DNA from: Mobula hypostoma
Taxonomy: Eukaryota
Reading direction: 5' to 3'
Assembly (NCBI RefSeq): GCF_963921235.1
Contig: NC_086108.1
Span: 27,964,001 to 28,028,000 of the forward strand
DNA: 64,000 nt
Part shown: piece after piece, positions 1-64,000 of the stretch
How the letters are laid out: every line of letters begins with the position of its first letter
How positions within the stretch are numbered: the first letter of the stretch is position 1
The notes under the pieces: generated by a model
Database searches by the model: none
Seen by the model: the letters and a program-made list of their open reading frames with translations, nothing else
Told to the model about the DNA's origin: nothing
Made by a program: the position numbers and the translations under genes

Positions 1-157
1 AGAGGCTACTTGGAGCAGCCAATCCACACATCTTCAGGATGTGGGAGAAAACTGGAGCATGCAAGGGGACGTGCAAACTCCACACAAACTGTATCAGTGC
101 TCAGGACTGGACCTGGCTTTCTGGTCCTGTGAGGCAGTCGATCTACCAGCTGCACTA
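1..157 (-). mobile_element. tRNA-derived SINE fragment (HE1/V-SINE-like)
   Basis: gtgggagaaaactggagca...gtgcaaactccacaca...ctgtgaggcag...ctaccagctgcacta resembles the reverse complement of elasmobranch HE1-type SINEs; recognised by eye. Confidence 0.6.
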
Positions 158-1486
158 TTCTACCTCTTCTACTTAAATTGATGGGTAGACCATAACAGAA
201 AGATGTAATTCATCTCAGAGCTTTGATGATTATTCAGGTGGGTTTCCAATATCTATTGTTATGCTGTAGCGCAATGATTCTCTATGACCATAATCACCAT
301 TCCAATAGCAAATAGGTCTGTCCAGGCTCCCCTCACCCCTATGCTGTCCTGCTGATTTACATTCCCATTGAGAATCATTGCTTTCAGAATTCTGGCCCTG
401 GTGGAAGATAGAACTGGTTAATTCATGAGCTACACATAACTCCTGAAATCCTGTGTTGTCAATATGCCCCACCATAGTAAGGGTCCTAAATTACTTACCG
501 GCAGCAATAGGCCAATACTAATTTTGGTCAGTTTCACAATACTAATTATAGCTAACTACAATCAAGAATGAATTTCTTGGCTATTCTACAATGCCATAAA
601 ACTGCTTTTATTTGTGTGATTGTAATCTCTTTATTGTACTATTCATGTAAGTTCTTCCAATCCCTGAGCACAAAATTCTATTCCATAAAAAAATGTGCTG
701 GAACTTGAGAATATTTGTGGCAAGTCCAGCAGTGTTTGTTTGCTGAGTGTCATTATACATCAGCTTTAGTGTATATTGGTAACTATTAACATCACATTCT
801 TTATCCAAATGCTGCTTACATTTTAGACCTATTGATCCAATGCTGGATCAGTATTGGCAGTACACAGGCTGCCTGTCTAATTTGTCTATCAATGAAAAAA
901 TGTACAGTAAGCAGAAACTCAAATCTATAGTTTTACACTCACCCATGCACCAGCCTACAGACGCATGCTCATGCAAACATATGTACACGTATGTGTACAC
1001 AAACACACACATACACTAGTGTGCATGGTTGCCAACCATACATATACAGTATATATAGTGTATATAGTATACATACCCCTCCCCAAATGCACAGATGATA
1101 CAGACCTACATGTATGCATACAATGACACATGACATACATAGAGGTTGAACCCAACTTGTGCAGAGTGCTAAATATCAACTGCACAGAGTATACAACAGG
1201 TGTGTTCCAGTCGGAAGGAAGGAGAAGGATGGCAAGGTAAAAGAAACTTGGATATTGAAAGAGGTGATGAATTTAGTCCAGAAGGAAAAAGGAAAATTAT
1301 GTAAAGCTTAGGAAGCTAGAATCAAGCAGAGCTCTTGGGGATTATAAAGAAGCCAAAAAGAACTCAAGAAGAAAATTAGGAAAACCAGGACTGGCCATGG
1401 AAAGTCATTGGAAAGTAGGATTGCTGAAAATCCCAAGGCATTCAACACTTACGTTGAGAGAAAGTAGATAGCCAGAGAAAGGGTAG

Positions 1487-2058
1487 TTCCGAAAGGTTGT
1501 AACAGCCGGTTGGGGATAAGCTCCCATGACCTACTAAATGCTCCCCATGGCATGCATCACAAATAGTCTCTGACAACCAAGTCCAGCTCCTGGCCTTCAT
1601 GTGTGGCTTAGTCACTAAGCCCAGCGGAACCGTTTCTACTGACAGGAGAAGGGGAAAAGGGGGGTTATGATGCCTTAAAACCAGTTGCTTCAGGCAGATC
1701 AGCCGTGGCTGGCAGCTCAGCTAAGAGAAGGAAAACTCTGAACTTAATGTCCTCTGCCTTATGGCCATATCTACTCATTGGGAAGGCTTCAGGAGTAAAC
1801 TCTGAGAAAATATCGGGAGCTGGAGTCCCTAAGGCAATCCTATGTTGGGTTCAATGCTGACTGGCAACTCTTGCGATGCCACTGATGTCAAACTGTATCA
1901 CTCTCTGCCGTTCCTTTGGATTTCATCAGTTGCGTGTAAAGGGGGAGCCTGCTGCATGGGCAACAGCTTGCTCTCCATATCGCACTGCCCTGGCTTGTGT
2001 ATCATTGAGACAGCTGGGATGCAACATCCATAGTCGACCCCGATCAATGGACGGCATT
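1487..2058 (+). mobile_element. Non-coding retroposon (probably RTE-related) inserted in CR1
   Basis: Flanked by gggtag at 1481-1486 and 2059-2064; removing it restores the CR1 sequence; contains an agaaggaaaactctga motif of the kind seen in RTE 5' regions. Confidence 0.7.
1505..1648 (+). ncRNA. Putative HDV-like ribozyme (decayed copy)
   Basis: P2 CTCCTG(1587-92)/CAGGAG(1643-48), P3 GCC/GGC, L3 TTCATGTGT, GG after P1', J4/2 CTGA; P1 GCCGGTT/GCCCAGC has 2 mismatches. Confidence 0.55.
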
Positions 2059-3853
2059 GGGTAGGACCACTGAAGGATAGAATGGAAAACATTTGCTTGT
2101 ATGCAGAGGATGCGGGCGAGGTCCTTAAAGAGTGCTTTACATTAGTATTTACCAAGGAGAAGGACCTGGAGGATGGGGAGATCAGTAGATCAGCCTCAAG
2201 TGTATTGATATGCTCTGGTTTTTTGAGGTAAAGGAGGTGGTAGTGTTGGGTCTTTTAATAAGAATTAAGGTAGATAAGCCCCAGTGTCTGATAGAACGTA
2301 CCTCAGGTTATTGTGAGAGGCAAGAGAAGAGATTGCTGCATCCTTGACCAAAATTTCATGTCCCCTCTGGCCACAGGCAAGATCCTGGAGGACTGGTGAT
2401 CAGCTAATGTTTTTCCTTTATTCAAGAAGGGAACCTGGGATAATCCTGGAAACTACAAACCAGTGACTCTCCCATCAGAGGTATGGAAATTGTTGCGGAG
2501 CATACTTAGGGATAGGATTGGAAAAGCATGGCCTAATTAGGGAGAGCCAGCATGGCTTTGTGTGGACTTTCCAAAAGAAAGGTCATGTACACTTATAATA
2601 GGATCATCCATATTTTATTAATCATTTGGTTCAGAATGTGACTTATTTTGTAAGGCAAGTCATGTCTTACTAACTTGGTTGAGATTTTGCCAAGGTGACA
2701 AAGGTGACTGATGTTGTTTACATGGATTTTAGTAAGGTATTTGAGGCCTTATCCAGAAGATTAAGATGCATGGGATCCATGGCGAATTGGCCATTTGGAT
2801 TCAGAACTGGCCTGCCCATAGCAGACATAGAGTAGTGGTAAAAGGGACTTATTCTAGCTGGAGGTTTTTGATTAGTGGTGTTCCACAGGGATCTGTCTGG
2901 AACCTCTGCTGTTTGTGATGTATATAAATCATCTGGATGAAAATATAGATGGGTGAGTTATTAAGATTGTAGATTATATGAAAATAGGTGGTGTTGTAGA
3001 TAGTGTAGAAGACTGGCAAAGAATACAGTGGTACATAGATCATTTGCAGATGGAGTTTAAACTGATCAAATGTGAACTGTTGCACCTTGGTAGGTCAAAT
3101 GTAGAGACAGTACACTGTTAAGGACAAGATCTTGTACACTGTTGCTAAACAGAGGGAGCTTGATGTCTAAGTTCACAGCTCCCTGAAAGTGGCTACAGAG
3201 GTTGATAAGATGGTTCAGAAATTGTATGGCATGCTTGCCTTTACAGTATTAGTTAAGGCACTGAGTTCAAATGTCAGGAATTTAGGTTGCAGCTTTAAAA
3301 AAAACTCCAGTTAGGTCACATCTGGAGTATTGCATACAGTTTTGGTCACCCCATTATAAAAAGGAAGTTGAGGCTTTGGAGAAGGTGCAGAAGAGGTTTA
3401 CCAGCATGCCGTCTGGATTACAGGGCTGTGTTACACCGAGAGGTTAGAAAACTTGGGGTGTTTTCTCTTGAGTGGCGGAAGCTGAGGAGAGATCTATCTG
3501 ATAAAAGTTTATAAGATTATGAGAGGCATAAATAGAGTAGACAGACAGTATCTTCTTCCCAGGGTTGAAATGTTAAAGACCAGGGAGCATACAGTTAAGG
3601 TGAAAGGAGGTCATCTAAAAGTAAATGAGAGGGCAATTTTTTTTTTACACAGGCAGTGGTGGGCGCCTGGTATGTGCTGCCTAGGGTAGAGGCAGAAACA
3701 CTGGAGACTTTTAATAGAAGTTTAGATAGGTGCATGAATGTGAGGGAAATGGAGGGATATGGACATTGTGTAGGCAGAAGAGATTAGTTTAGTTACTGTT
3801 TGATTACTAATTTAATTGGTTCTGAGCCTGTTCCTGTGCTCTACTGTTCTATG

Positions 3854-4674
3854 ATAGAAGATATACCTTATTAATCCAGAGAGAAATTTGATTTTGTTAC
3901 AGCCGCACCAACCAAGAATAGAGCGTAAATATAGCAATACAGAAAACCCCAACAGTCAAACAACAAAATGCAAAACTATGCCAGGTGGAAAATAAGTCCA
4001 GGACCAGTCTATTGGCTCAGGGTGTCTGACCCTCCAAGGGAGGAGCTGCAAGTTCGATGGCCACAGGCAGGAACGACCTCCCGTGCCGCCAAGTGTTGTA
4101 TCACGGTGGAATATGGCCGATGTCCAACAGTAAAAAGCTCAATATCCAGTCTGCAAACACATTCCTCGATCTTAATATACCCTGGATTGCACCATCAGTT
4201 GTTAGCCAGATCAGTAAGCACCCAACTCCTTTACGCTTACCGCTCTCAGTGCACTTCCGGTCAGGCGGAATGGTATTACCCACCGAACTCCTCTTCTCCA
4301 AAAGTCTCTGTTGCTTCGACCCGGTCCTCTTTCCTCGGCTTTGTGATCCCCCTCTGCATCCTCTGTGTGCTTTCCTCCGGATTTCAGCAGGGGTGTCTGC
4401 CACTCTGTTCGCTAAGCCGGCCTGAATTTGCTGGTCCGTGAAATACACAATGCGACCTTGCTTCAGTCCCGCGTGTCGGGATGTAACCATTTCCAGTGCT
4501 AAAGAAAACCCAAATAAAACTCTCTCTACCAGCATGTCAGAGAGGGTGCCGCTTCGACGTGTTACAGTGAGAAAAAAATACAAAAAATAATGCAAATTAA
4601 AAGTAAGAAGAGGAAAGTAAAAGAATAGATCGGAACGGCTGTACCAGGCTGCATGCACGACCAGCGCATGCGCA
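3854..4674 (-). mobile_element. Internally deleted, non-autonomous Rex1/Babar-like LINE derivative
   Basis: Minus strand encodes RRKAHRGCRGG (pre-endonuclease leader) close to RSFLPVAI (ORF C-terminus); tail aatttctctctggattaataaggtat resembles the Rex1-type tail at 17916-17945. Confidence 0.65.
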
Positions 4675-4675
4675 C

Positions 4676-7600
4676 TATATTGGAATGGTTGGGGGGTGGG
4701 AATCAAATTAAAGAGGCTAGGTGTGGGAGGTTAGTTCACAACAGAGGGATGGGAACCAGTGCAGAGAGACAGAGGGGTGTAAAGTGAGCGTAGAAGCAAA
4801 AAGTACAAAGGGGAAAAGTAAAAGTGGCAGGCCGACAAATCCAGGGCAAGCATTAAAAAGGGCTAAGAGAGTTGTAAAAGAGCGCCTGAAGGCTTTATGT
4901 GTCAATGCAAGGAGCATTCGTAATAAGGTGGATGAATTGAAAGTGCAGATTGTTATTAATGATTATGATATAGTTGGGATCACAGAGACATGGCTCCAGG
5001 GTGACCAGGGATGGGAGCTCAACATTCAGGGATATTCAATATTCAGGAGGGATAGACATGAAGGAAGGGGAGGTGGGGTGGCGTTGCTGGTTAAAAAAGA
5101 GATTAACGCAATAGAAAGGAAGGACATAAGCCGGGAAGATGTGGAATCGATATGGGTAGAGCTGCATAACACTAAGGGGCAGAAGACGCTGGTGGGAGTT
5201 GTGTACAGGCCACCTAACAGTAGTAGTGAGGTCGGAGATGGTACTAAACAGGAAATTAGAAATGTGAGCAATAAAGGAACAGCAGTTATAATGGGTGACT
5301 TCAATCTACATGTAGACTGGGTGAACCAAATTGGTAAAGGTGCTGAGGAAGAGGATTTCTTGGAATGTATGCGGGATGGTTTTTTGAACCAACATGTCAA
5401 GGAACCGACTAGAGAGCAGGCTATTCTGGACTGGGTTTTGAGCAATGAGGAAGGGTTAATTAGCGATCTTGTCGTGAGAGGCCCCTTGGGTAAGAGTGAC
5501 CATAATATGGTGGAATTCTTCATTAAGATGGAGAGTGACATAGTTAATTCAGAAACAAAGGTTCTGAACTTAAAGAGGGGTAACTTTGAAGGTATGAGTC
5601 GTGAATTAGCTAAGATAGACTGGCAAATGACACTTAAAGGATTGACGGTGGATATGCAATGGCAGGCATTTAAAGGTTGCATGGATGAACTACAACAATT
5701 GTTCATCCCAGTTTGGCAAAAGAATAAATCAAGGAAGGTAGTGCACCCGTGGCTGACAAGAGAAATTAGGGATAGTATCAATTCCAAAGAAGTAGCATAC
5801 AAATTAGCCAGAGAAAGTGGCTCACCTGAGGACTGGGAGAAATTCAGAGTTCAGCAGAGGAGGACAAAGGGCTTAATTAGGAAGGGGAAAAAAGATTATG
5901 AGAGAAAACTGGCAGAGAACATAAAAACGGACTGTAAAAGCTTTTATAGATATGTAAAAAGGAAAAGACTGATAAAGACAAATGTAGGTCCCCTGCAGAC
6001 AGAAACAGGTGAATTGATTATGGGGAGCAAGGACATGTCAGACCAATTGAATAATTACTTTGGTTCTGTCTTCACTAAGGAGGACATAAATAATCTTCCA
6101 GAAATAGTAAGGGACAGAGGGTCCAGTGAGATGGAGGAACTGAGTGAAATACATGTTAGTAGGGAAGTGGTGTTAGGTAAATTGAAGGGATTGAAGGCAG
6201 ATAAATCCCCAGGGCCAGATGGTCTGCATCCCAGAGTGCTTAAGGAAGTAGCCCAAGAAATAGTGGATGCATTAGTGATAATTTTTCAAAACTCGTTAGA
6301 TTCTGGACTAGTTCCTGAGGATTGGAGGGTGGCTAATGTAACCCCACTTTTTAAAAAAGGAGGGAGAGAGAAACCGGGGAATTATAGGCCGGTTAGCCTA
6401 ACGTCGGTGGTGGGGAAACTGCTGGAGTCAGTTATCAAGGATGTGATAACAGCACATTTGGAAAGCGGTGAAATGATCGGACAAAGTCAGCATGGATTTG
6501 TGAAAGGAAAATCATGTCTGACGAATCTCATAGAATTTTTTGAGGATGTAACTAGTAGAGTGGATAGGGGAGAACCAGTGGAAGTGGTATATTTGGATTT
6601 TCAAAAGGCTTTTGACAAGGTCCCACACAGGAGATTAGTGTGCAAACTTAAAGCACACGGTATTGGGGGTAAGGTATTGGTGTGGGTGGAGAATTGGTTA
6701 GCAGGCAGGAAGCAAAGAGTGGGAATAAACGGGACCTTTTCAGAATGGCAGGCGGTGACTAGTGGGGTACCGCAAGGCTCAGTGCTGGGACCACAGTTGT
6801 TTACAATATATATTAATGACTTGGATGAGGGAATTAAATGCAGCATCTCCAAGTTTGCGGATGACACGAAGCTGGGTGGCAGTGTTAGCAGTGAGGAGGA
6901 TGCTAAGAGGATGCAGGGTGACTTGGATAGGTTGGGTGAGTGGGCAAACTCATGGCAGATGCAATTTAATGTGGATAAATGTGAAGTTATCCACTTTGGT
7001 GGCAAAAATAGGAAAACAGATTATTATCTGAATGGTGGCCGATTAGGAAAAGGGGAGGTGCAACGAGACCTGGGCGTCATTATACACCAGTCATTGAAAG
7101 TGGGCATGCAGGTACAGCAGGCGGTGAAAAAGGCGAACGGTATGCTGGCATTTATAGCGAGAGGATTCGAGTACAGGAGCAGGGAGGTACTACTGCAGTT
7201 GTACAAGGCCTTGGTGAGACCACACCTGGAGTATTGTGTGCAGTTTTGGTCCCCTAATCTGAGGAAAGACATCTTTGCCATAGAGGGAGTACAAAGAAGG
7301 TTCACCAGATTGATTCCTGGGATGGCAGGTCTTTCATATGAAGAAAGACTGGATGAACTGGGCTTGTACTCGTTGGAATTTAGAAGATTGAGGGGGGATC
7401 TGATTGAAACGTATAAGATCCTAAAGGGATTGGACAGGCTAGATGCGGGAAGATTGTTCCCGATGTTGGGGAGGTCCAGAACGAGGGGTCACAGTTTGAG
7501 GATAGAGGGGAAGCCTTTTAGGACCGAGATTAGGAATGAATCTGTGGAATTCTCTGCCACAGCAAACTGTTGAGGCCGGTTCATTGGCTGTGTTTAAGAG

Positions 7601-7761
7601 GAAGTTAGATATGGCCCTTGTGGCTACAGGGGTCAGGGGGTATGGAGGGAAGGCTGGGTTCTGAGTTGGATGATCAGCCATGATCATAATAAATGGCGGT
7701 GCAGGCTCGAAGGGCCGAATGGCCTACTCCTGCACCTATTTTCTATGTTTCTATATTCTAT
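4676..7761 (+). mobile_element. Young CR1 LINE, 5'-truncated (no ORF1), with 3' UTR
   Basis: Long EN+RT ORF; 3' UTR gaagggccgaatggcctactcctgcacct followed by a (ttctatg/a)n tail. Confidence 0.97.
4721..7573 (+). CDS. CR1 ORF2: APE endonuclease + reverse transcriptase (950 aa open; C-terminus frameshifted)
   Basis: NARS, GITETW, GDFN, SDH (APE); KSPGPDG, NYRPVSL, DFQKAFD, GVPQGSVLGP, FADD (RT). The start is GTG, not ATG; a deletion near 7536 removes KNFFTQRVV. Confidence 0.93.
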   Translation: MWEVSSQQRDGNQCRETEGCKVSVEAKSTKGKSKSGRPTNPGQALKRAKRVVKERLKALCVNARSIRNKVDELKVQIVINDYDIVGITETWLQGDQGWELNIQGYSIFRRDRHEGRGGGVALLVKKEINAIERKDISREDVESIWVELHNTKGQKTLVGVVYRPPNSSSEVGDGTKQEIRNVSNKGTAVIMGDFNLHVDWVNQIGKGAEEEDFLECMRDGFLNQHVKEPTREQAILDWVLSNEEGLISDLVVRGPLGKSDHNMVEFFIKMESDIVNSETKVLNLKRGNFEGMSRELAKIDWQMTLKGLTVDMQWQAFKGCMDELQQLFIPVWQKNKSRKVVHPWLTREIRDSINSKEVAYKLARESGSPEDWEKFRVQQRRTKGLIRKGKKDYERKLAENIKTDCKSFYRYVKRKRLIKTNVGPLQTETGELIMGSKDMSDQLNNYFGSVFTKEDINNLPEIVRDRGSSEMEELSEIHVSREVVLGKLKGLKADKSPGPDGLHPRVLKEVAQEIVDALVIIFQNSLDSGLVPEDWRVANVTPLFKKGGREKPGNYRPVSLTSVVGKLLESVIKDVITAHLESGEMIGQSQHGFVKGKSCLTNLIEFFEDVTSRVDRGEPVEVVYLDFQKAFDKVPHRRLVCKLKAHGIGGKVLVWVENWLAGRKQRVGINGTFSEWQAVTSGVPQGSVLGPQLFTIYINDLDEGIKCSISKFADDTKLGGSVSSEEDAKRMQGDLDRLGEWANSWQMQFNVDKCEVIHFGGKNRKTDYYLNGGRLGKGEVQRDLGVIIHQSLKVGMQVQQAVKKANGMLAFIARGFEYRSREVLLQLYKALVRPHLEYCVQFWSPNLRKDIFAIEGVQRRFTRLIPGMAGLSYEERLDELGLYSLEFRRLRGDLIETYKILKGLDRLDAGRLFPMLGRSRTRGHSLRIEGKPFRTEIRNESVEFSATANC

Positions 7762-7767
7762 GTTGTA

Positions 7768-7768
<1 letters not shown>

Positions 7769-7805
<37 letters not shown>

Positions 7806-7809
7806 ACAC
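7769..7809. repeat. (CA)n microsatellite
   Basis: Direct reading. Confidence 0.98.
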
Positions 7810-8204
7810 GCGCGTATGGATACAATACAGACACACACAAAACATATCTTACACAGACTTTTATATCAGTGGTCAGCAGGATATATGCAAAAGTGTCGTG
7901 TTACCATCATCCATTTGGAAGAATCAGACTTGCAGTTCCTAAAATGTGTTTGTGCAGGTCAACTGTTTGCAGAGTGCAAGTGATTTCATTTTAACTCAGC
8001 TCAACAGAACCTGTTGGCCAACTCTGTTCAATTATTTTTTATAGCTTAAGTTGAGTAATTGAATGCAATAATACATAAGGAGCAGAACCTGCCACAAGGA
8101 TAAGTTGTAGGTTAAATACAGCAATGAAATTTTCAATCTGAACCAAGCACCGATACTCCATTTATATCTTCTTAGGAATAACTAAAAGTTAATAGTAACC
8201 TGTT

Positions 8205-11200
8205 TGTGGCGATGTCACGTGCAATGATGTGTCGGTACATGGTTGGACAGAGCACAGAGCTTGCGCGGGATTACCAGAATGTTCCAGCATGTGGCTGGGT
8301 TAAGACGTGTTTGTTTATTACTGTAAATAAAAGTTCTCTAATACTTCCAGAATATGATTCTTTACTGTTAACCCACGGTACGTTTAAACAGAAGTAACAT
8401 AACATGGTGTCAGAACTGGTTCTGGAAGAATAATATGGGAGAATCGAAGATAATCGAAAAAAGAGAAGAAGAAAAAAGTTCGAACTGTAAACAGTAAAAT
8501 GGAATGTTTACAACCCCCACCAAAACTTCAGCTGACTGGCAAAGTAGATGAGAATTGGAGGATATTCAAGCAACAGTTTGAACTGTACTTAAAGGCGATC
8601 GATTATGAAGAAAAATCAGAAAAAACCAAAGCTGCGCTTTTGATCCATGTAATCAGGAATGATGCAGTAGAGTTATATATTAATTTTGCCTTTGAAGATG
8701 GAGATAATTTCAATTTAAAATCGATAATGACAGATTTGGAGTATTTTGTATACCTAAGCAGAATTTAACTTACGAGCGATATAAATTCTTCACATGTGCA
8801 CAGAGACGCTGAAACTATTGATCAGTATGTTACTGAGTTAAGAAAGCGTAGTAGAACATGCAAGTTTGGATTGCTCACGGACTCTCTCATTAAAGATAGA
8901 CTTGTTTGTGGCATTTGAGATAATGCTCTGAGAGAAAGGCTGTTGAGAGAGCAAGATTTAAATTTTGAAAAAGCTTTGGCATTTTGCAAAGCTTCTGAGA
9001 CCATGACATTGCAGGCTGAAGCACTTTTTGTCGAAAACTTCAATGTAAATGCTGTGAAAAAGCACGAATACATCAAGAAATATAATAATACACCAACGAA
9101 ACTGACAGAGAGCAAGATGGCATTGGAACGAAAAAAGTTATATGATTGCTGTGCGCGGGAACATCGCCCAAATCAGTGTCCCGCATGTGGTAAAATTTGT
9201 AATGGCTGCGGTAAAATTAGTCATTTTTCACGCTGTTGTAAAAGCAGAAAGAAGGAAAATAAAATGAAACAAGTAAATGCTGTGTTTGAAAATGAACATG
9301 AAGAATTTTACATAGATGTGCTTTGTGAAAATAAACCAAGTAACAATGACTGGACTATTCTGTTGCAAGTGTTTCAAAACAATATTCTGTTTAAACCTGA
9401 TACTGGAGCGCAAGTAAATGTTCTTGCAGAATTTGAGTTTAATGCTTTCAAGCCAAGACCGAAGTTACATCAGACAAATAAAAAGTGACTGGGTATTCAG
9501 GTGCAGACATTCCAGTTAAAGAAACATGCTTGGCAAAGGTATCACACAAAAATATTGTGCACACACTTTCATTTGTGGTCCTGCCAAAAAATGTACAGTC
9601 AATTCTGGGTTTATCTGCCTGTGAAAGACTTAATTTGGTGAAAAGAATTTTAGTCCTGGATAGCAACACAAAGTCAGAATACAGTGATTTGATGAAAGAG
9701 TATGAAGACTTGTTTAAAGGGCTTGGTTATCTTCCAGCAGAGCACTCAATTAAAATTGACAATACAGTGCAATCCATAATACATCCACGCAGAAAAGTAC
9801 CTTTTGCATTACGTCATCAACTGAAAACAGAGCTAGATGGAATGGAAAGGCTAGGAGTCATTAAAAAAATGGTGAACCAACTGAACAGGTCAATTCGCTT
9901 GTCATTGTTGATAAGAAAAATGGAAAACTGAGGATTTGTTTAGATCCAAGAGACCTGAATCGGGCCACTAAAAGAGAGCATTTCAAATTGCCTACTCATG
10001 AAGAAATTATGTCACAGTTTGCTAATGCAAAGTATTTTAGTAAATTTGATGCATCCTCCGGATTCTGGCAACTTAAGTTAGATGAACCGAGTTTAAAATT
10101 GTGTACCTTTAACACTGCTGTTGCCTGATACTGTTTTCTTAGGCTTCCTTTGAGAATTGCATCAGCTCCTGAAGTGTACCATAAAACCATTCACATGCTA
10201 TATGAGCACATTGAGGGCATAGATGCATCCATGGATAATATTATTATTTGGGGATCAACTAAACAAGAGCACGATGCCAGGCTCAGACAAGTCTTTGAGG
10301 CAACACGCAAGGCTAACCTGAAATTGAATAAAGACAAATGTCAGCTAGGAGTGACTGAACTTAAATTTGTGGGTGATACCATCAGCAAAGAGGGTGTGCG
10401 TCCTGATCCATCGAAGATTTCTGCTACTGAGAACATGCCAAGACCGCAATGTGAAATGGATGTTCAGAGGTTTATGGGAATGGTTAACTATATGGGAAAA
10501 TTAATACCCAATCTCTCGGAACAGCTTGCTCCATTGAGGTAGCTAACAGAAAAGAGAAATGAATGAAGCTAGAACCATGAACAGGAGAAGGCATGGAAAA
10601 ATCCCAAGAAAGTACTCACAAAAGAACCTGTGTTGAAATTTTATGATGCTGAGAGACCCATCAAAATCTCATGTGGTGCATCTCAATTGGGCTTAGAGGC
10701 CGTATTATTCCAGAAACATGATCAGGAATAGCTACCACTGGCATATGCACCTTGTTCATTATCTGATCCAGAAACAAGGTATGCCCACATTGAAAAAGAA
10801 TTGCTCAGCATTATGTTTGCTTGTGAGAGATTTCATCAGCTTGTGTCAGGGTAATCTATTGATGTTGAAACCGATCATAAGCCGTTGATTGCATTGTTTA
10901 ACAAACTTTTAAGTGGCTGTCCTTTGCGAATTCAGCGAATGATGATCAAATTGCAAAGATATGCACTGAAAGTGTCATACACACCTGGAATTCATGCACA
11001 TGGCTGAGACACGTTCCAGAGCTGTGGATCCAACAACAAAAGACAGTCACAGGAACATTATTGATGTTCAGGTATTCATTGATATGGTCATGGAAACTGT
11101 ACCTGATGCTCCCAAAAAGTTGGAACTGCTGCGTCTGGAAACAGAGAAGGACAAAATTCTCAGTCAGGTAATACAAGTGGTGTTGGATGGATGGCCAGAT

Positions 11201-12622
11201 AATAGGCACCACCGTACCTCAGTAGTACAAGATTATTGGAACCACAGATCAGAACTGTCTGTTATGGGTGCGATTTTTTACAAAGGTAGTAGAATTGTTA
11301 TACCTAAAAGTCTCCGTAAAGAAATTCTTGGTAAAATTCATGAAGGCCACCAAGGCATTGAAAAATATAAGAGAAGGGCATGGGAAGTGATGTTTTGGCC
11401 CAGGGTGAATCAAGAGATTGCAGGATTGGTGTCTTCTTGTCAAATATACCTTAAATACCAACCTAGCAACCCTAAGGAACCACTGCATCCACACCTGAAT
11501 CCTCAGAGACCTTATCAGAAGGTAGGTGTTGATCTTTTTATTAATAACAACAAAGACTATCTATTAATAAATGATTACTATTCATTGTATCCTGAAGTGT
11601 GTTGTCTGGGCAGAACGATTGCAGAAAATGTAATTACATCCATGAAATCATTTTTTTCAAGACATGGTGTACCTGATGAAGTTTTCACAGACAATGGTCC
11701 ACAAATCAGTAGTGAATGCAAGAAACACTTTGCTCGTGAATGGGGCTTTGTTCATACAACATCTAGTCTACTTTTCCCTCAGTCTAATGGATTAGTTGAG
11801 AAATCGGTAGGAATTGTCAAGAAACTGATGCACAAAGCAAAAGATAGTGGAAGTGATTTTTATAAAACCTTGTCAGCCTACCGAAGTACTCCACTTGAAT
11901 GTGGATTTTCGCCTGCTCAGCTCTTGACAGGACGACGTTTGAGATCTAATCTGCCAATGGACGAGAGCCTTCTGAGAACAGAGGAAAGTGAACAAGTGAA
12001 AAGGTGGAAAGATGAACGCAAAGCAGAGCAGAAAATATACTTTGATAGACGTTTTCATCCATTACCTGAACTGCACCAAGGAGATGAAGTAAGAATACAA
12101 GACAAAATGAACACATGGACACAGGAAGTCACAGTACTTGAAGAAGTACAACCCAGATCATACATGGTCTGAACAGAAGAAGGAGCAGTGTTAAGAAGAA
12201 ATCGCAAAGACCTCAAGAAAGAGCCAACTTCAGAGATTCAGTTAATGGATGCAGACGAGACAAAACATGTAAATAGTAACAAGGAAACACAAGATCTGTG
12301 TGCACCACTTAGGAGGTCTACTCATGTTCGTAAACCCTCAGAGAGACTGATAGAGACTTGTTGAATTATGTATTTGCTTTGATTAATGTTTTTAATTGTT
12401 TTTCTTTTTAAGGAAAGGAAGATGTGGTGATATCACTTGCAAAGATGTGCCGGTACATGATTGGACAGAGTACTGAGCATGCGCGGGATTGCCAGAATGT
12501 TCCATCACGTGGCTGGGTTAAGACATGCTTGTTTATTACTGTAAATAAAAGTTCTCTAATTCTTCCAGAATATGATTCTTTACTGTTAACCCATGGTACG
12601 TTTAAACAGAAGTAATGTAACA
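8205..12622 (+). mobile_element. Full-length decayed Ty3/Gypsy LTR retrotransposon (Mag-like)
   Basis: 200-bp TG..CA LTRs at 8205-8404 and 12423-12622, 5-bp TSD ctgtt, PBS tggtgtcagaactgg (8405-8419, tRNA-Leu-like), PPT aaggaaaggaaga before the 3' LTR. Confidence 0.97.
8499..12365 (+). pseudogene. Gypsy gag-pol with stops and frameshifts (gag, Zn knuckle, protease, RT, RNase H, integrase)
   Basis: ENWRIFKQQFELYL; CNGCGKISHFSRCC; DTGAQVNV; ETDHKPL; IHEGHQGIEK; TDNGPQ; PQSNGLVEK; integrase follows RT/RNase H. Confidence 0.95.
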
Positions 12623-13369
12623 CTGTTTCCACTCAGGTTTTGTTGTTTCTAAGGTGACTAATAAAGCCAATGTGGAAACTACAGACTCCAACACAGATGG
12701 GGCAATGGGGCATGTTGTTTGTGATGTAATGTGCTTCTTCCACAATATGCAGAGCTTCCATATATTCTGGTTATATGTCTTCAAGGTTCTCAATTCTACC
12801 TGAAAAATCCTTATGATCTGTTATAGGCCAGAGACTTCCAGGAGTAGTTGTGGATGTTACAATGAAGTTCCAAGATATATAAACAAAACTATCTTCTGTA
12901 TCTTAGAGCTATTTCTTAGTGAAGAGGACAGCAGTGGTTAAATCAACTGACACCTCAGTGTCTTTGGCCACTTGAGAAAAGGAGACTTGAAGAACAATCC
13001 CAATTCTAAAAGGATGTAGGGGTTCATACACCAGTGACTGAACTGGAGCAGTTCCTTTCATCTCAGATGCAGTGTTGGGACTATTTCTCTCATCAGCTCA
13101 AGTGGAGGGGTTCTTTACTTCAACCATTGCGTGATTAATGGACTCATTCAGTCAGGGATTGGGATCAGAGGGATTCCTTATATCAATGTTGTGTTGGTGG
13201 GTTTATTGTTTTAGTATTTAGGGATGCATGGGTGTAAAAGCTCCCAGTGACTGAGGTAAAGTTCTTCCTTTGACATTGGCTGGGGGAGAGGGGGTGGGAC
13301 ATGATGCCATTCTATCAGTTATTTCATCTCTGATGTGTTTGTGAAGCATTTCTTGAAGTTGGAATACAT

Positions 13370-14790
13370 TTTTTCCTTCCAATATTTTTGTTAATTTATA
13401 TATTAGATTAGGTTATGAGGACACGCAGTCCTCTTTTATTGTCATTTAGTAATGCATGCATTAAGAAATGATACAATGTTTCTCCAGAATGATATCACAG
13501 AAACACAAGACAAATCAAGACTGAAAAACTGACAAAAACTACATAATTATAACATATAGTTACAACAGTGAAAAGCAATACCGTAATTTGATAAAGAACA
13601 GACCATGGGCATGGTAAAAAAAAAGTCTCAAAGTCTCTCGGAAGTCCCATCATCTCACACAGACGGTAGAAGGAAGAAAAAAACCTTTACCTGCTATGAA
13701 CCTCCAGCACCGCAAACTTGCCGATGCAACACCCTTGAAACACCCGACCACAGCCGACTCTTGAGTCTGTCCGAAAACTTCGAGCCTCCGACCAGCCCTC
13801 CGACACCAAGCACCGAGCACCATCTCTGCCGAGCGCTTCGACCCTGGCCCCGGCAACAAGCAATAGGCAAAGCTGAGGATTTGGGGCCTTACCTTCCGGA
13901 GTTTCTCGACCGCACAGTAGCAACGGCAGCGAAGCAGGCATTTCAGAAGTTACTCCAGATGTTCCTCTGTGCTTCTCACATCCGTCTCCATCAAATCAGG
14001 ATTATGCACGGCCCCATTTAACAAATACGGTATCATTTTGGAGTAGCCACGCGCGCTGCGTCACGCCGCCATCTTCTCCTCCCCTCCTGTATATATATAA
14101 GAATACAGAGTACAGGAAAAAAATATATATGTCAATACATTAAACAAAATCGCATATAAAGACTCCTTACCCTATATTCATACAAGTCAATTAGTTCGTA
14201 ACATTGAAAAATAATAATTTTATTATATTAAAAAATCTAACCCACTACCAAGACCGAAGCTGATTAGTAGAAAAATAGAAAAAAAGATTGTTAGTCATCA
14301 TCTGTGCTTTAACAGCAAATCAAAGGTTTTGAAGATAATTCAGAAAAGGTCCCCAAAATGTTTGAAAGTCTTGATTAGATTCAAAGATTGAACATCAAAT
14401 CTTATCAAAATTTAAACATGACATCACATCACGTAACTATTGGGCATGAATAGGAGGGGCCAGATCTCTCCATTTCATTAAAAACATCCTTCTGGCCATA
14501 AGAGACATAAAAGCCAAAATGTGCAAATCAGATGGCTCCAAAATAATATCCTTTCCCCCAACAATACCAAATAAAGCAGTCAAAGGATTAGGCTTGAAAT
14601 TTACTTATAAAAGTATTGAACAGGTTTGAAATACTTCTTTCCAATATTTTCCAAGACTTGGACACGTCCAAAACATATGAATGAGTGAAGCTTCTCCATT
14701 ATTACATTTATCACAACATGGAGATATATCTAAATAAAAACGAGACAACTTATCCTTAGTCACATGGGCCCTATGGACCACTTTAAATAC
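13370..14790 (-). mobile_element. 3' fragment of a fish-type L1 LINE, interrupted at ~13403-14087
   Basis: Minus strand 14790->14330 reads FKVVHRAH..CDKCNNGEASLIHMFWTCPSL..FWGPFLNYL (L1 ORF2 CCHC end); A-rich 3' end. Confidence 0.85.
13403..14087 (-). mobile_element. SINE-like non-autonomous retroposon
   Basis: GC-rich 5' end with AAGATGGCGGC (YY1-like motif), 3' AATAAA, hairpin gaggac/gtcctc and a ctaat-type tail; inserted at a TA-rich site in the L1 3' UTR. Confidence 0.65.
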
Positions 14791-15339
14791 ATTTTTTCAT
14801 TATAACTCATTGATTTGTGCATTGTCATCTGTATTCAATGTATTAGTTTCAGTCCAGTATTGTGTGTTTAATCCACAAATGAAGAAATGAGAAGTATTAG
14901 TGAGGAGAATGCAGTATCTGTTACTAATAATCTGTTAATATTCAGATTCTGATTCAGATTTATTTATCACGTATACATGAAAACATACAGCAAAATATGC
15001 CATTTGTGCTAATAACCAGCACACGGAAGGATGTGCTGGGAGCAGCCAGCAAGTGTTGTCCACACATTCTGGTGCCAACATAGCATTCCCACAGCTTTCC
15101 ACAAAACAACACAAATAACAAAACAAAACCAAACAAGACAATAACAGCAAAACAAGCCCCATCCACCCAGCCATCCTCTCACATACACAGACAGGCCTCA
15201 AACCCAAGTCTGGGCCTTCAGTCCTTGCCCCCGATTCTCGGACTCGCTGACATCGGTCCTCCACCTTCAACTTCACTCCAGGATGCTGATCATGGGTTTG
15301 CACTTCGGGCCTCAACTTCCAGACTCGTATGGACCTCCA

Positions 15340-16745
15340 TGTCATGGTCCGGTCTGTGGACTCAGGCCTCCGGGTCTTCCAGCTGTCCCTTGTTTGAGTT
15401 AATCATTGGCACCTGATTCCCATCTTTGGGCTTGCAATACAAGTAGCCTTGGGATTCAGTGTGGGTTGCTGGTTTGCCTTGTCAGTTCCCCTTGGAGCAA
15501 CCTGTTAATGAAACCATTTGTGATTTCTAGGCCTGGTTGGAGGACCACTGCTTCATGGAGACTTTTTGCCACTTGTAGGAGTAGTCTTTGCGGTATGGAT
15601 ACGGCTGTTTCCTGGGCCAGCTGAGTGGCTACTAGCCACTCCGAGCTAGGTAGGGGTCTGACTGTTTCTGTAGCCTGCTGAGGTTGCTGGCTGAACTGAG
15701 ACTTGGAGCTACCCTGGAGCAGAGATGGAACTGTCTGTTGTTCTTTGGTGTTTGTCTCTTCTTGTCCTCGCCTCTGTGGGGTAAGTCAGGCCGTCTTGCT
15801 GTTGCCCTGCGGGGGGACTTGTCTTGTCTTTGCCTCTGTTGGGTAAGTCTGGCCGTCCTGCCATTATCCACCAGATGGACCTGTCCGACCTTGTTGTGGA
15901 GAAGTTGAGTCCCGGCTTGTCTTAGGATAAGTCCTGGCTCTATGTCTATGTTCTGACCTGTCTCATGTTAGTGTTGTGTTAAAGATGAGTCCTGGCTTGT
16001 CGAAGTATAAGTCCCGGCTCTATATTGATGTTCAGTTCCCAGTCTGTCTCTCAGCTCCAGTCTCTGAGTTATCAGCCTCTAGCCAAGCCTCAAGACCCAA
16101 GACCCCAGCCTCAAGCCAAGCCTCAAGACCCAAGACCCCAGCCTCAAGCCAAGTCTCAAGTCCCAAGACCCCAGCCTCAAGCCAAGTCTCAAGTCCCAAG
16201 ACCCCAGCCTCAAGCCGCCTCAAGACCCGAGACCCCAACCTCAAGCCAAGCCTCAAGACCCTAGACCCCAGCCTCAAGCCAAGCATCAAAACCCTAGATC
16301 CCAGCCTCAAGCCAAGCCTCAAGACCCAAGACCCAGCCTCAAGCCAAGCCTCAAGACCCAAGACCCCAGCCTCAAGCCAAGCCTCAAGACCAAAGACCCC
16401 AGCCTCAAGCCAAGCCTCAAGACCCAAGACCCCAGCCTCAAGCCAAGCCTCAAGACCCTAGACCCCAGCCTCAAGCCATGTCATGTCCTTGCCTGGTTCT
16501 GAGGTCTGAGCCTGAGGCAAGACCCAGGTTCTGGGTCCTTGTCCAGTCTTGGGCTCGGAGTCCAAGCCTTGTCTCCTAGTCCATGGTTTCTAGTCCTGGT
16601 CCTGCTTTCCCTAACCCAAGTCTGCATTCTTGTCCCTGATCCTGGTCTGAATCCTGTCATGTCCCTACTCTAGTCAAGTCCTGTTCCTTGTACTTCAGTG
16701 TCTGTGTCTTGCATTTGGGTCCATTCCCAGCACCACATTGTGACA
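15340..16745 (+). mobile_element. Solo LTR (Gypsy-like) containing a minisatellite
   Basis: tgtca...tgaca inverted termini; flanks ctcca/ttcca (5-bp TSD, 1 mismatch); no coding domains. Confidence 0.7.
16072..16478. repeat. 33-bp minisatellite, ~12 copies
   Basis: Unit ccagcctcaagccaagcctcaagacccaagacc. Confidence 0.95.
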
Positions 16746-16849
16746 TTCCAACCCCGGAGACCCTCGTCCTCATGTCTCCTTCAAGACTCCGTGACTCCGT
16801 CAGGCTTCTACCTTTAGTCTTCCGTTTTTGTGTGACATCTCAGAATGGA

Positions 16850-17165
16850 GATTACCGAGAGGACAGATGAAACAAATCAAGAGGGTTCTCAAAGCTTCCT
16901 TGAAGAGATTAACATCTTCCTCAGGGGATTTCTGCTGCATGGCTCTTCAAAGTGGAGAAGGAGCAATAAGAATGATACAGGTAATCTCAAAGTCCTACAT
17001 TGGGAGCTCACAGAAGGCCTGTGTACACAGTGGAAGGAATACAGAAGCTAACCAACTGCCCAGTACCTCCTGCCCATCCTGGAGAATAACCCGATGGTTC
17101 CCACATTATCCTCATCAGTCACCTCAGAACCCCAAACTGAAGTAGAAATAGATTAGCCAAAGAGG
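16850..17165 (+). mobile_element. Old RTE LINE 3' fragment
   Basis: GQMKQIKRVLKASLK...SKWRRS resembles the RTE C-terminus (compare GGQKKRYKDCLKASLK at 28976). Confidence 0.65.
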
Positions 17166-17489
17166 TTTCCTATAAAAAAAGATAAATCATGTTGGTGGCA
17201 ATAATTTGCTCTTAATATTGAAACTCATTCTCAACTGAAATAAATAATTTATCGCCATTGCCATTAAAACAAGGAAACTATCGAAATTGTCGCTGACCAG
17301 TTGTGTCAAGTATAGCTGGAAGAATTCTTAGTCTTATATCACGAGTTGTTACCTCCAAGGAAGCCAGCTTTTGCTTAACATCTTGAACAACTCCAGAAGT
17401 AATAATCATATTTGGATGAAAATGCTTTGGTGCATTTTACACTTCTTCAATTTACTTTTCCCAAACATTGTCTGGAGCATATATTGCCT

Positions 17490-17956
17490 AATTCCTCCAC
17501 ACCTGGATACGATCCAGACTACCCGAACTCTTTTGAGTTAGTGGTGGAGAGGAGGTCAGTAAACAAATTGTTATCCATTATAGACAACCAGGCACATCCT
17601 CTCCATGACCTACTGAATAAGTAGTGGAGCACCCTTTTGAACAGGATCTTTCAGCTCCGCAGTCACATGGATTATTACAGAAATTTTTTCCTACCAAATG
17701 CAATAAGCATATATAGTAGCTCATCTCTGTGTGACAGGAAAACGCACATCTTCGCACAATAGTTTTATTATTTCATACATTACTATTGCACATTATTGAA
17801 TATTGGTATATATTATTCTGTACTTTATTATTAGTTAATAATAATATTGTATTTATCATTATTATTTATTATTATTGCTAAGGGTGTTTTTAAATGTTGC
17901 TACTGTCACAAAATAATTTCCCACTCAGGATCAATAAAGTACTTATTATTATCATC
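17490..17956 (+). mobile_element. Rex1/Babar LINE 3' fragment
   Basis: ELVVERRSVNKLLSIIDNQAHPLHDLL...FFLPNAISIY; tail aatttcccactcaggatcaataaagta(tta)n. Confidence 0.8.
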
Positions 17957-18825
17957 AGTCTTACAACTGATATAGAAGGAAGGATGATCCTAGTAACATA
18001 TGAAAGAGTTTCTTTTATTGTATTACGTTATTAAGGAGATAGGGCAAAGGATGAAGTGTTCAGTTCCTCAATGACTTGGCAGATTATCCCTAGACCAAGA
18101 CTGCTCATTGAAGAATGTATTGAGGCTCTGTACATCAGGAGCACACAGGAGCCCTGTGGATGTGGTAGAAGGAGGCACCACCTCACTACCTACATGAGTC
18201 AATTACCTCTTCTGTCTTGGAAGGACCTGCAGTTCTCACATCAATCATCTCCAAACCTTGAACAATATTTAATCATAAGATAGTGATTTATTTGTGCCTT
18301 CTATTAAGGTTGATGCATTTACTGCTCACAATGTTGTCGCTTCTACGTAGGGTAAACAGGCTTAGAATGGGTGGTCTCTCTGCAGAGCACCTCATTCAAG
18401 CTGCAGCCTCCTGACACTTTAATTCTCTGACCTTTTCCTGCTCCAACCAGTTTTCCCCTAATGATACTTTTGCAGCTAGGCTGAACGCAAATTTAAAGAA
18501 CATTTTATCTACTGACAACACATTAGTTTGAGACCACTAGATCCAGCTCTAAATTCAATAATTTCAGATAGCCTGCAAATCCAGCTTTTGCATTTTCAGC
18601 ACTGGGATTTGCTTCTAGTAGTTTCTTTTGCTTCTTAGATTTACAGTGCCATCTTCCTTTTTTTTTAAATCTCTTTACTGTTCGCTTTCACTTTCATCGA
18701 TTTCCCTTTGCCCTCTCCCCTACCCACCCACCATCCCACTCACCTGTCTTCACCTATCAGCTGCCTGTTTATGCTCCTTCCCCTCCCCTTCTCCTTCTTA
18801 TTCTGGCTTCTTCCCCCTTCCTTTC

Positions 18826-21356
18826 TGTTATGTTTTGTAATTCCAAAACATAAAACTAATGCAAAGGAAGAGATGAAGAGGCCAAAATGAGAGTCTAACT
18901 TAGGTTTTCCTTTAAGCAAGGCACACGCATATTATGTGATGGTGTGATAATATCCACTATTTACATACTTTTACAGGTACCCACAATGCAGTACGTAAAT
19001 AACAAAGAATGTGTAATTAAACAATATATTTACAATATTACTCAAACATTACTGAAATATTAAATACACAACACTCCTTCCTACTTAGCTATAAACTCCA
19101 ACACAATACAGAGTACATCTCAACTATATACACACTATACTATTTAATACAACAACTATACAGACATCCACAATATATAGTAAATTTTAACTTGTCCCAT
19201 TCAGGCCTAAATATTTAATTGCTGTGCTTTCTTTTTATCCTTGTGTAATAATGTCTTTCCTGACAAGGAGGATCACTCTGCTTAGCAGCTGAGAGTTGAG
19301 GCTGTGAAACAATCTCAGGTTCTGAGGCCTCCTCCATGGTTGTTGACTCTGAGGATGCAGAAAGTGTCTCTGACAGCTCTGGACATCTCCTTTTCTCTAT
19401 GGATCTGCTTCGATCTTTGCTTCTCCGCGCTCCCCCCCCGTCACGACTTTTTTTGCAGTCTTTATCTCGCTTCCGATCCCTTTCTTTTACTTTCTCACTT
19501 ACCCCTCTTTCACAACTTTCTCGTTCTCACTCACAATCTTTTCTCCTTTTCGACTTGTCTTTCTTTTTCTCTCCTTCCCTCCTCTTCTAGTTTCTTGTGA
19601 GTATCCCTGAATTTGCTAATTTCTCAAGAAATTAGGTCAAATTTGTCCTTTTCTATTTGCAGCACAGTTACGGCATTCTCCTCTTTCTTTTCCTTTTTCT
19701 TCTTTCTAGAATGTGCAACTTGTCTTGGGAAGGTGCATTTAGTTCATTGGAGTATTCTCTTATAAATCTTTCTATTGCTCCCGTTACAATCTGGTCTCTC
19801 CTCTTGGTTTCCGCATCCACAATATCATCTGATGAATTCTCTGTTTTCATATCTCTATTGACTCCTTTCTTTTTGACCCTCCATTCATCCATCTGGGCTT
19901 TGGTCTTTGCATCTGCTTTTACAAGAAGCTTTTTGTCTCCCACTTGAAGTTCATGCAATATCCTTAATGCACGCAGAGTAGATTCTGGTTCCTTATACTC
20001 ACAAAAGCCAAACATTTCCTACTTTTCTGAAGCTCCTTGACCTCTCATCCAGCTTAAATTCAAGCCACATTCCGCAAGTATGCCTGATGAACATATCAGA
20101 AGCTTTCTCAGATATGTTGCCAACAAAAAGGTTTGTAGATGTACGACTGCTTACATCACTTTCATGATTCCTTTGAGCAGCATGGTCAAATTAGGTCCAA
20201 ATTGTTTTCCAACCAAGGGCACAAAGGTTGGCAGCAACACCTGTTTGCCTTCTGTTGGGCAACAGTTCATGGCTTCAGCATAGAGACAGTTGGGGTAACA
20301 TCCAGCACCTTTCTTAATTTGCTTTCAACTGACTTTATTGCAGGGGATGGTGAATGGATCTCCAATCAAGTCGTCATTGTCTCAGTCAATCATGACTCCA
20401 TAACACTGGTCCTCATGGTTTTACCACATACAAGCCCCATATGGCTTGTATTTTACTGTTATGAATGTCATTCCCACAGGAGTTATCTTTTCTCCAGTAT
20501 AAGTTCTTAACTGGAGATCTGCAGGTTTTAGTTCAGTATCTTTGAAATGCCTTTCAAACTCATTTCGTTGGAATGACTGAAACGGCTGAGCCAGTGTCCA
20601 ATTCCACTTTAATTAATTTGCCATTCATTTCTGGTGTAAGTTATGTTGCTTGTCTTCTGTTATAGAACTGACAATGCTCAGACATCTTCTTCAATTCAGC
20701 CACATATGCTGAAATGGACTCCCCTTCCTTTTGATTTGTCTTATGAAATCTAACACATTCTGCAATCAGCAATGGTTTCAGTTCTAAATATTCTTGTATT
20801 ACTTTCACAATATTAGCAAATCTCATTTTGGATAGTTTGGTCAGAGCTGGTAAATTTATCTTTTGTATAATCAAATGCATCAGTCCTTCCAATGTAGCCA
20901 ACTATTTCTGCTCTTTTTTCATGATTATTATCACCCGATACTCACTGTTTATAAACCTGTAAATTCTTCCATTTTCTGCCTTTATGTTTACTTAATTGTC
21001 TTTTCTTTTGTGAAGAAAATGTGCTGTGCTTTCTTTCACTCGAACGTCGCGCTACCTTTCAACAGATAGGTAATTGTCTCAGGTTTGTTTAAAAAGTACC
21101 TCGTCGCCATTGTTATGTTTCACAACTCCAAAACATAAACTTAATTTAAAGGAAAAGACTCAGAGTCTAAAGTGCAAGTCTAAGTTAGTTTTTACTTTAA
21201 GCAAGGTGCACACTTATCACGTGGCAGCATGATGTTGTGTGCCATTTACACACTTTTACTGATAAACTGCATGTATTATGTAAACAACAAAGAATGCTTA
21301 ATCAAACAATATACTTACAACATTACTCAGATTTTACTGATATTAAATACACAATA
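18826..21356 (-). mobile_element. Internally deleted Gypsy LTR element carrying host cDNA
   Basis: LTRs 18826-19073 and 21111-21356; TSD ctttc (18821-25, 21357-61); PBS TGGCGACGAGG (21109-21099, tRNA-Ser-like); PPT next to 19073; gag remnant KPLLIAECVRFHKTNQKEGESISAYVAELKK; protease ELDTGSAVSV. Confidence 0.92.
19386..20240 (-). pseudogene. RBM25: Processed (intronless) RBM25 fragment: RRM plus start of the RE/RD-rich region
   Basis: FVGNISEKASDM..FGFCEYKEPESTLRALRILHELQVGDKKLLVKADAKTKAQMDEW..ETKRRDQ..IREYSNELNAPSQ..EISKFRDTHKKLEEE matches vertebrate RBM25 as I recall it; stops and frameshifts present. Confidence 0.93.
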
Positions 21357-22873
21357 CTTTCCAGTCCTAATAAAGGGTCTCGTCCAAAACATTGTCCGTT
21401 TTTCCCTCTCCATAGATGCTGCCTGGCCTGCTGAGCTCCAACATATTGTTTGCGAGCCTCTGTCAAAACCATGCTGAGTCAATTGCACAACAATACCAGT
21501 TTATCCTCTTTTACACTAAATCTGAGATCCCGTGAATTGAATTTTAATGTTATCAGTGGGAAAGTGCCAGGTAAAGAGCATGTAATGCCAGTACTTACTG
21601 AAGCCTACACTCTGAAGAGTTTGTCCTTTTTGATGCTAGGTGATTTAAACTTTTGCAATGTAATGAGTGTTTGCACATTTGGTGGGACCATTTTTAACTG
21701 CCACCCTTTGTCCCTGGATGCCTGTCGTTTCCTAACATGGCAAAGACATGACCTCACCACAGCTGACAATGATGCAGAGGGAAAAGTGAGCGCTGTGTCG
21801 AGGAACGAAGAAATGAACCTCATTACTCTGATGCTTCAAGCATATGCGAGCAAGGTGACCTCTGCATCCACTGCCTACCCTTGCCTGAAATGATTGAATT
21901 AGGGAGTCACAATGCTTTTGCAGTCCCGGTGTGCAATCCATCTCCTGGTTTAACTCCTGCATGTCTGAACATTTCCTTGAAGCAGCCTTCCAATCATGCC
22001 CAGCTTCCTATGTCTAAGGTACACTCTGGGCATGATTGGGGGAAAGGATTGTCACTGTCTGAGGATTTCAAGATATATTGTTAATTCAGTTTTGTGGTCC
22101 AATTTATGCCCTATTTTTTAAACTAGTAAGCAGTCCTCACTAATTAAATGGCTGGACAGAGTTGACTCAGCAATAAACCCAATGCACTCTGCAGGTTTTT
22201 GACTTGAACAACTCAATACAATGCAGTTCTGACTTTTTTACAACTTCCTTGGTTTGCATATTCAAAGCCTTCCAAATTCAATCTCTAGTAAATGGAGGAA
22301 GTGCCAACCCATCATAAAACTGCTATTAGTTTAATTCTCTGTTGCCCAGTTGTCATTTTAGGACTGATTTAGATTATGTAGATAATCTGCATGCAGATAA
22401 TACCAAGTGCGATGTTAAAGCTGTTTTATGCTTTCTGGATAGCATGGTAATAAATCTTTTACATGAGTGTAATAATATAAAATGAGCTCATTGGAAATAA
22501 GTGACTTCAGTAGTGATTCAAATTCCAATTAGTAGGGTGGCAGATAATGGATTCTGTAATTTAGATGTCTGAATATGACTTGATTGGTTCTTCTGTCATC
22601 TCTGTGTTGAAAGGTTGTTGTAGCTCCAAGCCTGCACAGATGCATATGAGTTGGTGCCCCTATAAAGCACAGGAGGAGGCCTGAACTTCCTGAGGGGCTT
22701 GTTTTCAGAAACAATGATGTTCAGGTGAGATTATAGGTAGTAAATTACTGCCCAAGGATACAAGAACAGGACAGGAAAATAGGAACAGTAATAGACTACT
22801 AAATCCCTCTATTAAGAATTAAGAATTGAAAATACACGTGGACTAAGATGTTAACTGTCCTGTGCTATCACCA

Positions 22874-22939
22874 GTGGGATCATCAGTTGATCTGCCACCT
22901 GTCTTCAGGAGTTTCGGCCCGCTTATGATCAAGACTCCC
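22874..22939 (-). ncRNA. Putative permuted hammerhead ribozyme in the Hero 3' UTR
   Basis: GGGAGUC^UUGAUC-AUAAGC-GGGCC-GAAA-CUCCU...GAUCAA-CUGAUGA-UCCCAC: both core boxes, full stems I and III, weak stem II. Confidence 0.6.
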
Positions 22940-24444
22940 TTGAGGTGTTGGGCCAGCAGTGCTAAAGCACCACCTCCCACTGGTGAGCTTAAAAACTTGG
23001 CATCTGCCTCTATCAGAGTTGTTGGTCGCTTCCATCCAACAGATAGTCTACTCTTCAGATGTCTATGCAACTACTGAAGGGTTTGCAAAATACGGATACA
23101 CTGTCGGACTATCTGCCCCTTTGGACATACTTGGTCCACACCCATGCTGATTCTGTCTTTGCTGCCCTGCTGGGTGACTTTATCTCTCTTCTAGTGAAGC
23201 CAAGGTCACGCAGCCACTTCTGGGATGTGAACACAATAAACCCACGGCAGCCTACTTCGAATGGATGGCATGAGACCTTCCACCCTCGGTCTCTGCATTC
23301 TGATCTTAATTCTGCATACTTGGTTAACTTGTGCTCATGGGCTTCATCAATATTGTCTTCCCAGGGGACTGTGAGTTCACCAATAACCACTTCTCTGCTG
23401 GTGTCAGACCATACGATTATATCTGGACACAATGTTGTGAAAGCTATTTGCTCCGGGAAACTGCCTTTCCCATTCAAGTCGGCCTTGACACACTGATCAT
23501 TGTCTGAAGAAAGTTTACTTGATCATGAGCCTGCGCTGTACACCCTTGACTTGGAGCCTTCTTTCACAAATAATATGCGATGTTCTGTGCAGCATGGGGC
23601 ATGAGATAAGTTGTGCTACAGTACTCTCTGCTCAACCGCTTCTGTTACAACTTTGAGAATGTTGTTATGTCTCCAAGTGTACATGCCGCTGGAAAGATTG
23701 ACTCTGCATGCACTCAAAATATGTTGAAGTGTTCCCTTCTCGCCACAAGCAGCACACCTGTCTGTCTTATCTTTATACCGGGTGCTGAGGTTGGCAGGTG
23801 TTGGGAGCAGATCGTACGCTGCTCTGCATAGAAAAGAGATGCGGAGCAGTTCCATCTGCCACAGAACATTCCAAGATAGATGTCATTGTTCAACACTTTC
23901 CCACCAGGTCCAAGCCCCTTGTTTGGCCAGGCCAGCTGTTTTAGATAACCTCTTCTCCTTTTCTACCTCTCGTATTTCTTGCATTACAAGCTCACAGCGC
24001 TCCTTACCTGTAGAAGATGACCATCACTTGTGGGTTGTCCATCCAAGTCCCCGGCAGCCTAGCTGGATAGCCCCAACCATCTCCTTGTGCTTCAATTTAG
24101 ACTCTGCCTCATCAACTGCTACATGGGCTGACCTCTTCCTGCCTGATCTCACATCTGGCTGGGTGTTCTTGATGACAGGGTCTTTTGAGTCTCAAAGCAT
24201 CAAGAATGATCTTACCTTGGCTACCTTGACCTCTTCAACAAGGGATTGCACTGGGATGGTAAGCTTTGTCTGGCTATTGTGGGTTGCAACATTGGTGAGG
24301 CTGCTCAGTACTCCAAGCCACTTCTTCACATACTTGTTGATCTTCCGTTCCATTGCCTCAACATGGGACATTGCCACTTCATAGACAGTTAGTGGCCACA
24401 TTATCCGTGGCATCAGTCCGTACTGCAAGCACCACAACTTCAAC

Positions 24445-27199
24445 TATTGAAAGGACAGACTGATGGGCAGAGGGGTTGGGGTGGCTCTGTTGGTGAGGGA
24501 TAAATATTCAGTCCCTTCCAAGGGGGGACATAGAATCAGGAGACGTAGAGTCAGTATGGATAGAACTGAGAAACTCTAAGGGTAGAAAGACCCTAAAGGG
24601 AGTTATCTACAGGCCCCCAAACAGTAGTCTGGATGTAGGGTGCAAGTTGAATCAAGAGTTAAAATTGGCATGTCACAAAGGTAATGCTACAGTTGTTATG
24701 AAGGATTTCAATATGCAGGTAGAATAGAAGAATCAGGTTGGTACTGGACCCCAAGAAGGGGAGTTTGTGAAGTCGTTCCGAGATGGATTCTTAGAACAGC
24801 TTGTACTGGAGCCTACCAGAGAGTAGGCAATTCTAGATTTAGTGGGGCGCAATGAACCAAATTTGATCAGGGACCTCGAGGTAAAGGAGCCATTAGGAGG
24901 TAGTGACCATAATATGATAAGTTTTAATCTACAAATTGAGAGGGAGAAGGGAAAATCGGAAGTGTCACTATTACAGTTGAACAAAGGGAACTATGGAGCT
25001 ATGAGGGAGGAGCTGGCCAAAGTTCAATGGAACAATACCCTAGCAGGGATGACAGTGGAACAACAATGGCAGGTATTTCTGGGAATAATGCAAAAGGTGC
25101 AGGATCAGTTCATTCCAAAGAGGAAGAAAGATCCGAATGGGAGTAAGGGGAGGTTGTGGCTGACAAGGGAAGTAATGGACAGTATAAAAATAAAAGAGAA
25201 GAAGTATAACACAGCAAAGACGAGTGGGAAGCCGGAGGATTGGGAAACTTTTAAAGAGCAACAGAAGGTAACTAAAAAGGCAATACACGGAGAAGAAAAT
25301 GAGGTACGAAGGTAAATTAGCCAAGAATATAAAGGAGGATAGTAAAAGCTTCTTTAGGTATGTGAAAAGGAAAAAAATAGTTAAGACCAAAACAGGGCCC
25401 TTGAAGACAGAAACAGGTGAATTTATTATGGGGAACAAGGAAATGGCAGATGAGTTGAACAGATACTTTGGACCTGTCTTCACGAGGGAAGACACAAACA
25501 ATCTCCCAGATATAATAGTGGCCAAAGGACCTAAGGTAATGGATGAACTGAAGAAAATTTATATTAAGCAGGAAATGGTGATGGATGGGCTGTTGGGTCT
25601 GAAGGCTGATAAGTCCCCGGGACCTGATGGTCTGCATCTCAGGGTATTTAATGAGGTGGCTTTAGAAATCGTGGACACATCTGTGATCATTTTCCAACGT
25701 TCTATAGATTCAGGATCAGTTTCTGTGGATTGGAGGAGGGTGGCTAATGTTGTCCCTCTCTTCAAGAAAGGAGGGAGAGAGAAAACAGGGAATTATAGAC
25801 CGGTTAGCCTGATGTCGATGGTGGGAAAGATGCTGGAGTCAATTATAAAAGATGAAATTACAACACATTTGGATAACAGTAACAGGACTGGTCTGAATCA
25901 GCATGGATTTACAAAAGGGAAATCGTGCTTGACTAATCTTCTGGAATTTTTTGAGGATGTAACTATGAAAATGGACAAGGGAGAGTCAGTGGATGTAGTG
26001 TACCTGGACTTTCAGAAAGCCTTTGATAAAGTTCCACATAGGAGATTAGTGGTCAAAATTAGGGCACATGTTATTGGGGGCAGAGTACCGACATGGATTG
26101 AAAATTGGCTGGCTGAACAGGAAACAAAGAGTAGTGATTAACGGGTCCCTTTGGGAATAGCAGGCAGTGACCAGTGGGGTACTGCAGGGTTCAGTGCTGG
26201 GACCGCAGCTGTTTACAATATATATTAATGATTTAGATGAAGGGATTAAAAGTAACATTAGCAAATTTGCAGATGACACAAAGCTGGGTGGCAGTGTGAA
26301 ATGTGAGGAAGATGTTATGAGAATGCAGGGTGACTTGGACAGGCTGGGTGAGTGGGCGGATGCAAGGCAGATGCAGTTTAATGTGGATAAATGTGAGGCT
26401 ATCCACTTTGGTGGTAGAACAGGAAGGCAGATTATTATCTAAATGGTGTCAAGTTAGGAAAAGGAGAAGTACAACGAGATCTAGGTGTTCTTGTACATCA
26501 GTCACTGAAAGCAAGCATGCAGGTACAGCAGGCTGTGAAGAAAGCTAATGGCATGTTGGCCTTCATAACAAGGGGAATTGAGTATAGGAGCAAAGAGGTC
26601 CTTCTGCAGCTGTACAGGGCCCTGATGAGACCACACCTGGAGTACTGTGTGCAGTTTTGGTCTCCAAATTTGAGGAAGGACATTCTTGCTATTGAGGGAG
26701 TGCAGCGTAGGTTCACAAGGTTAATTCCCGGGATGGTGGGACTGTCATATGTTGAAAGATTGGAGCGACTGGGCTTGTATACTCTGGAATTTAGAAGGCT
26801 GAGAGGGGATCTTATTGAAACATATAAGATTATTAAGGGATTGGACAAGCTGGAGGCAGGAAGTATGTTCCCACTGATGGGTGAGTCCAGAAGCAGAGGC
26901 CACAGTTTAAGAATAAGGGGTAGGCCATTTAGAACGGAGCTAAGGAAAAACTTTTTCACCCAGAGTGGTGGATAAGTGGAATGCTCTGCCCCAGAAGACA
27001 GTGGAGGCCAAGTCTCTGGATGCTTTCAAGAAAGAGATGGCTAGAGCTCTTAAAGATAGCAGAACCAAAGGTTATGGGGATAAGGCAGGAACTGGATACT
27101 GATTGTGGATGATCAGCCATGATCACAGTGAATGGCAGTGCTGGCTGGAAGGGCCGAATGGCCTACTCCTGCACCTATTGTTTATTGTCTATTGTCTAT
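24445..27199 (+). mobile_element. CR1 LINE truncated within the APE domain, frameshifted, nested in Hero
   Basis: ORF pieces 24842-25315, 25299-26141, 26167-26442 and 26517-26975 are homologous to 4721-7573; (ctattgt)n tail; the Hero frame GLPG/KLWCLQ is joined across it. Confidence 0.96.
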
Positions 27200-28525
27200 T
27201 GCCAGGCAAGCCACACTTGTCAACAGACATCAGACCTCTGCTGATCTGTTCTCCTGTCTCTTTAACCCTCTTGGTGTCTCTCAGCTCCTCTGTGTAACAT
27301 CGCCTAGGGCTCTTAACTGGTTGGTCCTGAATGGATGGAATCTCCTCTCCACAAAGGGTGAAATGAAAGTCAACCAGCTTTCCTCTCCTAAGAACAAGGC
27401 TCCTTGACTTCTTGAACTTGAACTTCATTCTTCCCCAATCCATTAGCTCCTCAAGTGTCGATAGTACATTTTCCACTGCCTCCGTGCTAGGACCTAAAAG
27501 GGTGAGATCGTCCATGAACGCTCGTATTGGTGGTAACTCCCATCCGCCATCAAGTGCGACACCTGGTCCCACTGATTCTGCAGCCCTCACAATGTCCTCC
27601 ATGGCTAACACAAAAAGGATGGGTGAAATCGCACATCCCATTTGGATTCCAACATCCAAGCTCTGCCACCTGGTTGTAAACTACTGAGTGGAAAACCTCA
27701 TCCGGAAATCGTTGCAGTACTGCATAGCAAAGTTCCTTACCTTAGCAGGAATCCATAGGAATTCCATTGCAAACTCAATCAGGGCATGGGGAGCAGAACC
27801 ATGCGCATTTGCAAGATCAAACCAAGCTACAGTCAGATTTCTTCTCAACCTTTTCAACTCCTGGATGGTATGCCATATCATACTAGTATGTTCAAGGCAG
27901 CCTGGGAAGCCTGGTACTCCTGCCTTCTGCACAGATGTATTTACCAATCCATTCTCTATCACAAATGAAGATATTCTTTCTGCTAGAATGCCAAACATAA
28001 TCTTCCCCTCTACATTCAGGAGTGAAATGGGTCAGAACTGATTCAATGTCGTAGAATTCTCTTCCTTCGGGATGTATTCTCCTTCAGCCTCACTCCAAGA
28101 CAAAGGAACAACACCTTGTCTCCACACCACCTTTACAATCTCCACAAGTATTTCCTCAGCTCTTCACACTTCTTGAACACCTTATACGGCACTCCATTAG
28201 GTCCTGGCACTGAGCCTGACCTTGCCTTTCCGATTATGATCATGGCTGATCTGCCTCAGATAAAACATAGAAGATTGAACATTCCAGCACAGGAGCAGGG
28301 CCTTTGGCCGATGATTTTCTGCTGAACTAATTAGCCCGAGCGAAAAGATATCAGCTGTAGAGCAGCATACTTTTCTTTTATTCCAGCTCTCCATTGTCCT
28401 CAGTTCCACGATTTTTCAAAGAGGTCAATTTCCTTTTTAAATTCCCTCAGTGATCTAGAATTCCAGAAGTTCACCGCTCTGAAAGGAAATTCCCAATGTA
28501 CCTTTGTTTTATTGACTACAATATC

Positions 28526-29342
28526 CTTCACCTACTTGGGCAGCATACTCTCTCGCGCAGTGAACATAGACGCTGAGGTCAACAATAGGATTGCCAAAGC
28601 CAGCACCGCCTTTGGGAGACTCCGTGAGAACGTCTGGGAGCAGAGAGGACTCAGCCTTACCACCAAGCTGAAGGTCTCCTGTGCAGTGGTCCTTACCACC
28701 CTCCTTTACGCCAGCGAGACCTGGACTGTCTACAGCAGACACTCCAAACAGCTCAACCACTTTCACCTGAGCTGTCTCCGCAGACTCCTCCACATCAGGT
28801 GGCAGGACAAAGTCCCTGACACGGAAATCCTGGAACGAGCTGGGCTCTGCAGCGTCTACACCCTCCTGCTGAAAGCCCAAGCCAGGTGGGCTGGACATGT
28901 GGTCAGAATGCCAGACAGCCAATTGCCTAAGCAGCTGCTGGACAGAGAACTGTGTCAGGGCAAGCGCTCAGTCGGGGGGGGCAGAAGAAACGTTACAAAG
29001 ATTGCCTCAAAGCGTCCCTCAAAGGCCTGGGTGTCGACATTAACACGTGGGAGACGCTTGCCCTCAACCGTCCAGCTTGGCGCAGCAAGATCACCACAGG
29101 AGCCCGTGCAGCTGAAGTCAGGCGCATCATCGAGGCGCAACGAAAGCGTGCTGTGCGCAAGGCCCGAGCAGCATCCACTGCCACGACAGCACCCACGCAC
29201 TTGTGTCCCACATGTGGGTGAGCCTTCAGGGCCCAGATTGGCCTCATCAGTCACCTCCGGACCCACAGCCACCAATCTCATATTTGACTTTGAAGCCATG
29301 GTCATCTTCGACTACGAAGGACGAACAACAACAACAACAACA
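28526..29342 (+). mobile_element. RTE LINE 3' fragment
   Basis: FTYLGSIL..RIAKASTAFGRL..LLYASETW..RWAGHVVRM; frameshift in the G-run near 28975; C2H2 CPTCG..ISHLRTH; (caa)n tail. Confidence 0.93.
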
Positions 29343-29466
29343 CTGTCCTTACTTACTTGAGACTATCTGTCCAAAGGAGACATCTCAACATTCACACCAT
29401 CCTTCCCCTTACTTATATGCTTCGGAAAGATCACGTTCTTTCATCTAAACTCCAAAGTAAACAGGT

Positions 29467-29473
<7 letters not shown>

Positions 29474-29513
<40 letters not shown>

Positions 29514-29542
29514 TTCTCTCTCTCTCTTTTTCTCTCTCTCTC
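29474..29542. repeat. (CT)n microsatellite, imperfect
   Basis: Direct reading. Confidence 0.95.
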
Positions 29543-29819
29543 AACACTTCTGTGCTCTGCAGTTGTTGTTCATCCCTGATAACTAATGCTGTAACTCTGA
29601 TAATCTGCCTTCTGCTTCCAGGAAATCCCACCGATATTTTTATGACTCTCAGCATGTGTCATTAGCTCTGTAAAACACAAGTGCTTACCTTTCCAATGTT
29701 CTTGTCAAGTGGTCTGATTATGTGTGGTATTCCTTTCGATTCTCTGCATTCGCTTCATGAAGCCAGGTAGAATTCTTTTTCTACACTACTTCCTTGTTAT
29801 CCACTGACATAATACTGAT

Positions 29820-31416
29820 GCTATGGGCACCCGTATGGGTCGTAGCTATGCCTGCCTTTTGTGGAACAATATATGTTCCGTGCCTATTCTGGTATCTGTC
29901 CCCCACTTTTCCTTTGCTACATCGACGACTGCATTGGCGCTGCTTCCTGCACGCATGCAGAGCTTGTTGACTTTATTAACTTTGCCTCCAACTTTCACCC
30001 TGCCCTCAAGCTTACCTGGTCCATTTCTGACACCTCCCTCCCCTTTCTACATCTTTATGGCTCTGTCTCTGGAGACAGCTTATCCACTGATGTCTACTAT
30101 AAGCCTACTGACTCTCACAGCTATCTGGACTAGTCCTCTTCTCACCCTGTCTCTTGCGAAAATGCCATCCCCTTCTCGCAATTCCTCCGTCTCCACTGCA
30201 TCTGCTCTCAGGATGAGGCTTTTCATTCCAGGACGAGGGAGATGTCCTCCTTTTTTAAAGAGATGGGCCTCCCTTCCTCCACCATCAACTCTGCTCTCAA
30301 ACGCATCTCCCCCATTTCACGCACATCTGCTCTCACTCCATCCTCCTACCACCCCACTAGCAATAGGGTTCCCCTGGTCCTCACCTACCACCCCACCAGC
30401 CTCCGGGTCCAACATATTATTCTCCGTAACTTCCGCCACCTCCAACAGGATCCCACCACTAAGCACATCTTTCCCTCCCCCCCCCCACTTCTTTTCGCAG
30501 GGATCGCTCCCTACACGGCTCCCTTGTCCGTTCGTCCCCCAGATCCCTCCCCACTGATCTCCCTCCTGGCACTTATCCTTGTAAGCGGAACAAGTGCTAC
30601 ATATGCCTTTACACTTCCTCCCTTACCACCATTCAGGGGCCCCAGACAGTCCTTCCAGGTGAGGCAACACTTCACCTGTGAGTCGTCTGGGGTGATATAC
30701 TACGTCCGGTGCTCCCAATGTGGCCTTCTATATATTGGCTAGACCTGACACAGACTGGGAGATCGTTTTGCTGAACACATACGCTCTGTCCGCCAGAGAA
30801 AGCAGGATCTCCCAGTGGCCACACATTTTAATTCCACATCCCATTCCCATTCTGACATGTCTATCCACGGCCTTCTCTACTGTAAAGATGAAGCCACACT
30901 CAGGTTGGAGGAACAACACCTTATATTCCGTCTGGGTAGCCTCCAACCTGATGGCATGAACATTGACTTCTCTAACTTCCCCTAATGCCCCACCTCCCCC
31001 TCGTACCCCATCCATTATTTATTTTTATACACACATTCTTTCTCTCACTCTCCTTTTTCTCCCTCTGTCCCTCTGATTATACCCCTTGCCCATCCTCTGG
31101 TGTCCCCCCCTTGTCTTTCTCCCAGGCCTCCTGTCCCATGATCCTCTCATATCCCCTTTTCCCCTTTGCCAATCAACTGTCCAGCTCTTGGCTCCATCCC
31201 TCCCCCTCCTGTCTTCTCCTTCATTTTGGATCTCCCCCTCCCCCTCCCACTTTCAAATCTCTTACTAACTTTTCCTTCAGTTAGTCCTGACGAAGGGTCT
31301 CGGCCTGAAACGTTGACTGTACCTCTTCCTAGAGATGCTGCCTGGCCTGCTGCGTTCACCAGCAACTTTGATGTGTGTTGCTTGAATTTCCAGAATCTGC
31401 AGAATTCCTGTTGTTG
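29820..31416 (+). mobile_element. Penelope-like element, 5'-truncated (RT C-half, GIY-YIG endonuclease, terminal repeat)
   Basis: AMGTRMG..YIDD..VYYKPTDSHSYLD; VIYYVRCSQCGLLYIG..RLGDRFAEH; ends QPDGMNIDFSNFP* near 30985; hammerhead in the tail. Confidence 0.93.
31283..31318 (+). ncRNA. Minimal type I hammerhead ribozyme of the Penelope terminal repeat
   Basis: AGTC-CTGACGA-AGGgtctcggCCT-GAAACGTT-GACT; stem III is only the ACGT palindrome. Confidence 0.8.
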
Positions 31417-31699
31417 ACAACAAGCCTAATATTTTCACACATTTCATTAATCTGATTTCATATCTGTTCCTCAATGTTCCCAGGACCATAAGGGAATCTG
31501 TAGTACAATCCCATCAGTGTAATTGCACCCTTCCTATTCCTGAGTTCTACCCAAATGGACACATTATCTGAGCCCTCCATTATGTCTCCCCTGAATGCAG
31601 TTGTGATATTGTGCCTAAATTAGTAGTGCAATTCCCTCCTCCCCCACCTTTTTATCTCCCCTCTAAGTTTTTTAAAAACTTTGAAAACATGGTCCATTA

Positions 31700-31897
31700 A
31701 TCATCCAAATCAAGTTTCAGTTTCCTGCCTCCCAACATTTTATTCTGGCATCTTCCCTCTTCTTTCCAGTCCTGAAGAAGGATCTCAGCCCAAAACATCA
31801 ATTGTTTACTCATTTCCATTGAAGCTGCCTGACCTGCTGAGTTCCTCCAGTATTTTGTGTATGTTGGTTGGATTTCCAGCATCTGCAGAATTTCTTA
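31700..31897 (+). mobile_element. Older Penelope terminal-repeat fragment with decayed hammerhead
   Basis: cagtcctgaagaaggatctcagcccaaaacatc...gctgcctgacctgctgagttcctccag. Confidence 0.75.
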
Positions 31898-33627
31898 TGT
31901 ATATAAATCTAAGTTATTGTTGCTGCTTTTACACAAGCTCCTTTAACTTACTTGACTGTGAAATCGGCTGAGAGTGGGAGCAGTGGGTGATATCAAGAAC
32001 AGAAACCGAAATTTTCTTCATTGGATAATGACTGTCAAAGTGAATGGATCCTGTCTCTCACAAGTATGGTAGCAAGACATATTATTCACAGCTGTACGGA
32101 TTCATCATTCACAATTATAGTGCTATGCCTTGTCTGTTCCATATCAAACATGAATCTTTTCAATTATGAATTCTCAGAAATGAAAAGCTCTCTCCATTAC
32201 GCCTACTCTGTAATGAATTGTCTTAATGCCAAATCAATAGTGAGTGCATTCATTTACAAGTAGTGAGCCTCATAATTCATGGGTAATGAGCCATGCCACT
32301 CACAGGTGAGTTAACGAGTACTATCAATTAGAGTCAGTAATAAGCACTGGTATTACAAACAAAGTAGGTAATGAGCCCTATCAATTACAAGTACTGAAGA
32401 TAATGAACATTTGACACTGCTGTTGCATGCTACTATTTATTGCTTTACAATCCTCAGGATCAGAGGTCAAAGAGGCACAGTTTTCTGGGATCACTAGGCC
32501 CAGCTTTGGTTGTCTTGGTGATGAAGAGAGGCTGTAAAGATGACAAATTCATCTTAGAACAATATTGTACTTATGAGAGTTGGCGATGTCAGCATCAATC
32601 CCAGTGTTACTTCTCCAGATAAATTAGATCATTGCTACATCAGTGTTGGTTCTTCCATGGTTCTGGAGATGGCTTCGTGTGAACTCCTGTACTTCTTTCC
32701 AAATTTCACACAGGACAACCAGTCTCTGTGGATGTAGAAATGGAGACAATATTTTGTGACCTTCCATCACAAATTAGAACTCCTAAGGCTGCAAAAAGTG
32801 GGTAGGGGAGGGAAGATTTAAAAGATATTTATATTTCAATGGAATGAACAAAAGTGGGGACCAACATAAAAAAGCTATGTAAATAATATGAAAAAAGTGA
32901 GAAAGGAGCCCAGAGTCTGCAAGAAAAATACTTATGCACTTATTAATGTGCAGAAATATCATTTTTATCAGCGTGACTATGGAAGAGATTTTCAAGAGTG
33001 AAGACAAAAATAAAGAGTTTTTCATTTGCAGTTTCCCTCATCTCTTCATATTCCTGGCACTCGGTGCAGCTGAATAAGAACCCACATCCATATTGCAAAA
33101 TAGTGATGAGGAAGTAATAACAGGCCTGACACAGGAAGAAAGAGCTTTGCATTGAAAATGCCCACAAGCAGCTTCAGCCATCATGGGCATCAGTAGGTAA
33201 TGTACCCTCTGACCTTGCATGGAAAACACTAGCCAAATATCTGCAGGGAAAGTGGCAGGAAGCTCCTGATTGAGCATTTTGGTGAATATGAGCACAACCT
33301 CCTCAGAGGAAAGCAAGGTCATGCAGATATTATGTGGTTCCAAATCAAATTTCCAAAGAGAATTCCGTGAGAAACACATTGCTGTTAACTTAGTGAGTCA
33401 GGCAGTATTGGCAAGGAAATGACAAGAAGTCTCATGTTTTGGTGTGACATCATCTACAGTATCTTGTCAAGAACAGCATTAGAAAGAAGACTACTTGGAT
33501 TGAAGCATCAGCAGCCTTGGTGCATGTTATCATGTGTGTAAATCTTTCAGTTCAGACAGAGCCTATGGAAATATTTTTCATAAGAAATAACAGAGTGGAA
33601 ATTGATGGTACGAGTGATAATGTATGT

Positions 33628-34911
33628 TAGTGGTCGCCAACTGGTCGATCTTTGAGACTTTCCCAGTAGATCCCAAAAAAAAATACACAAATACTGTTGT
33701 AATGTAAGCATTATAAAAATAAGTAATATTAATTAGGATAATGGTAATATAGCAATACTTCCGCTACTGAAAGCTGTTTGTAAAGAGAGATTGTTTCCGG
33801 GTTTCAGGGTTTTAGTTCCACTCTTTCTGCCCAGTGCACATGTGTGTAGACATGCACCGCCGTAGAAAAGACCGGAAGTAAAACCCAGCAACCCGGAAAT
33901 ACTATCATAATTAGTATTACTTATTTTTATAATGCTCACATTACAACACCTTTAATTCTACAGTTTGTATGTTTCATTATTTAATTTTATTTCAACACGA
34001 GAAATAAATGCATAAAAATTAACTGTTGCACTCAGTGTGATGACTGGGGCTGAATACTTTCTGCTAGTTCCCTGAAATTTGACTCATAACTACAGACAGC
34101 CAGTCTGAGACAGTCTGTGAGGTGTCTGTCAGTAAGACAGCTCTTGTACTTAGATTTCATAATTTTCATCTGTTGCAGCACAGCGCCCTCGCAAACCTCC
34201 TGACAGACTGACTAGTTGAATGGACAGTTTCCTTTGTTAGACTGAATGTTGAATCTGCCATGTTTTTTAGGTGTTTTGTATTGGTAAACTGTTGCTGAGA
34301 CACTAGTATACGTTTCAGAGGTACGCAAGATAATGACACCACTGTTTTTTGTTTCCCAGTTCTCTTACATTGGGGAATGTTGGAATTTAAAGGGGGAGAA
34401 GTTTTGTAATGTGAGCATTATAAAGATAAGTTAATACCAATTAGGATAATGGAATGATAATACAGCAATACTCCCGCTACGGAAAGCTGTTTGTAAACAG
34501 AGCTTGTTTCCAGGGTTGCGGGGTTTTACTTCTGGTCTTTTCTGCGCATGTGTGTATAAGCCCCTCTGCCGCATTGGTTTTGCCGTCACAGATAAAGTTG
34601 TTCCTTTGGACATGAAGTTGTCAGGTGGTCCTTTTTCAAAGTAGAAGTTACTACAAAAAGTATGAAGTATTGTAATATTCTTAAGGAAAGACAGCTATGG
34701 CCTGTTTGATATGCTAGTTATAGTGTTTTCTTGGTTGAATTAATTTGAAAGTTTGACAAAAGCATTTTATGTACAATTAGCCCAAATAAAAGGCCTCAAG
34801 TTGGAAGTACAATCTGAGTTGTTTTTTCTCTAAACGATTTAGTGGGTAGATCCTGCCTTTCACTAAGGCCGAGGTAGGGAATCTTGGGCTTAAAAAGGTT
34901 GGTGACCACTA
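33628..34911. mobile_element. Non-autonomous hAT (Charlie-like) DNA transposon
   Basis: TIRs tagtggtcgccaac / gttggtgaccacta; perfect 8-bp TSD atgtatgt (33620-27, 34912-19). Confidence 0.88.
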
Positions 34912-35459
34912 ATGTATGTGCACAAAACTTTCCTATACAAGGGTGCAAGAAAGATCTACTGCAACTGAATGGGTTTAAAAAAAATAGAGGCAAATCTTCT
35001 AAAGACACTGAAAGTAGGTCATTTGTTTGGTAAAGGAGTGCACAGATTACAGAAAAGTGTTGTTCCCCCGTGGCTTTTCATTGTGAAAACATCCCTCCTG
35101 TGAAGAATCGTATTACAAAATTGTTTTGAATAACCATCTTCAGTGTAGACTTGCCCACTGAATGTACCTGGCCTGTTTTCTGACAGACCTGTACCAAACT
35201 GAGCATATAGTTGATAGCTCTGATTATGTCTGGAGTAACAACTCACGTGCTTTCAACTCTGCTTTGGATATCCAGCCTTCACCAGCATCCTATGATGGTG
35301 AAATCTGATTGTGTATGTACCTGGCAAGGGACAAACTACTTTAGCATTCCTCAATTCTATTTGTATAAAGGTAAAAATTTTGCATTGGAGATACAAGACG
35401 CAGGAAAATGAGAGCAGGAAATGATCATTATGCCCCGCAAGCCAGCCACAACATTCAAT

Positions 35460-36285
35460 GGTGAGGCCACACCTTGAACAGTTTTGGGCTCCTCATCTAA
35501 GAAAAGACGTGCTGGCATTAGAGAGGGTCCAAAGGCGGTTCACAAGAATAATTCCTGGAATGAAAAGTTTATCGTTCATGGAACTCTGGGTCTGTACTCA
35601 CTGGAACTTTGAAGGATGAGGGGGGAGTCATTGAAACCTTTCAAAAGTTGAAAGGCTGAGACAGAGTAGATGTGGAAAGGATGTTTCCTGATGGAGTAAT
35701 TTTTGGGTTTAGGTCATTTACATTTAACAAGTGGCTTTGGCTACCAGTCTTCTGTTCCTTGAAAATGTATTGTGGATTTAATTTGGAACAATGCACTCCT
35801 AAAAGCTGTGAATCCCAGTCCACATACACTGCTGGCGTCTGTGAGATGGATGCGAATCAGAAGGTGTAAAGTTTGTATGAAGTTTCAAAAAAAAACATTG
35901 TCTATACTTTGTAAATATGGAATCGTCCTTTGTGTTTAGCAAATAAATATCGAGCCCCTCGTTGGGCCAGCAGACCTTTCCACTGAAAGCGTCTCAGTAT
36001 GATGCCTGCTTTACCTTATTTTGTCGAATAAAGAAGCTGCTTTGTATCTTCCAGTAACTCTCTCCGGCGATTTCATTCACACAACAACATTTCCCATGGT
36101 GGGGGAGGCCAGGTTGTTGGGCGTTTCTAAGGCTGAGATTGACAGGTTCTTGATTGGACATGCTATCAAAGGTTACGGGGAGAAGGCCAGGGGATGGGGT
36201 TGAGGAGGAAAGGGCATGATGAAATGGCAGAGCAGACTCGATGCACCAAATGACCTACTTCTGCTTCTATGTCTTCTGGTTTAAT
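35460..36285 (+). mobile_element. CR1 3' fragment interrupted at ~35696-36089
   Basis: RPHL..QFWAPHLRKDVLALERVQRRFTRIIPGM; CR1 3' UTR remnant. Confidence 0.85.
35696..36089 (+). mobile_element. LTR-like or unclassified insertion
   Basis: Interrupts CR1; AATAAA then ends acaacaaca; flanks tttcctgatgg/tttcccatgg; 3' half is homologous to 47050-47260. Confidence 0.6.
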
Positions 36286-36520
36286 ATGACCATGCCCCAG
36301 ATCTCAACTGCTCCTCTGTGAAATATTTACAAAGATCGCAATTCCCCAATCTTTCAAAAGTTTATCTACCTGTACTTCTATTGACTTAACTTTCTAACTT
36401 TCTCAGGTAGAGATTTCCCAGCCCATACAATCTGGTCTATATGCCACTCCAATCTTACTAATGCCATTGGCAAATAGCTCCCTCCTCATAAAAGACTAAA
36501 GATGGACAATAAATGCAGTA

Positions 36521-37894
36521 CAGGTTTCCCTCGTCATCCGAAGGTAGAGCGTTCCTATGAAATGGTTTGTAAGCCAGAAGGTCGTAAAGCGAAGAAGCAA
36601 TTACCATTTATTTATATGGGAAAAATTTGTGATTGTTCGCCAACCCAAAAATAACATACCAAATCATGCCAAATAACACATAAACCCTAAAATAACTGTA
36701 ACATATAGTAAAAGCAGGAATGATATGATGAATACACAGCCTATATAAAGAAGGAATACTTTTCCACAATCATTGCTGCACCGTTCTCCGTAGCGAAAAT
36801 CTTACGCAAACGCCGTCGGCAAAAACACAGCGCAAGCACTCTTCATTAATCTTTAAGCTATGAAGCTGCCAAATCATACCAAATAACACATAAAAGTACA
36901 CAGCCGATATAAAGTAGAAATGACGTATGTACAGTGTAATATCACTTACGGGAATCGGGAAGACAGCAAGTACACTGATGATGTTGTGTTAGGCTGAGTT
37001 GTCGGAGGTTGGGGTGGTGCAGTGGCCCCCACCCTCCGGGCTGCCGACCAATACCAATTCTTGGAGAATGCAGCGGTAGCCGGGATGCACCGAGCACATC
37101 TTTAAGAAAAAAGCCGAAATAAACAAGCTAATTAATTAGATGCCACTCAGCATGTAAATGTCGGCCCAGATCAGAGGTGATGAGGGTAGGCAGGTCATCT
37201 TCTTCTATGTCTGCCTGCCTCGATGTCGAAGGTCGAGGTTCGTTGTCTGCTGAAGGCTTTCTTGACTCCTAGCCTTGCGCATTTTTCTAACTTACAGTTC
37301 TTTGTAAGCACTCAAACCATCTTGCAAATATGCCCTAAACCGACGTACCCTTTCAAAATTAAAGTCATACTTTATCACTGCAGTGAAAATCTTACGCAGT
37401 TCGCTTCACGTTCAGTTCCTGGACGACTTCACTTTCGGTCAGTTCGCTACTGCATTCAGTTTTGATTGTTATCCTTTCCTCTTCCAATTGCATCAGATCT
37501 TCATCTATCAGTTCTCGGTCATGGGATGCCAAAACCTCTTCAACATCATCTTTGTCAACTTCCACAAGCCAAACTCACTTTGTCCTTACTTCATTCACCA
37601 TGATCGAAACACTTAATTATGCCTAAGTGTAACACCCTTACGAGCTCTTTCAGGCTTTTCCAATACTTTAGAACTCATCTTGCTAACAGCTGCTCACAGG
37701 CACGTGTTTAAGCAATGTCGTTCCGAATCCGGGGGAGGAGCAGCTGCTCGGGGTGTGCGCTGCTTTTTTTTTGCGCGCTGCCTTTTTTCGTAACAATGAA
37801 AACACCTTCTGTTATCGAAAACAGGTAACTAATGTTGGTCTTTCGTAACAGTGAGGTTTCGTAAAGCAAATGCTCAAAAAGCGGGGGACACCTG
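36521..37894 (-). mobile_element. Internally deleted Tigger/pogo-like Tc1-mariner transposon
   Basis: TA TSDs; termini caggtttccctcg / cgggggacacctg; minus strand MSSKVLEKPERARKGVTL joined to the C-terminal DDVEEVLASHDRELIDEDLMQLEEE; no DDE core. Confidence 0.88.
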
Positions 37895-38169
37895 TATTAC
37901 CGCCCAGGCCTTTAAACAAATAAATGAAACTAATAGGTAAGGTGTCTAGGATATATAAATTGTCCCAAGACCATATGGAAAATGGTTTTGTCACTGGACT
38001 CTTCAGACAGATCAACCGGCATTGTGTATCAATCCAGAAGATAATACTATTGCTTTAACCGAAGATTGAGCAGCAAGACCCAAGTTTCGTTGTGCCTGAG
38101 TCTGTAAGTACCCGGTGTTGGACTGGTTGTTAACATCAGTGAGCCGATAAATATCGATCAGTCACGAAT

Positions 38170-38660
38170 AAAATTTTAGATTCTAAATCAGGTGGGCTGG
38201 TGTTCGCTGCCATTCACCGGTCTTCCTCACCCTCTTGCTAGCTGCCGTCAGAGGAAAGTGTTGTGTCTCCGGGATCCGCGTCGCCAGGATTGATCGGCAA
38301 GGTTGTGGACTGGTTTGGGGAATTTGAGGTTCATGTTGCATGTGCTCCTGGATTCTGGTTACTCTTTTTTTTTGCTGTTTTTGAGCGGTTTGATTGGGGC
38401 GATTGATGCAGACTGGGGCACTTCAGCAAAGAATGGTTGTGCAGCCTGAATTGGCTGTCAGAACAGCGCTGAACTGAACTGGGCTGAATGCTGTTCAATT
38501 GCTTTTTGCCATTTGCGCAACTTGTTCTTTCTTGCGCACTGGTGTTCAATGTTTTCTTGAATGGATTCCATGACGTTTCTTTATTTCATAGTGGCATGCG
38601 GGAGGATAATTCTCTGAGTTGTATTCTGCATACGTACTTTGATAATAAATGTACTTTGCG
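38170..38660 (+). mobile_element. SINE-like repeat with Rex1-type 3' tail
   Basis: Ends tactttgataataaatgtactttg, like the tails at 62038-62068 and 56095-56125 (minus). Confidence 0.6.
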
Positions 38661-39639
38661 GTATGTTGTGCATTAAAATTCCAAACTTTCTGCCATTATT
38701 CTTCTCATTCAGCTATGAGAGATTTAGATACCAGCAAGAAGACAGTGAAAGCCACATTGGATTTTGTACTTTTTATGCTTCTCTTTCCACTCCTTAATAC
38801 ATTCTGGGCAAGCAATATCCTATAATACACACCAGTTAATGCTTGTAAGGCAAATAAAATTTTGCAAGACCCACGGTAATGCCATTATTAATGAACTGCT
38901 TTGGGGGCTGTTAAATACAGAAGGCAATCTCTTCTAGCAGAATACAACTGTCTTTTAATTGCTGTGCACAAGTAACATTTTAACAGATTGCTTTGGACAT
39001 CTGTTCAGGGGAGAACAGATTTAGCCAATTCAGGATTGAAGTATAAATTTCTGCAGCTAAATTGAATACGTACAATTTATGAGGACCAGTCTTTAAATAT
39101 TGGGTTCAATGCTAGTTGAAAGCTCATTGAGGGGGTAAGGTATTTTCGGTGCCCTACTGTAGATACCAGAGGGTAAGCTATAAGATGGGCTGTAATTGAG
39201 AAAATAATGTTGTTTCCAATATAGCTCAGGAGATATCTGAGACAGAATTGCAGGCTTAAATTGTAGGTAATTGAAATGAAGTTGGAGATTTGAAATCACC
39301 AAGTAACTAAGTATGGAGAGGAAAAAAAATTCCAAAGCATATCGAAGCCATGACAAAGATCTCACAAGTACTTAAGGAAAAGCAAACATTCAGGAGCAAT
39401 ATTATCTGCTTTATATACGTATTCTATGTGAAAATAATAATACTGAAATACAAAAATAATAAAAATAAGAAGATAGGAGACCAGTTAAATAATGCTTTGG
39501 TATCAACATCTAGAATGGAAAATAATAGCACTCTGGATATCTCAAGAAAACTGTTGAGGAATGTTGTTGATGAGAACAGAGCAACAGTGAAAATAGCAAC
39601 ATTAAAGAATAACAATTTTCCTGGAGGTCAAAAGCAGAG

Positions 39640-41180
39640 GGGGAAAAAAAGAAACCAGTGGAAATATTGCGGATGTCCCAACCTCAATCTTAAAAACTTC
39701 TCTTGTTTTGATAAGCGTTTCCTTAGTTTGAGAAATGTGCTTGTCATTCCACTGTTTGAAAAAGTGAAAGGGGAAAGTAGGGAATAATACATCAGTTAGC
39801 TTCACATCTGTTGTTAGCGAATTACTGGAGAGCATAATTAAGGATAGAGTGACTGAACACCTTGAAATGTTTCCGTTGATGAGAGAAAACCAGTATGGGT
39901 TTGTAAAGTGTAGGTCATGCCTGACGAGACTGATTGCATTCTTTGAAGAGATGACTAATCTAGTGGTTAGGGCAATACCTTTGGGTGTTATTCAAATAGA
40001 TTTCCAGAGGAATTTGATAGAGTCCCTCATAAAAGACTGTCATCTAAAATCGAAGCCTTTGGAATTAAAGACAATTTATGGACCTGGCTTGGAAATTAGT
40101 GAATCGTAAGACATAGAGACTCAGGATAATGAGCTGATCTCAAATTGACAAGATGTGTCTAGTAAGATCTCACAAACATCTATGCTTGTGTTTGAATTAT
40201 TTAGTATATTTCAAAATACTCAATTGACATGAAAGAAGGCAACATATCTGCAATTATAAATGACACAGGTGATAACAAATCTATGTAGATAGCAGCATTA
40301 AATTTCAAGTAGATATCAATAGTTCAAATAAATATTAACAATTAAATCAAATGTGTGTCAGATCCAGGAAACATGCAGTCAACCATTTTATGCTGAAAGA
40401 AAATGGGGAAACATACAGTACATGCTAAATGGTGAACAGTTAAAACCAGTGGAGTTAAAAAGCTGATTAAGGTCTTCCTGCATAGATTATTAAAATATCA
40501 TGTACAGGTTCAGAAATAATTAGACAAAACAAATGGAATGTTTGTTACTGTATTCATTTTCTCATATTTCCCAATCACATAGAAATGTGCAATTTGGCCC
40601 ATCGAATCTATGCTGGCTGTCAGAGCATTTCCCATCAATCCCACTTCCCTGAATCTATTCTCTCTTACATTCCCACCCATACACCCAAGGATGCTTGGGA
40701 CTGAGGTACCGAATGGTCAAGTTCAAGAGGGCTTAATAACGTACTGAAGCTATGGATATCATTTGGTGGACTACGTCTGAAGAACTGTGAACAGACTGGG
40801 CATCTCATCTTCGGATAAGTTGAGCCATGATTTATAGAACATCACATGGATTCCAAAGGCTAACTGTTGGGGTGAGATTACAAATAGTCATATTATGTGT
40901 AGAATGTTAAAGAGGAGTGATTTGATTCAGGTTGATAAGTTTAAAATACAAAATATTATTCAAGTTACCTGGGACCAGAGCACACTATAGAACAATTAGA
41001 ACAAGTCATTTCAGGTTTAAAGTTCAGAATTATTTCTGTTCAGGATGATTATATAAATTTGGAACTATCTCCTATCATCAGCATTGAGGTAAATTTAGTT
41101 AATCTATTTATCAATCAAAGGTATTCCGAGATATGGAGAAAAAGATTGCTACAGGGAACTAATTCTCAGATTGCCCACAA
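39640..41180 (+). mobile_element. Highly decayed CR1
   Basis: VIPLFEK, QYGFVKCRSCLTRLIAFFEE, IDFQ remnants. Confidence 0.75.
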
Positions 41181-42639
41181 TCTCTTAAAATAGACTCAGG
41201 AGGCACCCCCATATACTGTGGATAGTTTATGAAGAAAAAAGGATGCTTGGGACTGAGGTACAAGACGAAATCTGATCAAGAGGCTAAAATGAATTAGATA
41301 TGTGATATGTGATGGAGAGGACTTCTCAATGTGGGTGCAGGTATGGAGAGCTGGATAATTTTACTTGAGGGGCCCACCGTAAGCACATTTAATACTTACT
41401 CCATGTTAAGCAGTCACAAGTGGCTCACCACCCTTAACTTTAGGGCAGATGGCCAATTGATTATGAGCTAACAGCAATGTGGAAGAATATTGTATGCTGG
41501 AATCTTCTCAAAGTGCACAGATAAATATTGGCGTGTCAGTTGCCCTATTATAAAGTAATAGCAATAATGTTCATTAATTCAGCTGATCAGGCAGCGTCTA
41601 CAAAAACCTGCTGACTTTCTCCAGCACTTGGTGTGTGTTACTTTAGATTTCCAGTATCTGCAGATTTTCTTCTGTTTAACGTTCATTAATTGCTTTGGAA
41701 CTCACTTTCCATTCATAGAACACACAAGAGGAAGTTCTTTATCATGTACATACTTGCCTGTGGATTGTACAAATTGGGTTGTACATACACCATCTTCATT
41801 AAATCCGTATAAGTGGCCAGTTATGTTAACTAATCGCTCATACTAAATTAGAAAGTAAGTCGACTGAGTTGCTTGTTATTGCAGATTCATAATTAGTACT
41901 TAAGTTTAAACAGGTGGTACACAAAGTATTAGTGGACTGAGTTAATTGCCAAAATAAATGACAAAAGTTACAAAGCAGGTTCCTTGGTGTCGCAGTAATT
42001 CAACACTAAATGCTTGCTGATTGTAAATTTATAGTTAAGATCCATGTTGGACATCGATTTAAATTAGAACTTGACTCCTAATTTGCTGACAAGTTAAAAG
42101 CGTTAGACAGTCAATCCATTAAAGAGATTAAAATCCAAGTGTTTGCGGTTAGCAGTATTTCCAGAACTTATTCAACTTTGTGCTCAGAAACTGGCTTGCA
42201 TTAGTGGCCCCTTCATCCATTCTGGAACCTCAGACCGATCAATTTTTCATTCATAAAACATGCCAAAACAAGCTGCTACTAAAACTCACTGTCAATGGAA
42301 CACTAATTTTACAAAAAACAACCAATGAAATTATAGACAACATCAAGAATTTTGATCTGTTTGATTTAAATACAAGAAAAATACCAGATCAAAATGAAGC
42401 GAATGAGGGAAGAACATGAAGGAATGTCAAAAAGAAAAGCAAGCAGAAGTACAGTGTGGAGAAGTCAGAAAGGTCAGTGGAGGATGAACAGAACATGTTG
42501 CATTTTAATAAATAAGCATCTGAATTTTGGTTGACAAATCCTGAGAATAGAGTATGTGAGGTTAGTCCAGAGTGCTTTTGATCAGTTAAGTCAAGAGGAT
42601 AACAAAAGCCATCAATAATAAGGATTTCCATGCTGTCAG

Positions 42640-43360
42640 TACATACTCAAGCACAAGTAAATTTGTCGTACGTGATTTCCTTTCCATAAATCCAGGTTGA
42701 CAGTCTAATCTTGATATCTTCAAAGTGTCCAGTTATCATATTCTTTTTTAATAAACTTACTGTTTTCCCTGCTCCAGGTGTTGGGCTTATTGATCTATAG
42801 CATGCCGTTTTCATTCCCTCTTTTAAAAAAAGTTTACATTTGTCACCCTCCAATTTGCAGGAAGTACAAATAACCAATAGGTTTTTGGAATTTGACAATT
42901 ATCCATTTCCGTGCCTACTGTTTTATTAACTCTTAGTCCCATTAAATTCTCCATCACTATATTAATGAGTTCCTCCTCAGAATCTCAGTCTCCTTGCATT
43001 TCTAAGAATTTGTGTTTTCCCCAGTGAGGACAAAACCAAAATATTTAATTTGCTCTAGTCTGAGTCATGCTCCCCCCATCCCATTCTCACTAAAAGTGAC
43101 ACAGAATGTTTACATTTCAAATTTTCTTAATCGTTCTCCTGCTTCAGTTTTGATAGATTCTAAACTGCTCATAATCCCCAAATATACTACTTTTTCTTGT
43201 GAACATAAATGACTCCTCTTTGGATCTAATACCGCGCGTCACTTATTTTGTTGGCCACCATTGTGTCGGTTTTCTGTTTGTACCGGAAAGGAATGTTGCA
43301 GCTGCTGCACAGTCTTTAAAAGTTAAACCTTGTCCAATCCCTGCCAAGCTTCCCAGTCTA
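42640..43360 (-). mobile_element. Highly decayed CR1 fragment
   Basis: LFLKEGMKTACYRSIS ~ PLFKKG..NYRPIS on the minus strand. Confidence 0.6.
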
Positions 43361-43581
43361 TCATAGCCAATGAACTTCTGAAGGTGGAGGCTGATGAGGT
43401 GGAAGATGAGCTCTATACTAGTACTGGTTGGGAAGAGAGGGAGTGAAAACAGAATTACAAGAAATAAAGGAAAGATGATTGAGAACTAAATCATCTAAGA
43501 TTGTGGGGAAGCTGATGTTATGGAAAAGAGAATGTACCCTGAAGGTACTAGTGTGCGAAGTCTCATCATCAGAGCAGATAG

Positions 43582-44428
43582 TGTTACGTACCCCGTAACT
43601 GGGTTGCCAAACCAGCAGAAATGGATCACTCAGTTGGAGTCTGGAGTACTAGAACTAAGAAAGTTTTATGAAAGAAACAAGCAACACAGTAATTGAAAGG
43701 ATATTAAATGCAACAGTTCAGCGATGATAAACACACATGTGCACAGAATTAAGATAACAGCATCAATCAAGCTCTGTCATTGTCTAGGGGTAAATGACCA
43801 AATTTCAAAGTGACTCAAAGTTCAGTCCAGTTTAGTAGTTCAGTTCGCAGTAATCGTTGCCATGGCGATGGACAACGTGGGGGAAGAGAGAGAGAGAGAA
43901 CAGGAACACGGCTTCACTCACAGACCGGCGAAATGGCTCACAAGCAACTTTTGGGCGGGTCCTTGGTGATGTCACCTGAGGTCACCGACTGTGACCCCTC
44001 CTCCAGATGCGGTCGATCCTCTGCAGTGAACCCGGCACCCAGGCAAGGGCGGACACACACCGGGTTCCCGCTGATCATACCTTTCCACCCTGGCCGTTGT
44101 CTGATACTTCTCATCCACTCGTGAGAGGCGCACCGCTTCCAGGGTCTCGTTACCTCGGGTGGCGTGTGTCGCCTTAGCGAACCGGTCCCCTTTTTATCCC
44201 CCTGCTGGGGTATCGCCTGTCCATCACTTCAAACAGTTCAAGGTTCAAAGGGGGAGCCGCTCCAGACAGCTCTCTCTCTCCCACGTCCCTTCATTACACA
44301 TCTCCAGACGCTGCTCCATTGTTCCTTATCTCTCCTTCCCCTGAGGGCAGGTGGCAGACCACTTGCTGATGTCACTGATGCTAACCTAGGCCAGCACACA
44401 TCTTAATTTTATGTGTATTCTCGTCACA
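43582..44428 (-). mobile_element. Solo LTR inserted in an old Penelope-like remnant
   Basis: TG..CA termini, 4-bp TSD atag; homologous (inverted) to 52191-53034. Confidence 0.9.
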
Positions 44429-45889
44429 ATAGACAATGAGAAAGTAGAATAGTTGAAAGGAGTAATTGCAGGAAACAGAATGGGATGAGGTCTAACTATT
44501 ATAGGCATGTAATAAATCTTGGACATTCATTTATTCCATGTTGCAGAGAGAAATGTCAAGGAAAGAGAGATAAGAGTGACATTCAGACCACGTGAAAGTG
44601 CAAGCAATAAATGTAATGATATTTTTGAGTTCTCTATGAGTATAGGAAGCACCATCTAAATGGGGAAAAAAGGTTGAGGGAGGAGGCTTGAGCAGACCTG
44701 AAACATTTATCAACCAAGTTACAGAGGTATACCTTGGGATACGTGCAATTTTCCAAAGCTGAACATTTGACATGTGAGAGGAGCTGAGAGAGAACTGCTA
44801 GATGGTAGAACAAAACCAGTCAGATGGATCAGAGTGCTGGTGCAGGGAACTGGTTGGCTCTCTGTGGAAGGAAAAAGTGGAGGGACCCCAGACCATACTG
44901 ATGTTGGATGGAGAAATGGATGGATTGGATGTCTATTGTGAAAAATCATTATATGTGAGCAACAAATTTAGGAAAAAATATCTGTGGCACTTAAGGTTGT
45001 ATGGAACCTAAATCTATCTCTCTGACCTAGATGTCTGGTCTCATAATTGTTCTGAGTTTTCTCACCTCCTGCCCCCCCCCCCCCATAAGATGTCTATTTT
45101 CAGCATTTAAGGTTTTATTTGCCATGTACTCAGCAATCTGTAAATTGCTTTCCAGTCAATTATACAATCATTTGACCCAAAAGGAGGCTGTTTAGCTCAT
45201 CATTATTTGATAGCTCTTTAAAAGAGTTCAACAATCCCTACTTTTCTGCTCTTTCTCAAACATTTTTCCTTCCTTCTTCCTCATTTGTCGAAGTTTATTT
45301 TGCAAACTCTGTATGAATTTGCTTCAGCCTTTCCATTAGGGCATACAAGGAGAAAGACTCCATGGAAAGTCATCCCCTGGAGATATATATATTTTAAATC
45401 TAAATTATTTATATTAGTTAAGGACCTCTGCAAGTATGTACTGTTCATTTGCCTATTTATTCATGGATGACAATCTCATGTACAAAGCCTTGAGGGCAAA
45501 ATAGATAAAGTCAATACAGAAGTTAAAAACTGCTAGAAAACGCAGAGTTGCAGAAAACAAATGAACTGCTCTGAAACTAGTGACAAGCAAAAAACCTGAA
45601 GGTCAAATGCATATTGTTAAGTCTCAGTCCCACTAAAAATAACTCATGAATCCCCAGTGGAGTAATCGCAAACCTTAGTCCCAGATAACTGGCACATTTA
45701 ACACAAAGGTTTTCTTCCTGTGCAGTCTGTGTGCAGTAAAGGTGCAATGGTGAAACCAGTGTAAATGACTTGAAGCTAAAGTACATGGCAGCAAAGTTTT
45801 GACTGCATAAAAACAGATGCACAATTATTTGATGAGTGTGCATCAACTAGGTATATTTTGTTTTAAACTTGATTGCTGGATGTACATGC

Positions 45890-46112
45890 CCCTATCACCC
45901 ATCCCCAAGATTGGGAATGTAGGTAAGGATGGCAGACTTCCTTCCATGAGGTATGTCAGCAAAGGTTTTTAAATTGTAATGCAGTAGTGTCATGTTTGTT
46001 CATTCCAGATATTAAATTAAATTTCTCAAATTGAATTACTCAGCTGCTACTAGAGTGGAATTCGAACTCCTGATTGTAATTGTTCCAGAACTAATCTAGA
46101 AAGTCACCCACT
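45890..46112 (-). mobile_element. Old tRNA-derived SINE remnant
   Basis: aaggatggcagacttccttcc...ttccagat...ggaattcgaactc (B-box-like on the minus strand). Confidence 0.4.
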
Positions 46113-46235
46113 GTTCAACTATATCCTTGCCCCTGGTTTGCACAATGTACTGTGAAGAATTTCTCCTCTTTGTAAGGATCGTTCCAGCTGTGTATCAGCA
46201 ATGCCCATATTTTCTTGCACAAGGGCATTACATTT

Positions 46236-46370
46236 GTTCTGATGAAGGATCTCGGTCCAAAACATCGACGGTATTCTTTTCCATAGATGCTGCCTGGCCT
46301 GCTGAGTTCCTCCAGCACTTTATGGGTGTAGTTCGGATTTCCAGCATCTGCAGATTTTCTCTTGTCGGTG
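46236..46370 (+). mobile_element. Penelope-derived mini-element starting at a decayed hammerhead
   Basis: ctgatgaaggatctcggtccaaaacatcgac; flanking duplication attacatttgttctg / attacattggtcctg. Confidence 0.8.
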
Positions 46371-47980
46371 ATTACATTGGTCCTGTAGTCCTTTCCGCCC
46401 CTGCAGGGGATTATTTGATCAACAGCATGATCCCCATTCAACTACAAAACATTCATCATTGCTGAAAAGCCATGACAGTAAGGTATCAGAGAACAATGAC
46501 TTGGCCACTCGTCAGTAGATGGAAGAGTAAATGTCCACTACCTTCTGACAGACAGATAAATGGCACGAAATATTTCATTGAAACCTTTGCAGCGCTTAAC
46601 ATCTCATGCAGGCAAATCCTCACAGAAAGACAAAGTGACTGGCCAGCAATTCAAAGAAAACTGCATTCCTTATTCTTCATATGCCCAAGACTGGGTGCTT
46701 TGATGAGGACTTCATGTGCCTGTGGAAACACAACATAGCTCTGTATCCAAGATTGGTGAACAACTGTGCCCAGATGCACACTGTCATGGCAAAACTTCAC
46801 AGTGTAATACATTCTCAAAGGGTACAGCTTGGAAAAGTAGAGTGTGTTAGGGTGTTTGGAGCTAGCACATACAGCAAATAACTTCAGCAACAAATTTCAG
46901 CCATCAATCTTCAAATCTGAATATAGACTGTAGATTAAATTTAAAATGCAACACTGAACAATGGGTTCCTAAAAGCCGTGAATCATAGTTAATGGGAAGA
47001 CCAGACAATGCTGATTAAATTCATTTAGGTGTCTGTGGTGTGGGTGCAAAGCAGGAGCTGTGAGGTTTGTGTGTAGTTGTAAATATGGAATTGTCCTTTG
47101 ATCTTTAGCACATAAAATATCATGTAGTGTTGGATAGAGCAGACCTCTTCTTCCAAAATGGTCTCCGTATGATGCCTGCTGTGTCTCATTTTGTTGAATA
47201 AAGACACTACTTCATATTCACCAGCTAAATCTCTCCAATGACTATGTTCACTCGACAACAGACTGGTCACTCCCTTAACTCTTTTTCACCACTCTGGTGA
47301 AAAAGCCGTAAATCATAGTTAACGGGAAGACCAGACAATGCTGATTAAAATTCATTTAGGTGTCTGTGCTGTGGGTACACATCACAGCACTCACAATACT
47401 CGCAGGTAGAACTGATTGTAGCATCATTTTGACCTGCAGGGTTTCCGGTCAGTTACAAGAACTGAATAGTTAATTTCAAGTTGAAGCTTTACTGTCAGTT
47501 GGGTTCTCTTCCATCAAGACACAAGTGATCCAGAAGAATGTGCTGCTCTTGAGAATGATTAAGATGATGTTTCATGTGGCCATGAAAACCTTGGAAATAT
47601 GGCCCATGTGGATGCTGGCTATCTTGACTACAAAAACCTGCCAAGCTGAAAGCCTTAAAATAATTATGACTATGAAAGGATCTGAGTACTGACCCCAGAG
47701 AGGATTTTGTATATATGAACCACTCCCTACTATAATAAAGCTTCTGCAGTTTTCCATGTAGAATAACATAATGGGAATATAAATACGTCATATGGATGAT
47801 AAAATACATTGCGACATACAATGAGTAATAAAAAGCAAGCCAAAAACTGTATCAGTTACACTTGCCTCCTTCAGAAAAAGACCCTGTGGTTCAGTAACAG
47901 CCAAAGATCTTTATAAATTTAAAGCTTTGTTGTGTTGATATAAGCCAGTTTTGGCTAGGTCCAGTCTGTGAGTCAATAGG

Positions 47981-48114
47981 CAAACAACAGGAATTCTGCA
48001 GATGCTGGAAATTCAAGCAACACACATCAAAGTTGCTGGTGAACGCAGCAGGCCAGGCAGCATCTCTAGGAAGAGGTGCAGTCGACGTTTCAGGCCGAGA
48101 CCCTTCGTCAGGAC
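47981..48114 (-). mobile_element. Penelope-derived mini-element with intact hammerhead core (48081-48114)
   Basis: About 3 substitutions from 31284-31416; GTC-CTGACGA-AGG..CCT-GAAACGTC-GAC; flanks tgtgagtcaatagg / tgtgggtcaatagg. Confidence 0.88.
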
Positions 48115-49973
48115 AATCTTGTGGGTCAATAGGTTCTGGACTTCTGCACCTGTACACTTCAACACAGATGTCAGCAGCTTATAGGAGCGTAGCTGACCTC
48201 TTACTTTGTGCTGATAGGCAGTCCCTGATGATCCTGAGTTAAGTAGCCAGACGTTTTTGTTTTTGACACCAGCCCCTCCCAAACTGATACCAATCACAGC
48301 AAGCATAACATAGCAATGATCCTACTCACTTGAATAGAGGCACTGAACTGGATGAAGAAAAGTGCTTTGATGTTTTCCAATTTCAATACCAGTAATGCTT
48401 TTGATTAATTTACATGTCATAAATTCTTCAGAATAAAAAAATTCTTGCCTTTAATCATTTGAGTCCTGTTCGACTATTCTTTGAAGTTGCTGATCATCAG
48501 AGGCATTCAAAGATATTGGTAAAACAGGAGCTGTCATAAAGGCATCAGGGCAGTCCAGGGGCTTCACAATCCACCTTCTGCCCACTGCAGAAAGGCCCCA
48601 AACTCACTTGGACTTTTGCAGACCCAAGAAGTGGGGAGAGATATTCAAAATGCAATCAGGTCAATCTTAATTCCGGAACATTTGAGGCTGGTTCCACTTT
48701 GAAAAGTTTCTCCTGTCTCCCACCAATTCAAAATGTTTGCATATTGCTTTGAAGCATAGCATTTTTTAGAATGGTTCTTCTAAACGATTCCTTCTTGCTC
48801 TTAAAAGGGAAAGGTTGGTGAATTCTGATTAAAACAGCTCTAAAAAACTGCAAACCTAATTTTAAGCTACTTTCAAAGTGATACAAAAATATTCTTTGTT
48901 TATATTGAGGCACACTAGTCCATTTATTGATAAATTGAATCAGAAATCCCATGTATATGCTCTAAAGATTACCCTCTGGTGTATCAGCTCCCAAATAAAG
49001 GAAGTAATTTTGAAACCTTCACAAATAACCACAAATGTGATCAATAAAAACACAAAATGGTGACTAGTTTGCCCTATGAGGTGTAGCCCCTCCCAGGAAT
49101 AGGGGTTGCCACACATGCATTAATTTTAAAACTGCTACTAAAGGGTGTGGAAATGGGGGTGTAAATGCAAATTTCATTTCAAATTCAGAAATTTTTGAAT
49201 TGAAATGAATTGAATTGACTTTATTTCTTATATCATTCACATACGAGGAGTAAATATCTTATTGTTACATCTCTGTCTAAATGTGCAATTTATAGTAATT
49301 TGTAATAAATAGTATGTAGAATGCCAAGTATGCCTATTTCAATCATATTACTCTAATATAGGCAAGTATAGTCTGAGTTTGTGTGCTTGTTTGTACGGCC
49401 CTCTCATACCATGAAGAGAAGTTCAGCAAGGCAGCAGGATTGCTGCTACCTCATTCACAACAGAAATAGTTGGATTATTCCTTGATTCTCTTCTTTTGCT
49501 TGCTTATTTTGCAGGTTAAGAGACTTGAGACCTCTGCTTATCCACAGAAGAAGAGCACCTTGGTTAACAATGATGGCCATACCACATACATAGAATGCTC
49601 AAACTCACTATTTTGTTTGTGCTTCATGTAGGTCACAAGTCAGACGATTATTGTACTGCACTCGGGGAAGGGCACAGAGGCAGTAAACGCACACCTTAGC
49701 TCAGTTCTTCAGAAACCAGTGACAATTGGTTTGATCTTTACTGACCCTTTCATTGCCTAGCTGACAGCAATGAACCTTAGTTGGATTTCTCTACTTCGCA
49801 AATGTCTCAAGAAGTAGCACTGTTGCAGGATGTGTGTGTGTATGTATATAAAACATATTTACTTTTTAATTGCAATTAATAGCAGGACCTTAAGAAAAAA
49901 AAGTGAAGAACCTCAGAAGTGTACAGGAGAGCTGTGTGATACAGATTATCTGAGATTGCTAACAACATGCTTA

Positions 49974-50601
49974 CAGACATCCCACCTCTCCCGGGAGTCC
50001 CGGGAGTCTCCCGCATATTAATAGTGGCTCCCTGATGCCTGCAAATTATATACAATAACACGGAAATCAATTTTTTTGAGAGCGAGTAAGAGAAAGCAAG
50101 CGAGAGAGTGAGAGCAAGCAAGCGAGAGAGAGCACGTGAGCAAGAGAGAAAGCAAGCGAGAGCACGCGAGCGAGAGAGCGAGAGAGAGCGAGCGCAAGCA
50201 AGCGAGAGAGAGAGAAAGCGAGGGAGAGCGAAAGGAAGCGAAAGCGCGCGAGCGAGAGCACTTGAGAGAGCACCATGGCAGAGTGTTCCAAAAAATATAT
50301 AAAACGTACGTCACCCCAGACTACACTACAGTGTACCCCTGCCTAATAGGGGTCGAAAATAATGACAGTGTTGCTTGTTGCACTGTTTGCAACAGTGACT
50401 TTTCTATTGCCCATGGTGGGTTAAGACTGTAAAAGACATGCTGAGGTGAGTTTAACAGGTGTCATTCGTTCATTAGCATAGCTAACGTTATTTAAACTAG
50501 CTGGCTAGCTGCTAAGGAGCTACTCTATTGCAGACATCCCACCTCTCCCGGGAGTCTCCTGCTACCTCCCTGAAAGGAGTTTTTGCAGGGTGGGATGTCT
50601 G
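49974..50601 (+). mobile_element. Non-autonomous hAT-like transposon with 6-bp TSD and a transposase N-terminal remnant
   Basis: 13-bp TIR CAGACATCCCACC; TSD tgctta; CTVCNSDFSIAHGG..DCKRH zinc-finger remnant; internal (GA/GCGA)n at 50078-50270. Confidence 0.8.
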
Positions 50602-52190
50602 TGCTTATAGCTTTCAGTGTTTCAGTCTGATTTCAGGGGTTATCACTGATCCATTGAGAACATAGAACAGCACAGGAACAGGAACAGGCCCTGCGGCCCA
50701 CAATGCTATACTGAACCACATAAATTAGTAATCAAATGGCTAACTAAACTAATCTACTCTTCCTACACAATGTCCATATCCTTCCATTTTCCTCACATTC
50801 ATCCGCCTGTCTAAGCATCTCTTAAACGTCTCCAATGTTCCTGCCTCTACCACCACCCCAGGCAGAGCATTTCAGACACCCACCATAGTCTGAGAAAAAA
50901 ATTGCTCCTCACAACTACACTTAGATTACCCTCCTCTTACCTTAAATGCATGTTCTCTGATATAAGGCATTTCAACCCCAGTAAAAAGTCTGTCTACTTA
51001 ATTTATGCCCTTCATTAAGCTTATAAACCTCTATCAGCTCTTTCCTCAGCCTCCACCACTCAAGAGAAAACAACCCAAGTTTGTCCAACCTCTCATGCCC
51101 TCGAATCAAGGCAGCATCTTGGTAAACCTCTTCTGCACTCTCTCCAAAGTTTCAACATCCTTCCTATAATGGGGTTACGAGGACTGTTGCAATACGCCAC
51201 ATGTGGCCAAACTAGAGTGTTATAAAGCTGCAACATAACTTCCTCACTTTTGAACTCAGTTCCTTGATTAATAAAGGCAAGCATGCCATATGCCTTCTTA
51301 ACCATGCTATCAACCTGTGTAGCCAATTTCAGGGAGCTATGAAGGACCTCAAGATTGCTCTGCTTTGTAATACTGTTGAGGATTTTGCCTTTAACAGTAT
51401 GCTGTCTCTTTTATTTGACACACCAAGGTGCAATAGTTCACATTTGATCAGGTAAATTCCATTTGTTATTTCTCCACCCACATCTGCAACTGATCTATAT
51501 CTTGCTGTATTTTTTGCTAGTCTTCTACGCTATCTACAACTCCACCAATCTTCATATCATCTGAAAATTTACTAACTTATCCATCTACATTTTCATCTGT
51601 CAGTTACGTACATCAGAAACAGCAGAGGTCCCAGTACAGATCCTTGCAAAACAACAATAAAAACAGACCCGCAGCAAGAATAATTCCTTTCAACCAAAGC
51701 CCTCTGTCTTCTATGTGCAGGCCAGTTCTGAATCAAAATGGCCAATTCACCATGGAGCCCTGCGTCATAACTTTCTGGATGAGCTTCCCATGAGGGACAT
51801 TATCAAACGCCTTACTAAAATCCATGCAGACAGCATCTACAGCTCTATCTTCAACTTCATTAGTTCATAAGACACGAATTACCCTGCACAAAGTCATGCT
51901 GACTCTCCCTAATAAAGCTATAGTTTTCAAAATGTACATAAATCTTATCCCTAAGAATTTCCTCTAGTAACTTCAATACAACTGATGTGAGAATCACTGG
52001 TCTATAGCTTCCAAGATTATCCCTGGATCCTTTCTTGAATAATGGACAAACATTAGCAACTTGCAGGTTCTCCAGGACCTCACTTATAGCCAGAAAGAAC
52101 GTGATGATATTGGTAAATCTCTTCTCTTGCCTCTCTCCATAACCTAGTGTATATCCCATCAGGCCCTGGGTACTTATCTACTTTAAGGCC

Positions 52191-53034
52191 TGTGACGACA
52201 GACCAAATTATCAGAAGATTGATGCCAATAAGAGGACAATGGGGGAACATTCAGAAATGTTAATGAGAGATGAGAGGGATTAACAAAAAGGAGACACAGT
52301 TCCGAGTATTGTCAGAGACCGGTGGCTTTGAACCCTGAACTGTTTGAAGTTTGACGGACAGGCGATACCCCAGCAGGGGAATAAAAAGGGACAGGTTCGC
52401 TAAGACAACAGACACACGACACCACGAGGTAACGAGACCCTGGAAGCGGTGTGTCCCCACAAGTTGGTGGGAGTTTTGGAGGTCTGGTCGCGGGACCAGC
52501 CATAGACGCACAGGGTGGAAAGATACGGTCGGGCGGGAACCCGGTGTGTGTGTCCGCCCTTGCCTGGATGCTGGGTTCACCGCAGAAGAACGATCGTATC
52601 TGGAACCGAGGGGTCACAGTCGGTGACTTCAGAAGACATTACAAAGGGCTCGCCCGAAAGCTAGCTGCGAGGAATATCGAAGGTCTGTTTGGAATCCGTT
52701 TTGAATATTCATTCGCTTTTGCTCTCTCTTCTCCCCGCCCCAACGGCACAACAGTGATTACTGCAAACTGAACTGAACTCAATTGAACTGAACTTTGCGT
52801 CACTTGAAACTGATCATTTACCCCTAGACTGCGATAGAGCTTGATTGATCCTAGTATCCTAGTTCTGTGTAGATGTGTGTTTTATCATTGCTAAACTGTT
52901 GCATTTATAGCCTTTTGATTAGAGTACTGTGTTGCTTATTTCTTTAATAAAACTTTCTTAGTTCCAGTAATCCAGACTCCAACTGAGTGGTCCATTTCTG
53001 CTGGTTTGGCAACCCTGTTATGGGATACGTAACA
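52191..53034 (+). mobile_element. Solo LTR inserted in CR1
   Basis: tgtgacg...cgtaaca, TSD ggcc, AATAAA near 52946. Confidence 0.92.
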
Positions 53035-55348
53035 GGCCCTTTAAGAGACCCAACACTACTTCCTCGTTTACCTCAAAGTGCACTTTCACATCATTATGCT
53101 CCGGGTTGATCTCCCTTTCTTCCATATCTGGTGTATCTTCTCGTCGGTAAATACTGATGTAAAATACTCATTAAGGACCTCACCCATATCCTCCACATCC
53201 AAGTAAAATGTTCCCCCTTTATCCTTGAGTGATCCTACCCTCTCCTTAGTTATCCTCTTGCTCTTAATGTATGCATAGGATGCCTTGGGATTCTATTTAA
53301 TGCTACTTGCCAAGGACTTTTCATGGCCCCTCCTGGCATTCCTAATTCCTCCTTGAGTTCTTTTCTGGTGTCTTTATAACCATCAAGTACTCTGTTTGAT
53401 TCTAGATTCCTAAGCATTACATACTTTTCCTTTTATTTCTCGACTAAATTGATCACCTTTCTCAATGTCCAAGGTTCCCATACATTGCCATCCCTGATTT
53501 TTCTTCTAACTAAAACTTATCAGTGTTGTTTTCCACTTCTAGCTCGTGCATCATGGCATCTTCTTCTGCCTCCTCTACACTCAATGTCTCTGGTAGCTTT
53601 GGTACTGGAAGACTACTGTCATGTGGCGTAGGTCTCATCTGCCCTGCCTATGAATGCCCAGGCTAGCCTGGACAAGATAGAAAATGCATATTGTGGGCAA
53701 CATTTTAATTGACTTAAATTACGATCTGAAATAACAAATAAAGACAATTTCAAATAAATGGTGCATGGTATGGAAATTTCTTGGTGACTTTCATGATCAG
53801 CAACCCAACATCCATAAGATGCACCCAAAAGTATTCAGGAAGCAAAATCTTTGTTGTCCAGCATAATTTACCCTGCTCCAATTTGATACTCACCTACAAA
53901 GTCCATACTCAGCCTTACCTGACTCTCTCTCAAGCTACTCTTTAATCTTCGCAGCATCATATTTCCATGGTCTGATCCATGCTCTGCGTTCATCACCTTT
54001 ACCCATAATACGCTGAGCATTAAAGTACATATACTTCAAACTATCCATCCCATCATATCTATTAATTTCATCCCGCCTGTTTTTACTGACCCTGACATCT
54101 ATCCTCCTCTCCATTGTTCCACTTTTTGACCTGATTCTCTGGTTCTCATCCCCCTCAAGCTAGTTTAAATGCTCCAGAGTAGCACTTGTCAGCCTCCTGG
54201 CCAGGATATTGGTTCCCCTCCAGTTTACTAGCCACCTGTCCTTTTCATACAGGTCATCCCTGCCCCAGAAAAGGTTCCAATTGTTCAAGAACCTAAAGCC
54301 CAGCTCCCTGAACCAGTTCCACAGCCACTCACTCATCTGTACTATCTTCCTATTCCTGCCATGACTGGGAGTAACCCAGATATTACCACCTTGGAGGTCC
54401 TACTTTTCAGCCTTTTTCGTAACTCCCTGTACTCACTGCACAGGATCTCTTCCCCAGTTCTCCCTACGTCATTGGTGCCAATGTGCACCACAGCCTCTGG
54501 CTGGTCACCTTCCCTCCTGAGAATATTGTGCAGCCACTCTGAGATATCCAGGACCCTTACACCTCAGAGGCAAAACTCCATCCTGGCTTCTCTGTCTTGG
54601 CCATAGAATCTCCTGTCTGTTCCCCTAACTATCAAGTCTCCTATCACTATTGCTCTACCTGTTTTTACGCTTCCTTGCTAAGCCTCAGAGCTGGCCACAG
54701 CATCACCAGTCTGGCTGCTGCTGTTGTGCCCACATAGGTCATCCCCCACCCCCAGCAGTATGCAAAGGGGTATACTTGTTGCTGAGGGAATGGCTACAGG
54801 GGAACTCTGTACTAATTTCTTACTTCCCTTCTCCGGCTGGTCACTCATCTCCTATCCAAAGCCTGCACTCTGTGTGTGACCATCTCAGTAAAGTCTCATC
54901 GATGAGGTTTTCAGTCTCCCAGATGACCCTGAGTACATCCAGCTTCAGCTCTAGTTCCATGACCTTGTCCGTCGAGAGCTGAAGTTGTTTTCACTTCGTG
55001 CAGTGTGTGTCGTCAGGGAGACTGTTAGGTACCCTGTAATTGCACAACATCCAGGCGGACCATTCCACTGCTATAACAATCATCCTGCCTACACTTATTA
55101 TACCTTTGGCTCTAAGTTCTTAAGCTTAAGTTCTGCAATCAACTAAATGATTCTTAATGACTCAGCACCCTTTGCCTCTGGCTGTTCTTACCGAAGCCTG
55201 TTGAGCCAAAGCCTTTCACTCTACCCTGGCGCGCTCCAACAATGACGACTTCACTTAAATCTAACTCCTTTTTAATTAGCCCTTGCTATGTTACTCGTAA
55301 CCCAAATGATCTCCCACTCCATAGACAAGCCCCAACAGACTCCAGTCG

Positions 55349-55607
55349 CTTTTTAAACCTGGCACATAAAGTCCACAAGGAACAGTCTCCAACTCATTCC
55401 ACAAGTTCCTACTCCGCAGAAAAGTCCTGACAGATCCTGGTCACTTTTTAAACCTGGCATGTGAAGTCCTTGAGGAACTGTCTCCATTTCACTCCATGAC
55501 GTCCTGCTCCGCAGACATCCTAATGGGCCCTGGTTGCTTTTTAAATCTGGCATGTAATGTCCCCAAAGAATTGTCTCCAACTCACTCCACAATCTCCCGT
55601 TCTGCAC
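55349..55607. repeat. ~94-bp degenerate tandem repeat, about 3 copies
   Basis: Units start tttttaaa(c/t)ctggca at ~55349, 55445 and 55538. Confidence 0.8.
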
Positions 55608-56089
55608 TTCATTGGAATATCAGGAGTCAGGTATGTATTGTTAAGCACTCTCCACTCCTACTGCTCTGCTTCAGATGGGATGGATATGTAAATACTAATC
55701 TTACATAATTTCTGAGAACTAACAATGTGTCAATGTACAGGGGCAATTCCAACCAATGATGACACAGACATGGCCATGTCTGATTCATGCCAGCTCTCAA
55801 CAGAGAATTATATAACGATGTTTCTTCTCTCCTCATTTGCCGGTATCACAGCAACTTATTCTCTCTCACATGCCCATCAACTCTGCTTTGTTTCCATTCT
55901 CCAACGTCAGGAAATGATGCAACAGATCTAATGTCACCCCATCCAATCCCCTTGGATGACTGAAATTGATTTGAAGTTTACTATTTTATGAGAAGCTGTC
56001 CAATTTGAAACATGACAGACACATCTCAATGTGTGAGGACCAAAATGATGAGCCAAGAATAAACTCATTTGGTTGAAATTACCCTGCTT

Positions 56090-56830
56090 TTTAAAGTACA
56101 AAAGAAATATATTATCAATACATATGTCACCATATAAAACCCTGAGATTCATTTTCTTGTGGGCATAACAAATCGATAAAATAATAACCATAACAGAATC
56201 AAAGAAAGACCATCTAACTTGGGTGTTCAACCAGAGTGCAAAAAAATAACAAACTGTACAAATATAAAAAGAAAGAAATAATAATAAATAAATAAACAAT
56301 AAATATGGAGAACATGAGATGAAGAGTCTTTGAAAGTGAACACATTGGTTGTGAGCATATTTCAATGATGGGGCAAGTGAAGTTATCCCCTTTGGTTCGA
56401 AAGTCTGATGATTGAGGGGTAATAACTGTTCCTGAACCTGGTGGTATGAGTCCTGAGGCTCCTGTACCTTCCTCCTGGTGGTACCAGTGAGAAGAGAGCA
56501 TGTTCTGGGTTGTGGGGGTCCCTGACAATGGATGCTGCTTTCCTGCAGCAATGCTTCATGTAGATGTGCTCAGTGGTGGAGAGAGCTTCACCCCTGATGG
56601 ACTGGGCTTATCCATTACTTTTGGTAGGATTGTCTGTTCAAGGGCGTTGGTGTTTCCGTACCAGGCTGTGATGCAGCCAGTCAATACACTCTCTGCTGCA
56701 CATCAATCGAAGTTTGTCAGGGTTTTGGATGACCTGCTGAATCTCTTCAAACTCCAAAGGAAGCAGAGGTGCTGCTGTGCTTTCTTCGTATTTGCGTATA
56801 TGTGCTGGGCCCAGGACATGTCCTCCGAAA
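56090..56830 (-). mobile_element. Rex1/Babar-like LINE 3' fragment
   Basis: AASIVRDPHNPEHALFSL..GRYRSLRTHTTRFRNSYYPSIIRL. Confidence 0.85.
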
Positions 56831-57097
56831 TATATATCAAGAACCTGAGATGAAGAGTCCTTGAAAATGAATCCATAAGTAGTGGGAACAGTTCAGTAAT
56901 GGGCAGAGTGGAGACATTAAATTCAGAACATTCAGCAAATCCGGATTTAAAATCTAGTGTTGAAAATAGTTATCATTAAACTACTGTTCATGAAGTCCCA
57001 TTTAGCTCATTAACACTGTTCAGTAAAGGAAATCTGACTGTAGACCAATAATTAGGTCATTGACTTTCCACAGTTCTCTGAAATGGTAATAAATTTC

Positions 57098-59900
57098 AAG
57101 GCATAGGAGCAGAATTAGGCCCTTTGGCCCATCGAGTCTGCTCAACCTTCCCATCATGGCTGATTTATTAACCCTCTCAACCCCATTCTCCTGTCTTCTC
57201 CTCGTAAACTTTGACACCCTGATTAATCAAGAATCTATCAACCTCTGAATTTAATATACACAACAAACTTGTTTGCACAGGTGTCCATGGCAATGAATTC
57301 CAAAGATTCACCACCCTCTGGCTAAAGAAACGTTTCCTCATCTCTGTTCTAAATGAACATCCCTCAACTCCCTAGCCTCTTGTCTCTGTGGCTATTTTAG
57401 ATTCCTTCTGGTCATTTTTAAACGTTTCCCAATCTTAACCTCCCACAAATTTTGCTATATTATTTGCCCTCTCTTCTTCTTTTATGCTGACTTTTGACTT
57501 ACCTTGTCAGCCATAGTTGAGTCATCCTCCCTTTAGTATACTTCATTTTTGGGATGTATCTTTCCGGTACATTCCAAATTTCCCGAAGAAACACCAGCCA
57601 TGTTCTGCCATCAACCCTGTTAGTGTCACCTTCCAATTAACTTTGGCCAGCTCCTATCTCATACCTATGTAATTCCCTTTACTCCTTCTTAATACTAATG
57701 CATCTGATTTTAGCTGCTTTTTCTTAAACTGCAGAGTGAATTCTATCATATTATACTCACTATCTCCTAAAGTTTCCTTTACCTTAAGCTCCCTAATCAA
57801 GTCTGAATTATTACACAGCACCCAATCCAGAATTGCTATTCCCCTGGTGGGCTCAATCACAAGCTGCTCTAAAAGACATTTTGTAGGCATTCTAAAAATG
57901 TAGTCTTGAGATCCAGCACCAATATGATTTTTCCAATCTGTCTGCATATTGAAATCCCCATGGTTATCACAACATTGCCTTTTTATATGCCTTTTCTGTC
58001 TCCCATTGTAATTTGTAGCCCACATCCAGGCTACTGTTTGGAGGCCCGATATAACTCCCATCAGAGTCTTTTTAACCCTTGCAGTTTCTTAGCTCTACCT
58101 TCAAGGATTCTACATTTTCCAATCCTATGTCATCTCTTTAAAAGGATTTGATTTCATTTTTTACCAACAGAGCTACCTCACCTCCTCTACCTAGATGCCT
58201 GGCCTTTTGACACAATGTGTATCCTTGGATGATGAGCTCCCAACCATGATTTTCTTAGGCCATGACTCAGTGATACCCACAACATTATGCCTGCCAAACT
58301 ATAACCCTGCTAGAAGATCATCTACCTTATTCCATAAACTGCATGCATTCAAAGATAACACCTTCAGTCCTGTATCCATCACCATTTTTGATTTTGGCTC
58401 CCTCTTACACATCAACTCATCCCACTGACTTCAATTTTGCCCTGTCATCTGCCTGTGCTTCCTCAAAGTCTCACTACACATTGCATCTAGCTGTATACCA
58501 ACCATCTGTATACATATCACTCTGGTTCCCATTCTTGTGCCTAATTAGTTTAAACCTTCTCCCACAGCTCTAGCAAACCTGCCTGCAAGGATATTGTTCC
58601 CTCTCGGGTTTAGGTGCAACCCGCCCTTTATGTACAGGTCATACATTTCCCAGAAAAGATCCCAATGACCCATAAATCTGAACCCTTGCTCCCTGCACCA
58701 ATTCTTCAGCCATGCATTCATCTTCCAAATCAACTTGCACATGGCACAGGCAGCAATCCAGAGATTACTACCCTGGAGGTCCTGCTTTTTCAGCATTCTA
58801 CCTAACTCCCTATATTCTCTCTTCAGGACCTTCTCCCTTTTTGTTGTTGGTACCAATATGTACCACAACTTTCAGCCGTTCACCCTCCCTCTTTAGAATG
58901 CTGTGGACCCATTCTGAGACATCCCTGACCCTGGCACCAGAGAGATAACATACAACCCAGCGATCTCTTTCATGCTCACAGGACCTGCTTTCTGCTCTTC
59001 TAACTATGGAATCCCTATCACTGTTGCATTTCTCTTCTCACCACCCCACCCCTACTTCCCTTCTGAGCAGCAGAACCAGACTCAGTGCTAGAGACCCGGT
59101 GACTGCAGCTTCCCCCTGGTAGGTCATCCCTCCAACAGTACCTGAAGTGGTATATTTATTATTGAGGAGAACCACCACAGGTATACCCTGCTTACTCCCT
59201 TTCCCTCTCCCGACAGTCATCCAAGTACCTGCCTCCTGCAATTTAGAAATGACCTCCTCCCTGTAGCTCCTATCTTTCACCTCCTCATTCTCCTGTTTCA
59301 GCCAAAGGTCATCATACTGCAACTCCAGTTCCTTAACATGGTCTCTAAGGAGCTGCAGCTCACTACACTTCATGCAATGTAGTTATCAGGGAGACTGGAA
59401 GTCTCCCAGAGCTCCCACATCTCACATAATGAACATACCACATTTTCCAAACACATTTTCAGTGCACTAGCTATGTATCAACAGGAAATAAAACTTACTA
59501 GAACCTTACTTACTTACTTAGAACCTCTGGCCGTGCTTGCCAAGCCTATTGTGACAAAGCCTGACCACTCTAACACTGGCCTGCTCACACAATGGCCGCT
59601 CCTCCTACACCTCCCTACTTTTTATTGGCCCTGCGCCGATTGCAGCCAACTGGAAAAAGCCGAAAGCACTGGAGCTCTTTTTAGATCTCGTACTGTGTCA
59701 CCAACGAATGACCTCTCATGCTGATTGCAACCCACCGAAAAGAGACAAAAACATTGAAGAACATTTTAAACCCCACGTTGTCTCACCAATGAATGAGTTC
59801 TCTTCTTGATTGCACCCTGCTGAAAGCAGCAGAGCTCTTTTTGAGCTTTGCACTGTCTCACCAACGAATGACCTCTTGTGGTGATTGCTGACCTCCAAAA
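57098..59900 (-). mobile_element. CR1 with ORF1, APE and 3' end but RT deleted
   Basis: LQLLRDHVKELELQYDDL; WLKNWCREQGFRF..GLHLNPRG (SGNH esterase); HGDFN..EPTRGIAILDWVL; jumps to the 3' end near 57370. Confidence 0.85.
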
Positions 59901-59905
59901 AAGAG
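59638..59905. repeat. 75-85-bp degenerate tandem repeat, 3 copies plus a partial
   Basis: gattgc...tcaccaa(c/t)gaatga units at 59638, 59723, 59808 and 59883. Confidence 0.8.
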
Positions 59906-60169
59906 ATATTCATCTCGTTAATGACAGAAGTATCTTGAGAATTAATAAATGAAAACAAAGTCTAATCATGGATCCATTTGAATTCCATTAGATCATCAGA
60001 CGGCTCTGTGGGATAAATTAGGTGATCAATGATCAGAGGTAAGAGAGTAGAGTGTGATGTGTTGGCTGCTCATGGAGCAAGTCCAACCAAGCCTGGCAAT
60101 CCAAGGAGTATTACACCTTCTTTTATCATGTATCTACTCTCTTTCAAAGTCTTTTTCACGCTCTTTCTT

Positions 60170-60752
60170 TTAAAGTCTCTCCACACTGCAGAGACTGTAC
60201 CGTAGCAGCAGGCCCTAGATCCAAGAGCGAGGAACAACCAGAGGTTCGTCCAATTTAATTGCCCGGCCAGATTGGAAAGGTTGGATACAGGCGGAATTGA
60301 GGTCCTGGGGCCCAGACCTGAGAGCATGTGAAAGAGACAGGACCCGGGTTCAAGAGCGAGAAACTACCTGAGGTTTGGCCTACTTAAGCACCAGGCTAGA
60401 TTGAAAAGGTCAGTGTGTCGGGACCGGAGGCTAGGGACGGGCCAGTGTTCAGCTTGCTGCTCTGTGAGGTTTACTCATCTCTGCGCTGAACTGAGGCTGT
60501 GGCCTGCAACTAATGGGCTCCTGGATTGGCTGTGACTGGCCTCGTGGCTGTGGACTCATTTTCGTCAACTTCAGGTCTGAATGTTATTTGCTTACTTTTA
60601 TTGTTTGCACAATTTGTTTTTTTCTACACATTGGGTGTTTGACAGTCTTCTTCTTTAATGGGTTCTATTGGGTTTCTTTGTTTTGTGGCTGCCTGTAAGA
60701 GACAAATTTCAAGCTTGTATATAATGTATGCACTTTGAACTTCTGAACTTTA
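60170..60752 (+). mobile_element. SINE-like repeat with Rex1-type tail
   Basis: Internal ~110-bp duplication (caagagcgagg/aaac); ctgaactga motif and tail shared with 38170-38660. Confidence 0.55.
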
Positions 60753-61789
60753 ATCAAATCATGAAAACATTTCCTTGAAATTCCATCAACCACTGATCAA
60801 TTTTCTGTTACAAACCAGTCATGTTTATCAAGGCAAAAATGCCCCATGAGTGAATGCAACAGTAACATAACACTAATCATATTTTAATAAAGAGACACTG
60901 TTTTGATTTTGGGACTGTGCACTGAGTAATTAATTGTAATTAAAGGTCGATAGTTTTTGCCTGAAGGTATTCCTACTCATGTACAAGTATATTAATCAGA
61001 GGCTGCTGCTCCTAAACTTTCTCCTGAATAATCTACTGGACCTGCATGTGATTTGCAGTTTTTCCATGTTCCCTCAATGCCTTTAACTGTGTGATCCCCA
61101 GTGCTATGTACACAATTGGACTGGGCTGCTGTGATACTGAGCTAATTACTTCCATCTGCCATGGTCTCTATATGTAGCAAAAGAAAACAATTATGTGCGC
61201 TTTCTATTGGTTCTAAATCCTCTCCCATTCCCCATGACAGGGTATCCATCCGATGAAAACAAACTTCTGATGAATAGCTCTGTAGAAAGTGGTAAGACTC
61301 TGTGGCCCTATTACATCTAACATCCACTGGACTCTTGTACCTTAGGAATGTCTATGCTCGTTACTCTATGAGATAAAGCACACACACTCCCTGATATGCT
61401 TACTTCTCTCCTTTATCTTGCAGCATCTACAGCCTCTACAAATTAAGTTGTTAATTTTTCTTACTGTTTTACACTCCTGAAAGTGATCCCATCATATGGT
61501 CATGTTTCGTTCTTTTTAAATGTCCCACACCTCAAATTTGTCATCTGTGAGATGAGATCGTACATGGAATATCTTTTTTGTATGACTGAAAAAGATTATA
61601 CAAGTGTACACCCATTAAACGTCCAGTAGAAGAATAAGGAGGAAACTGATAGGTAATGTGCTCCACTGATGACTACACTTACATGTAGGTCCCTCCTTCT
61701 TCATTTGCACAAGGTTTGGCAGCATCTCATGTGAAGAATCCTGACATGGTTCAGTCTGAAAAGAAGATCTTGGAGTAAAACTTCAATCA

Positions 61790-62070
61790 ACTTTACATCT
61801 TCATTGAAATATTCCCACAACCTATAGACACACTTTCAAGGACTCTTCATTTTATGTTCTCGATGCTTATTGATTATTTTTAAATTTTTGTATTTACACA
61901 GTCTGTTGTCTTTTGCACATTGAATGTCCAAATTGGTGCAGTCTTTCATTGATTCTAATGGTTCTTATTTTATTATGGATTTATTGAGTATGCCCACATG
62001 AAAATTAATCTGAGCAATGTATATGGTGACACTAATGTACTTTGATAATAAATTTACTTTGAACTTTGAA
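61790..62070 (+). mobile_element. Rex1-type LINE 3' UTR fragment
   Basis: Homologous to the reverse complement of 56095-56380; ends tttactttgaactttga. Confidence 0.75.
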
Positions 62071-62249
62071 ATATAACAAACAAACACTTAAATAGGCAAA
62101 AAAATAGAATGATACTGCCCTAATGCAGGTAAGTAAAATTAATGAAAATAAACAAAAGGTTGGCATAAACGTGTTGGCTGAAGAGATTGTTTTGGTGCCA
62201 TATGTGCCATATGTGGGAAAACTGCCCACTACTCACCTTTCAAAATGCT

Positions 62250-62380
62250 TGGTCAGGAAGCATCTATGGAAAAGAATAAGAAGTTGACGCTTCCGGCCGA
62301 GACCCTTCATCCTGAATTCCTCCAGCATTTTGTGTGGGTTGCTTGGATTTCCAGCATCTGCAGATTTTTTCTTGTTTGTG
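62250..62380. mobile_element. Penelope terminal-repeat fragment with internal inversion
   Basis: Hammerhead half is on the minus strand (62250-62314), joined to a plus-strand 3' half. Confidence 0.7.
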
Positions 62381-63054
62381 ATTGCATTATTCACCTCTCC
62401 CTGTTTTCCTTTCTGTAGAAATCGGGTGAATGTCTTAAAAGCTGCTGATCTCAAGGGATAGGTCATCCTAGGCCCATTCCTCCGCTCGGATGTGCTACAG
62501 AAGTGCCTGCCCACCTTTCCTGCTTGCTAAGAGTGCAAAGAGTTGACATTCCACCACAAAGAGGCAGCCCACCAGGAGGCCATCCTCTTTGCCCAACCAT
62601 TTTCCATCCCATCTCCTGGAATGCATTGACAATAGGCTCTAAAAAATAGTTTGTAACTGATCTTTAAATGAACATTAAGAAAAATGAATAAATCTGAAAT
62701 AAAAGCAGAAATGTAGGTTAAAGCAGCATCTGTAGAAAGAGAATCAGAATTAATGTCTCAGATAGAATGTTGCTGACAGCAGAACTTACTTTTAAATGAA
62801 TCTGATAAATATTTGAAAAATGGAGTTAAATCATTTAAAGATTAAATATTAAGCAAAAATGTCAAAATAATTAAAATCACCCCCAAAATTTGAATAAATA
62901 AGTAAAAATGACATATAATCACAAATTCCTCTGTGAGGGGAATGTCCTAAAGTGTAAGGCACTCCTTTTAATGTAATATGTATAAGATCTAGGCATGGAT
63001 ATGGGCAGTAAGACCAATTAATTTACTCTTCTAAATAGCTGCTACAGACAAATA

Positions 63055-63174
63055 GAGTCTTAAAATGCTGAATTATTCTGTGGATATTTGTCCGCCAAAT
63101 AGAATAGTGGTGAGATTGAGTCTTACGTGCTGAATTGTTCTGTGTATATTTGCTGGCCAAATTGAATAGTGCTG
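63055..63174. repeat. ~62-bp tandem duplication
   Basis: gagtctta..tgctgaatt.ttctgtg.atatttg..gccaaat.gaatagtg occurs twice. Confidence 0.85.
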
Positions 63175-63399
63175 TAAAAAGATGCAGATATTGTGATGGA
63201 CTTACCAGTAGTTTTTACCCTATTCACAGTACACTTAAAATTTATACAATATACTCATTACTGTGATTTCAAGGACCAGCAAATGCTAACAGCTTTGTTG
63301 ACTGTGTTAGTTAATATCCATGGGAGCATGTTTCAAGGGAGACTAACACAAGTTCAAGCCAAACAGTACTGATTAGATCTATGCCTGCACCTCTTAAGG

Positions 63400-63830
63400 A
63401 GATAATCGCCTTCAGGAGAGATAATGTATTGAAAAAACTAGCTAGTCGAAATTCAGACAAATCCCTAGATCCCAATGGCCTGCACCTGAGGATTTTAGAG
63501 GAAGCAGCTATAAAGATAGTGAAGCCATTGGCTGAAGATTTTCAAAACTCACCAAGTTCTGAGTGGATTGGAAAGCCGAAAAATGTGACTCCATTTCTCA
63601 AGGCGGGGGAGAAATAAAAAAATGGACAGCTATGAGTCTGTTAGCTTTCTGCTGTTAGCAGGTTGCTGGAGACTATAATCAAGAAAGAATTAGTCTGTCA
63701 TTTTGAAAAGCTTAATATAATTAAACAAAGTCAATATGAATGGTAAATTATGTTTGACAAATTCAACTCAGTACTTTGACAATGTATCAAGAGGAGCTAA
63801 TGAAGAAGAGCCAGATATAGCATACATAGA
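63400..63830 (+). mobile_element. Decayed CR1 RT fragment
   Basis: DKSLDPNGLHLRILEEAA..NVTPFLK. Confidence 0.75.
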
Positions 63831-64000
63831 TTGTATTTATGCAGTTTCAGGCTGCTCTCCTGAGCTTCAGAATTAACAAGGAAGGGCAGGATCTAGTGGA
63901 GGAAGCAGCAAGAGACCTGGCCAACATCACTAAGCTCCTTTCTTTCTTTTGAATACATCAGTTTCTACCAAGTTGGGCAGCATCCTATGTCTTCTTTTCA

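Follow-up and report, generated by a model that had tools for sequence, protein, structure and literature searches.

The minus strand of positions 18826-21356 in the window, the whole 64,000-nt stretch of Mobula hypostoma DNA analysed here, carries a decayed LTR element of 2.5 kb, delineated by reading of the window, a repeat search and blastn. A direct repeat (18826-19077 and 21111-21362) marks the pair of LTRs, which are about 250 bp long and 75.6% identical over 250 nt in blastn. On the sense strand, gag and protease remnants are followed by about 0.9 kb of cDNA of the host rbm25 gene and then by a Gypsy tail. In sense-strand order, with identities of the rbm25 exons given relative to the parental contig (C1), the features are:

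21357..21361, no strand: TSD, 5' side, GAAAG, read from the sequence; same 5-mer at 18821-18825
21111..21356, minus: 5' LTR, 246 bp, begins TA, ends CA
21096..21109, minus: PBS-like motif TGGCGACGAGGTAC, 2 nt past the 5' LTR, read from the sequence
20666..21095, minus: leader and gag remnant, 74-87% identical to the matching part of other copies
20653..20665, minus: site of a private deletion of about 490 bp; relative L069 has 500 bp between the stretches matching 20666 and 20652
20298..20652, minus: protease remnant (DTGS motif) and PR-RT linker, 81% identical to L069 1938-2320
20291..20297, minus: remnant of the 5' switch point, TACCCCA, decayed from the TGCCACA common to Gypsy and host exon 2
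20288..20290, minus: last 3 nt (ACT) of rbm25 exon 2; host exon 2 ends in TGCCACAACT, followed by gt
20241..20287, minus: rbm25 exon 3, the 48-nt exon VSMLYTMNRCPTEGKQ with a 1-nt deletion here; 88% to C1:99832633-99832586, ag/gt flanked
20073..20240, minus: rbm25 exon 4, 83% to C1:99829160-99828990
20015..20072, minus: rbm25 exon 5 (RRM part), 84% to C1:99827250-99827200
19854..20014, minus: rbm25 exon 6 (RRM part), 91% to C1:99824413-99824254
19678..19853, minus: rbm25 exon 7, 89% to C1:99819430-99819254
19594..19677, minus: rbm25 exon 8, 87% over 68 nt to C1:99813184-99813117
19399..19593, minus: rbm25 exon 9 (RE/RD-rich), internal deletions, 71-72% to C1:99810687-99810352, part of the repeat region absent
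19386..19398, minus: start of rbm25 exon 10, 13 nt here versus 30 nt in better copies
19087..19385, minus: Gypsy tail, end of the pol coding region after integrase (CPELSE...) and 3' untranslated part
19074..19086, minus: polypurine tract AAGTAGGAAGGAG, adjoining the 3' LTR, read from the sequence
18826..19073, minus: 3' LTR, 248 bp, TG...CA
18821..18825, no strand: TSD, 3' side, GAAAG, read from the sequence

Two direct LTRs and a 5-bp TSD, as expected of a Ty3/Gypsy-type LTR element, are thus present, the TA start of the 5' LTR being decayed. The first-pass annotation had listed both LTRs, the TSD, a PBS and a PPT; the LTRs and the GAAAG on both sides are as it described, and PBS- and PPT-like motifs can be seen, although TGGCGACGAGG, which starts with TGG 2 nt past the 5' LTR, is PBS-like only, as read from the sequence. 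It had also judged these LTRs to be more diverged than those at 8205/12423, which agrees with the measured identities (75.6% versus 88%). The other Gypsy element of the window (8205-12642) has no relation at the DNA level to the element at 18826-21356.

Among the gag and protease fragments of the window copy, no Pfam domain scored above threshold, including in three frames read through stops; the gag remnant gave a weak PNMA match (E 0.009, below the cut-off). The identity of these fragments therefore rests on relatives. The suspected gag/protease remnants hold up on this basis: L069 has an 81% identical counterpart of 20652-20291, holding an ORF (L069:1800-2273) that scores as RVP with 21.6 bits (cut-off 20.7), and 20298..20652 is the last Gypsy-only stretch before the cargo. 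At the site of the deletion of about 490 bp, which is also seen relative to chimeric copies and not only relative to L069, relatives contain the remainder of gag, including a CCHC knuckle (a motif visible in the L069 translation), and the start of protease.

L069 also reveals what the rbm25 sequence has displaced. Between the same two junction points, this relative encodes RVT_1, RT_RNaseH_2 (41.4 bits, cut-off 29.8) and rve (36.8 bits, cut-off 32.6), giving the domain order RVP, RVT_1, RT_RNaseH_2/RT_RNaseH, rve, and K02A2.6-like polyproteins, which match its integrase, have this Pfam set too. Exactly between its junctions, the chimera lacks about 3.3 kb of pol, so the proposed replacement of pol is borne out. 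The tail starting with CPELSE..., previously taken as the Gypsy 3' end, comes after the integrase end (...RHIDQLRRAE...) in pol-bearing copies. Of the order PR-RT-RNase H-IN, the window copy retains PR remnants only, while L069 has all parts, which makes the window copy a non-autonomous derivative rather than an autonomous member. The pol-bearing copies examined are themselves all decayed, truncated or interrupted.

The cargo derives from rbm25. A 116-aa open fragment (20018-19671) matches RBM25 proteins (220 of 340 candidates reach E<=0.001, the best with E 8.6e-48 and 83% identity), and the cargo DNA aligns to consecutive host rbm25 exons with 72-91% identity and no intron sequence between them. 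We located the parental gene on another contig (G000:C1:~99791418-99840642, ~99.79-99.84 Mb) with the C-terminal 135 aa of gar RBM25 as query; a PWI-family search was discarded as a route to the parent, having returned other genes. Ten parental exons were mapped; all have ag/gt flanks, and together they read as a single open frame beginning at the ATG. Cargo sequence extends from the final 3-10 nt of exon 2 into exon 10, of which it includes the first ~20-29 nt, and its eight exon-exon joints are devoid of intron sequence. The initial description of a spliced, intron-free RBM25 segment without poly(A) is thus upheld, with eight introns missing relative to a multi-exon parent. Of the limits first assigned (20240 to 19386), the 3' limit at 19386 stands; the 5' limit lies about 50 bp further upstream, at 20290, or at up to 20297 if the 7 shared nt are counted, as a start at 20240 omits the 48-nt exon 3 together with the 3 nt from exon 2. 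The cargo comprises the RRM and RE/RD-rich parts only, in a broken frame; the exons for PWI stayed behind at the parental locus.

In the window sequence, there is no poly(A) in or beside the cargo and no TSD around the rbm25 cDNA itself, the two hallmarks that the first-pass annotation had proposed to look for as signs of LINE insertion. The window does harbor LINEs with endonuclease and RT (ORF 4721-7573), which in principle could have made a processed rbm25 pseudogene that landed in a Gypsy copy and was duplicated later. Such an origin is hard to reconcile, however, with a cargo that is truncated inside exons at both ends and flanked by neither poly(A) nor a TSD, with the loss of ~3.3 kb of pol exactly between the junctions, or with different TSDs across copies (GAAAG, TCACC, ATAAC), and we regard its probability as negligible.

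Both fusion points lie in mid-exon, each within an identical stretch common to the host mRNA and Gypsy: the 7-nt TGCCACA, shared by host exon 2 and Gypsy, at the 5' switch point, and the 9-nt purine stretch GAGAAGAAA, shared by host exon 10 and the end of Gypsy pol, at the 3' switch point:

5' junction: host ...CTCCTGCCACAACT, followed by GTCTCC; Gypsy ...GATGATGCCACAGCAGTG; chimera ...GATGATGCCACAACTGTCTCC
3' junction: host GGAGAAGAAAAGG; Gypsy AGAGAAGAAAGATGTCC; chimera GGAGAAGAAAGATGTCC

For random junction pairs, P=0.0005 for sharing 7 or more nucleotides and P=0.00004 for sharing 9 or more. The purine-rich 3' microhomology, suggested earlier from the window copy, is a 9-nt stretch common to exon 10 and Gypsy across copies; later deletions have shortened the window version, in which the last 4 nt of 19386..19398 are what remains of GAGAAGAAA. 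Of 60 copies that were chosen by a 25-mer across the 5' junction (17 of the 60 are truncated before the tail), 59 have their homology to rbm25 beginning at cDNA position 162, which is 10 nt short of the exon 2 end. The RBM25 part retrieved 19 copies, of which 18 cross the 5' junction within a single alignment and seven cross the 3' junction. The 5' fusion is in frame (...LDDAT-T-VSMLYTM...), while the Gypsy tail beyond the 3' junction is out of the pol frame. No public protein spanning the 5' junction was found among proteins of 106-338 aa, a result that does not bear on other species.

The position of the 5' junction also speaks to a different route of capture. In acute transforming retroviruses, transduced oncogenes represent host mRNA that replaces viral genes, so that a helper is needed; the 3' junction arises by non-homologous template switching, and the classical 5' junction by read-through and splicing or by DNA deletion. 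By analogy, a Gypsy element residing in an rbm25 intron might have been transcribed into the gene and spliced from a cryptic donor to an rbm25 acceptor, with template switching responsible for the 3' junction only. On an incomplete exon map, this scenario looked attractive, as homology began at the first base of an exon in 14 of 20 loci and Gypsy has a GT at the matching spot. However, that map had missed the 50-nt exon 2, the last 10 nt of which (TGCCACAACT) are present in the chimera, placing the junction 3-10 nt inside exon 2, within the 7-nt shared stretch and not at a splice acceptor. The junction codon is ACT in 11 of 21 chimeric copies versus GCA in 16 of 22 pol-type copies, and among exact matches, pol-type copies have ACT in no instance versus 517 for the GCA form; the missed exon 2 accounts for the ACT. 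In addition, the rbm25 introns lack any remnant of this Gypsy. We therefore dropped splice-mediated capture, which we now consider very improbable. The chimera resembles transduced oncogenes in carrying host mRNA sequence in place of element genes, in needing a helper and in its 3' junction by a non-homologous template switch, but differs in its mid-exon 5' junction within a 7-nt shared stretch.

The chimera is an amplified family, as a search proposed in the first-pass annotation reveals. Allowing up to 3 mismatches, the 5' junction 25-mer occurs at 1,330 genomic places (682+648), while the reversed-sequence control yielded 0. As only 16 of 26 chimeric copies, taken from the best-scoring matches of RBM25 and protease searches, pass this filter, and as the window copy itself has 4 mismatches, the total is nearer 2,000. 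Within its Gypsy family, the chimera accounts for about one quarter of the copies (206 chimeric versus 517 pol-type matches to exact junction 20-mers; seven of 29 loci chimeric). The dispersal of the 1,330 places over many contigs and both strands, together with 12-23% pairwise divergence and TSDs that differ between copies (GAAAG, TCACC, ATAAC), leaves hardly any room for an assembly artefact or segmental duplication instead of a transposed family. By a crude method applied to old copies, LTR pairs were recovered for only 17 of 87, and of the 10 copies that could be scored for a TSD, only three had a clean 5/5 one.

Pairwise distances in the protease region, all from one search, are 0.141 within pol-type copies, 0.148 within chimeric copies and 0.147 between them; by this sequence measure, the chimera and the pol-bearing copies are of the same age. 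None of 87 sampled copies is intact over exons 3-7, and singleton changes are spread over the codon positions in the ratio 153/155/147, a pattern by which we judge the decay of the cargo to be neutral; the earlier impression of an old pseudogene is thereby supported.

Based on direct observations (the anatomy of the element, the parental gene and the exons mapped in it, both fusion points with their shared stretches, the number of copies and their decay), we consider it highly probable that the element is a decayed non-autonomous member of a Ty3/Gypsy-type family, present at 1,330 or more places, in which spliced rbm25 sequence replaces RT, RNase H and integrase; two template switches and copying in trans are both likely components of its history. 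Mid-exon fusions in shared stretches point to template switching during reverse transcription. An rbm25 mRNA would have been packaged together with Gypsy RNA, and minus-strand synthesis would have copied the Gypsy 3' end before jumping to rbm25 exon 10 at GAGAAGAAA, running back through the spliced rbm25 exons and returning to Gypsy RNA at TGCCACA, just after protease. Having kept LTRs, PBS, PPT, gag and protease, the product could have been mobilized by enzymes of the family. It spread in a star-like burst, concurrent with that of the pol-bearing copies, and shorter variants, produced by internal deletions in the purine-rich cargo, spread as well. The window copy represents one such insertion, now dead. 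The microhomology fits RNA-level template switching and DNA-level microhomology-mediated joining of two cDNAs alike. That pol-bearing relatives mobilized the chimera in trans is likely from the shared ends and equal age; we infer it in this way because the pol-bearing copies examined are all decayed, truncated or interrupted.

Compatible with this origin by template switching, the RBM25 piece may have been an asset. Several hundred bases, initially identical to the mRNA of an essential splicing factor and fused in frame to Gag-PR, could have meant that small-RNA silencing of the element would hit rbm25, or the RRM in a Gag-PR-RBM25 fusion could have aided RNA handling. In line with this idea, the 5' fusion is in frame, every defined cargo class among the 60 copies chosen by the 5' junction (17 of them truncated before the tail) reaches at least exon 7 and thus spans the RRM exons, and the copy number is far above the figures given, in the portions of the literature available, for published LTR-mediated retrocopies (Bs1, 1-5; crocodilian, 6-9). 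However, an in-frame fusion is expected in one third of cases by chance, the chimera amounts to only about a quarter of the family (206 versus 517; 7/29 loci) and is no different in age from pol-type copies, the tail is out of the pol frame past the 3' junction, and variants lacking the RE-rich part spread too. No excess at third positions is seen among shared polymorphisms (8/8/10 by codon position), most of which are CpG pairs, although this test has low power. We consider such a benefit unlikely; if real, a silencing conflict or RRM aid would explain how an LTR element with a captured gene could attain thousands of copies in a vertebrate genome.

The LTR-mediated retrocopies are a known class, to which this family adds a new and very large member. 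It shares with them an intron-free mRNA segment, microsimilarity at the switch points, lack of poly(A) and of a TSD around the segment, and dispersed copies with the same switch points. As far as the available text of Tan et al. (2016, Genome Res, PMC5131818) describes them, such retrocopies act as non-autonomous ("pseudo") LTR retrotransposons in animals and, like the chimera, carry a partial intron-free host mRNA in place of internal ORF sequence, keep both LTRs, lack poly(A), can be retroposed again and show microsimilarity at both switch points (median 6 bp, compared to 7 and 9 here). The present family differs in scale and age, since the secondary copies in that account are few while at least 1,330 places share a junction here; cartilaginous fish, the group of the present host, are not among the animals named in that text. 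Maize Bs1, as summarized there, likewise has host exon fragments in an LTR element with the same switch points in all copies, but combines three parental genes in 1-5 copies, as opposed to a single parental gene and more than a thousand copies here. Crocodilian ERVs with captured KIT-ligand or nectin3 mRNA (nine and six copies; Chong et al. 2014, Retrovirology, PMC4299795) are also vertebrate LTR elements that propagate a spliced host mRNA as their own part; according to the portion of that report available, they are endogenous retroviruses with complete captured ORFs under purifying selection, whereas the present element is Gypsy-type, its gene is truncated, and no constraint was detected (0/87 intact). 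Literature searches for an RBM25-carrying LTR retrotransposon turned up no paper on this family.

The family constitutes a natural record of a reverse transcriptase shuffling host exons into mobile elements, in which both switch points can be placed to the base and the donor gene survives for comparison. While published LTR-mediated captures, to the extent covered by the source texts, number one to a few tens of copies, a single capture has here yielded over a thousand RRM-coding fragments in a vertebrate genome. Such copies can be annotated as RBM25-like genes, misleading homology searches and gene counts; at the same time, they provide a large pool of essential-gene-related sequence, useful for studies of small-RNA cross-talk. 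The host gene also allows the copies to be calibrated as a neutral clock, as 18 of the 20 near-fixed differences to host rbm25 lie at third codon positions.

The sequence from 21356 to 18826 on the minus strand is a compact LTR element, and the limits assigned to it by the first-pass annotation, 18826..21356, are exact.

Structural features of the element (LTRs located by direct-repeat search)
21356-21111, minus strand: 5′ LTR, starting with TA
19073-18826, minus strand: 3′ LTR, with termini TG...CA
21361-21357 and 18825-18821: target duplication GAAAG, directly outside both element ends
Onset 2 nt past the 5′ LTR, minus strand: motif starting with TGG
19086-19074, minus strand: purine run adjoining the 3′ LTR

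The LTRs are 75.6% identical over 250 nt, compared with 88% for the pair at 8205 and 12423, in keeping with the earlier remark that they are the more diverged. The latter pair belongs to a second Gypsy-type element (8205-12642, plus strand) with integrase remnants (Integrase_H2C2); no DNA similarity was found when it was compared with the RBM25-carrying element. An uninterrupted 950-aa frame at 4721-7573 (plus strand) contains Exo_endo_phos and RVT_1 domains and represents a LINE ORF2. The window copy lacks ~490 bp that its relatives hold between 20666 and 20652, and its own gag and protease gave no usable Pfam match, their reading frames being too degraded.

The longest open fragment of the cargo (20018-19671, 116 aa) matches RBM25 proteins (220 of 340 candidates at E ≤ 0.001), best among them an RBM25-like model from the shark Heptranchias perlo (E 8.6e-48, 83% identity). 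Using the C-terminal 135 aa of gar RBM25, a region missing from the element, we found the parental rbm25 on another contig of the same genome (match at G000:C1:99791418-99802480) and retrieved 120 kb of surrounding DNA. Element DNA aligned to this gene as successive exons, at 72-91% identity and with no sequence in between; the host exon borders are ag/gt flanked throughout. Exon 2 (50 nt, C1:99838488-99838439) was located via the conserved PMIPV motif, and host cDNA including it forms a single open frame starting at ATG. The cargo begins within exon 2, of which it keeps the terminal 3-10 nt, and stops 20-29 nt into exon 10; the parent search and intron count proposed at first pass thus yield a donor on C1 and eight introns, ~28 kb in total, missing from the cargo. 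In the window, the cargo runs from 20290 (or 20297) to 19386; its end had been placed correctly, but the start had been set at 20240, one 48-nt exon plus 3 nt too late. This exon (VSMLYTMNRCPTEGKQ; C1:99832633-99832586, within locus L031), situated between those coding ...MTPATT and VLVPT..., occurs in the H. perlo model P0001 and in the captured mRNA but is lacking in gar RBM25 (P0014), one indication that the genome is probably that of a cartilaginous fish.

With the protease stretch 20662-20290 as query, 4,418 first-look candidates were obtained and 29 further loci retrieved. Similarity continued into RBM25 in seven, while in 22 it ended at window ~20283-20307; when 14 of these 22 pol-type loci were extended, the element tail reappeared 1.4-5.5 kb downstream in ten. 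The pol-bearing relative L069 encodes, in order, a protease (RVP, 21.6 bits; cut-off 20.7), RVT_1 fragments, RT_RNaseH_2 (41.4; 29.8) and an integrase core (36.8; 32.6), the integrase resembling K02A2.6-like polyproteins of the same domain set (31 proteins, E ≤ 1e-10). In pol-bearing copies, the counterpart of the window's CPELSE... tail lies immediately after the end of integrase (...RHIDQLRRAE...). The L069 domains and the position of this tail argue that the chimera derives from a Ty3/Gypsy-type family in which ~3.3 kb of RT-RNase H-integrase was replaced. The earlier reading of RBM25 in place of pol agrees with L069-type relatives, which hold RT, RNase H and integrase before the same tail. 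At about 2700-5900 of the fetched locus L073, a LINE (Exo_endo_phos_2 and RVT_1, 79 bits) is nested in a pol-type copy.

Sequences at the two fusion points
5′ junction, pol-type copies: ...GATGATGCCACA GCA GTGTTCAAGG
5′ junction, chimeric copies: ...GATGATGCCACA ACT GTCTCCATGC
5′ junction, host exon 2/exon 3: ...CTCCTGCCACA ACT/GTCTCCATGC
3′ junction, host exon 10: ...GAAAAGGAGAAGAAAAGGGAT
3′ junction, pol-type copies: ...TTAGAGAAGAAAGATGTCC
3′ junction, chimeric copies: ...GAAAAGGAGAAGAAAGATGTCC

Pol-type, chimeric and host sequences have the exact stretch TGCCACA in common at the 5′ junction and GAGAAGAAA at the 3′ junction. Following TGCCACA, 11 of 21 chimeric loci have the triplet ACT and 16 of 22 pol-type loci have GCA (3 of 46 unclear). 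Among 200,000 random Gypsy/cDNA position pairings, the chance of a shared run was 0.0005 for at least 7 nt and 0.00004 for at least 9 nt. Before exon 2 was known, homology seemed to begin at exactly the first base of an exon in 14 of 20 loci, as if the 5′ junction had been made by splicing from a Gypsy copy within an rbm25 intron, in the style of retroviral oncogene transduction. We rejected such splice capture once exon 2 was found: the junction ACT is simply the end of that exon, pol-type copies with ACT at the junction codon gave 0 exact matches vs 517 for the GCA form, and no remnant of this Gypsy was found in the rbm25 introns. Family-LTR matches were likewise not found inside the gene; the opposite strand upstream of exon 1 carries two solo-LTR-like matches, at distances of 36 kb (L035, G000:C1:99876647-99876890) and 66 kb (L038, 99906405-99906636). 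Both junctions are mid-exon and show the pattern of microsimilarity-guided template switching described by Tan et al. (2016, PMC5131818) for LTR-mediated retroposition.

The Gag-PR frame continues through the 5′ fusion, but the tail past the 3′ junction is out of the pol frame. The window copy retains 13 nt of exon 10 vs 30, its 3′ junction having been shortened by later deletions, so the purine motif seen there is a remnant; the purine-rich 3′ microhomology suggested earlier does exist, as the purine stretch common to Gypsy and host. In an RBM25-free deletion derivative of the same family (L041, L076, L080), the tail is fused to the zinc-finger region of integrase (...CQHIQK), and this fusion falls at the purine-rich site also used in the chimera (AGAAGAAAGA); the site therefore looks like a recurrent breakpoint.

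The chimera has been amplified as a family. The RBM25 part alone returned 2,812 first-look candidates, and all 39 scored matches other than the window's own were 77-84% identical. The search for identical junctions elsewhere, suggested at first pass, placed a chimera-specific 25-mer across the 5′ junction (≤3 mismatches) at 682 + 648 = 1,330 sites, with 0 for the reversed control. As this filter passes only 16 of 26 chimeric copies obtained in other searches, and misses the window copy with its 4 mismatches, the true number is nearer 2,000. Exact junction 20-mers (206 chimeric vs 517 pol-type) agree with the 7/29 in the protease sample, and the chimera thus makes up about a quarter of its Gypsy family.

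Host mRNAs carried by LTR elements are a known kind. Tan et al. (2016, PMC5131818) describe LTR-mediated retrocopies acting as non-autonomous LTR elements and cite maize Bs1, which differs in having one to five copies, and Chong et al. (2014, PMC4299795) report crocodilian ERVs with KIT-ligand (9 copies) and nectin3 (6 insertions). Literature searches pairing RBM25 with retrotransposons found nothing relevant. The RBM25 chimera is unusual in its scale and in that each switch point can be placed at base level, with the donor gene available.

Forms of the cargo among 60 copies picked by the 5′ junction
Exon 10 junction reached: 12/60
Terminal purine run of exon 7 joined straight to the tail: 17/60
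Other forms, many with an end near cDNA position 1005: 13/60
Truncated ahead of the tail: 17/60
Unclear: 1/60

Cargo deletion variants were themselves amplified, and the RE-rich part was therefore dispensable. Over exons 3-7, 87 copies (26 + 60 + window) have a mean identity to host cDNA of 86.3% (range 77.8-90.0) and a mean pairwise distance of 0.187 (minimum 0.116), in a star-like pattern. None of the 87 is intact over these exons, the window copy included, as its earlier description as pseudogenised had it. Singleton changes are spread evenly over codon positions 1/2/3 (153/155/147), and no sign of coding constraint on the cargo was found in this low-power set. The host base is kept by <20% of copies in 20 columns, 18 of them third codon positions, consistent with one capture, after which the host gene drifted synonymously. 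Protease-region distances from the same search are 0.141 within pol-type, 0.148 within chimeric and 0.147 between the groups; this equal divergence indicates joint spread of the two, in agreement with mobilisation in trans. LTR pairs, scorable in 17 of the 87 copies, have a median identity of 75.6%; target duplications match 5/5 in 3 of 10 scorable copies and differ in sequence among copies. At an assumed ~1e-9 substitutions per site per year and ~0.1 per copy, the family age would be of the order of 100 million years. Among the high-frequency variable columns in exons 3-7 of the 87 copies, nearly all form adjacent C/T and G/A pairs. The pairs reflect recurrent CpG decay, an expected outcome if the copies were methylated in the germ line.

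Follow-up and report, generated by a model that had tools for sequence, protein, structure and literature searches.

A predicted hammerhead core of split topology in the 3' UTR of likely Hero retrotransposons, and its possible part in replication via circular RNA

On the minus strand of a 64,000-nucleotide stretch of the Mobula hypostoma genome, here called the window, the 3' UTR of a likely Hero retrotransposon carries a hammerhead core which, judged by comparison of divergent relatives, is almost certainly a real and conserved structure. The core very probably cleaves itself after H17. It appears to be a hammerhead variant in a new setting, in which a known S-G-C block order is combined with split wiring and a HERO context that are new. 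We lean slightly towards the reading that an entire clade of autonomous R2-like LINEs uses covalently closed circular RNA for its replication, made by a hammerhead of undescribed topology—a split catalytic block, a four-way junction and a kink-turn, with interlocked ends that would favour circularisation—and that each jump restores the repeats at the ends of its copies through rolling-circle target-primed reverse transcription.

The motif lies 180–240 nt past the stop codon, within the element's 3' UTR, and its core runs in the order cut site, GAAA, CUGAUGA. The motif letters that a preliminary description had read on the minus strand are all as it gave them, and its stems III (22939–22934 with 22912–22907) and I (22932–22927 with 22892–22887) are present. 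The order NUH-GAAA-CUGAUGA was likewise confirmed: a pattern specific to it (cut site-GAAA-CUGAnGA, with a minimum of 5 bp in stems I and III) matches once in the window, at this motif, and never in 60 locally shuffled windows. Rfam gave no hammerhead match at E values up to 10 in 20000–30000; the odd wiring accounts for the motif having been missed by hammerhead searches. Block S (22927–22939) holds the stem III strand (22939–22934), C17 (22933) and the stem I strand (22932–22927), and the predicted cut site falls between 22933 and 22932. Block G (22907–22920) consists of the stem II 3' strand (22920–22916), GAAA (22915–22912) and the stem III 3' strand (22912–22907). The stem I 3' strand (22892–22887) and the CUGAUGA box (22886–22880) then follow at 22880–22892. 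The interval originally assigned, 22874–22939, contains this core, but the whole motif reaches beyond it, from 22986 to 22868.

What did not hold was the proposed stem II, a short CCC/GGG helix. In 32 relatives its two registers were paired in 45–46% of cells compared with 39–43% after shuffling; in a shifted register the covariation score did beat the shuffles (1/500), with slid controls equal on cells paired. Since the strand after CUGAUGA pairs at chance level with the GGG before GAAA, A9 is not followed by G10.1. Instead, stem II is formed by 22954–22950 with 22920–22916 (93%), while the strand after CUGAUGA pairs with 22986–22975 (80%).

The layout was parsed from the window copy and 48 strict loci, representing 38 non-redundant families at <85% identity. 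Its 5' part comprises the helix A strand, hairpin H1, the strands of stem II, helix C and stem III, UH and the stem I strand; its 3' part comprises a linker, the stem II strand, GAAA, the strands of stem III, helix C and stem I, CUGAnGA and the second helix A strand. In the window copy, helix A closes the entire domain with 12 bp between its 5' strand (22975–22986) and its 3' strand (22868–22879), the latter immediately after A9. Hairpin H1 (22955–22974) lies between helix A and G10.1 (22954), the first residue of the stem II 5' strand (22950–22954). The 5' strand of helix C (22943–22948) pairs with 22900–22895 and extends stem III; position 22948 is C in 95 of 99 repeats and A in the window copy. 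In most families helix C begins 0–2 nt after the stem II strand and ends 0–3 nt before the stem I strand, and 1–8 nt link stem I to stem II. A9 therefore runs into helix A and G10.1 follows H1 upstream, rather than the two being joined directly or through 1–2 bases as in a hammerhead; helices A and H1 are inserted between them with almost no unpaired bases, an arrangement from which we infer a four-way junction. Of the two foldings once offered for the core, a pseudoknot in cis or a dimer in trans, the former stands in the shape of a predicted multi-pseudoknot and the latter is needless.

Covariation was measured on an unsupervised alignment (A2) of 32 sequences. The six helices (A, H1, II, C, III and I) are paired in 85.1% of 1196 cells, compared with 58.0% after shuffling and 32–46% in slid controls, the last comparison being biased in favour of the structure because this was taken from the aligned sequences themselves; double changes on both sides are seen in 36 of 39 pairs. 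Concern over circularity is lessened by two further results. Among 16 independent nearest pairs, 117 double changes were counted, of which 104 preserve pairing. The three helices outside the covariance model (II, C and III) were moreover found in 8 of 11 loci parsed afterwards, the remaining three loci having no anchors for the parser. All five searched helices exceed shuffles in the 38 families (z 10–21). Taken singly, helix A is paired in 80% of cells, with double changes in 10 of 10 counted pairs, hairpin H1 in 84% (7 of 7) and helix C in 76% (5 of 6); stems I, II and III reach 97%, 93% and 88%, with double changes in 14 of their 16 pairs. Covariation, which the preliminary description had named as a check, is thus found in stems I and III and fails for the CCC/GGG stem II. 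Single-sequence folding, a method blind to pseudoknots, recovers helices A, H1 and II (z −2.3).

Between stem III and helix C, 28 of the 38 families have a 3-nt bulge and then GA opposite GA, and with any other bulge length the pattern occurs in no more than 5 of 38. This combination, set between two helices, is what we take to be the kink-turn consensus. In the window, the predicted kink-turn is made up of a non-bulged strand (22940–22942) and, within 22895–22906, the bulge (22906–22904) and GA (22903–22902), after which comes the helix C 3' strand (22900–22895). The non-bulged strand carries GA in 84 of 99 repeats and AA in the window copy, one G having been lost. As predicted, the kink-turn caps stem III and would turn helix C back in the direction of stems I and II; the pattern also suggests protein binding. 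Separately, a 6-base palindrome is present at the H1 loop in 23 of the 38 families (L074, L084, L085, L117, L121, L136, L139 and others), a count that is too high because the families are related. UGAUCA is commonest, and UGGCCA, UCAUGA and GACGUC also occur. Loop–loop dimers are possible where it is present; the window's family lacks it.

Relatives were gathered by using an alignment of 27 endonuclease regions to fetch the best 80 of 298 metagenome loci, which are 39–74% identical to the query. Conservation of the core boxes in other copies had been named as a check and was borne out. Of 66 divergent relatives that could be scored, 61 have the motif in their 3' UTR: the strict core pattern found it at 48 loci and the covariance model at 13 more, several of them decayed. 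Five relatives lack it, and 14 further loci end too early and were hence left out of the 66. Motif loci among the metagenome relatives include L125 (3918–4039), L075 (1921–2043) and L138 (438–560), which are examples of families with the motif 660–1570 nt past the ORF; L138 has one motif copy upstream of the endonuclease region. Viral contigs held no real endonuclease homologue, with 1 weak match. Pattern scans returned 31 matches in viral contigs and, among those listed of >120, 80 loci in prokaryote contigs; of 100 loci from the two scans scored by the model only L272 and L283 were strong, and 11 listed loci were scored by the layout parser only. Both motifs (L272 986–1117, minus strand; L283 961–1070, plus strand) lie on contigs filed as bacterial gut assemblies. 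The L272 motif adjoins telomere-like repeats, and no element ORF was seen nearby; both contigs may be host DNA in gut assemblies.

The residues preserved in these families are those expected of catalysis. In alignment A2, GAAA is invariant and the CUGAnGA and NUH boxes likewise have invariant columns. U16.1 is found in all 38 families, and H17 is C in 14, A in 12, U in 12 and G in none. G10.1 is kept in 35 of 38 and position 11.1 is a pyrimidine in 38 of 38; the closing pair G10.1-C11.1 is G-C in 25 sequences, G-U in 4 and something else in 3 (n=32). The tertiary pair between positions 3 and 8 is C-G in 50 sequences, U-A in 2, U-G in 2 and broken in 1 (n=55). The U3-A8 swap occurs in two related loci, L082 and L101, and is described as a known covariation of natural hammerheads (PMC3088659; PMC4209133). 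L082/L101 and L065/L066 form a sub-lineage with a U3-A8 or U3-G8 core.

The host element is a 5'-truncated, decayed copy of an RLE-type non-LTR retrotransposon (22822–28252, minus strand), collinear with relatives over 28252–27198 and 24443–23112 (tblastn) and split at about 24444–27198 by another LINE. This second element, presumably CR1-like, is itself decayed, lies on the plus strand in the opposite direction to the Hero-like copy and is 76% like an element at 5916–7761. The C-terminal region of the ORF (P0001; 23112–23477, minus strand, stop codon 23111–23109) carries a motif which we take to be a restriction-like endonuclease (RLE), with a zf-RVT zinc knuckle just upstream in the same ORF. 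The element shares with HERO a single ORF with RT, zinc knuckle and C-terminal RLE, and also non-specific targeting, in that its dispersed copies have unrelated flanks. HERO has been described as the one mostly non-target-specific RLE clade, unlike CRE, R2, R4 and NeSL (PMC4640811). The solved structures closest to the element's protein are R2 proteins; homologues of the RLE region in named hosts come from brittle star, lancelet and anchovy records. Placement of the motif in the 3' UTR of an RLE element stands, and the label Hero is likely, from domain order, structural likeness to R2, non-specific targets and elimination. The family's 3' end, or tail, is at 22822–22835 (minus strand), its unit length is about 3.85 kb, and the genome holds at least 1561–1712 candidate copies. 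Elsewhere in the window are a 950-aa open frame with endonuclease and RT domains (4721–7573, plus strand), belonging to a young LINE, a 400-aa open frame with integrase domains (10970–12172, plus strand), a piece of an LTR retroelement, and a tandem repeat array at 16073–16482 with several offset self-matches of 90–95% identity.

Dispersed copies of the element have their 3' end about 110 nt downstream of the predicted cut, with scattered 5' ends, and none of 30 loci chosen by a 3' fragment starts at the cut site. The site is spanned by 99 distinct repeats; in this sample, biased to close matches, indels next to it affect at most 3 of the 99 at any neighbouring position, and no bases are added. 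As copies both run about 110 nt past the cut and span it, cutting cannot simply make the end of the integrated RNA, and the idea that the ribozyme processes Hero RNA ends is not upheld in that form.

The element's 5' start is reached by 6 of 29 long copies, each of which goes on upstream with 3' UTR sequence. With the 5' UTR as query, 146 candidates were obtained; the best 30, when fetched, all cross one precise junction at which the same tail abuts the 5' UTR. The 3' UTR sequence beyond it measures from 15 to about 1700 nt, and no copy starts at the junction itself. In 14 of these 30 long copies the whole motif is duplicated, giving the repeat at both ends that marks circularised retroelements and placing the upstream ribozyme about 110 nt before the 5' UTR. 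None of the 30 has its 5' end within 10 nt of the cut site (14 stop short and 16 pass); with no pile-up there, the 5' ends offer no direct footprint of cutting. All samples from this genome are the best 30 of 146–1712 candidates per search, not random draws. The head-to-tail junction is also found in 13 of 47 divergent loci, and one whole contig has overlapping ends that are 90% identical. L140 and L121, on one 9.1-kb contig, are two Hero-like families head to tail, and form either a real mixed array or an assembly chimera; because two families are joined there, metagenome junctions may include assembly chimeras. Four redundant copies (L213, L217, L222 and L225) have large internal deletions with both ends kept, and are possibly non-autonomous circles. 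The 5' UTR of distant families starts with several imperfect 20–25-nt repeats (CAGTGAC ... GGAAAGAC) kept across hosts, seen downstream of the motif in L082, L084, L117, L137, L139 and L140, and in L163 at about 310–420. A promoter, translation or RT-binding element is possible.

The two ends of one copy are alike by descent. Tail variants, in classes assigned by eye, agree between both ends in 20 of 23 copies, where 9.6 would be expected (0 of 100000 permutations), and disagree in 3 of 23. Across 14 copies, 65 minority alleles are common to both ends, compared with 16.1 expected with other copies, and the private shared alleles lie on both sides of the cut site. Inside the motif, leaving aside L219, shared alleles are confined to linkers, wobble positions and the distal part of helix A. 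By overall identity, ranked without L213 and L217 (overlapping windows) and L218, a copy's own end came first in 6 of 14 copies and was not among the closest in 5 of 14 (ranks 8–18). Private variants common to both ends are what a circular template, with its single 3' UTR, would yield, and would not arise from a linear RNA with two independent repeats.

Further traces are left by priming and truncation. The 3' ends of dispersed copies run at least 1 base past the junction in 43 of 64 cases, which fits either internal priming or T-rich targets. Truncations rise about five-fold from 300 nt before the junction to 350 nt after it: 12 of 18 fall in the last 300 nt of the first lap and 14 of 30 in the next 116 nt, with no step in frequency at the cut site. 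No target-site duplication, which would have marked a single insertion event, was found in 23 redundant copies outside one minisatellite, which produced a match in L210 that was rejected. In copy L219 (G000:C55, about 41.117–41.123 Mb) both ends lack 17 nt centred on the predicted cut site, the deletion showing 2-nt microhomology, and both have A in place of G12; besides the deletion, two core-region changes are common to its repeats. L209 is deleted at the cut site too. L219 may be the scar of a molecule that was cut, trimmed, joined and copied twice, but it may also reflect gene conversion or redundancy passed on without cleavage; if the deletion and G12A were both inherited, its redundancy came from a dead ribozyme. 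Contigs of 4 sequencing runs have higher depth over the 3' half and near-zero depth over the 5' UTR, but such contigs show neither RNA ends nor levels, and this observation was left out of the argument.

These patterns are consistent with a cycle of three steps: two ribozyme cuts in a terminally redundant transcript, ligation of the resulting ends into a circle, and reverse transcription that goes round this circle more than once. We lean towards this cycle as a whole; its central element, circular RNA as the template, is probable. Transcription would begin upstream of a copy that duplicates the whole ribozyme, and both ribozymes of the redundant transcript would cut after H17. Since helices A, II, C and III cross the cut, the two ends of the unit RNA could re-pair through them (about 28–30 bp), to be joined by the ribozyme itself or by an RtcB-type ligase of the host, yielding a unit-length circle of about 3.85 kb. 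The element's RT would then prime internally at the tail, cross the sealed site some 110 nt further on, and in some cases exceed one lap, thereby renewing the terminal redundancy. Mutual stacking of helices A and H1 is possible if they form a four-way junction at A9/G10.1; together with the kink-turn bending helix C back, this would let the core tolerate its odd wiring. One point against the cycle is the size of the insertion, as two helices far exceed the one extra base that a viroid hammerhead is reported to tolerate at A9/G10.1 (PMC3705267).

Other accounts of the same copies differ in whether the ribozyme cuts and what is then copied. R2-type RTs are able to jump or transfer strands, and the ribozyme might cut and leave the RNA as a nicked circle or a base-paired linear molecule, across which the RT jumps the nick or transfers strands; we consider this unlikely, though deserving some weight. 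The base pairs that would hold the two products together, the rise in truncations around the junction and the deletions at the site in L219 and L209 all suit it, as does the weak self-ligation (1–3%) reported for retrozyme hammerheads (PMC7229834). Against it stand the rarity of indels near the site and the absence of added bases there, in a sample biased to close matches. A linear two-repeat template would also give no identity between the two ends downstream of the cut, where tails and private variants do agree. It is distinctly unlikely that the fold does not cut at all but acts as a scaffold to which the RT protein binds, comparable to the structured R2 3' UTR, with redundancy arising by back-splicing, by tandem read-through plus gene conversion or by other ligation. 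Copies longer than 116 nt were all made from RNA continuous at the cut site, L219 has lethal lesions at both ends, and the kink-turn pattern hints at a bound protein, as a scaffold would have it; but in a scaffold nothing would favour the retention of G8, G12 and a non-G H17, or a compensatory 3-8 swap, and shared alleles within the motif, L219 excepted, avoid all but linkers, wobbles and distal helix A.

The cut might also serve as a limiter or switch of expression, only the uncut fraction being copied, either by destroying read-through host transcripts that contain old copies or by opening cap-independent translation downstream. Self-cleavage in a viral UTR has been reported to promote cap-independent translation (PMC13725137), and the position of the upstream ribozyme before the 5' UTR in redundant copies would suit such a role. 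As a full explanation this is improbable, as it leaves both the private variants common to the two ends and the lack of a fixed 5' end unexplained; as an additional function it can be compatible with the proposed circle cycle. Hardly credible is a fold wired as ordinary type SGC, its short stem II coming after CUGAUGA, or else a dimer, with the cut serving to trim the RNA end. The block order is the same as in type SGC and the window copy has a few chance pairs, but 29 of 32 sequences do not pair in register after A9, the parser score is below shuffled (z −2.1), and copies do not end at the cut site.

LINEs are taken to use linear RNA. If it cleaves, the motif would represent a non-circularly permuted hammerhead in animal genomes, and would break the published premise of an indivisible CUGAnGA block (PMC10085705). 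The element would be a concrete case of an idea raised for Penelope in 2014, that of an autonomous retrotransposon copied from a ribozyme-made circle. Dozens of natural variants of the motif make testing and structure solution easy, and other element classes may hide similar motifs. RT priming inside a circular RNA and a 4-kb circularising module would be relevant to gene-insertion tools and circular-RNA production.

The arrangement of the core had been put forward as new, but its S-G-C order is already published, with cleavage, as type SGC, known from HRIMA-1 and a variant (Eckert et al. 2023, PMC10085705). Five type-SGC RNAs cleaved in vitro and required a fourth helix; in that account they come from metatranscriptomes only, with none in genomes of known organisms, and a single bacterial type-GCS candidate is the sole genomic non-circular permutation (PMC10085705). 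Type SGC and the element motif share the order of cut site, GAAA and CUGAnGA, and a fourth helix (the 'I' helix of type SGC, to which helix C is the analogue) that joins the far ends of stems I and II. The linker between these stems is typically 3 nt in type SGC, compared with 1–8 nt in the element (PMC10085705). The authors of that paper assume that CUGAnGA and its stem II strand are inseparable, and in type SGC stem II directly follows CUGAUGA within an unbroken block C; in the element motif the block is split, with the stem II strand upstream and helices A and H1 at A9/G10.1 (PMC10085705). The element motif also has a kink-turn pattern between stem III and the fourth helix, whereas the word 'kink' has no match in the supplement of PMC10085705. 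The PK hammerhead resembles the motif in having a pseudoknot helix as stem II but, as described in its report, is without the S-G-C order (Zhan et al. 2024, PMC11300833); so is the CChMVd plus hammerhead as described, whose A9/G10.1 insertion is one base, not two helices (PMC3705267). For HERO, the literature searched, mainly listings and abstract beginnings, with Repbase Reports and most subscription papers outside its scope, held no hammerhead, split topology or head-to-tail structure, and PMC7650587 only lists HERO names. In short, the element motif has the S-G-C order with a short linker and a helix that connects stems I and II at their distal sides, and departs from type SGC in lacking an unbroken block C of stem I strand, CUGAnGA and stem II strand.

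In R2 and RTE-type LINEs, one 5' HDV-like ribozyme frees a linear RNA from the host transcript and gives it a fixed 5' end. Their ribozyme is at the 5' end, whereas that of the element is in the 3' UTR and leaves no fixed 5' end. Penelope-like elements, in which ribozyme repeats flank the RT ORF, offer a closer likeness, and cutting, ligation to a circle and reverse transcription beyond unit length were tentatively proposed for them (Cervera and de la Pena 2014, PMC4209133). Their hammerheads are of type I and often minimal or dimeric, whereas the element motif is monomeric and knotted, and they encode a telomerase-like RT with a GIY-YIG nuclease, whereas the element is an R2-like RLE LINE (PMC4209133). 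Metazoan retrozymes, for which a cycle of this kind has support, share the proposed steps of cutting, ligation, circular RNA and tandem copies (Cervera and de la Pena 2020, PMC7229834), and RtcB has been reported to ligate them in vitro far better than the ribozyme does (PMC7229834). Retrozymes are non-autonomous, 170–400 nt long and carry type I hammerheads, whereas the element described here is autonomous and about 3.85 kb in length (PMC7229834).
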